A DNA stretch of 38,830 bases, from the IMG/VR virus record IMGVR_UViG_3300047282_000491, positions 1 through 38,830 of that record; one strand, given 5' to 3'. The translations under genes were made by a program, and so were the position numbers. This DNA comes from a virus. Lineage: Duplodnaviria > Caudoviricetes. Shown here one piece after another: positions 1-38,830 of this stretch. Below the pieces are notes generated by a model that was given only the letters and a program-made list of their open reading frames with translations, did not search any database and was not told the origin of the DNA. The number at the start of each line of letters is the position of its first letter. Within the stretch, counting starts at the first letter, position 1.

Positions 1-1329
1 GCTCATTGTAAGTTACGTTATATTGTTTTGGTGTCCACACCGCTGTAAATGTCAAGCTGCCATTTATGGTCCAGGAACTTCCAGCGTTAACATTATAAAG
101 CATATCTCCAGTAGCTGGGTTACGCCAGTAAACAAAGTCGTAATCATCTCTAGTTGGAGTTGGTGCAGTTATAGTCGCTCCCCATACCCCTGATGATGAT
201 GATGGAGACACGCTTCCGCCATTAGCATTCCAAGTAACAGTATAAGTTATTTGATCCCACTGAGCGTAAATAGTTACGCTGGAGTTTACGGTATAGTTTG
301 TTCCTGGGTTTCCAAGAAAAGTACCGCCAGTTGCTGCTGTGTACCAGCCATTTAGGTTATACCCAGTTCTTGAGGTATTTGGTAACTGCACTACAGACCC
401 AGCATTAACGGTAATGTCGTTAACTAGTGTTCCGCCCTGCTCATTGTAAGTTACGTTATATTGTTTTGGTGTCCACACCGCTGTAAATGTCAAGCTGCCA
501 TTTATGGTCCAGGAACTTCCAGCGTTAACATTATAAAGCATATCTCCAGTAGCTGGGTTACGCCAATAAACAAAGTCGTAATCAGTTCTAGTTGGAGTTG
601 GTGCAGTTATAGTCGCTCCCCATACCCCTGATGATGATGATGGAGACACGCTTCCGCCATTAGCATTCCAAGTAACAGTATAAGTTATTTGATCCCACTG
701 AGCGTAAATAGTTACGCTGGAGTTTACGGTATAGTTTGTTCCTGGGTTTCCAAGAAAAGTACCGCCAGTTGCTGCTGTGTACCAGCCATTTAGGTTATAC
801 CCAGTTCTTGAGGTATTTGGTAACTGCACTACAGACCCAGCATTAACGGTAATGTCGTTAACTAGTGTTCCGCCCTGCTCATTGTAAGTTACGTTATATT
901 GTTTTGGTGTCCACACCGCTGTAAATGTCAAGCTGCCATTTATGGTCCAGGAACTTCCAGCGTTAACATTATAAAGCATATCTCCAGTAGCTGGGTTACG
1001 CCAGTAAACAAAGTCGTAATCATCTCTAGTTGGAGTTGGTGCAGTTATAGTCGCTCCCCATACCCCTGATGATGATGATGGAGACACGCTTCCGCCATTA
1101 GCATTCCAAGTAACAGTATAAGTTATTTGATCCCACTGAGCGTAAATAATAGCATCTTCATTGACTGTATAATTTGTTCCTGGGTTTCCAAGGAAAGTAC
1201 CGCCAGTTGCTTCTGTGTACCAACCATTTAAATTATATCCAGTTCTTGAGGTATTTGGTAACTGTACTACAGACCCAGCAGTAACGGTAATGTCGTTAAC
1301 TAGTGTTCCACCCTGCTCATTGTAAGTTA
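1..1329. repeat. Three near-identical 438-bp (146-aa) tandem units, each encoding two InlB-B-type domains
   Basis: gctcattgtaagtta recurs at 1, 439, 877 and 1315. Units 1 and 2 differ at only a few bases; unit 3 diverges around 1141-1310. Confidence 0.95.
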
Positions 1330-2593
1330 TGGTATATTCTAATTCTGTAATTGGACCTACAGTATTTGTTGTGTATGCTGGATTGCTATCTACTCCATTA
1401 TTAGCTATAACTGATCCACTTACTGAAGATGAAGTAAGATTTAAAAATGTATGATCGTAATATGTTTCAGATGTATATTCTGTTGCAGATGGATATATTG
1501 ATAATACTGAACCTGCTGCATTATTTAATTCTATTTGGTATCTATACTGAGTTGGCTCATTAGTCCATGTTCCACTTGATAATCTATAAACAGAATTTCT
1601 TTTATTAGCAATTCCTGATTGTAATTCGAATGTTGGGTTTGTTATAATTTCTGGCTTATCAATTATAGTATTTAAAGATAAATATCCGTAAGATATTGTT
1701 GGCTCTGATTCATTTGCATATCCATCTTGACCAATAACTTCTAGCTCTATAAAATATGTATTATTTGGTTCTAGCAACGGATTGCTTAGTGTATATGTTG
1801 TTGTTCCAACTGGAACTGTTTGAGAAAGTATAAGAGTTTCTCCAGATTCATCATAAACATTTAAGCGCTGAGAAAAAATATCTAGCAAATCATTTACAGT
1901 ATTACCAGTAGAAAGCGCTTCATATGACCAACTGAAGGTTGCACCGTCAGACGCTTCATCGTACAGAAAAAAATCAAATACGTAAAAATCAATTCTAGGC
2001 ATAATTGCTTGAGTATCATGATAATTTGTAATTCCTGTCGGAGTAGTAGCATCAATTTTTGCTTTAAATTCATACCCAGCTCTAGTTTTTGTTTTACTTA
2101 TAACTGGACGAGATGAGTCATTAGAGTTTGAAGGAAATCTATCTGATGCGTCTTCATCAAGATATTCAGTGTATGCTTTACTTGTATCATAAATTGTTGT
2201 CCAAGATCCGCCTGGAGCCTTTTCTTGAATTCTTATTCTAAACTCTAATGGTTCTTCTGTCCAAGCTCCTCTTGTTGCAAACATCTTTGATCCATTTATT
2301 GGTGCATCAATTGTTAAAAATGTATCTGGCCAAATAAAATACAATTCTGGATATGGATATGTTGATGTTGGTAATCCTGTGGAACCAAATATTCTTGTCC
2401 AAATTCCGCCACCCTCGTGCCTCCAGGCACTTTTTATCCTTAGCCAACCATCAATTACCCAAGGATTTGTACTTACTGCAGAATTTGCTGCATCACTTGA
2501 GCTTGCTTTTCTCCAAATACTTTGAATTTTTATCCAACCATTAACGTTGTGTGCTCCAGTATCTGTAGAGCTTGCCTTTCTCCACCAACTCAT
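2..2593 (-). CDS. Tail fibre/adhesin-like virion protein with Ig-like domains and tandem InlB B-repeat (Listeria-Bacteroides repeat) domains; runs off the left edge (3' partial)
   Basis: Absent from the ORF track because there is no stop in the window. ATG at 2593 overlaps the TAA of the upstream gene. Hand translation begins MSWWRKASSTDTGAHNVNGWIKIQSIWRK. The repeat part reads YTVTWNANGG..PTPTRDDYDFVYW..FTAVW and YNVTYNEQGG..LPNTSRTGYNLNGWYT..IYAQW, typical of InlB B-repeats. Confidence 0.85.
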   Translation of the reverse strand, partial: MSWWRKASSTDTGAHNVNGWIKIQSIWRKASSSDAANSAVSTNPWVIDGWLRIKSAWRHEGGGIWTRIFGSTGLPTSTYPYPELYFIWPDTFLTIDAPINGSKMFATRGAWTEEPLEFRIRIQEKAPGGSWTTIYDTSKAYTEYLDEDASDRFPSNSNDSSRPVISKTKTRAGYEFKAKIDATTPTGITNYHDTQAIMPRIDFYVFDFFLYDEASDGATFSWSYEALSTGNTVNDLLDIFSQRLNVYDESGETLILSQTVPVGTTTYTLSNPLLEPNNTYFIELEVIGQDGYANESEPTISYGYLSLNTIIDKPEIITNPTFELQSGIANKRNSVYRLSSGTWTNEPTQYRYQIELNNAAGSVLSIYPSATEYTSETYYDHTFLNLTSSSVSGSVIANNGVDSNPAYTTNTVGPITELEYTITYNEQGGTLVNDITVTAGSVVQLPNTSRTGYNLNGWYTEATGGTFLGNPGTNYTVNEDAIIYAQWDQITYTVTWNANGGSVSPSSSSGVWGATITAPTPTRDDYDFVYWRNPATGDMLYNVNAGSSWTINGSLTFTAVWTPKQYNVTYNEQGGTLVNDITVNAGSVVQLPNTSRTGYNLNGWYTAATGGTFLGNPGTNYTVNSSVTIYAQWDQITYTVTWNANGGSVSPSSSSGVWGATITAPTPTRTDYDFVYWRNPATGDMLYNVNAGSSWTINGSLTFTAVWTPKQYNVTYNEQGGTLVNDITVNAGSVVQLPNTSRTGYNLNGWYTAATGGTFLGNPGTNYTVNSSVTIYAQWDQITYTVTWNANGGSVSPSSSSGVWGATITAPTPTRDDYDFVYWRNPATGDMLYNVNAGSSWTINGSLTFTAVWTPKQYNVTYNE

Positions 2594-5500
2594 TATGCTT
2601 TCCTACTTAATATTATGTCTCCAACATCAAATGCGCCAGATCCCTGATCTCCGCCTGCAAATTCACTTCTATTAGTTCTTCCATCTGGATACTGATTGCC
2701 AGCATAAAAAAATGCACGTCCTAATGTAAGTTCGCCAGTATCTGCATCCTGTACTAATGTTTTATCTCCTGCAGTTCCGTCTCCATTTGCAACAGCATTT
2801 AAATAAATTTTAAACTTACTAATTGACAATCTAGATGGGTTTAAAGTTAATTGGCCACTAGAAGAATCATAGCTAAGCATACCATTTGCAAGTCTAAAAC
2901 TTCCAGCATCTTTTTCGGTATTTCCTATTGTTGTATCTTTTCCTAATATATAATCGCTTGAAAAGCTAGATGCGGAGCCTAAAAATATATTAGAAGCAAT
3001 TAAATCTGTTTGAACATTAAACGAATTTCCATCATATGTAAGTTTACCTCCAGCTAATCTAAAATTACCAGTAGAGGAAATATAATCTACATTACCAGGA
3101 TTTCCGCTTCCGCTATCAGAATAAATAGTGTACCAAGTATCTGGATCCATAAAAAATACATTTGACCCAACGATATTTCCTCCAGCTATTGTACCTTGCA
3201 AACCGTCCAGTTTTACTTTAACATCGGAAAATGCGCTTGAAAATGATTGAAGGAATTTTCCATTAATTTTCCAACCATCTGTTATTGTTTTAGTTGTTGT
3301 GTCATACGTTCCAAAATATCCTTCTCTTGCTTCAATAGAACCTTTTATTGTTGCTTCATTGGCAGTCAATGCTCCAGAATATGTTACTGAAAAATTAGGA
3401 CCTGGACTTCCAAGCCTGGACGTTCCTGCCCAAATCATTATGTCGTTTGCCTCTGGGTTATTTGGGGCATATAGTCCAACATTGCCTGATTTGTTTATTG
3501 AATTGTTGTCTATAGTCCAACCAGCAATCGTTCCTTTATTTGCAATAATTCCATTTACTGGATCTAATTGAACATATTTTTGATTTGAGCCTGTTATTTG
3601 AATTCCTGAAAATCCAATTGCGGGGTTCTTAATATCACCGCTTGTATATTTACCTATTTCTACCTTAGAACCTTCTCCTGTACTAATTAACATTTGGCCG
3701 TTATATGCTACGCCATTTATTGTTCCGCCTATTTCAACATTTCCAATAATTCCAGAAGCAGCTTTTATCTCTCCAGATAAATCTACTTCTTTTGCAATTA
3801 TTTTTCCTTCAGTATCAATTGTAACATTGCTACCAATTTCTAATTCCCCGCCAAGAATTTTTATATTACGAGCTATTACGTTACCAGAATGTGTAACGGA
3901 AAACTTAGCATCATTATTTATGTCCTCAGAATATCCACCAGCAGCACCCGCACCAGCCCAGAAGGCATACGTTCCATTTGGAGAAAGTCCAGTATAAGTT
4001 TTTGTTGATGATGTTAAAACATTTTCAAATTTATTTTCTGATATTATCCAATTAGCAATTTTAGCTTTTTTAGTAATAAATGTAGCTGGAGCAAGTGAAT
4101 TTTGACTATCCCATTTTCCAATAATTTGTGTTGTTGGACCTATTCCATTTTCATCATTATCATCATACAAAAATAATCCTCTTTTGTTTATAACCATTCT
4201 TGCTTGAGCTAATACTGGTTCGTCATTTGCATCCAAGGTTCCAGCAAATATAGAGCCATCTGTTTTTATTTTAACTGGATTTTCAATCAATGATAGTGCT
4301 CCGACATCTAGGATTTGAACTTCTTGTGGAGCAGACATGTTTGCATCTCCATCTTCACATGTCCATTTAGCTTTTACCCAAACAGAATTTCCAGCATTAT
4401 CCTCGTCATAAATAATAACTGGACTAGATATTGATGAAGCAATTAACGTATACGTACCATTTTCTAAACTACTCTGATAAATATCAATGCCTGTAGCTTT
4501 TGAATGTAAATTAGAAGAAACAATATATCCGTTTGCAGTAGAAGAAACATTTATTGTTGTTAATATTCCATTTAATGGGTTTGGCCTTATGGCAGTTGCA
4601 AGATTAGCAATATTTACTTGGGTAGTATTTTCATTTCTATATATATCTAAATCTGTTACGTATCCTGAAGTAAATGAAGTTGGATTTGCACCAAAGCCAT
4701 CTATTATTTCATTTCTTGTTATTTTTACAGAAGTAAGTGCATTTGCTATTGTAGAATTGACTGTCTTTTCAAAATATTCTGTTTCTGCATTATAGGTTAA
4801 ATGTACCTTAACATAAGAAGGAAGTTTTTTAGAATCTGCTGGCATTGTAAACGAAACAATTAAATCTCTGTTTACATCCCAAGCAGCAGATGGATTTATG
4901 ACTGGGTCTGGTGGAGTATTATCAAATTCTATAGTATCAAATGCTTTTCCTGTTTTAACGGAAGAATCTAAAGACAGACAATTACTATCTGATAAATGAT
5001 TTAGTTTTACATAAACATCAGCAAATGTATCTAAGGTTATAGATGCTGGCCCAAATCCAGTGTATCTAAGTACCCAATTATATGGACTATTTGTTTCAGA
5101 AACATAAACTCTTGTTTCTCTGTATGTAGCCGCTTTTGTCAAATCGTCATTCCATGAAACTAAAATTCCATTATCTATAGATGTTACAGACCATTTGTTG
5201 TCAGCAATTGAGCCCGTACAAACTGGATCAACATATGTTGGAATAGTAAATAAACAATCATCTGAAGATCCGTCTCCATATATACTTGTTATTTTCCCAA
5301 CAATTGTTCCTTGAAATGTTCCTCCAAAGTTTGCCATGTTATTTTGTTGAGATAGGGTATAAGAATAATTGTTGACATCAAATTTTACTGCAATAGGAAC
5401 AAATACGTCTAGCCCATTAGCAGTTAAAGTAAGTTGAAATAATTTTATTCTGTTATCTCTGGTTACTCCATCTGTTAAAAATGGTTTTTCCCAAATAACT

Positions 5501-5742
5501 TTTAAATCTGCCGTATTCTGATCCCATGTAGCCTCGACATTTATTGGACATGTCCTTACTGGAGCTGGGGTTGTAAATTCAAAAAAGTCAGAATAAGGGC
5601 TATTGCCTTTAGCTTTATCAGAATAAACCCATGCAAATTGAACTGCATAATCTGTATTTGCATCAAGATCTGGAACTACAATATCCCAATAATCCCCATC
5701 TTGTTTTTGTGTAATACCTAAATCTGCATATGGCTCTGCCAT
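2593..5742 (-). CDS. Minor tail protein / tail spike (N-terminal FN3/Ig-like domains, C-terminal beta-rich repeats)
   Basis: The 1053-aa track ORF starts at TTG 5754, but ATG 5742 follows GGAG and is the likelier start. It has recurrent IA(N/G)W(I/T)I and FSVT(H/Y)SG motifs and lies in the tail-tip module. Confidence 0.7.
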   Translation of the reverse strand: MAEPYADLGITQKQDGDYWDIVVPDLDANTDYAVQFAWVYSDKAKGNSPYSDFFEFTTPAPVRTCPINVEATWDQNTADLKVIWEKPFLTDGVTRDNRIKLFQLTLTANGLDVFVPIAVKFDVNNYSYTLSQQNNMANFGGTFQGTIVGKITSIYGDGSSDDCLFTIPTYVDPVCTGSIADNKWSVTSIDNGILVSWNDDLTKAATYRETRVYVSETNSPYNWVLRYTGFGPASITLDTFADVYVKLNHLSDSNCLSLDSSVKTGKAFDTIEFDNTPPDPVINPSAAWDVNRDLIVSFTMPADSKKLPSYVKVHLTYNAETEYFEKTVNSTIANALTSVKITRNEIIDGFGANPTSFTSGYVTDLDIYRNENTTQVNIANLATAIRPNPLNGILTTINVSSTANGYIVSSNLHSKATGIDIYQSSLENGTYTLIASSISSPVIIYDEDNAGNSVWVKAKWTCEDGDANMSAPQEVQILDVGALSLIENPVKIKTDGSIFAGTLDANDEPVLAQARMVINKRGLFLYDDNDENGIGPTTQIIGKWDSQNSLAPATFITKKAKIANWIISENKFENVLTSSTKTYTGLSPNGTYAFWAGAGAAGGYSEDINNDAKFSVTHSGNVIARNIKILGGELEIGSNVTIDTEGKIIAKEVDLSGEIKAASGIIGNVEIGGTINGVAYNGQMLISTGEGSKVEIGKYTSGDIKNPAIGFSGIQITGSNQKYVQLDPVNGIIANKGTIAGWTIDNNSINKSGNVGLYAPNNPEANDIMIWAGTSRLGSPGPNFSVTYSGALTANEATIKGSIEAREGYFGTYDTTTKTITDGWKINGKFLQSFSSAFSDVKVKLDGLQGTIAGGNIVGSNVFFMDPDTWYTIYSDSGSGNPGNVDYISSTGNFRLAGGKLTYDGNSFNVQTDLIASNIFLGSASSFSSDYILGKDTTIGNTEKDAGSFRLANGMLSYDSSSGQLTLNPSRLSISKFKIYLNAVANGDGTAGDKTLVQDADTGELTLGRAFFYAGNQYPDGRTNRSEFAGGDQGSGAFDVGDIILSRKA

Positions 5743-5743
5743 G

Positions 5744-6604
5744 TTAATCTCCAAATGCTACATCTAGCTTAAACTCTATAAACATTTCTCTTCCGAAAAC
5801 TTTTTCAATTTCGGAATTAAGAATAGACCTAGCTATTAACCCATAAGAAGGATCAAATGTATCTTCGTCGTTTATTCTTAATCCATCTAATGACACTGAG
5901 GCTTGACCTGAAGTTGGCACTATAACTACTCCAAGTGTATTTATATTTGCCCTATCGGGGTTTCCTACAGATTCCATGTTTGATAAATCTATACTTTCAA
6001 TATGATTTCCTTGCGATACTTCATCAAAAGTAAATTGAAAATAATCATCTATAGAGCTATAAAATCTGATTTTTACAGAAGAAAGATTTGAATTGTTTAC
6101 TCTGTACGATAAAGATAAGCTATCCCAATTGCTGTACCCAACTAAATCAAATCCACTTATTGTTGATTTATATTCTTTTGGACTTGTGCCGCTTGAAGTA
6201 AAAATTAAAGAACTATCCCCTACCCTATAGTTTGTTTGATCTATATCTGGAGTATCTTCCCAATCTAATGGCAATTCAAAATCTGATATAAACTTGCTGT
6301 CATAATTATTTTTAGAAGTTCTATTGCTTGGGTATATTCCTAATTCATTTATTTTACCAGACATGTTTGTTGGTAGTGTAGTAGAGAATATTGCAGTATA
6401 CTTTGTTGGGGATACTGAAGTGTCTATGTCGATACCACCAAATTTAATTGGAAGCCTGTAAAATTCAAAACCCAATCTACTGTTTGAAACAGATAATGGA
6501 TATTCTGAATTGTTTGCTATTCCAATAGCTAGGTCTTTATTTATAAAAGATACATTACCAGCAATAAAATCAGTTAAAAATCTTTTGCCAAATTTTGTTA
6601 TCAT
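5744..6604 (-). CDS. Tail tip/baseplate structural protein, possibly with an inserted carbohydrate-binding-like domain
   Basis: 286-aa ORF. It has an MITKFGK..AIG N-terminus and an INELGIY motif seen in phage baseplate/fibre-anchor proteins. It is coupled to its neighbours. Confidence 0.55.
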   Translation of the reverse strand: MITKFGKRFLTDFIAGNVSFINKDLAIGIANNSEYPLSVSNSRLGFEFYRLPIKFGGIDIDTSVSPTKYTAIFSTTLPTNMSGKINELGIYPSNRTSKNNYDSKFISDFELPLDWEDTPDIDQTNYRVGDSSLIFTSSGTSPKEYKSTISGFDLVGYSNWDSLSLSYRVNNSNLSSVKIRFYSSIDDYFQFTFDEVSQGNHIESIDLSNMESVGNPDRANINTLGVVIVPTSGQASVSLDGLRINDEDTFDPSYGLIARSILNSEIEKVFGREMFIEFKLDVAFGD

Positions 6605-6960
6605 GACCTACCTCCTTGTGTATCTGACAAAGTTAATGCTACATCAAATTTATCTATAGACTCTCCGCTAGAATTATAAACTCTAAACTTAGCCTTATAT
6701 CTAGTAAGTCCAGAAACATCTTCGTAAGGTTCAAATCCAATTAAAGTTATATCTGTTAATGATGGTCTTTTGCCTTTAGGATCATCATCCCCGCCATCGC
6801 CTGGATTTCCTCCTCCGCCACTAGAACCTCTGCCAGCACCAGTAAAAGCCCCAGACCTTACAAATCCAGCCCCTAAAGGTTTAACTTTCCAGGGATCTGC
6901 TAGTTCGACCTCATCGGTTACGATTGGTCTTTTACCTGGAATTAAAGGATCTGTTGTCAT
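6601..6960 (-). CDS. Hypothetical virion protein with a Gly-rich linker
   Basis: The track ORF starts at 6987. ATG 6960 (MTTDPL) lies 6 nt after TGGTATAAT and is the likelier start. Confidence 0.6.
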   Translation of the reverse strand: MTTDPLIPGKRPIVTDEVELADPWKVKPLGAGFVRSGAFTGAGRGSSGGGGNPGDGGDDDPKGKRPSLTDITLIGFEPYEDVSGLTRYKAKFRVYNSSGESIDKFDVALTLSDTQGGRS

Positions 6961-6983
6961 ATTTTTATTATACCATTTAGAAA

Positions 6984-9900
6984 TCAAATTGCTCTACAGC
7001 TAATTGATGTACTGAAACCTTCCTGATATGAGTGATTTACATTAGTAATTATGTATTTGCCGTTATTTTTAGTCATTGACTGTAGGGGATAATTGATTGT
7101 TATAATGTCCCCAGGGGAAAGTAATGGGTTTCCAAAAATTTCCATTGTGATAAATCTTCCTTTATTTAAGGTAGTAGACTTAACCCAATCAGCTAACTTT
7201 TTAGCATCCGATTCAAATTGTATCCAGTTAGATTGAAAAATAATTGGCTCTTTATTATCAGATTCTGAAACATTTGAAATATCATAAGTATAATATTCTA
7301 ACGGGCTAGATTTTTGTATAGAATCTCCTAATACATAAAAACTAGAGTAATTAGAATCGTCTAGCGGAATAAATGTAGATGTATTGTTTAATACATAAGC
7401 TTCTGCCGTAAATGGCTGAACTCTATAATCTAACATAGTTGCATATCTATTATTTGCAGTAGAAAACCTGATTGGTTTTCCTGGCCTATCATTATATCTA
7501 ACTTTTGCCTTTTTTATTTCTCTTGCAACTGTTCCGAATTCAAATAAAGCTCCGTCAGACGATTTAGCAGTTTGACCTAAATTATATATTAAATTGCCAT
7601 AAAGTAAAGACATTGTATCGTCTGCATATACTCCGTTATATATATAAGACATTTTACCCACTAAATCTTTATATTCTTTTTCTTCTATGTCTTTTGCATA
7701 TGCATATTCAAAATAGACTATGCCTTGTCCACATAGTAATCCTAAATTTTTAGTAGGTGCATTTGGGACAATTTCATCATTACCGCTTTCAAACGTAATA
7801 TCTTGTGCGGTTATTTTGTAGCCATTTATAAATACTGTAATAGTATTTTTGCCAGTTTCTTTTTTTAACAATATATCAACATTGTATGATTGTCCAGCAT
7901 ATATCCCAGCAAGTGTATTTAAATGATTTGTTTGGCTATCCTTTAATACCTTGACCTTGTAACTTGCACCAACTTTAAATCTTTTTACAATTATTACATC
8001 TTTTGCTAGCCCAGCGGCAACAGTAGATCTAATTATAACATGATAAGACTCTGTACCATTTGCGTTAGAAAAAAAAGATATTCCACCTATCTGAGCGGGA
8101 CTTTCAAATTGACTATCAAAAAACATTTTTGTGCCAAAAGCAAAATATGACTTGCTTACATCTAAAGAATCAAAAGATTTTACAGCTATGTCAAATGTAG
8201 TTTTATTTTGATCTAGGTTACTCAGGCTTAAGAAAGACTTTTGTATAGAAGATGATGTTCTGTTTGCTGGTGGTTTATATGTTCCAGTTCCTGGTTTCTC
8301 GCTTAAATCAGCTGCAGTAGCAATATCAACTGTATATCTATTAAATTTATTAGCGTCATTTTCTCCTGATCCATTTATAAAAGATACAGGACTTGCTTCA
8401 TGGGTTGACTTTTTTGTATTTAAAGCCTCTCTTTGTTTAATTTTATATCTGCCAGTAGGCTTGAAGTGTGCTGAATTAGAATCGTATATACTTGAATATC
8501 CTGCTTTTGATAAAGATCTATACTTATATATATCTGATTGTGATTTAATGTCTACTGGCACTGGAGCTCCGCCTTCTAATGGGGTATACTGATACTCTAC
8601 TCCGTCGTATTCAATAATTTCATTATTTAATAAAACATAGCCATTAAAGTTATACAAGCATTGTTGATTTTGTGCAGTATCTATTGTAGTGTTATTTAAC
8701 TTAAAATAAGTTGTATCATTCTCATCTAGTTTTTCTGCCAAAGTGCCCGCACCTAAGTAAGTTTCTTCTGACTGCCACAAAGGAGAAGACCCGCCATCAT
8801 ATTGTGACGTAAATGGAACTTGATATAAAATTTTAACTTCATTTGCTGATGCAATTTCTGTAGCAGATAAATTTACAATATTTGGCAATAAAGTTTTACT
8901 GCCTTCCACAACGCTCTCGCTTGTCAAATCCCAAACCGAATCTCTGGTGCCATATATGTAGTCTCTACTATAAAAATTTAAAACATTATTTTCATCCACA
9001 AAAGCATTCATTTGAATATCTCTACATAATTCTTGCAAACATTCCCATACAGTTTTTTCTTGATCAGACCACCAATATCTTACTGAAGTAATAGACTCAT
9101 CTATTACTCTGCCATCCTCGTCTTTTTTAACATTTATTAAATAATTAGAAAACCCTACTGAATCTAGTAGCCTTTTAATTACTGAAGTTACAGGTGCATC
9201 TTCTACTAAAATTTCTGGTGCAAGAGTTTCTTGTAAAATTTTAGACGAATCTAATGCAACTATCTGTGCGGAACCAAATTCTTCTAGCTCCCATGAGTGT
9301 ACGTAAAATGTACCTTGATATATTTTGTTGCTAACAGATCCATTCTTAATATTTACATAAGGATATATCATTGCATTTTTATATAAATATATCTTAGTGT
9401 TATCTATTTCTGTATTACGATTATACTGCAGTATGTTTTTAACATTTTGCTGATATTTATTAATTTTAATTTGTAAAGTATTTGCAGTCAAATTTCCTAC
9501 TGGTAAAAGTGAACTTTCTGAATCACTTGTCTCTTTATTGATTTGAAAATTTTCAATATCATTATCTAATTCAATTATCCATCTAGGACTTAATTCAAGA
9601 ACTCCTAAAAATTTACCAGTGTTTGAATTAACTGCAGAAAGAGATATCTTTTTAAATGACTGTGTTGTTGTATATGAAGAGGGTTCTGTTACAGACCATG
9701 TTGTTCCGTTATAATATATAACTGCTTCTCCATTATCATTTAAACTTGATCCAGTAACTGTTACTGTGGTATCGTCAGTTTTTGTTACTGTAATTGTCCA
9801 TGAGGATGGGGTATCGTGTGAAGTTTCAAATCTAGCTATAATTTTATTAGACGGAATAAGTTTAGATGTAGTTTTTGCCTCATCACTAAAATATTCTATA

Positions 9901-10292
9901 TCTATATTGATATCTTCATTTTTGGGGCCAACCCAATATTTATAATATGTTTCAGATCCTGGATAATATAATCTTGGTTTTGTTGACATATCAATTGACC
10001 TTGGTTTATCAAAAGAATTTGGCGGAGTATCTGTTTGTACACCAGGAGAGATTTCACTTGTGTATATATAATATTTAATACCTGGCATTAATGGTCTAAA
10101 TGGTTTGTATATTGTATCTATTGGAAATAATTTTTTAAATGCGCCAGATAAAGCGTGATCTGTTCCTGAAGATGTCGCTTTAATATATTCAATCATTGTA
10201 TTTAAATTATATTCAATACGTGCACCCGCTGAAGTTGATATCGTATTATTATATTTTAGTATATCTTTAACTGTACTGCTAGCAGAAATCAT
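6984..10292 (-). CDS. Large minor tail protein (tail tip/hub, host-specificity type)
   Basis: 1102 aa, second gene after the tape measure. C-terminal GNPLLSPGDIITI..YIITNVNHSY and central LQELCRDIQMNAFVDENNVLNF are typical of tail hub proteins. Confidence 0.75.
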   Translation of the reverse strand: MISASSTVKDILKYNNTISTSAGARIEYNLNTMIEYIKATSSGTDHALSGAFKKLFPIDTIYKPFRPLMPGIKYYIYTSEISPGVQTDTPPNSFDKPRSIDMSTKPRLYYPGSETYYKYWVGPKNEDINIDIEYFSDEAKTTSKLIPSNKIIARFETSHDTPSSWTITVTKTDDTTVTVTGSSLNDNGEAVIYYNGTTWSVTEPSSYTTTQSFKKISLSAVNSNTGKFLGVLELSPRWIIELDNDIENFQINKETSDSESSLLPVGNLTANTLQIKINKYQQNVKNILQYNRNTEIDNTKIYLYKNAMIYPYVNIKNGSVSNKIYQGTFYVHSWELEEFGSAQIVALDSSKILQETLAPEILVEDAPVTSVIKRLLDSVGFSNYLINVKKDEDGRVIDESITSVRYWWSDQEKTVWECLQELCRDIQMNAFVDENNVLNFYSRDYIYGTRDSVWDLTSESVVEGSKTLLPNIVNLSATEIASANEVKILYQVPFTSQYDGGSSPLWQSEETYLGAGTLAEKLDENDTTYFKLNNTTIDTAQNQQCLYNFNGYVLLNNEIIEYDGVEYQYTPLEGGAPVPVDIKSQSDIYKYRSLSKAGYSSIYDSNSAHFKPTGRYKIKQREALNTKKSTHEASPVSFINGSGENDANKFNRYTVDIATAADLSEKPGTGTYKPPANRTSSSIQKSFLSLSNLDQNKTTFDIAVKSFDSLDVSKSYFAFGTKMFFDSQFESPAQIGGISFFSNANGTESYHVIIRSTVAAGLAKDVIIVKRFKVGASYKVKVLKDSQTNHLNTLAGIYAGQSYNVDILLKKETGKNTITVFINGYKITAQDITFESGNDEIVPNAPTKNLGLLCGQGIVYFEYAYAKDIEEKEYKDLVGKMSYIYNGVYADDTMSLLYGNLIYNLGQTAKSSDGALFEFGTVAREIKKAKVRYNDRPGKPIRFSTANNRYATMLDYRVQPFTAEAYVLNNTSTFIPLDDSNYSSFYVLGDSIQKSSPLEYYTYDISNVSESDNKEPIIFQSNWIQFESDAKKLADWVKSTTLNKGRFITMEIFGNPLLSPGDIITINYPLQSMTKNNGKYIITNVNHSYQEGFSTSISCRAI

Positions 10293-10882
10293 ACCTGCTC
10301 CAGGCTTAATTTAACATTCCAAAATGGCTGTATTCCTCTTTTAACAACGCTAAACTCGCAAGATGTAAATACTACAGTGTATGTATTAGCAGAGGATTCC
10401 CAAAAACTAGTATCTTCCATATTTGCTGGACTGTGTGAAGTATTTATTTTAATTCTAAATGCTCCCCTGCCAGCTTCGCTCTCGTAAAATGTTTTTATGT
10501 CTTCTGCTGCCCATCCTCCATCTACAGTCTCATTTCTGTAAGATGGTAACATTGTCCAAGACAGATCCCATTGCTGTTTATCTGCGACAACATATTTTCT
10601 TAAAAGACCATTGGCCATTCTTTGAGATTGTTCTACTCTTAATGTTCTATTGCTAAACTCTCCACGATTATGCTCTGTAACTCTTCTAAACTTTAATAAA
10701 TTTTTATTTCCTTCTGTTAAATTATTTCTTAGTGCTACTGCTTGTAAATAATTTTGCCCGCCAGCTGCGGTGGTAGAGGTAGCATTTGGATATGTAAAAC
10801 CTGTAGATCCAATAGTCATACATAGTGGATCAATTGCTTCAATATAAAGTATTGAACCTTTTGGTAAATTTGTATATGACAT
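10289..10882 (-). CDS. Distal tail (Dit-like) minor tail protein
   Basis: 197 aa directly after the tape measure, with an RMANGLLR motif and a C-terminal WNVKLSLEQV strand. The call is positional. Confidence 0.65.
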   Translation of the reverse strand: MSYTNLPKGSILYIEAIDPLCMTIGSTGFTYPNATSTTAAGGQNYLQAVALRNNLTEGNKNLLKFRRVTEHNRGEFSNRTLRVEQSQRMANGLLRKYVVADKQQWDLSWTMLPSYRNETVDGGWAAEDIKTFYESEAGRGAFRIKINTSHSPANMEDTSFWESSANTYTVVFTSCEFSVVKRGIQPFWNVKLSLEQV

Positions 10883-13800
10883 TATCCTCTACCTACTCCA
10901 AGAGAAATTTCTCTTAATTGCATTTCTTTTCTAATTGCCTTTGCTACATCATTTGCATCAAGGTTTGTTCCGTTTAATTCTACATTTATATTATACAATG
11001 CATTTCCATAGTTTCTTCTATTTGGAGTAACCATACCGCCACCAGCGTACTTTACTGGGCCGCCCATATTATATCTAGGCATAGAAACTTTGCCTCCGAA
11101 ATTATATTTTGGAGTTAATATGTAGCCATTTCCTTGTACATAGCTACCTACTGTATATCTTTTACCATCTTGTCCTTCAATAACTTGACCAAACTTGATT
11201 CCCTTTTTCTTAATATCACTTTCATTTGCATATGATTTAGAATATGTAACTCCTCCATATGTGTAACTTGAACTCGTAACTTTTAATTTAGCTACAGGAG
11301 CGTTATCTGCCTTATCTCCCTTAATTGCAGCAACAACATCAGATAATTTTTTACCGCCAGCAATGCCAGTTACTATTAAATTAGCCTGTTGATTTACTAT
11401 TGCTAAATCTTTATTTAGTTGAGTATTAAGTTGTCCTTGGCCTGACATATAATTAAGATCTGAAAGATGTGATGGTTGACCCTTAACTGTAGTAGTTGGA
11501 GTAAAGTTTTTAGCTGCAGCTCCATTTGCAGTAAATGCCCAATCAAATGCTGATCTTATTTCTTTTCCTAAAGCTGTTTGCTTTAGGCCAGCCTTCTGCA
11601 AATCTGCTATAAATGTATTTATAGCTTGTTGATTTTTCTGTAATCCCTCATAATTATCTGCAGATATAGTTGATCTTTCTCTTAGTAAAGCCTGATAATC
11701 ATCAGAATATTTTTGAAGCGCAGCTGCAGTTTCAGCAGCATTTGCAGCACTATATTGTGCATCTTGGAAATTTTGTGTTTGTTTATTTTGAGATGTCTGA
11801 ATGCCTTCTATTTGTGTTTGTATAGGCTTCTTTTTCTTTTCAGCAGCGTCAGTTATTGCTTGCTCTGCAAGCGCAGCTTGACGATCTTTTGTTAATTGTT
11901 GAATATCTAATTGTGCTTTTGCTGCTGAAGCGCTGTCTCCACGAGCTAATGCATCCTGATATTCTAACTGTAATTTTTGAAGTTGCAGTTGATAATTTTC
12001 TTTTTCTTGTGTTGCTCTTAATGCTTTTAATTTTGCATCTGCTTCATCTTCAATTAATTTAATTTTTTTATTTAATAAATCAATTTCTTTTTGAGCATTT
12101 CTTTGTGATATTTGAGCTGCTCTTTGTGCCTTAGCTCCAACAGCATCTTGTATTTTTTGTAATCTAGATAATGCTGAACCAATTTTTCCAAATGTGCTAT
12201 CTGTTCCTCCAGCTTTTTCTAACTTAGTTACAGCGCTATCAAATGCTGAATTCCAAGCAACTAAGGCTGTGGCTGTTTCTGAACTCATATCTTTTAGTTC
12301 AAAATTTGTATTTTGTACATATAGTTGCCATTTAGCAATAGATCCACCTATTGTATCTGTAGCATTTAAAATACCTTGCAATTCTTTTGGTAGAGCTCCA
12401 AAAGCTTTTACACCTATCTCTGTATTAAATCCAGACATGCTGGACATTTCTTTCATAACTGTATTTAATGCCATAGCTTCGTCTATTACTTCACCTTCAG
12501 CATTTTTTGTTCCAATTAAAGATTTTACTGCACTATCGGCATTATTCATTAAATAAGTAAATCCTTCAGTCATTTTAATTCCGAACTGATCTCCAGGATT
12601 ATTTATTTCATCTCTTAGTTGTTTAAATAATTGTCTTGCAGCACTTGCTCTATCTGTCATATCTCTAAATCCACTATTTGAGAAAACTCTAAATGCTTTA
12701 TCTGCATGGTTAGACGCAGCAACCATGCCAAGAATTGCTTTATTTGTTTCTTCAACAGATTTACCAGCACCTAACATTTGAGCTTTAATATTAAGCATTA
12801 AAGGAACAAAGTTTGAATCGTCCGCTCTATTCATAGTTTCAATTAATTCGCCAAATTGTTTTTTAGCACTTTCTGTTAATTGAGCCATTTCTTCTGGTTT
12901 CATCATTAAACCAGGAACACCTGTCATTCCACTAAATCTACTTGCATTTGCTGCCGCATTTGCTGCATTAATCGCTTTCATTTTTTCTGACAAATCTATG
13001 TATTGTATTCCTAATTGTTCAGCAGCCTTTTTAGTCATACCAAATCTATTTGTAGCATCCTGATTCCAGTTATCCATTAACTTTCTAACAGCAATAATTG
13101 CAACAGTTGCTGCTGTTAATGCGCCAGAAAATGCTAAGAATTTTGCAGGGCTAAGGAATTTAAATAATAAAGATGCATTTCTAGCCTCTGCCATCCCAGT
13201 TCCAGCTTTAGATGCCGCCCTCATTGCCATTAAGTTATTAATACCCTTAACTGCTGGACCCATCATGAATGGTAATGTTGATCCTGCTACCATAGCAACC
13301 ATTCCTGCTGTTTGTGGATTCATTCCTAAATATCTCTTTGATGGGTCTTGCTGCATTAATGCCATTCCGCCAACCTGACTGCCCATCATTAATCCCATTT
13401 GAGTTCCCATTCCCATTTGGAAATTTTTTCTATAACCCAATTCAGCAGCCTGTGCTCTTGTTATTGACTTAAATGATCCTTCAGCAGTACCTTCTCCTGG
13501 AACAAACTGCATATATTCATTTTTACGAAGACCATATATTCCAGCAGCTTTTCTTTGATAAATTCCACGATCTTGATCTACAATTTTCCAAGAAGAAGCA
13601 TATCTTCCAGCTTGACGCATTGCATCTTTACCAATTCCTTGTTGACCCAATAATCTTGCAAGTCTTGACTGCTGGAATCCTGTGCCTAGATATTTACCTT
13701 CTGAATCATAATTAGACATAAGAGAAATTGTTTCATATGCTTTAGTTCCAGTTAAGTTCCCAAAAGCTGGCAATGGTCTTCCCATTGGATCTAAAAAGTT

Positions 13801-16800
13801 TCTACCTGCTAATGCTGCTGCAGCCGCATTAAATCTATTACTATATGTTGGAATAGTAGCAACTTCTCTTCCATAAATTTTACCTTTTCCAGGAACATGT
13901 ACTAATTCTCTGCTTCCAGATAATTTAGGGGGCTGGACCATAACCTTTGTCTGGTATAAAATTGCATGCTTTAATGCATTAAGTGGTTTTTCTAATTTTT
14001 CTGCTATCTTGTCTAATGCTGATATTCCTCTTGGAAACATATTTCCAATTTTTAATGCATTTACCATTTCCAAAGATCCTGGATTCCATGACGAGACTAA
14101 TGCATTACCTCTAACTACGCCACCCTTTTCGCTAAATCCTTGGTAAGGAACCTTATCTACTGACATTGGTGCAAATGTTTCTATTCCCTTACGAGCAAAA
14201 GGATTACCAATTGCTAGCATTTCGTGATATAGTTTTGTTCCTAATAATGGAATTGATCTTGGAACAGTTCTTATTTGTCCAGTAGGATCAAACGTAGAAT
14301 AGTGAGGGGAAGGTTTTACTACAGATGTAGATTCTCTATCTATTAAAAGATTTTGTCTAGCTTGTTCTCTAACAAGTTTTGCCTCATCCCTTGCCTTTAT
14401 CTGATCAGCTCTTACTTGTGGATTTCCAGATCTTACTCCACGGTTACTCTTGCCATAAGCAGTTCTACCTGGAACAACAATTCCACCACCCATATTAAAT
14501 CCTGGTCTAGACCATGGTGTTGATATTCCTGTTCCGTCGATTCCTAAAACTTTACCAACACTATATCCTTGAGGAATTCCAAGTCTTGATTGTGCTGTTA
14601 TGAAATCATTTTGGAAGTTTCCAGTATTTGGAATTGTTACCTGTTTTGTACCAGACCAACCTCTTCCAGACATTTCAAATGTCCATGTATCAAATTTACC
14701 TTTCCTTGATGGATCATTGTATGATTTTAATATATTTGCTACAGTTAGGTCTCTTCCAAGTAATGGAGTTTTTGATAGTCTACCTGCCATGAACTCTTGT
14801 CTTCTGGCAATCATTTGAGAAACTCCGCCACCAAAACTAAATCTAGGAACTCTTCTTCCTACCATTCCGCCTCTGTTATATTTTGGAGCAGAATGTAAAG
14901 AATGATAATTACCCCAATTAACTTTCATTCCATCGTCAAATCTTTGTAATAACGCTAAATACGGACCTCTATCTGATTCAGGTATTGATTCTATAAACTT
15001 TAATAATTTTGGACGCATTGATTTCATAGCAGATTTCATTTTTGCATCATACTGTCTAGGTGTCATTTTCTTTGCTACTGAAGATGTATTATGTGCAAAA
15101 TCTTTTCTAGCTCCTCCACGTACTCCAAGTAAATTAATTAATGCCTGTTGTTCCATAGAATGCATATTTGTAGCATATGCATTATTCATAGAAGCTCTAG
15201 AAAATACACCTGCTGGACCAACGTCTGCTAATACATTTCCAAATACATTTGTTTTTGATAAATCCTTATTGCCCATAACTAAAGAAGCAATTGTTTGTCT
15301 TATCATTTGATCTTGAGTAAATTTAGTGCCGCCCGCCGAAAATATAGGATTGAATGGAGATTCAAGTCCAAGCAATTTAGACTTACCTGTTGGATCTAAC
15401 GGATTTCTAATTGTTCTAATTGTTTGTATTGGAGAATCTAATCCAAATACTTCTCTCGCCATTCTAGTTCCATACATTTCCGCCTTAGCAGATATCTCAT
15501 TTGGAACCCCTTTAAAGAATACTAAGTCTCCATTTTCATTTTTATATAATCCAGAAACTCCAGGAATTGGGAAACTCTTACCCGAGCTTGGGGCTATTTG
15601 ATGACTATATCCAGCAACTGGCATTTTAGCAAAGCTTCCTAGCGCTTCTTTGCTAGACATTTGTTTTGCTTGTTTTAAAATATTTAGCATACTGCTAGCA
15701 TTAATTAAACCTATTGGATTACCGTAATATCTTTTTCCTCTTCCAATTGGACCGCCATAATTTGCAGCCATAGCTGGGAATAATGTTCTTACGTTTCTAG
15801 CACCACCAATACCTTGCAAATATTTTTTACCAGGCTGCACTATTTGTCTAAATATTTGTGGAAGCGATGTTATGCCCATAGATTGCATAGCAATTAAATC
15901 TTGCATGCTAAACCCAAGATTTTTCATCAAAGACTTATTGTATATGTCTAACCCTCTATCTGATTTAATTAATTGATCTGGATATAAACTAAATCCTCTT
16001 AAGCTTTCTGGAACTTCATTTCTACGGAACTGAAGAGTTCTACTTAATTGATTTGAGGCTTGATTAATATCATATTCTCCCCACATTGCCTGTCCATAAT
16101 TCCCTCTAGCTCTATAATTCCATGTTGCTTGCGGAAGAGTATGCTCAGTGACCATTCGTTGACCAAGTCCTGCTAAATTAATATTTCCTTTTTTATCTAG
16201 AATGCCTAGAGATTTAAATATTCTTTGAACATGGGCTTTGCCGCCTAAAGAATCTGCATTATCTAATAAAAACTTAATAGTTTTTTCATTTGGTAAAACT
16301 GCTGGAGTTCTTGGGGATATAACTCCTAGTCTGCCTTGTAATTCTTTATCTAATAATTTAAATTGAGCTTCCCTATTTTGTTTCCACAATTTATTATTTA
16401 TTGATCCAGTATATGGGCCAGATGTGTATAGTGATGCTTTTGCCGCATCATCAAAATCTTTAGTTGCACGTGCAAGTGCCAAATCTCTTGGCAAGCCTCT
16501 TTCTGATAGTATCGTGGCATCATGCATAATAGATCTAGCTCTATATTCTGCTCCCCAACCTAATTGTCCAGTTGCTGAATTTATGCCACCAGAAGCGGTT
16601 CTTGCTCCAACATATCTTCTATTTATCATATTTAATCTAGAAAATGCTGACCAGAATGGCATGCCATAAGTTTTAGTATTTCTCATAATCTGTCCGCCAA
16701 AATTATATCCATTGTTAGCTGCATCTACTGCTTCATATAAGCCTGGAATTTTATGAATATTTGGTCCAAATACTGTTTCTTTTGGAGTTAATGCTGCTGT

Positions 16801-19716
16801 TATTTCTCCACCATCATTATATGTAAGTGGTGCCATTGCAACCAAATCTCTATTTGATGGATTTAAAGATGCTGATTGATTTAATACATACCCTCCGAGT
16901 GGCACCGATCCTAGTCTATCGTCATAGCCAATAGAAGAAGGCCCTGAGACTTGTGTTTTATTTGGCCCAAATGATTCTATTTCTCCGTAGTTAGGTCTAG
17001 AAAATACAATATCTCCGCCTTGTTTAAATCTTGGTATTCTAGTTGTATGTATACTATATGGAGCGCCGAATGTTCTAATGCCACGAAGTCTACCAAATTC
17101 TTCCATGACAGCCTTATTGTTTTCTTTTTTGTATAAATCTCTTAATGTAAATTGGCCGCTAGCATCAACAACTGGTTGATTCATTAATGGAGCTTTATAA
17201 AAATCAATTGTTCTTCCACGTGCTCCTGCATACATGCTAATTTCAGACATTAACGATTGTTCTAATTGTGCATTAACCGCTAATATTTGTGCCTTAGCAG
17301 TATCAACTGTTATTTTACCTGCACGTAACTCAGCAACAATTGCAGCTGATTGAGTTGCAGCATTTTGACTTAATCTAGATGTTATTGGCAATATATCATC
17401 AAAAGTATCTAGCAACTGAGAACTGACTGTTCCACCTAAAGCAATTGTTTTCTTTAATGCTGCGACTTCTGCTTCTGTTTGCATACCTAGCGTAGCCATT
17501 AATGCATGGAATCTAGCAGCTTCAGAAGCAACTATACCAGTAGATACGCCTTTTATTGCAGTAACTCCTGGAACATGTGGAAGAGCATCGTCCATATATA
17601 TTTGCATATTTCTTCCAATTGCCTGATTAACTGGAGTTGCGCCTGGAACTCCTCCAAATATTGAAGCAGGTCTTGCTGGATCTCTTGGAATAATGTGAGA
17701 CATAGATCTTGTATCTTTTGCACCAGCATAAACATTTGTTGGATCTACTGTACGTCTACCCATAATAGGATTGCCCATGGGTGTTGTTACTGTTGGATTT
17801 AATGGGATAACTCCACCAACCATGGCTTGCTGTAATGTTCTATAATCTGTTACTAATTTCGTTAATGCCCCGTGTAATACTTCTGCTGCAGCTGCATCTG
17901 AGTAAAAAGACTTTTCTACCATTTGTGCTGCTTTTTCTGCAGCTATCATTTCTGGTGTAAGCATCTTCCAGCCACGCATTCCCATGAAGAAAGATCTTAA
18001 TGAAACTATTCCTTTAGTTATATATCCAAAGAAGTTGGCTAAAACACCAGTCAACATAATTATAGGACCAATTACTGCAGTAAATCCTCCAAGATAAGTC
18101 ACTGCCTTTTTAATTGGATCTGGTAAATTATTAAAAAAGTCTAATACCTTTGTAAATGCATTAATAAATTTAGTTGCTACGCCTAAAAATTCTTCACCAA
18201 CATCTGCAAGACTTGCTCTTAATCCTTCAATAGCTCTTCTATACTTACCAGATGCTGACTCCGTTACTAAACTTAATTCTCGACCCGCTACATCTGCTAA
18301 TTGAGAAGCACTAGCATTCATTAAATTCATAACCTGTAAAGTTTGACTTCCTTCTTTACCTAGGTTATTGAATAGTGCAGCCATTCTAGCAAATTGGAAT
18401 TTACCAAACATTTGCTCTAGCGCTCTTGCTTTACTTAATGGATCTAAGCCATCTAAAGCCTTTTGCAAATCCATAATCATTGCAGTAGTGTCTCCAGTAT
18501 TTCTCTGAACCATACCCATAATATCAATACCAAAATCTGACATTACTCCGATTGTTTGCTTTGTTGGATTAATCATAGATGCTAAACCAGACTTTAATGC
18601 GTTTGCTGCTTCTGAAGCATTAACTCCACCTTCACGCATTGCAGTTAAATAAAGAGCAAGATCTTCTACACTTCCGCCTAATTGTTTAATAACAGTACCA
18701 GCTTTTGGAATTGCTTCTACAAGGTCATTTAGTGTTGTTGATGTTTGGTTTTCTACTGCGTTTAAAAAGTTAATTGATTCTGTTAATTCTTGAGTATTTG
18801 ATTTAAAGGCTGTTTGTATAGCTAACGTAGCCTTCATGGCTTCAGCTCTATCAACTTCACCCAAAACAGCAAGCCTTGTTGTTTCCTTTAATGAGCTTAA
18901 AAGCTGATTTCCTTGCTGTCCTGTTGCTGCAATATCAGCAGCTAATCCAATTGTTTCTTTAAAAGATACACCCATAGCAGAAGACAATTCTTTTGCTGTT
19001 TTTGTTACATCTTGTCTAATTTTTTGTAAATCTGTAGAAGCTGTTCCAGATATATCTCCATACACCTTAACTAATCTTGTTAATTCTTGATCTGCTTCTC
19101 TAAATGCTTTTGCTGCTGCCGATCCAAACATAGCCATAGGAACGGTTAGGCCTACTGTTAGCTGACGACCTGCCCATTGAGTATTTTTACCCCAGTTAAT
19201 TAATGCTGTAGATCCTTGAGCTAAAGCTCTATTCATAATCATGGTTTCCATGTTAGCTAGCTGCATCTTGCTCTTTACAGCGTCTAGCCCTCTTGGAATC
19301 ATTACATTGTATTGCATTAAACCTTGAGCATTTCTACCCAAAGGTTGTAGAATAGAATTTTGTAACATGACTTGCTCTTTAGCAAGTTCTCTCATCATAC
19401 CGCCAGTAGTAGAAAGATGAGTTCTAAATGTTTGGAAATAGTCTCTAAGCTTTAATCTTCCTGCATCTAAATTTTTACCAAATTTATCTACATCTGATTG
19501 TAAGTTGACGAAATGACTTGAATACATTCCGCTTTTAGTAAGTGTGTCTCTAAAAGCATTTTGTGCAACTTTAGTAGAAGCTGCTATAGATTTATTTGAT
19601 GTAAGTAATTCTCTTTGTAATTGTTGTAAACTTGCTGTAGCCCTGTGTACTTCAGACACAAGGCTTGACAAGTCAGCTTTGGCGACTATACTCGTTACAA
19701 TTTGTTCGTCAGCCAT
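10882..19716 (-). CDS. Tape measure protein (TP901-family core) with inserted cargo domains
   Basis: 2944 aa following the tail chaperones. The N-terminal region is a phage tape-measure core (LTVGLTVPM, LNAVENQT, GVNASEAANALKS). It also has hydrophobic TM-like segments and a C-terminal coiled coil. Confidence 0.95.
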   Translation of the reverse strand: MADEQIVTSIVAKADLSSLVSEVHRATASLQQLQRELLTSNKSIAASTKVAQNAFRDTLTKSGMYSSHFVNLQSDVDKFGKNLDAGRLKLRDYFQTFRTHLSTTGGMMRELAKEQVMLQNSILQPLGRNAQGLMQYNVMIPRGLDAVKSKMQLANMETMIMNRALAQGSTALINWGKNTQWAGRQLTVGLTVPMAMFGSAAAKAFREADQELTRLVKVYGDISGTASTDLQKIRQDVTKTAKELSSAMGVSFKETIGLAADIAATGQQGNQLLSSLKETTRLAVLGEVDRAEAMKATLAIQTAFKSNTQELTESINFLNAVENQTSTTLNDLVEAIPKAGTVIKQLGGSVEDLALYLTAMREGGVNASEAANALKSGLASMINPTKQTIGVMSDFGIDIMGMVQRNTGDTTAMIMDLQKALDGLDPLSKARALEQMFGKFQFARMAALFNNLGKEGSQTLQVMNLMNASASQLADVAGRELSLVTESASGKYRRAIEGLRASLADVGEEFLGVATKFINAFTKVLDFFNNLPDPIKKAVTYLGGFTAVIGPIIMLTGVLANFFGYITKGIVSLRSFFMGMRGWKMLTPEMIAAEKAAQMVEKSFYSDAAAAEVLHGALTKLVTDYRTLQQAMVGGVIPLNPTVTTPMGNPIMGRRTVDPTNVYAGAKDTRSMSHIIPRDPARPASIFGGVPGATPVNQAIGRNMQIYMDDALPHVPGVTAIKGVSTGIVASEAARFHALMATLGMQTEAEVAALKKTIALGGTVSSQLLDTFDDILPITSRLSQNAATQSAAIVAELRAGKITVDTAKAQILAVNAQLEQSLMSEISMYAGARGRTIDFYKAPLMNQPVVDASGQFTLRDLYKKENNKAVMEEFGRLRGIRTFGAPYSIHTTRIPRFKQGGDIVFSRPNYGEIESFGPNKTQVSGPSSIGYDDRLGSVPLGGYVLNQSASLNPSNRDLVAMAPLTYNDGGEITAALTPKETVFGPNIHKIPGLYEAVDAANNGYNFGGQIMRNTKTYGMPFWSAFSRLNMINRRYVGARTASGGINSATGQLGWGAEYRARSIMHDATILSERGLPRDLALARATKDFDDAAKASLYTSGPYTGSINNKLWKQNREAQFKLLDKELQGRLGVISPRTPAVLPNEKTIKFLLDNADSLGGKAHVQRIFKSLGILDKKGNINLAGLGQRMVTEHTLPQATWNYRARGNYGQAMWGEYDINQASNQLSRTLQFRRNEVPESLRGFSLYPDQLIKSDRGLDIYNKSLMKNLGFSMQDLIAMQSMGITSLPQIFRQIVQPGKKYLQGIGGARNVRTLFPAMAANYGGPIGRGKRYYGNPIGLINASSMLNILKQAKQMSSKEALGSFAKMPVAGYSHQIAPSSGKSFPIPGVSGLYKNENGDLVFFKGVPNEISAKAEMYGTRMAREVFGLDSPIQTIRTIRNPLDPTGKSKLLGLESPFNPIFSAGGTKFTQDQMIRQTIASLVMGNKDLSKTNVFGNVLADVGPAGVFSRASMNNAYATNMHSMEQQALINLLGVRGGARKDFAHNTSSVAKKMTPRQYDAKMKSAMKSMRPKLLKFIESIPESDRGPYLALLQRFDDGMKVNWGNYHSLHSAPKYNRGGMVGRRVPRFSFGGGVSQMIARRQEFMAGRLSKTPLLGRDLTVANILKSYNDPSRKGKFDTWTFEMSGRGWSGTKQVTIPNTGNFQNDFITAQSRLGIPQGYSVGKVLGIDGTGISTPWSRPGFNMGGGIVVPGRTAYGKSNRGVRSGNPQVRADQIKARDEAKLVREQARQNLLIDRESTSVVKPSPHYSTFDPTGQIRTVPRSIPLLGTKLYHEMLAIGNPFARKGIETFAPMSVDKVPYQGFSEKGGVVRGNALVSSWNPGSLEMVNALKIGNMFPRGISALDKIAEKLEKPLNALKHAILYQTKVMVQPPKLSGSRELVHVPGKGKIYGREVATIPTYSNRFNAAAAALAGRNFLDPMGRPLPAFGNLTGTKAYETISLMSNYDSEGKYLGTGFQQSRLARLLGQQGIGKDAMRQAGRYASSWKIVDQDRGIYQRKAAGIYGLRKNEYMQFVPGEGTAEGSFKSITRAQAAELGYRKNFQMGMGTQMGLMMGSQVGGMALMQQDPSKRYLGMNPQTAGMVAMVAGSTLPFMMGPAVKGINNLMAMRAASKAGTGMAEARNASLLFKFLSPAKFLAFSGALTAATVAIIAVRKLMDNWNQDATNRFGMTKKAAEQLGIQYIDLSEKMKAINAANAAANASRFSGMTGVPGLMMKPEEMAQLTESAKKQFGELIETMNRADDSNFVPLMLNIKAQMLGAGKSVEETNKAILGMVAASNHADKAFRVFSNSGFRDMTDRASAARQLFKQLRDEINNPGDQFGIKMTEGFTYLMNNADSAVKSLIGTKNAEGEVIDEAMALNTVMKEMSSMSGFNTEIGVKAFGALPKELQGILNATDTIGGSIAKWQLYVQNTNFELKDMSSETATALVAWNSAFDSAVTKLEKAGGTDSTFGKIGSALSRLQKIQDAVGAKAQRAAQISQRNAQKEIDLLNKKIKLIEDEADAKLKALRATQEKENYQLQLQKLQLEYQDALARGDSASAAKAQLDIQQLTKDRQAALAEQAITDAAEKKKKPIQTQIEGIQTSQNKQTQNFQDAQYSAANAAETAAALQKYSDDYQALLRERSTISADNYEGLQKNQQAINTFIADLQKAGLKQTALGKEIRSAFDWAFTANGAAAKNFTPTTTVKGQPSHLSDLNYMSGQGQLNTQLNKDLAIVNQQANLIVTGIAGGKKLSDVVAAIKGDKADNAPVAKLKVTSSSYTYGGVTYSKSYANESDIKKKGIKFGQVIEGQDGKRYTVGSYVQGNGYILTPKYNFGGKVSMPRYNMGGPVKYAGGGMVTPNRRNYGNALYNINVELNGTNLDANDVAKAIRKEMQLREISLGVGRG

Positions 19717-20081
19717 TAATTACTCCTCGAATAGCCAAGACCCATTCCGATTCCGAATCCAGCATCGCTGGCAAAAGATCCTTGTAGTGAAACTACGTCA
19801 TCTGCAGATGCAGTAATTCCAAGTGCCTTTCTTTTTACATCGTCGAAAGTCTTGCTTTCTGTTTTTGCTTCATCATCTAATTGTATTCCTTTTAGAGATG
19901 CTGCAAATTTTCGCTGGTTATGCTCTTTATCGTTCATTGCTTCCAATGTTCTTATGAGCTCAGGCATTGATAAATTTTCTTCTAACTCTTCGTAATTCTT
20001 CCAATGCCCAAGAAGAAATACTTGTCCTTCTAATGCGGCTAAGTCTAGTTCTGACCAGCTAGAACCGCTGCCGCTATCAGG
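19716..20081 (-). CDS. Tail assembly chaperone, -1 frameshifted C-terminal part (gpT-like portion of a gpGT fusion)
   Basis: The -1 frame is open from 20096 to 19716 (SWSELDLAALEGQVFLLGHWKNYEELEENLSMPEL...) and is entered through the slippery site CCCAAAC at 20087-20081. Confidence 0.85.
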   Translation of the reverse strand, partial: PDSGSGSSWSELDLAALEGQVFLLGHWKNYEELEENLSMPELIRTLEAMNDKEHNQRKFAASLKGIQLDDEAKTESKTFDDVKRKALGITASADDVVSLQGSFASDAGFGIGMGLGYSRSN

Positions 20082-20377
20082 TTTGGGTCGTCCATCTTAA
20101 TTCCACCACAAACTTCTAGAATGCGATTAATAGTAGGAACGTCTAAAGCGTCTTCAAGCTTATCTCTATCTGAAACAAGATCTGGTAATTGAGTTTCAAG
20201 TGCAACTGCACATGCATCAATCAGAATGCTAAGTGTAACATTTTCATCTGTTGAATCTTGTGTCTTTTTTACAACTTCCATGAATTTACGGAGTTGCTTG
20301 ATTGATAATGGTTTAAGTTTAGCCTTATCACCATTTTGTAATTCAATCTCTTCTACGTCGTATACTTTTGTAGCCAA
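20045..20377 (-). CDS. Tail assembly chaperone (gpG-like)
   Basis: 110 aa between major tail and tape measure. TTG start with an AAGGAGG Shine-Dalgarno; slippery heptamer near the 3' end. Confidence 0.88.
   Translation of the reverse strand: MATKVYDVEEIELQNGDKAKLKPLSIKQLRKFMEVVKKTQDSTDENVTLSILIDACAVALETQLPDLVSDRDKLEDALDVPTINRILEVCGGIKMDDPNLIAAAVLAGQN
20081..20087 (-). other. Programmed -1 ribosomal frameshift site C CCA AAC
   Basis: X XXY YYZ heptamer in the correct phase (GAC CCA AAC) at the canonical tail-chaperone position. Confidence 0.85.
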
Positions 20378-20404
20378 TTTATCCTCCTTAAGGATGTCTC
20401 AATT

Positions 20405-20433
20405 ATTATAACATAAGGATATTAAGACTACAA
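20405..20433 (-). promoter_or_regulatory. Sigma70/SigA-type promoter for the chaperone-tape measure operon
   Basis: TTGTAG-17 nt-TATAAT with a TGn extension (TGTTATAAT). Confidence 0.6.
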
Positions 20434-20460
20434 ATAAGAAACCCCCCATTTCTGGGGGGC
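20432..20460 (-). terminator. Intrinsic terminator after the major tail gene
   Basis: Minus strand GCCCCCCA-GAAA-TGGGGGGT followed by TTCTTATTT. Confidence 0.85.
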
Positions 20461-20489
20461 ACTTATTATTTAATAATTAAATTTAATTA

Positions 20490-21170
20490 TTAAGCCCAAG
20501 CACGGTCAATAATCAAACCATATTCTTGTCCAACTTTTGAAGCATCTGGAAGAAGACGGAATGTTACTGGGAATGTTGTTGGTGTAGTACGAGCCAAAGA
20601 GAACTGTGACTGTTGTACTGAAAGAACACGACGTGCATAATATACACGCTCTGTATTTGGAGAAGCTGTTGTTGGAGCTTGTCCAACTGCAATGAGCTGA
20701 CGCTCTGTTGGAGCTTCACCGAGTGCTCCACCCGCAAGGGCGAGAACATCATTTCCATTTTGTGTTCCTGAAGATGGTGATGTTAAAGTATCTGATCCCT
20801 GTCCAAATACAACTAGAACGTTTTCTAGTGTACCTTCAGACATTTCTGTTGCGATCATAACCTCCATCGCAGACTTGAACAGCTTAGCTGTGTCAAGTAG
20901 CTGATCGACGGTTACAGAATCATATGTTGGGTTATAAGTGATCTGAAGACCATTGTTTGTAAAACCAACGTTTCTGTAATAAAATGCACCAGAAGTTACA
21001 CCATTTAGTGTTTCAACATAAGACTTGCTTGTTTCATAAGCAGCCGCATCTGTTGAACCTGGTTCAGCATTTTCCTTGTATGCAGATCCCTCTGTAATAT
21101 CAATGTTTGAAATAAACAAAGGAGATGCACCAACGAGAATATTTTTAGCATTACCTGCTGATTGTGCCAT
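20490..21170 (-). CDS. Major tail (tube) protein
   Basis: 226 aa with NILVGA, VGFTNNGLQITY and FPVTFRLLPD motifs. Strong AGGAGG SD, own promoter and terminator, and directly upstream of the chaperones. Confidence 0.9.
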   Translation of the reverse strand: MAQSAGNAKNILVGASPLFISNIDITEGSAYKENAEPGSTDAAAYETSKSYVETLNGVTSGAFYYRNVGFTNNGLQITYNPTYDSVTVDQLLDTAKLFKSAMEVMIATEMSEGTLENVLVVFGQGSDTLTSPSSGTQNGNDVLALAGGALGEAPTERQLIAVGQAPTTASPNTERVYYARRVLSVQQSQFSLARTTPTTFPVTFRLLPDASKVGQEYGLIIDRAWA

Positions 21171-21242
21171 GAAGTTAACCTCCTATTTCATGAAATAAAT
21201 ATATATATATTGTGGCTGGCTAGGCCCTTTCCTCTATGACTA

Positions 21243-21271
21243 ATTTTAGAGTATAATACAGCCTAAAGCAA
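21243..21271 (-). promoter_or_regulatory. Promoter for the major tail gene
   Basis: TTGCTT-17 nt-TAAAAT. Confidence 0.55.
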
Positions 21272-21272
21272 A

Positions 21273-21782
21273 CTAGGCAAATCTTCCGTTATTGTCTGTA
21301 ATCCTTGAATATTTTACCTCAAGAATTACGTCTGCTGCAAGAAATCCCTGTATTTCCTCGGAAGGTGCTGTAGGGGAGATGTCAGCTATAAATATGCTAT
21401 GAAATTTAAACTTATCTGATATGCCAGACCACCTATTTATATCCCTTGCCGATTGGTCTGTTCGCCTAAATTCATCTGTCATCATATTTCTGATCTCTAC
21501 AATATCTGAAATTTCCGTTGCATATATAGTAAATAGAATTTGTTCACAGCATATTAACCAATTGTCTTCATAAGATAAACCTATTTTATCATAAACTATA
21601 TGCTTCTTCCCGCTCAAAAATTGATTCATTTCTGGAGCCTGTTGAACTGGAATAATAGGAATTAAGGCTTCTTTTAAATTATCAGCATAATAATCATTGG
21701 CATCAAAGATGCTATTAGATTTTAATTTAGTCCACAAATACTTTCTTAATTCAAACATTGCATCTAGCTTATAGTTAGCCAT
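21273..21782 (-). CDS. Tail terminator / tail completion protein
   Basis: ORF immediately upstream of the major tail gene. Likely start is ATG 21782 (MANYKL), overlapping the previous gene end. The call is positional. Confidence 0.6.
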   Translation of the reverse strand: MANYKLDAMFELRKYLWTKLKSNSIFDANDYYADNLKEALIPIIPVQQAPEMNQFLSGKKHIVYDKIGLSYEDNWLICCEQILFTIYATEISDIVEIRNMMTDEFRRTDQSARDINRWSGISDKFKFHSIFIADISPTAPSEEIQGFLAADVILEVKYSRITDNNGRFA

Positions 21783-22566
21783 TAGATACCCCCGCAAAAG
21801 CCTTCAGAAGGGCCGCATCGGCCTCAGAAGCAATACTGTTAGGTGAAAACCTATAGTGGACTTTCTTAATTTGTACGGGCACATCAAGGGCTCTACTCAT
21901 ACTAGAATTAAATAAGTTTTGAAATCCAGACTTCTTAATTGATAAATTTACTAATTGTCCTGTAAAAAAATGCTTATATGCAAATAGAAATGAATTCTTT
22001 GTGGCAACTCCGCCTGGCTTTGTAACAGTAACTGATTGTCCTTTTGGCATAAATACAGTATATCCATTTATATCAAAAACTAATCTTTCTGCAAATCTTG
22101 GAGTAATTACAACAGTTTTTCCTTCTTCCATAATGGAAGCTTTTTTAACAAATACGTGACTTCTTTTTGAATTTTCAGATGGAACAAATGATCGTGAGTC
22201 CAATAATTCATAATTGATTTGAAATGATAATCCTAGTTGAGATATCTTATTTAACTTAAATAATCTAGATGTTCTTTCTCCAGCCTTGCCCCACTCATAA
22301 ACATGGTGAAAAGATTTAGGAGAAGTTCTAGCTTTAGCATCTATATATTTTCCAAAATCTTCATCTATTTGTTTATATAGTGTATTATTAAATGTATTTT
22401 GAAATGCTTTATTATCAGTTAGTTTAGCTAGGACATTTGTTTTATAAAATAATGCAGCAGATATTTGAGCTACAGTAGAATCTTTTATTGCACCACTTAC
22501 TGGCTGACCAGCCATTAGTTTAACTAGCCCGCTGGCAGCTTGTAGTGCAATTGCTTCAGAAGCCAA
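21775..22566 (-). CDS. Neck/tail completion protein (HK97 gp10-like position)
   Basis: 263 aa with an HHVYEWG motif, located between the head closure and tail terminator genes. Confidence 0.55.
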   Translation of the reverse strand: MASEAIALQAASGLVKLMAGQPVSGAIKDSTVAQISAALFYKTNVLAKLTDNKAFQNTFNNTLYKQIDEDFGKYIDAKARTSPKSFHHVYEWGKAGERTSRLFKLNKISQLGLSFQINYELLDSRSFVPSENSKRSHVFVKKASIMEEGKTVVITPRFAERLVFDINGYTVFMPKGQSVTVTKPGGVATKNSFLFAYKHFFTGQLVNLSIKKSGFQNLFNSSMSRALDVPVQIKKVHYRFSPNSIASEADAALLKAFAGVSNG

Positions 22567-22981
22567 TTTGCTGATTCTCCGATCTCTTTAGTGATGTGTT
22601 ATATCCAACTACAGACCCGAAAGGATCTGTTATTGGAGTAGACCCAACAATTTCAAAAATAGTTGGAGTATCATTTGGGTAATTCAATTCAATCCATATG
22701 GGATTACCTTCAGAGTCTTTAATGTTTCCAACTTTTTCTCTTTGTGTCAACCTTTCCATAGTTCTAACCTCAAGATACTGTTGATTTTCATATTTATTTG
22801 AAAAAACTTGCTTATCTAAATTTCTTGTAACATTTTGAGCAACAATTCCTCTTCCATAACATGGAATTGTTTTATAATACATAAATTGTCTTTTCATTAC
22901 GCCAGTATCTGGATCCTGTTCTTCTTCCTGCCTATACACATCCATTTTCATGGCTAGCAGTCCGTCTATTATGCTGAACAT
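22556..22981 (-). CDS. Head-to-tail stopper (head closure protein)
   Basis: 141 aa, beta-rich, directly after the adaptor gene. The call is positional. Confidence 0.65.
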   Translation of the reverse strand: MFSIIDGLLAMKMDVYRQEEEQDPDTGVMKRQFMYYKTIPCYGRGIVAQNVTRNLDKQVFSNKYENQQYLEVRTMERLTQREKVGNIKDSEGNPIWIELNYPNDTPTIFEIVGSTPITDPFGSVVGYNTSLKRSENQQIGF

Positions 22982-23964
22982 TAAACCACAACCATTTGTG
23001 TAACAACATAATCTAGCAGTAACTTATCTGCATATGCAGATCCAGTTCCACTAAAAGCGTCGGATGCAAATTCAAAATCCCAATCTGTTGTTGATATTTT
23101 ATTTACGTATCTATCTTTCCATACCCTGTCTTTTGAAAAATATGATTTCATAATTTCAATTGTTGCTTGCTCTATATCATCTGGAATATATTGCCATCCA
23201 AATCTTGCATAAACATCATAATGTTTTCCACGCTTAAATATATTTGCGCCATTTCCATTTATAGAAGGTGGAACCATGCCATTTGCTATATAAACACTAT
23301 CATCTACAAATGCAGTTTGATTTACTTTAACACCAAATCCACTTGTTGTTGGCTCTATAAGTAAACCTAAATTATTTATGTTATTTAAATTATCTACCCA
23401 TAATTCATCATTTTGATGCAATGTATGTATTTGATATACTTTTGATGGTAAAGGTAAAATATCAGAGTCATTACCCATTACTGTAAATTTATCATCGTAT
23501 AAATAAAATTTTTGTCCAGTAAAATATTCAACTTGCTTTCTGGCGTATTTTTCTGCCATTCGTAATTCATGATAAGATTTATAATTTGGGTCATTTGGAT
23601 CTGAACCTAATCCCAAATCTTCTATAGCTTCTTCTATAGATATATAAGGAGTTACAATATCAAGATAAGTGTAATGATAATAAGTTTGAGAGTTATATTC
23701 ATAAACCCATTGAAGTTTATATTTTCTATTTCTGTTGGCATATGTTGCTGGAAGAATTACATAAAAAACACCAACATCTGTATCTGATTGTAAAGCTGTA
23801 GTTGAAAATACAACTTGATCTGGATCAATTGCAGGAGATATCATTGGGTCTTCTGTAATATCAGTAAAATATACAACTACATCATCTTGTGGCTGTATAG
23901 CATCTCCATTTATATATAATTTTGTAGATACTGACGTATTTGTATTTTTATATATTTCTGCCAT
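22981..23964 (-). CDS. Head-to-tail adaptor with an N-terminal Ig-like extension
   Basis: 327 aa with ARKQVEYFTGQKF, FGWQYIPDDIEQATI and ADKLLLDY, the pattern of gp6/gp15-like adaptors. Confidence 0.75.
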   Translation of the reverse strand: MAEIYKNTNTSVSTKLYINGDAIQPQDDVVVYFTDITEDPMISPAIDPDQVVFSTTALQSDTDVGVFYVILPATYANRNRKYKLQWVYEYNSQTYYHYTYLDIVTPYISIEEAIEDLGLGSDPNDPNYKSYHELRMAEKYARKQVEYFTGQKFYLYDDKFTVMGNDSDILPLPSKVYQIHTLHQNDELWVDNLNNINNLGLLIEPTTSGFGVKVNQTAFVDDSVYIANGMVPPSINGNGANIFKRGKHYDVYARFGWQYIPDDIEQATIEIMKSYFSKDRVWKDRYVNKISTTDWDFEFASDAFSGTGSAYADKLLLDYVVTQMVVV

Positions 23965-23973
23965 TTATAAGGC

Positions 23974-24369
23974 TTAGTTGTAGTACTCCTGTACCTCTCT
24001 TGGCGAAGCCAATCTAAACCCTTCCTCCTTGTCAAAAATTTGCTGTGCCTTTTCACTTGGCATTGCAACAAACGGATGATCTTTAGTAAATGTAAAACCT
24101 AAAACATCATATCTGTAATTATTTCTAGTCATTCTTACAAGAACAGCATCCTTATCAACTTCTTGATTTGGATCAAATTTTGGAAGAACTTCTACTTCTT
24201 CTTTATTATCTTCAATATTCTTAATTGTATTTTGATATACTGACCACGTAACGCCTTCTTCTGCTAATGCTGCGATAACGTCTGCTTTATTCTTTAGTCC
24301 TTCAGTATCTACGGCAAAGTCGTCTGCAATTTGCTTTAACTCTTTTACCTTTAACGTGTCAAATGACAT
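23974..24369 (-). CDS. Hypothetical head-associated protein with an N-terminal Rho-N/HeH-like helical motif
   Basis: 131 aa beginning LKVKELKQIADDFAV..LKNKADVIAAL, with an AAGGAG SD. Confidence 0.6.
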   Translation of the reverse strand: MSFDTLKVKELKQIADDFAVDTEGLKNKADVIAALAEEGVTWSVYQNTIKNIEDNKEEVEVLPKFDPNQEVDKDAVLVRMTRNNYRYDVLGFTFTKDHPFVAMPSEKAQQIFDKEEGFRLASPREVQEYYN

Positions 24370-24396
24370 ATTATCTCCTTAATATTAGGTCTATTA

Positions 24397-24405
24397 ATTA
24401 TAGCA
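24397..24405 (-). promoter_or_regulatory. Extended -10 promoter for the connector genes
   Basis: TGCTATAAT just downstream of the capsid terminator. Confidence 0.55.
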
Positions 24406-24421
24406 TTAGTGGATTCAAAGT

Positions 24422-24455
24422 AAAAGCCCCCAAAAATTAATTTGGGGGCTTTTTT
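24422..24455. terminator. Intrinsic (potentially bidirectional) terminator after the major capsid gene
   Basis: AAAAGCCCCCAAA-aattaa-TTTGGGGGCTTTT inverted repeat with T tracts on both strands. Confidence 0.9.
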
Positions 24456-24475
24456 GCAGTTTAATTCCTATTTAA

Positions 24476-25510
24476 TTAGGAAGCAACCTTAACGTTCTTA
24501 ACAACGACCCAAGCATCTGCTTGTTCAATTTGGCATCCAACACGAGTATACATTGTATATTCGATGGAGTCCTTCTTTGGCCAGAAGAAACGATAGACAG
24601 TGACATCACGCTTGATACCAATAACAACGTTATTTGGGAATGTCAAGTGGATATCGCCCTGATCTGAATCAGCGCCCTGAGTTTCCTTAAGCAAAGGAAC
24701 CTCAACAATCGGAATACCGAATGCGAATGGAGCTGTGAATCCTGCTGGGCCACCAAGACCTGCTGTATCTCCACGGATAATGCTTGCTGCAATATCTTGT
24801 GGGTTTACGTTCTGGATATTTTGTGATGTTGAATACAAATAATCCTGAATTAGGTTTGATCCAGAAAGGAAGCGAAGGTCTGGACGACGTTGCTTGTACT
24901 TTCTTGGAAGTGCCTTGAGAGCATTATTGAAGACTTCACGTGAGATGTTAGCGCCATCGGCGTCAACAACGTGACCGTTTGCCTTTGCAATCTTTACAAT
25001 GCCATCAAAAGCCTTGTATAGATTATCAGATGAGAGAGATGTATCACCATTAAGAACTACATCTTCAAGATCATTACCAGCCTGTGTTGCCATCAGACGT
25101 GCAATGTGATCTTCTAGATCGGCACCTTCGATATTGTCTTCGAGAGACTCTGTTGAAAGTTCCCAATCAAGACGTAGCTTCTTGGTTGTAAGAGAGATCT
25201 TTGAGAATTGTACGGCAGCGTTTGTGCCAGTATTCTCAGCTTCAGAAGCAAGCTTCATAAGCTTCTCACCTACGCCAATACGATCAATCTCAGTCGTATC
25301 AGCTCGCATGCGAACTGTACGTGCTAATTTACCGACTACTGTTGCATCGAACATATAATCGAGGAATCGTGCAGACTGCTCTGGATTTAGGAGACCACCT
25401 TTACCTTCGGATCCAACGTGGATACCGTCGGTGGGATCTGCTGCTCCAACCATGCTACCTGTCATGGTAGTATCGGCTGCTGCTGCTTTAGCTAATAGTT
25501 CATTACTCAT
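24476..25510 (-). CDS. Major capsid protein (HK97 fold)
   Basis: 344 aa with GGLLNPEQSARF, ESLEDNIEG, GNDLEDVVLNGD and FGIPIVEVP. It has an AGGTG SD and is followed by a terminator. Confidence 0.95.
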   Translation of the reverse strand: MSNELLAKAAAADTTMTGSMVGAADPTDGIHVGSEGKGGLLNPEQSARFLDYMFDATVVGKLARTVRMRADTTEIDRIGVGEKLMKLASEAENTGTNAAVQFSKISLTTKKLRLDWELSTESLEDNIEGADLEDHIARLMATQAGNDLEDVVLNGDTSLSSDNLYKAFDGIVKIAKANGHVVDADGANISREVFNNALKALPRKYKQRRPDLRFLSGSNLIQDYLYSTSQNIQNVNPQDIAASIIRGDTAGLGGPAGFTAPFAFGIPIVEVPLLKETQGADSDQGDIHLTFPNNVVIGIKRDVTVYRFFWPKKDSIEYTMYTRVGCQIEQADAWVVVKNVKVAS

Positions 25511-25528
25511 TAGTTATTTTCACCTACC

Positions 25529-26869
25529 TTATTTTATCAATTCACTAACGGAACCGAGGAAAGTGCCGTTCCATTTTGATTTTTTTATTGTTACTTCCCG
25601 TGACCCGCCAAGGTCAGAGGACTTCTTAATTGCAGTCTCAGATTCGACTGCGTCCACTCTCTTTTCTACACCTTCAATAGTATTTTTAATTGATTCTACT
25701 GCGGTAGAGAGTGCTGTATGCTTTTCTGCTAATTCTGAAATTCTAGCATCTACGCCCTTACTAAATGTTTCAACAGTTTCTTTAATTGCTGAAACCTGAG
25801 CGGCATTTGCCTCAGAGGCCTTTTCCAAAGTCTCCGAGAAGAAGCCTTTAAGGTCGCCTAGCATTTTTGCAAAATCAGGTTCTACAACCTCTGTTGCTTC
25901 GGCTGCTGTTTCCAGAACTTCGGCAGAAGTGTTTTCTTCTGTAGAGACTACTTCTTCAGACTTTTCTACTTCAGCTACTGGTGCAACAACTTCTGCTTCA
26001 GCCTGAGCTGTAGCTTCCTGTCCTGGCACACGTAACTTTTCAACAGTCTCTTCGGTAGCTGTTGTGGTTTCTAAATTTTCCACTTCATTACCTCCTTCTG
26101 CGTTTGCCTGTTTTGCAATTTTTACATCAGGCAACGTGTTTAATCTTGACTTGTATAAATCAAGAATCTTATCTATTTCTTTTGCTTTGTTTGTATCATT
26201 TGATTCCACCCAACCAATAAGTTCTGTTTTCTTACCTGTTACTGGTGAAATATACTCAGCTTCTGTTGACATAAATACAGAATCGCTATCTGCACAATAA
26301 AAAATATTTTCCATTTTGACATCTGCAGCAATGCCTTTGAAAATCATTTGACCATTGACTTTTTCAATTGACAATATGTTGCATAATTCATTTGCTGGAG
26401 AATCTACTATTGATAGTTCAACAAGTGAGTAATCCTTAATAAAGCGAACAGATTCTCCCGTTGCTTTGTTCATTTCTGTTTCTGAATCTATAATTTTTCC
26501 GCCGATTGAAAATCCTTGTAATGTTCCGTCTAATACTTTTTCCCAAGTATCCTGTGCGCCTTTTGATATATAAGCATCTACATAAACGCCATTGTAAAAT
26601 TCTTTTGATTTTGGATCATAGTATGTTTCTGGTCTAAATGAAACAACTTTACCAACTGCAGTTGGCTGATGCATTTCTCTTAAGTTGCCACGGAAATTTT
26701 CAAAAGCTTTCATACTTGCTTCCATCGTGACAACATCACCAGTCTGGTCAAGGTTGTCTAATGTTGCGAACCCTGAGACTGTTCTTTTTTCTCTGTTGAC
26801 CTTCGTAAAAGGAACTGCTAAATTAATAACATTTCCCTCAGAAGACCAATGTGATTTTTCAATGGTCAT
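25529..26869 (-). CDS. Prohead maturation serine protease fused to a C-terminal scaffold region
   Basis: LREMH, GFSIGG and ELSIVDSPAN are the catalytic motifs of HK97-type prohead proteases. The C-terminal half is acidic and coiled-coil-like. Confidence 0.9.
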   Translation of the reverse strand: MTIEKSHWSSEGNVINLAVPFTKVNREKRTVSGFATLDNLDQTGDVVTMEASMKAFENFRGNLREMHQPTAVGKVVSFRPETYYDPKSKEFYNGVYVDAYISKGAQDTWEKVLDGTLQGFSIGGKIIDSETEMNKATGESVRFIKDYSLVELSIVDSPANELCNILSIEKVNGQMIFKGIAADVKMENIFYCADSDSVFMSTEAEYISPVTGKKTELIGWVESNDTNKAKEIDKILDLYKSRLNTLPDVKIAKQANAEGGNEVENLETTTATEETVEKLRVPGQEATAQAEAEVVAPVAEVEKSEEVVSTEENTSAEVLETAAEATEVVEPDFAKMLGDLKGFFSETLEKASEANAAQVSAIKETVETFSKGVDARISELAEKHTALSTAVESIKNTIEGVEKRVDAVESETAIKKSSDLGGSREVTIKKSKWNGTFLGSVSELIK

Positions 26870-26877
26870 ATGTGTAT

Positions 26878-26906
26878 ATTATAGGCTTTTATATATCTAA
26901 AGGCAA
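26878..26906 (-). promoter_or_regulatory. Promoter for protease-capsid genes (near-leaderless)
   Basis: TTGCCT-17 nt-TATAAT, with the ATG 8 nt after the -10. Confidence 0.65.
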
Positions 26907-26924
26907 ATAAGTAGTTGAGTAGGA

Positions 26925-28505
26925 CTACTCAACCTGTCTGCCGTCGCCTTTTGCATTTCTGCCTTCCCCTGAATTATCTGGAGAATTTGCAGATCTATTT
27001 TGATCTCTTTCACGACTTTGCATTGCTTGAGCTTTAATTTCAGCAGCCTGTGCCTGTAAATCAACTGGCTTATCGCCACCCTCCCGTGGTACTAATCCCA
27101 TTCTTAATCTAATTTCATTAGGGGTCATTACCTGGAATCTTAAATATCTTTCATCAATTTTGGACTGAGTATCAGAATCTGTCAAACTTAATTCATTAAA
27201 TTTAAGTTGAAGGGCGTCTGTCATTTCCATAATAATTCTATTTAATTTCTTTTCTAGAATATCTTGTGCTGGGGCACATACTTGCTCTTTAAATGTTTTA
27301 TCTGCATCCCTAGCATTTGCCAAAGATATTCCTGTAGCTGTTCCAATTTTATTTATTGGAACACGATGGGCCATCAATATCTCATCTCTATTTGATTGAC
27401 GATATATATTAAATGAGGATTCTTGAGCACCTGCTTCAATTGGCTCCATTTTAAATTCAGTTTTTGAATCTGGTGAATCTGGAGGAAGCGGTATATATAA
27501 AGACCTATGATTTTTACCACGAAGTCCCACCTGGAAAAACTCTAATAATTTACGCTCAGATTCAGGAGATAATTTTGCTCCCTTAACAGTAATAATATAT
27601 CTAGGGACAGCCTTATTTTCAAAATAATCTAAGTTATATTTACCAGCAAATTCATTTCCAGCCATAGCGCTTTGTGCAGCTATGATATCTGGAATTCCAT
27701 AATAATTATTTTTTGGAGTATATTTTTTAAGATGAATAATTTCATTAGGTCTATCAGTAGCACCAGCTATTGGGTTTGCAGTTTCTTGATCTCCAAAATT
27801 ACGGAAAAATACTGCCTTGCCATAAAGCAATTGAACGAAACCATCTCTTAAGCGTCTAACACGCATGGTCTTTGAAGGTATATGTCCTATATAACCTATT
27901 TTGCCAGCAGTTGTTCTACCTATTTCTAGGTATCCATTTCCTGTTGCTTCTACATCTGTATAGAATTTAATCAATGTTTCTTTAAATGTTTCTTCTTCAT
28001 TACAATCTTCAAGCCATTCATGTAAATCTTGTTTAATTCTAGAAAGTTTTCTACGGGCACGTTCTAATTGTTTTTCATCTTCGATACCGTCTAATAAATC
28101 GTTTGTCTTTTTTGTTTCTACAAAATCAAATCCTAGACCAACAATGTTGGCTACTTTAGCATTAATTGCAGCATAGTTATATGGAGATATTTCATATATT
28201 GTAGATAAATAGTCTAAATTATATTCTGGCATAACAAGATCAAATAGTGCGTATCCGCTAACTGCCTGTTGTATTAATAACTGTTGAGTTCCAGATCCTT
28301 CTGTCCCAACAAACTTCTTTTGTATATCCCTACTTACTCTTCTTCTAACTGCTGGACTTAAACCAGATAACTTTAATATGTCTTCGCCTTCAATAGAGAA
28401 TGGATCCTGATTATTATTAATAGATGGGGAATTAAACTTCATCCAATCTGCGACATTGGATATCTCTATATCCTGACTTGGAATATCTTCTTCGTATTCA
28501 ATCAT
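26925..28505 (-). CDS. Portal protein (PBSX/HK97 family)
   Basis: DVEATGNGYLEI, EIIHLK..YYGIPD, YFENKAVP, ILMAHRVP and MTPNEIRLRMGL motifs. Likely start is ATG 28505 in an ATGA overlap. Confidence 0.95.
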   Translation of the reverse strand: MIEYEEDIPSQDIEISNVADWMKFNSPSINNNQDPFSIEGEDILKLSGLSPAVRRRVSRDIQKKFVGTEGSGTQQLLIQQAVSGYALFDLVMPEYNLDYLSTIYEISPYNYAAINAKVANIVGLGFDFVETKKTNDLLDGIEDEKQLERARRKLSRIKQDLHEWLEDCNEEETFKETLIKFYTDVEATGNGYLEIGRTTAGKIGYIGHIPSKTMRVRRLRDGFVQLLYGKAVFFRNFGDQETANPIAGATDRPNEIIHLKKYTPKNNYYGIPDIIAAQSAMAGNEFAGKYNLDYFENKAVPRYIITVKGAKLSPESERKLLEFFQVGLRGKNHRSLYIPLPPDSPDSKTEFKMEPIEAGAQESSFNIYRQSNRDEILMAHRVPINKIGTATGISLANARDADKTFKEQVCAPAQDILEKKLNRIIMEMTDALQLKFNELSLTDSDTQSKIDERYLRFQVMTPNEIRLRMGLVPREGGDKPVDLQAQAAEIKAQAMQSRERDQNRSANSPDNSGEGRNAKGDGRQVE

Positions 28506-28840
28506 TTTTTGCCCCATTTTTTAACTTCATCTTTATATACGCCAATATCTAATTCATCTGGCACTAATCCTAAAGCCAATCTAGTTTTTTGACGCTGAAA
28601 TTCCTCATCATCAATTTGTCTACTGCCTTCAAGGAATTTTGGTTGTCCTTCTTCAATTCCATAGCTTCTTACAGCCTTAGCTAATAAATCTATTCTTGAT
28701 AAATCACCACGCATGGACTGAATTGATAAAAAATTCTGATCATCATCGCCTATCCAGCGCCCGTCTGGCATTTCCCAAACATAAACTCCAAGTCTGGTTT
28801 CACCAGTCTTTATTTTTGATCCAAGTTTTTTAATTTCCAT
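28502..28840 (-). CDS. Hypothetical protein upstream of portal
   Basis: 112-aa ORF (GVYVWEMPDGRW..GLVPDELD) coupled to the portal gene, with its own promoter. Confidence 0.75.
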   Translation of the reverse strand: MEIKKLGSKIKTGETRLGVYVWEMPDGRWIGDDDQNFLSIQSMRGDLSRIDLLAKAVRSYGIEEGQPKFLEGSRQIDDEEFQRQKTRLALGLVPDELDIGVYKDEVKKWGKK

Positions 28841-28848
28841 AGGTTACT

Positions 28849-28877
28849 ATTTTACCACTTTCATGGTCTTAAGTCTA
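28849..28877 (-). promoter_or_regulatory. Promoter for the portal operon (near-leaderless)
   Basis: TAGACT-17 nt-TAAAAT with a TGn extension, and the ATG 8 nt downstream. Confidence 0.6.
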
Positions 28878-28902
28878 GGCTTTTGCCATGCTCTTGACAA
28901 AA

Positions 28903-30642
28903 CTATAGGTTATTAAGCAATATTCTGTCTCTGGAATAGGTCTTTACAACCTCTTCTGTCAATTCAATTGACGAATCTTCTACTGAAGTAATATCTCTTC
29001 CAATATACATATTATAGTGTTTATAGTGATCAATATTATTGTTTTCATAGAGAGCTATATTATTATATGAATTGTCTGATAATGCCCCAATTTTTAGACC
29101 GCCGTCAACTTTTGCATTAAGCCAAATTTTGCCAGTTACGCTGTTTGAAAATTTAGCTAAAATATAATTTGGCTCATTTTCATATATATAAGAAGATATG
29201 TTTGTACTTAATGAAACGTCTACTCCATTAATATATAAATTAGATATATTTAATTTAGATATAGCCCCATATCCTGATATTTGCAAACTATATTCAACAT
29301 CATCAGTTTTGTTGTATATTAAATATCCATTTAATACTGAGCTAGGGGTCAATATAAATTCTATATAATTAGTGTCTCTGTTAGTTTCAACATAAAAGCC
29401 AGACGAATCTGTTGTTACACCAGCACCTTTATGTCTATGCAAAATGTTATTATCTATTGATCCAAAGTTTATATTCCAGGATTGATCTGTAGATAAAATT
29501 GCAGGACTATTGTGAGAAAATATTTTTTTCTCAGTATAAAAATCTATTCCCAAATAATATAATTCTGGTATATACACAGAAGAATCATTTGAGGTAAAGA
29601 CAACCTTAATATAAATTATTTTTTCTTCTGAAAAATCTGAAATAGAAAATCCTGGCAGCTCTTTGCCATTTGTGCATTCTTGCCAATTTAATTCATCTAG
29701 GGAAACAAAAACAGAAATACCTTCAGTTGCAGACCATTCTATTCTAGAAGAAATAAATTGCTTCCAATATACTAAAGATATTATTTCTGTAAATTCTGCT
29801 GAGGAAGATGATTGGTTTAAATAAATACTTTTTGTTTCTGACCTATAAAGTAAATTATCGTTTAAAAAATATTGCCAACTTTTTTGAACGGGATATATAT
29901 ATTTTTCTGTTATGTTTTGATGTCTATCTGTTATTTTAAATAATTCTCCGCCGTCTGGATTAACAATTTCAATTTCTGATCCTGTCATAGAACCAAGATA
30001 GTGATTTAAAATTTGTTCTTTATTTAAAGCATATCTATAAATTGCAGCACAATCTACCAGGTAGTATTCTAATCCATTTGTAGGTCCACAGCTTAAAGTA
30101 AGTGAATTTATATTATTAAAACTTTTAATATTTACACTTGAAGATGCAACAAGATTTCCGTCTAAAAATAAATTAATTGAATTAACTGTATATGTGCCGA
30201 CAACATGTATAGATCTATCCTTATCTGGAACTGAATAATATATTTGATTGTCACCTAATTTAAATACTATATTACCATTGTCATAATATAATCCACACTT
30301 GTCTTCTACTTCAGAAAATATTCTAGTTTCTGAAGTTAATGTTTTAGGATTAAACCAAATTTCTAGTGAGAAATCGTTGTCTTCTGTTCCATTAATTAAT
30401 ATTCCGCCATTATTAGATTGACCATAAAAATCTTTATCTACATCGAACTCTATATAATTTAAAGAATTAATTTTTAAAGAATGTGTTCCTCCACTTGTAA
30501 TTGGCATGGAAGACTTATCTATTGTGCCGAAATAGGTGCCATTATTTTCGCAACCAGAAGAGTCGTAAGCTATTTGACCCGTATGTTCATCTAGCTTCCA
30601 AAACCCAGAGGGTCTGTCTTTTATTACTTGATAGTATGGCAT
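28903..30642 (-). CDS. LamG/concanavalin A-like domain virion protein
   Basis: PSGFWKLDE..AYDSSG..NNGTY, FSLEIWF, HVVGTY..LFLDG and AIYRYAL..QILNHY form a LamG-like signature. Confidence 0.85.
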   Translation of the reverse strand: MPYYQVIKDRPSGFWKLDEHTGQIAYDSSGCENNGTYFGTIDKSSMPITSGGTHSLKINSLNYIEFDVDKDFYGQSNNGGILINGTEDNDFSLEIWFNPKTLTSETRIFSEVEDKCGLYYDNGNIVFKLGDNQIYYSVPDKDRSIHVVGTYTVNSINLFLDGNLVASSSVNIKSFNNINSLTLSCGPTNGLEYYLVDCAAIYRYALNKEQILNHYLGSMTGSEIEIVNPDGGELFKITDRHQNITEKYIYPVQKSWQYFLNDNLLYRSETKSIYLNQSSSSAEFTEIISLVYWKQFISSRIEWSATEGISVFVSLDELNWQECTNGKELPGFSISDFSEEKIIYIKVVFTSNDSSVYIPELYYLGIDFYTEKKIFSHNSPAILSTDQSWNINFGSIDNNILHRHKGAGVTTDSSGFYVETNRDTNYIEFILTPSSVLNGYLIYNKTDDVEYSLQISGYGAISKLNISNLYINGVDVSLSTNISSYIYENEPNYILAKFSNSVTGKIWLNAKVDGGLKIGALSDNSYNNIALYENNNIDHYKHYNMYIGRDITSVEDSSIELTEEVVKTYSRDRILLNNL

Positions 30643-30686
30643 ATTTAAATTATATCAGATTTAAGGTTATACACAGTAAATACCTA

Positions 30687-31337
30687 TTATAGAAGATCAA
30701 CTACAGCTAATCTGTCTCCATTTAAATTAAATTTTCCTTTAACGTAGTATAAATCTGTTTTTTTATTTCCACACATGTAGTGCTCGACATTTCCTGGAAT
30801 CATAATTGCTGTATTTGGTTCTGGATTAATATATATATTATATTTTTTATTAACACACATTGGTATGCCGTCATCTTCTGGATTTATTAATATGTAAAAA
30901 TTAACTACATCTTGATCTTCTTCATTAAAAATATTTTCAATATTTTCAGATGGGGACACCTTAATTAAAGATAAGTCTAAAATATCTGTTGACTCTCTCA
31001 TTGCAAAATTTAAATAATGCTCTTTGCAAAATAAAATTCCTCTGTAAAAACTATTATATATATACAACAATTTTTGAATATTTCTTTTAGATATGCCTTC
31101 TTCATTATTTAAAAATTTTTTTACCTGTACTTTATCTGTAGCTGTTTGCCATGGTGAAATAAAATTGTGTGTGCTTGCATCTTCTTCACATTCATTAATA
31201 AATTCTATTAATTTATTTGGTTCAGATAAAATATTTTTAAAATAAACTACTCTATCTCCCATGATAGTCGGTAAATACATCATTTTAGGCTGAGACCTTT
31301 CATATAATATTGACCAAAAATTTTTTTTCGGGTCCAT
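30687..31337 (-). CDS. Degenerate 2OG-Fe(II) oxygenase-like protein
   Basis: The N-terminus parallels the neighbouring oxygenase (VVYFKNIL..P.K.IE). It keeps INPEPNTAIMIP..H but has no HxD. Confidence 0.55.
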   Translation of the reverse strand: MDPKKNFWSILYERSQPKMMYLPTIMGDRVVYFKNILSEPNKLIEFINECEEDASTHNFISPWQTATDKVQVKKFLNNEEGISKRNIQKLLYIYNSFYRGILFCKEHYLNFAMRESTDILDLSLIKVSPSENIENIFNEEDQDVVNFYILINPEDDGIPMCVNKKYNIYINPEPNTAIMIPGNVEHYMCGNKKTDLYYVKGKFNLNGDRLAVVDLL

Positions 31338-31338
31338 T

Positions 31339-31953
31339 TCATTTCCAAACTGTTTCCATTGGATACCAGAAGAATGGTATCATATATTTATCGCCTTCTG
31401 TAACTGGCATTGGATGATGGGTATACGGTCTATAAGACGGAAACATTACCATGCTGCCAGCCGACGGTTTAATTTTAATATTTTGATTTTTAAAATATAT
31501 TTCTCCGCCAGTATAGCTATCATTTAAATATAACACACCAGAAATTACTGGGTGAGATTTATCTGTTGGATCTTCAGCATCAACATGCTCTCCCATATCA
31601 ACAGAAGTATCATACTTTCTTATACTAAAATAATCTGGTAGTTTTAAAAAATTACAATTTGTTTCTTTCATATAATTTGCAAAACATAAATCAGAAATAG
31701 CTTTTATTTTATAAATTAGTAAAGATGTTTCAATATCTTCTTTTGTATTATACTGCATAGAAGAAAAGTTTCCATTTTTTGTAATACCATACTTTTTGTT
31801 TTCATTGCTAGCATTCCATTCAGACCATTTTGAAAGCTGGTTAATATTATTATTTATTAAATCTAATTCTTCTATTTTATCAATAAAGTTTTTTGGAAAA
31901 TCTAAAACATTTTCATAATAAATAATATTATCATCTAATTTTTTTATATGCAT
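31339..31953 (-). CDS. 2OG-Fe(II) oxygenase, prolyl 4-hydroxylase-like
   Basis: HVD, YLNDSYTGGE, KPSAGSMVMFPS, distal H and a KY 2OG-binding position. Confidence 0.9.
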   Translation of the reverse strand: MHIKKLDDNIIYYENVLDFPKNFIDKIEELDLINNNINQLSKWSEWNASNENKKYGITKNGNFSSMQYNTKEDIETSLLIYKIKAISDLCFANYMKETNCNFLKLPDYFSIRKYDTSVDMGEHVDAEDPTDKSHPVISGVLYLNDSYTGGEIYFKNQNIKIKPSAGSMVMFPSYRPYTHHPMPVTEGDKYMIPFFWYPMETVWK

Positions 31954-32785
31954 TTTTATCCTTCATAAAAAATGGAGTAGATCTATCTAGCTTGGGGTCA
32001 ACCTCGTCTGGCTTAACTAAATACTTATGCCACTTACCAGAATGTATTTCTTCTTTCATCCTTTCAGAGTCCATCTTTTCCCATTCGTCTCCATACTTTT
32101 CTTTGTTTGCATGCCACTCTGGAGTACCCTCAAAATCATATGACCAAAAACATCTTATAAAATACTTTTCTCCGTTATCAACACGATCAACGCCATGGAA
32201 ATAATGCGATGCACCAGTTATTGGATCTCCAGATGGAAATATAACTATATCTCCAGCCTCTGGCTTATAGTCTATTACCTCGCCAGAATCTTCTTTTAGG
32301 AAAGACAGGCCTCCGCCGTCATAGTCATCATTTATATAGATAGTACATGTTATTGCATATTTTTTACCTGGAGATTCTGCATCAAAACCTCTATAATCTG
32401 TATGATAGTGCATTGCCATTTTATTCTGTTCTGGGCTAATCCAATATTTACATATTGATATTCCATTATTTACCCAATTTGGTAATTGAATACTATTTGA
32501 CATAACATAGTCTGCGGTACATGCATAATATGCGTCTGTTATAGCTTGTAAAAAATCTTTTTGTAGCAATGCATATTCGTCATCTGAATCTACTTGATAT
32601 GGATCTCCTGGATTATTCATTGGCAAATTCATCATTGTTCCAAACCCATACCAGTCTGACCATTCTTTAAAAAAATGTTTTGGCTCTTCTTTTTCAGATT
32701 TTCTTAAAAGATCTGTATATTCTTTATGTTTAGGCAGTGTGTTTTTATATACAGTAACTCTTGGATATATCTCTATCTTATTCAT
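31931..32785 (-). CDS. 2OG-Fe(II) oxygenase, prolyl 4-hydroxylase-like
   Basis: HTD, YINDDYDGGG, KPEAGDIVIFPS and HGV..GEKY motifs. Confidence 0.9.
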   Translation of the reverse strand: MNKIEIYPRVTVYKNTLPKHKEYTDLLRKSEKEEPKHFFKEWSDWYGFGTMMNLPMNNPGDPYQVDSDDEYALLQKDFLQAITDAYYACTADYVMSNSIQLPNWVNNGISICKYWISPEQNKMAMHYHTDYRGFDAESPGKKYAITCTIYINDDYDGGGLSFLKEDSGEVIDYKPEAGDIVIFPSGDPITGASHYFHGVDRVDNGEKYFIRCFWSYDFEGTPEWHANKEKYGDEWEKMDSERMKEEIHSGKWHKYLVKPDEVDPKLDRSTPFFMKDKNAYKKIR

Positions 32786-33501
32786 CTTTCACCATTTTTC
32801 CCTATATACTCTTGTATAATTCCCTTTTCTTTTTCCTCTGCCCATTGCTTATAAGTTAAATCTTGTTCGGCTCTTGTTTTCTTTAGTCTTTCTTCTCTTT
32901 CTTTTACCTGTTCTTCTGTGTAAGTAGCATCTGCATTATCCCAGAAAGAGCCTATTGTGTATCTTGTTCCATTATGAACTTTTGTAACCTCATGTTCATT
33001 TGTATATCCTCCAGCAAATATAGCTATCATTCCAGGCTTAGGATGTATCTTTACATCGTGATTCTTAAAGTTCAAATATCCACCCTCAAAAGTATCATTT
33101 AAATAAATAAAAGCAGCATATTTACTTCTTTCAAATTCTGATGGGTTTCCATCTTCATCCGAATTATCTGAATGAAAAGAAGCATATGCCCCGTCAGTCC
33201 ATTTTTGTGCATGATAACTAACTTCTGCAACTTCTTTTCCTAATACATTCTCACAAGCTTCTTTTATTTTTGGCTTTAAAATATCATGGAAATAATTTTG
33301 AGGCAATCCAAAGTATTGTAAACTTGGATCATATGGCCAAAATCCCATAGCAAAAGAATCATAAAAAGAAATTTGATTCCACTCTAATATATTATTTTCA
33401 ACAAGCCATTCTGTATATGCAATGATAGCATCGCATTCATGTTTACTTAAAAAATTATCTATTGAAAAACATTCTTCTTTATATTTAGTTATTTGAGACA
33501 T
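32782..33501 (-). CDS. 2OG-Fe(II) oxygenase, prolyl 4-hydroxylase-like
   Basis: HSD, YLNDTFEGG, PKPGMIAIF and HEV..GTRY motifs. Likely start is ATG 33501 (track start 33522). Confidence 0.9.
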   Translation of the reverse strand: MSQITKYKEECFSIDNFLSKHECDAIIAYTEWLVENNILEWNQISFYDSFAMGFWPYDPSLQYFGLPQNYFHDILKPKIKEACENVLGKEVAEVSYHAQKWTDGAYASFHSDNSDEDGNPSEFERSKYAAFIYLNDTFEGGYLNFKNHDVKIHPKPGMIAIFAGGYTNEHEVTKVHNGTRYTIGSFWDNADATYTEEQVKEREERLKKTRAEQDLTYKQWAEEKEKGIIQEYIGKNGER

Positions 33502-34204
33502 TAATAAAATCCTTTGGACCATTCCATTTTTCTGGCAATTTTGTTATTGTCCAGAAATACGGTGTAGTGTATCTACACCCTTTAAGGATAGGTCTAACTC
33601 CGTGAATATAATTCATATCACCAGGAAAGAAATACCCTGCACGTGCTTTTGGTTTAAACTCTACTCCTTGTTTTGGAAAATAAAGCTCTCCGCCTTCGTA
33701 ATCATCATTTAAATAAAAAACAGTTCCAATATCGTACCATGGAAAAGAATTAGGCGTCCCAGCGTCTGGGCCTTCATGTAGTTCTTTATCTGCGTGAGGT
33801 TCTTGTCTAGCGCCAACTGGCCATCGTACAACTGCTGGGCCAGTACATATTACTTCTACTTCAAAAAAATTTTCTATTATTTTTTGAAATCTATCTGTAA
33901 TATTTTTTAATATTGGTATTATATGTGATCCATTTTTTACTAAAGTTTCGCCTGTAGCTACTCTATTTACCCAAGGCCTTTCATCATATATTACAGTTCC
34001 ATTTTCATTATACTCTGTTGGAGGGTCGTCAAAAGATGAGTTATTACTTGCAAAATTTATTAATATATTTTGCTCTTCTTCTGTGATAAAATTTTCCACC
34101 TCTACAATATTTTTATCAGAATTTCCAAAAAATCCAGAGGGAGTAATAGATTTAGCATTATAATTTGCCATATTACCGCTAGTATCTAGCTTCATCATAT
34201 TCAT
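33485..34204 (-). CDS. 2OG-Fe(II) oxygenase, prolyl 4-hydroxylase-like
   Basis: HAD, YLNDDYEGGELYF and HGV..GCRY motifs. Likely start is ATG 34204, overlapping the upstream TAA. Confidence 0.9.
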   Translation of the reverse strand: MNMMKLDTSGNMANYNAKSITPSGFFGNSDKNIVEVENFITEEEQNILINFASNNSSFDDPPTEYNENGTVIYDERPWVNRVATGETLVKNGSHIIPILKNITDRFQKIIENFFEVEVICTGPAVVRWPVGARQEPHADKELHEGPDAGTPNSFPWYDIGTVFYLNDDYEGGELYFPKQGVEFKPKARAGYFFPGDMNYIHGVRPILKGCRYTTPYFWTITKLPEKWNGPKDFINVSNN

Positions 34205-34908
34205 TAATCGTACCTCTTTCTTGACCAAACTGTTTTCTTGTAAGCCCCACCTTCTGGAACTCTAAATTTATTAGCTTGATATTGATGTCTTTCAAATATT
34301 TCTTCTTGAGAATACATTCGTTCATTAGAATCCCATTCTTCTCTTTTATATGGAATAATTTGAACATACGGAGTTCCTTTTGGAATTAATCCGAGAAACC
34401 CTTCCTTTAAAAAGAATGGCATTAGACCAGGTGTATCCATCTTATCGTTATCAATTATACCAGACACTGTAACAAATGGTAAATCAAATCTATTTAGCGG
34501 GCTAACGTATAAAGCACTATATCCGTCTTCTAAACCTGGCATCCAATTAGGGTACCAATGGAAATGTTTATCAAATCCATTTGGTTTTGGAAATCCAACC
34601 ATATCTGGACGAACTCCACAAAAATCTTCATATCCTGGCTCTGTCCTAGGAATAACTAACGTATTACCATCTGGATCTATAATTTCATAAAAATAAATAT
34701 CACATGGAGTCTTAAGCACATAACCAGATAAGAACGCATCTACTAAAGCTGGGCATGCTTTAAAAGACAATGTATCTTTTACTTCTGGAAACCAAAATCT
34801 GCTTGACTGCGAAAACCATTCTGGTACATTTTTCTTAGCGGCGGACGGGTTTAGATATGAGTTTTCTTTATTATATATTCTATTTGAATGAAATGTTATT
34901 TTAGGCAT
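34204..34908 (-). CDS. Hypothetical protein, DUF6065-related / dUTPase-like fold
   Basis: FKACP..D..SGY N-terminal motif. GIIDND and IPKGTPYVQIIP resemble dUTPase motifs III and IV. Confidence 0.55.
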   Translation of the reverse strand: MPKITFHSNRIYNKENSYLNPSAAKKNVPEWFSQSSRFWFPEVKDTLSFKACPALVDAFLSGYVLKTPCDIYFYEIIDPDGNTLVIPRTEPGYEDFCGVRPDMVGFPKPNGFDKHFHWYPNWMPGLEDGYSALYVSPLNRFDLPFVTVSGIIDNDKMDTPGLMPFFLKEGFLGLIPKGTPYVQIIPYKREEWDSNERMYSQEEIFERHQYQANKFRVPEGGAYKKTVWSRKRYD

Positions 34909-34909
34909 T

Positions 34910-35599
34910 TTATATAACCTTTAATCTTATTGCTTTAACTTCATGTTCACCTAAAGAATTTCCGCATGCATCTACGGCATCTCTATAAAAATTTGTCCAA
35001 CCGCCATTATCAGTCGCTTCTTTAATTTTTTTCATTGTAGTATTTTGATCACAATTAGTCGATGGCATTTCGTTAATATTTACAAATTGTATTTCAGAAT
35101 TTTGTAGATTAGTTAATGAAATGGGTATAATATTTGCAACTGGGGTATTGGCTGGTATTGTAATTTTAATCATTGGCTCTACAATCTTCCAAACGATTGG
35201 AAAGTCTCCGTGAAAAAATGATGTTGTTATTAATGTTGTAAAACACTGGGCTCCACGAATAAACATATTTGGAGTAGGCATACATAACAAGCTTAAATCG
35301 TTATCGGTTTTAAATCCAAGCCCTGCGTTAAAGCTTATTGTTCCATTAGCTCTTCTAGTAGAAACATATTTATCTCCAGACAAAACTTTTACATGTTCTG
35401 AGGAACTGTCTGAAATTCCATCCCAAACAAATGAAATTTCTTCTGGAAAAGAAATGCTCCATCCTAAAGAATTAGTTAAAGTTACTGGGAAACAGTTATA
35501 GGCATGCCTATCATATGTATGTTCCATCCAATCTCTTTTAACAGAAGATGGCGCAATGTTTCCCAGGTCATTTAATTTAAAAGCTTTAATATTATACAT
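34910..35599 (-). CDS. DUF6065 family protein
   Basis: RDWM..HAYNCFPVT.TN.LGW signature, plus IPANTPVANIIP and W..FYRDA. Confidence 0.75.
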   Translation of the reverse strand: MYNIKAFKLNDLGNIAPSSVKRDWMEHTYDRHAYNCFPVTLTNSLGWSISFPEEISFVWDGISDSSSEHVKVLSGDKYVSTRRANGTISFNAGLGFKTDNDLSLLCMPTPNMFIRGAQCFTTLITTSFFHGDFPIVWKIVEPMIKITIPANTPVANIIPISLTNLQNSEIQFVNINEMPSTNCDQNTTMKKIKEATDNGGWTNFYRDAVDACGNSLGEHEVKAIRLKVI

Positions 35600-36297
35600 T
35601 AAAGTAGTGAACCAGAATACTTTGCCTCCAGATTTCTATACTCTGGAGTATGAGCTGTTTCTAAATAGTCCAACATTGTTACAATAGAATACTTTGTTCC
35701 TGAAGTAACAGGCATTGCTGCATGTGAATATATGTATGACGAAGGAAATAAATAAAGATCTCCTGCTTTTGGCTTAATTGTTAGTCCGAGCTTATCAAAA
35801 TATAATTCTCCTCCCTCGTAGTCATCATTTATATAACCAACAAGAGATAAAACACAAGTATATGAATAACCGTGATCTGAATGAACTTGAAAATGCTGTC
35901 CTTCATTATATCTGATAAAATTAAAAGATTCCCAATATTTTAACGGCGCTATGCCAAACATATTTCTATAGTCATCAACTGCAGGAAGCTGTGCATAATA
36001 AGCATCTTGCCAAATTCTAATTAAATTTCTGTCTAAATCATCTTGATCTTCTTTTTTAATATTATCAGTATGTGCAGAAAGAGATTCATCTTCATTAAAT
36101 TTAATTTTAAAATCTACGCAATCTCTATATTTTAAATTTTTTGAACCATATCCTGTGTATCCTGGCTTCCAGCTGTATTTGACATTATCATCAGATCCTA
36201 GAGCCTTTTCTAATCTCTCTATATAATTATCTTCTTTTTTAAATACGTCTCTATAGACCATTATTCCTGTTGCTAAATATTCTGCATTTGGTAACAT
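35599..36297 (-). CDS. 2OG-Fe(II) oxygenase, prolyl 4-hydroxylase-like
   Basis: RYNEGQHFQVHSD, YINDDYEGGELYF, KPKAGDLYLFPS and HAAMPVTSGTKY motifs, with a GAGGA SD. Confidence 0.92.
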   Translation of the reverse strand: MLPNAEYLATGIMVYRDVFKKEDNYIERLEKALGSDDNVKYSWKPGYTGYGSKNLKYRDCVDFKIKFNEDESLSAHTDNIKKEDQDDLDRNLIRIWQDAYYAQLPAVDDYRNMFGIAPLKYWESFNFIRYNEGQHFQVHSDHGYSYTCVLSLVGYINDDYEGGELYFDKLGLTIKPKAGDLYLFPSSYIYSHAAMPVTSGTKYSIVTMLDYLETAHTPEYRNLEAKYSGSLL

Positions 36298-36332
36298 ATT
36301 TCCTCTTTTCTATACATATTGTATCATTTATA

Positions 36333-36911
36333 TTATATGATTGGAAGCCATACACCTGGCTCATTATGTTTTAGCATTAATATTGGATGTATATAAAATT
36401 CAACAACTTTACATTTATCCTCAACTTTTATGTTTATTAAATCAGTTGGCTTATTAATAAATATATCATTTTTATAAAAACTTTCTTTTATTAAATTATT
36501 ATTATTTTTAAATGATACGCAATGTTCTTTATCTTCTATAAAATAAAACCCGTGCAGCTGAGGTATATTAATTCCTGGAAAATCATACCAATTAACATTA
36601 GTAGATCTATCATATGTTGAAATTTTACCAAAAATCATATATTTTTGTTTTTCAATATTAATTTCATACTCATTACAAACTTTTTTAAGAATTATAGCAA
36701 TATTTTTATATAAATCAAAACATTCATTTGTGTATACTGAAAATATATTTTTTGAAAAATTAACAGACTCTTCTTTTTTTATCAAATCATTATTTTCAAC
36801 ATAATATAATTCATCTTTTTTAAAAGACATGGATTCGACAAAATCTAAGTCAAAACTTATATTTAATTTATCTTTAATAAATTTTATTTTGCTATACTGT
36901 TGGTTCAACAT
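36333..36911 (-). CDS. Hypothetical protein (possibly a highly degenerate double-stranded beta-helix oxygenase fold)
   Basis: A very AT-rich ORF of about 190 aa filling the operon gap. WYD..LHGFYFI is only loosely oxygenase-like. Confidence 0.55.
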   Translation of the reverse strand: MLNQQYSKIKFIKDKLNISFDLDFVESMSFKKDELYYVENNDLIKKEESVNFSKNIFSVYTNECFDLYKNIAIILKKVCNEYEINIEKQKYMIFGKISTYDRSTNVNWYDFPGINIPQLHGFYFIEDKEHCVSFKNNNNLIKESFYKNDIFINKPTDLINIKVEDKCKVVEFYIHPILMLKHNEPGVWLPII

Positions 36912-37431
36912 AAACAATTCTCTTATCTATATAATTCACTGGATGTGAAAAATTTCTATATTGAAAAATATCCTCATAGTTTATTTCTATTCTTTTTTCT
37001 TCAAAACCTAAATTATATATACTATTATATAATTGATCCCCTGCTATAGTGCCGCCCTTTTCTCCATATATTATAGACCATATTTCGTAACCTAATTTAA
37101 CAGCCAACATGTCGTTAGTTATTACACTATACGTTGCAATTTTTTTGTTTCTATAAAATGGATCAACATACATTCTATTAATTTGATTATTCATATTCCA
37201 TGCACTTTGTGCTATTGGAAATTCATTAAATACTTTATTTGAAACAACAATTGTTCCAGGTTTATACCTATCACTATTATAAGCAGAGCATATAACTCTT
37301 ATATGATATTCTTTATCATTAATAAATGCAAAATGGCCCCATATTTTTTCTTTATATAAAACTTCTGGGAAAGATTCGTAAGAAACATTCTTAACAATCT
37401 CTTTCCCAGAGTCGCCTACTTGAAATTTCAC
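36892..37431 (-). CDS. Putative GNAT-family acyltransferase
   Basis: INRMYVDPFYRNKKIAT matches GNAT motif A (V.P.YR.KGIA), followed by T.AG..LY. GTG start 8 nt after TATAAT. Confidence 0.6.
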   Translation of the reverse strand: MKFQVGDSGKEIVKNVSYESFPEVLYKEKIWGHFAFINDKEYHIRVICSAYNSDRYKPGTIVVSNKVFNEFPIAQSAWNMNNQINRMYVDPFYRNKKIATYSVITNDMLAVKLGYEIWSIIYGEKGGTIAGDQLYNSIYNLGFEEKRIEINYEDIFQYRNFSHPVNYIDKRIVYVEPTV

Positions 37432-37440
37432 TATTTTATA

Positions 37441-38829
37441 TTATAGTGGTCCTGATCCATCTGGATCGTTTGATCCAGAGAGTGATGATTCTAGAGGGTG
37501 CATATCAAATGTCAATCCATTTTCTGTAAAATAAAAGTCGGATGGCTCTACGTTTATAGAATAAGATTGAATTGTAATATCTAAATTAATTTCTAAAGAT
37601 TCGATTGGTACAAATTCTTTAGTTTGATAATTGTATATTAAATCAGTGTTTTGCAATGTGTGAGTAAACAATGATCTAATCTCTCCATCTCTTTTACCAA
37701 GAATTAGATGTTTAATTGTATATATATCTCCATTTACAGCAACTGCACCAACAGTTTCGTGTAACTGTTTTGCTACAACTGTTACTACTGTTTCAGTTGC
37801 ATTTTCTATTTGCTCAGGAGTAAAAACAAAATCTTGAAAAGTTCCATAACTTCCATCGTCTAACAACAAGAAATTATCTGGAATTCCAGGTATTTGAAGT
37901 CCTATAACTTCATCTCCTAATTGAATTTGTCCAGCTGAAACCATTCCACTTGGTGTTCTTAATAAAGTATTTATGCCAACGCTTTTAGCAAATGATGGTG
38001 GGGAAAAGAAGCTTGGTGGTGCAAAGAAGCCTGGTGGGCCAAAGAAGCCTGGTGGGCCAAAGAAGCCTGGTGGGCCAAAGAAGCCTGGTGGGCCAAAGAA
38101 GCCTGGTGGGGAAAAGAAGCTTGGTGGGCCAAAGAAGCCTGGTGGGGAAAAGAAGCTTGGTGGGCCAAAGAAACCTGGTGGTGCAAAGAAGCTTGGTGGG
38201 GCAAAGAAGCTTGGTGGGGCAAAGAAGCTTGGTGGGGCAAAGAAGCTTGGTGGTGCAAAGAAGCTTGGTGGGGCAAAGAAGCTTGGTGGGGCAAAGAAGC
38301 TTGGTGGGCCAAAGAATGATGGGGCTTGAGTTGTTACAGAATTTGAATATCCCGAAAACGATCCTGAACCATTTGCATTTCTAGCTCTTATTCTATACGA
38401 TTGTGAAGTATTTGCTTCATTTGCTATCGTTGTGTTTCCTGATCCAGCCTGAGTTACTGTTTTTGTTTTTGGTGTTGCTTCATTTGATTCAATATAATAA
38501 TCAATAATTATTGATCCTCCATTTGCTGGAGCTGTCCAGCTAATGGTGTCTTGATCAACTCCTGCAGTTGCTGAAGGTGCAGACATTGTTGCTGGAACAG
38601 TAGTTGCAGTGGCAGTAGCAGTATTTGATGTAGAGGCAGAAGCATAAGAATCATATGCAGTTACTGTGTAAGAATAAGAAGTACCTGATGACAATCCAGT
38701 ATCAGAATATGTACTTGTAGGATGTGATACTGTTGCAATTTCAGTTCCACCTCTAATTATTTTATAACCAGTAGGAGTATTTCCTGTTGATGGATTTGTC
38801 CAAGATAAATCAATTCTTCCATCATTATA
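37441..38829 (-). CDS. FN3-domain protein with 18 FFxPP(S/G) repeats and a C-terminal Hint (intein-like) domain; 5' partial
   Basis: The frame stays open past 38694 to the window edge (YNDGRIDLSWTNP..GYKIIRG..YSDTGLSSGTSYSYTVTAY, an FN3 domain). A second FN3 reads ISWTAPANGGS..YRIRARNANG. Hint motifs are SVGINTLLRTPSG..IQLGDEV, TIKH and YSINVEPSDFYFTENGLTFD. Confidence 0.88.
   Translation of the reverse strand, partial: YNDGRIDLSWTNPSTGNTPTGYKIIRGGTEIATVSHPTSTYSDTGLSSGTSYSYTVTAYDSYASASTSNTATATATTVPATMSAPSATAGVDQDTISWTAPANGGSIIIDYYIESNEATPKTKTVTQAGSGNTTIANEANTSQSYRIRARNANGSGSFSGYSNSVTTQAPSFFGPPSFFAPPSFFAPPSFFAPPSFFAPPSFFAPPSFFAPPSFFAPPGFFGPPSFFSPPGFFGPPSFFSPPGFFGPPGFFGPPGFFGPPGFFGPPGFFAPPSFFSPPSFAKSVGINTLLRTPSGMVSAGQIQLGDEVIGLQIPGIPDNFLLLDDGSYGTFQDFVFTPEQIENATETVVTVVAKQLHETVGAVAVNGDIYTIKHLILGKRDGEIRSLFTHTLQNTDLIYNYQTKEFVPIESLEINLDITIQSYSINVEPSDFYFTENGLTFDMHPLESSLSGSNDPDGSGPL
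37993..38316 (-). repeat. 18 x 18-bp coding tandem repeat encoding FF(A/G/S)PP(S/G)
   Basis: Plus-strand units of the form gc(t/c)tggtgg(g/t)(gc/cc/ga)aaagaa over 324 bp. Confidence 0.97.
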
Positions 38830-38830
38830 G

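Follow-up and report, generated by a model that had tools for sequence, protein, structure and literature searches.

A kinase-like domain within a tape measure protein

The known cargo of phage tape measure proteins (TMPs) consists mainly of cell-wall enzymes. A kinase-like domain in the middle of such a protein raises the question of what the domain is, whether it is a working enzyme, and where and on what it would act. The window that was analyzed is an entire virus record of 38,830 bases, with a siphovirus structural module on the minus strand that contains the portal, maturation protease, capsid, adaptor, tail tube, chaperone-position ORFs, TMP and minor tail genes. The ORF at 10882..19716 follows the head, major-tail and chaperone-position genes, the same gene order as in annotated Stanwilliamsviridae records. 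Given its match to PF10145 (E 7.7e-30) and to PHROG TMP families (best E 1.8e-111), and its place after the tail tube and chaperone genes, this ORF is a siphovirus TMP, and the domain lies embedded in it, as a first-pass annotation of the sequence had claimed.

The motifs quoted in that annotation were all recovered in the TMP reading frame: GVSGLYKNENGDLVFFKG (aa 1386-1403, window 15508-15561), AKAEMYGTRMAREVFGL (aa 1410-1426, window 15439-15489), GNKDLSKTN at exactly 15247-15273, and LADVG (aa 1496-1500), of which the identical five letters are found again at aa 503-507, outside the domain. The extent given to the domain (14888..15600) was correct with respect to location and too short at the start, which lies around 35 aa further upstream; two helices at aa ~1340-1362 belong to the domain (a block in the AlphaFold2 model with a pLDDT of 81-96), and the true span is ~14890-15708. 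The layout of the TMP is as follows, with all features on the minus strand.

10882..19716 (-): TMP gene (P0001, 2944 aa); ORF with Pfam and PHROG matches
18403..19002 (-): PF10145 PhageMin_Tail core, aa 239-438; Pfam E 7.7e-30
18016..18105 (-): first hydrophobic stretch, aa 538-567, candidate membrane segment; Kyte-Doolittle 1.95
16693..17028 (-): conserved module with three [FY]xxGG motifs, aa 897-1008, ahead of the variable cassettes
15772..16674 (-): variable cassette 1, aa ~1015-1315, without Pfam family
15721..15762 (-): upstream joint NYGG...YG, aa 1319-1332; alignment to the kinase-less P0272 stops at aa 1328
14890..15708 (-): atypical kinase-fold cassette, aa ~1337-1609 (~273 aa), from conservation and predicted fold
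15544..15582 (-): Gly/Ser-rich loop, aa 1379-1391, putative nucleotide loop
15511..15513 (-): K1402, putative equivalent of the beta3 Lys; kept in 138/138
15478..15480 (-): E1413, putative equivalent of the alphaC Glu; kept in 143/143
15247..15273 (-): catalytic loop G1482-N1490 (GNKDLSKTN); D1485 in 148/149, N1490 in 147/148, S1487 variable
15217..15225 (-): DFG-like D1498-V-G, putatively metal binding; D in 148/148
14827..14880 (-): downstream joints YNRGG (aa 1613) and FSFGG (aa 1626); alignment to P0274 restarts exactly at aa 1613
13600..14826 (-): variable cassettes 3 and 4, aa ~1631-2040, with FNMGG at aa 1740 between them, without Pfam family
13075..13149 (-): second hydrophobic stretch, aa 2190-2214, candidate membrane segment; Kyte-Doolittle 1.84
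11035..11106 (-): three C-terminal [FY]xxGG motifs, aa 2871-2894

The cassettes that adjoin the kinase are far more variable than the kinase itself.

Sequence searches and predicted fold

Searches with the kinase domain recovered no Pfam family at E<=1, the HipA models and PF00454 (PI3/PI4 kinase) included, no PHROG family at E<=0.01 and no meaningful sequence match in the PDB. A match to a uteroglobin PDB sequence (E 0.016) covered the helical tail only and was dismissed as chance. In the Atlas the closest clusters were unnamed phage clusters (0.95), followed by clusters named PI3_PI4_kinase (38% of members), LepB_N and HipA_2 (0.91-0.92), the last of which (0.91) was taken as a lead only.

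The AlphaFold2 model of the domain (pLDDT 88.7, pTM 0.88; 41-sequence alignment) was compared with 48,161 PDB representatives, and the first 23 rows of this fold search were all atypical kinases of one group. CotH came out on top (Z 11.2, rmsd 4.2 A over 213 aa), followed by PI4KIIa (9.9), CtkA (9.6), Fam20C (9.4), MavQ (9.3), HipA (9.2) and LepB (9.1), and a repeat comparison yielded 11.7 for CotH, 10.8 for CtkA and up to 10.0 for PI4KIIa; considering that models lacking a clear match reach a Z of 7-8, values of 9-12 are only moderately higher, though the list is uniform. Foldseek matches in the PDB were weak, with the PAN3 pseudokinase at the top rank (E 6e-4) in spite of a poor fit (TM 0.21, rmsd 19.6) and CtkA as the best match of the kinase group by TM-score (TM 0.44, E 8e-3). 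Downstream of the DxG motif the model has five helices, which make up a helical C-lobe. From the model and the fold search we predict a bilobal kinase fold of the PI3/PI4K-HipA-CotH-Fam20 group.

The earlier label 'HipA/PI3-PI4-kinase-like' thus holds for the predicted fold of the wider PI3/PI4K-HipA-CtkA-CotH-Fam20 group and does not single out HipA, as CotH, CtkA, PI4K-II, Fam20C, MavQ and HipA/HipT match about equally (Z 9-12), with CotH and CtkA scoring as high as HipA or higher. Neither do the fold scores separate protein kinases from lipid kinases, since PI4KII, MavQ, LepB and Vps34 lie within 1-3 Z. A chance resemblance is contradicted by the invariance of the residues at five catalytic positions in 121 of 121 aligned rows, together with an independent fold search that returns kinases. 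A stand-alone form of the kinase was not established, four short matches being seen in the homologue search, one of which (P0126) stems from a contig equal in length to that of the frameshifted L065.

Active site and selection

The five residues (K1402, E1413, D1485, N1490 and D1498) were assigned on the basis of their order and the secondary structure in the model. The 121 rows in which they are invariant comprised the query, its own incomplete database copy and 119 others, in other words the query plus the best 120 of 241 matches. Distant relatives were represented by the best 150 of 167 clusters (50% identity), of which 14 with a gap at one or more catalytic positions, mostly fragments, were set aside; the complete set was intact in 134 of the 136 full-length members, the exceptions being P0198 and P0270. 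Of the two outcomes that would have contradicted the first-pass annotation, a predicted structure unlike kinases and a lack of conservation of these residues, neither was observed.

Within the Gly/Ser-rich loop, G1379 and G1389 are invariant (138/138) and S1381 is nearly so (137/138), and a canonical GxGxxG is not present in the alignment of 121 rows. The consensus of the catalytic loop in the family is R-G-D-K-D-L-x-x-x-N, without a His. The first-pass annotation had read the loop against the HipA-type D-x-H-x-x-N, of which the His is a Ser here, and had kept open a pseudokinase on that account. Among 148 family members, however, the residue at position +2 was S in 55, Q in 35, G in 24, A in 16, K in 11 and H in just 4, and the signature of RIO1 kinase, D-L-S-E-Y-N, has a Ser at the same site (as given in PMC2564912). 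Considering both, the replacement of His by Ser is no sign of a pseudokinase.

The kinase core (aa 1375-1545) showed a dN/dS of 0.06-0.15 in all nine measurable pairs (a tenth locus being incomplete), against 0.04-0.12 for the TMP core, although the values are rough because synonymous sites are near saturation (pS 0.54-0.62). The kinase domain is under purifying selection and is part of the TMP reading frame.

The kinase as a movable cassette

Among the nearest TMPs, defined as the best 120 of 5,153 matches to the TMP N-terminal region, the kinase was present in 112 and absent from 8. A survey of related TMPs for a lost or swapped insert had been suggested together with the first-pass annotation, and it turned up both: in one of these eight (P0275) and in 24 further loci, a domain resembling ADP-ribosyltransferases (ARTs) occupied the slot. 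In the kinase-less P0272 the alignment stops at the upstream joint, and in the kinase-less P0274 it restarts at precisely the YNRGG behind the kinase. Kinase and TMP core also disagree in several proteins, judged from pairwise identities. P0107 has 80% identity N-terminally versus 50% in the kinase, and its kinase is 72% identical to that of P0058, which belongs to another clade; for P0279 and P0281 the values are 79% (N-terminal part) versus 32% (kinase), and P0279 still shows the catalytic set.

At 50% identity the family forms at least 167 clusters. Most homologues are part of a TMP, as 113 of the 150 listed (the best 150 of 167) match the TMP N-terminal region. A joint of the xxNxGG type was found within 16 aa after the kinase in all 136 close members, which share ancestry, versus 6.6% at random positions, and only 30 of the 136 had the strict [FY]xxGG form. 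In distant members, where the kinase is often found at aa ~730-1010, the joint followed the kinase in just 9 of 120, against a background of 5%. Given this difference, the joint is a property of the TMP of the close clade and not of the kinase, and [FY]xxGG joints were rejected as family-wide bounds of the kinase, being true of the close clade only.

Exchange with an ADP-ribosyltransferase fold

P0275 is one of the eight kinase-less TMPs and is 82% identical N-terminally; at aa ~1300-1565 it carries another domain, with an R, an S-x-S and an E-x-E. A search with its relative in locus L071 yielded the 24 loci with an ART-like domain, which belong to a related clade and do not amount to a count of events, as several are near-duplicates or incomplete. 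The ORFs of 23 of them align to the window TMP (44-56% N-terminally), L099 being a fragment without such a match, and the ART-like domain begins at aa ~1300-1450 in the 22 ORFs whose start is within the locus. According to a broad-profile search the kinase is absent from all 24 (best domain E 0.29). Twenty of the 24 loci were aligned, and R94, S129-W-S131, E177 and E179 were invariant in all twenty. The cassette had no Pfam match and no PDB sequence match, and its Atlas match was weak (0.88-0.90, low recognition). It is the fold by which it is identified: with the model (pLDDT 75), R-S-E ARTs alone topped both fold searches (Z 10.7; Foldseek E 1e-4). For this alternative cassette, which occurs in relatives and not in the window, we thus predict an R-S-E ADP-ribosyltransferase fold. 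The two domains are not strictly exclusive, as P0243 carries an ART and a kinase in tandem.

The slot is, in short, deleted, exchanged or refilled with a predicted ART-fold domain in relatives. The kinase domain is intact, selected and exchangeable, and very probably a working kinase. That a single slot takes up two unrelated folds, both dependent on cofactors of the cytoplasm, is the strongest indirect argument for a slot that serves host-modifying cargo. As its slot accommodates either a predicted kinase or a predicted ADP-ribosylating enzyme, the TMP is likely to deliver ready-made host-modifying enzymes at infection, both the delivery and the activity being putative.

Host and topology

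WhiB, a marker used for calling actinophages (PMC6802176), is encoded by all five near-complete related virus records (106-120 kb) that have the same kinase; the observation is from these relatives. The closest cultured TMPs are those of Stanwilliamsviridae, phages of Streptomyces (~36% identity). Based on these two observations the host is probably an actinobacterium, and we take freshwater to be the habitat of this type of phage. A scan of GTDB genomes for the kinase domain returned one locus, in a MAG labelled Bifidobacterium, which was left out of the host evidence as mis-binning is possible. The domain had no match among 50,697 GenBank phage records and was not found in two cultured Stanwilliamsviridae TMPs searched with a broad profile, so that no cultured carrier of the cassette was found in these sets.

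According to hydropathy, the kinase sits between the hydrophobic stretches at aa 538-567 and aa 2190-2214. In a set of 257 kinase-bearing proteins the kinase lay N-terminal of a conserved coiled-coil segment in 240 of the 240 that have the segment, with a hydrophobic stretch between the two in 225 of 240; as a profile made from the second hydrophobic region found only 148 of the 257, the rest were judged by hydropathy and the coiled-coil marker. CHAP, LysM, lysozyme and OmpA domains were present in 10 of 12 relatives, which had been chosen partly for carrying such domains, and were all C-terminal of the kinase. In nine of these ten the wall-domain matches lay beyond the second hydrophobic stretch, P0007 having no detected second stretch at the threshold used. 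The sorting into inside and outside is blurred by P0260, where the kinase comes after an M23 peptidase, and by weak GNAT matches (E 0.014-0.14) in the C-terminal part of P0276 and P0277. Since the second hydrophobic stretch separates the kinase from the wall hydrolases, the kinase would face the cytoplasm; in analogy with T5, of which the host envelope differs, it would end up inside the cell.

Proposed function and alternatives

The reading that we prefer, and to which we give an even chance, is that of a predicted kinase that is delivered by the virion, faces the cytoplasm and phosphorylates host proteins before phage gene expression. It starts from a domain that lies within the TMP reading frame under purifying selection, has a predicted fold of the CotH/CtkA/HipA/PI4K type with K1402, E1413, D1485, N1490 and D1498 conserved, and occupies a slot that in relatives is lost, swapped or taken by a predicted ART-fold domain. 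The kinase would ride unfolded in the tail tube and regain its fold once ejected, in the way put forward for the muralytic part of T5 pb2, and would then face the ATP-containing cytoplasm, either tethered or cut free at the xxNxGG joints. Phosphorylation of host proteins might blunt defence or redirect the cell, the same job that the ART would have in sister phages. Host takeover or anti-defence ahead of phage gene expression, as the first-pass annotation had proposed, is a hypothesis to which the ART swap lends indirect support.

As the TMP is a late gene product, made in a cytoplasm in which ATP is present, the kinase could also be active in the producing cell or during tail assembly, with itself, tail proteins or late host targets as substrates, or it could be cut out and discarded. 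The joints that flank the cassette in the close clade would suit such an excision, and T5 and lambda TMPs are cleaved during morphogenesis, though in T5 the cleaved part remains in the virion (PMC10038345), which speaks against discarding. An assembly role is difficult to reconcile with the lack of the kinase in 8 of 120 close TMPs and in both cultured Streptomyces-phage TMPs tested, and a late function would need no fusion to the TMP, yet 113 of the 150 listed homologues are embedded in one. We consider a role in the producing cell unlikely.

Only slightly less favored, and likewise unlikely, is an active kinase delivered at infection that has a lipid or small molecule, e.g. phosphatidylinositol, as its substrate and remodels the membrane or glycolipid precursors at the entry site. 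Phosphatidylinositol is present in actinobacterial membranes, an actinobacterial host is indicated, and the domain is flanked by two hydrophobic stretches. Moreover, PI4KIIa (Z 9.9-10.0), MavQ (9.3) and LepB (9.1) tie with protein kinases, among the Atlas clusters that have a name PI3_PI4_kinase (38% of members) and LepB_N lie closest (0.91-0.92), and basic residues near the active site are conserved (relative to the catalytic Asp, R at -4 in 140/148 and K at -1 in 131/149). Yet CotH and CtkA, both of which we take to be protein kinases, rank highest; the residue at +1 is a Leu (143/148) and not the Arg of the D-R-H loop typical of PI3K-type kinases; and the E-x-E ARTs, to which the slot partner belongs, are enzymes that modify proteins. 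A more speculative extension, to which we attach a low probability, views the TMP of large actinophages as a two-compartment, reconfigurable injection platform, with wall hydrolases in the outer part and an interchangeable kinase or ART in the inner part. Its phosphoinositide kinase would rewrite membrane phosphatidylinositol at entry and would be a phage equivalent of Legionella MavQ/LepB that has a bacterium as its target.

Improbable as well is a pseudokinase or ATP-binding scaffold without phosphotransfer. The lack of a canonical GxGxxG, the replaced His at +2 and the PAN3 pseudokinase at the top Foldseek rank, poor as the fit is, would agree with it; 134 of 136 members, some with an identity of no more than 32%, nevertheless retain the five catalytic positions, and the +2 site takes S, Q, G, A, K or H and is a Ser in the RIO1 signature.

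Least probable, considering that ATP is scarce outside the cell and that the kinase, unlike the wall enzymes, lies N-terminal of the second hydrophobic stretch, is a kinase that acts on the wall side or on eukaryotic grazers eating infected cells, even though secreted or extracellular kinases and effectors (CotH, Fam20C, CtkA, MavQ) are among the fold neighbours and the P0260 kinase follows an M23 domain. The grazer idea finds a precedent in the 'Trojan horse' put forward for VIP2-like ARTs of freshwater actinophages (PMC6802176), which is itself a proposal and not a result, and it is at odds with the low copy number in a virion (the T5 model has three copies of the TMP; PMC10038345).

Relation to known systems

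With CotH, CtkA, Fam20C, HipA-HipT, PI4K-II, MavQ and LepB (PDB entries 5jda, 3akk, 4kqa, 4pu3, 4pla, 7m7a and 4jw1) the kinase domain has in common its predicted fold (over ~180-215 aa, Z 9-12) as well as the residue order K...E...D-x-x-x-x-N...D-x-G, but it differs from this group by its low identity (8-16%), an rmsd of 4-5 A, the lack of Pfam membership and a loop without His. Unlike HipA in toxin-antitoxin operons (HipB/HipS), it resides inside a TMP; the neighbours are tail genes, and no adjacent antitoxin-like gene was seen.

The polyvalent proteins of phages and conjugative elements, to which PMC7824862 also points, are described by Iyer et al. 2017 (PMC5512222) as proteins of large size that are injected and combine kinase, ART and GNAT domains, and they resemble the TMP in having kinase/ART domains and a cassette-like variation. 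Their kinase, reported from Verrucomicrobia-Chlamydia and Bacteroidetes phages, lacks the C-terminal subdomain (PMC5512222), whereas the TMP kinase keeps a helical C-lobe in the model and has the TMP itself as carrier; the term 'tape measure' does not appear in that paper's main text. A description of a kinase within a TMP was not found in the literature searched, and subscription papers and File S2 of Iyer 2017 could list such architectures.

In T5, pb2 is cleaved, and according to PMC10038345 the enzyme part stays in the tail, is expelled first, is sent to the periplasm and perhaps refolds, and hydrophobic segments insert in the membrane (Linares et al. 2023). The TMPs of Streptomyces phages Muntaha and LilMartin carry an M23 domain. 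Like these, the TMP of the window is a ruler protein with catalytic cargo, for which expulsion and membrane-inserting hydrophobic stretches would apply as well; their cargo, however, is muralytic and C-terminal, whereas here an ATP-dependent fold is found mid-protein and is exchangeable with an NAD-dependent fold. The Sle1-type TMP-related effectors of actinobacterial contractile injection systems also combine a TMP-like scaffold with interchangeable modules, but they belong to a bacterial nanomachine and have a single C-terminal module, and the accessible text of that paper mentions no kinase (Nagakubo et al. 2026, PMC13277306).

If the preferred reading is true, the TMP would be a general route for the delivery of effectors, a part that polyvalent proteins play in other phages. 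The kinase cassette is not rare, with at least 167 clusters (50% identity), and relatives of the phages concerned carry WhiB. Neither cassette is picked up by Pfam or PHROG, and annotation-based surveys would thus undercount phage kinases and ARTs. The compact unit of ~270 aa could be expressed and assayed directly, so that early host shut-off by uncultured actinophages becomes testable without culturing the host. Similar PI3K/PI4K-like folds were recovered from BFVD on A0A6J5S481 (a portal fusion) and on A0A6J5PWC9 and A0A6B9L6W7 (ART fusions), with E values of 3e-5 to 4e-4, a TM of up to 0.5 and 11-16% identity; going by their labels, the carriers of these are portal or ART proteins and not TMPs.

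Kinase-group folds and possible further cargo in other viral proteins

The fold predicted for the atypical kinase cassette of the tape measure protein (TMP) recurs in BFVD on portal- and ADP-ribosyltransferase-labelled phage proteins and on proteins of haloarchaeal tailed viruses (A0A6J5S481, A0A6J5PWC9, A0A6B9L6W7, R4T6E8 and L7TJZ0), which suggests that virion-linked atypical kinases may form a broader class. In distant relatives the kinase is followed by further domains:

P0265, aa 436-569: domain downstream of the kinase
P0266, aa 1642-1775: domain downstream of the kinase
P0267, aa 1608-1703: domain downstream of the kinase

The matches here were to a HAD/PNKP-like phosphatase, at E 1e-6 and 2.5e-4, and, weakly (E 0.23), to a nucleotidyltransferase; judged by these similarities the domains would be additional cargo of cytoplasmic type.

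Variation within the tape measure gene

Upstream of the kinase lies a variable segment:

15772-16674 (-), TMP aa ~1015-1315: variable cassette 1, with an E-H...N...E-x-x-I-N pattern

This pattern, which is shared by the kinase-less TMPs P0272 and P0275 and the related proteins P0277 and P0280, resembles an HNH nuclease site; a Pfam scan of the cassette gave no matches. Between the window and the related locus L002, synonymous divergence drops along the TMP from 0.38 (aa 230-560) to 0.03-0.09 (aa 840-1315), and this points to a recent recombination inside the gene.

A kinase with 44% identity is encoded on an 85-kb contig (CAZCDW010000001.1) from a MAG titled uncultured Bifidobacterium, being either a mis-binned phage or a hint to the host. 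Loci L065 and L069 lie on one contig, where the TMP has a frameshift in its N-terminal core that probably reflects faulty sequence assembly; this frameshifted TMP is the likely origin of the short protein P0126.

Other ORFs of the window

Five ORFs (31339-34228 and 35599-36297, minus strand) carry H-x-D...H patterns of the kind typical of 2OG-Fe(II) oxygenases. The ORF at 37441-38829 (-), open at its 5' end, encodes Ser/Thr-rich beta domains, then numerous tandem PP[SG]FF[AGS] peptide repeats and after them a stretch resembling a Hint/intein start.
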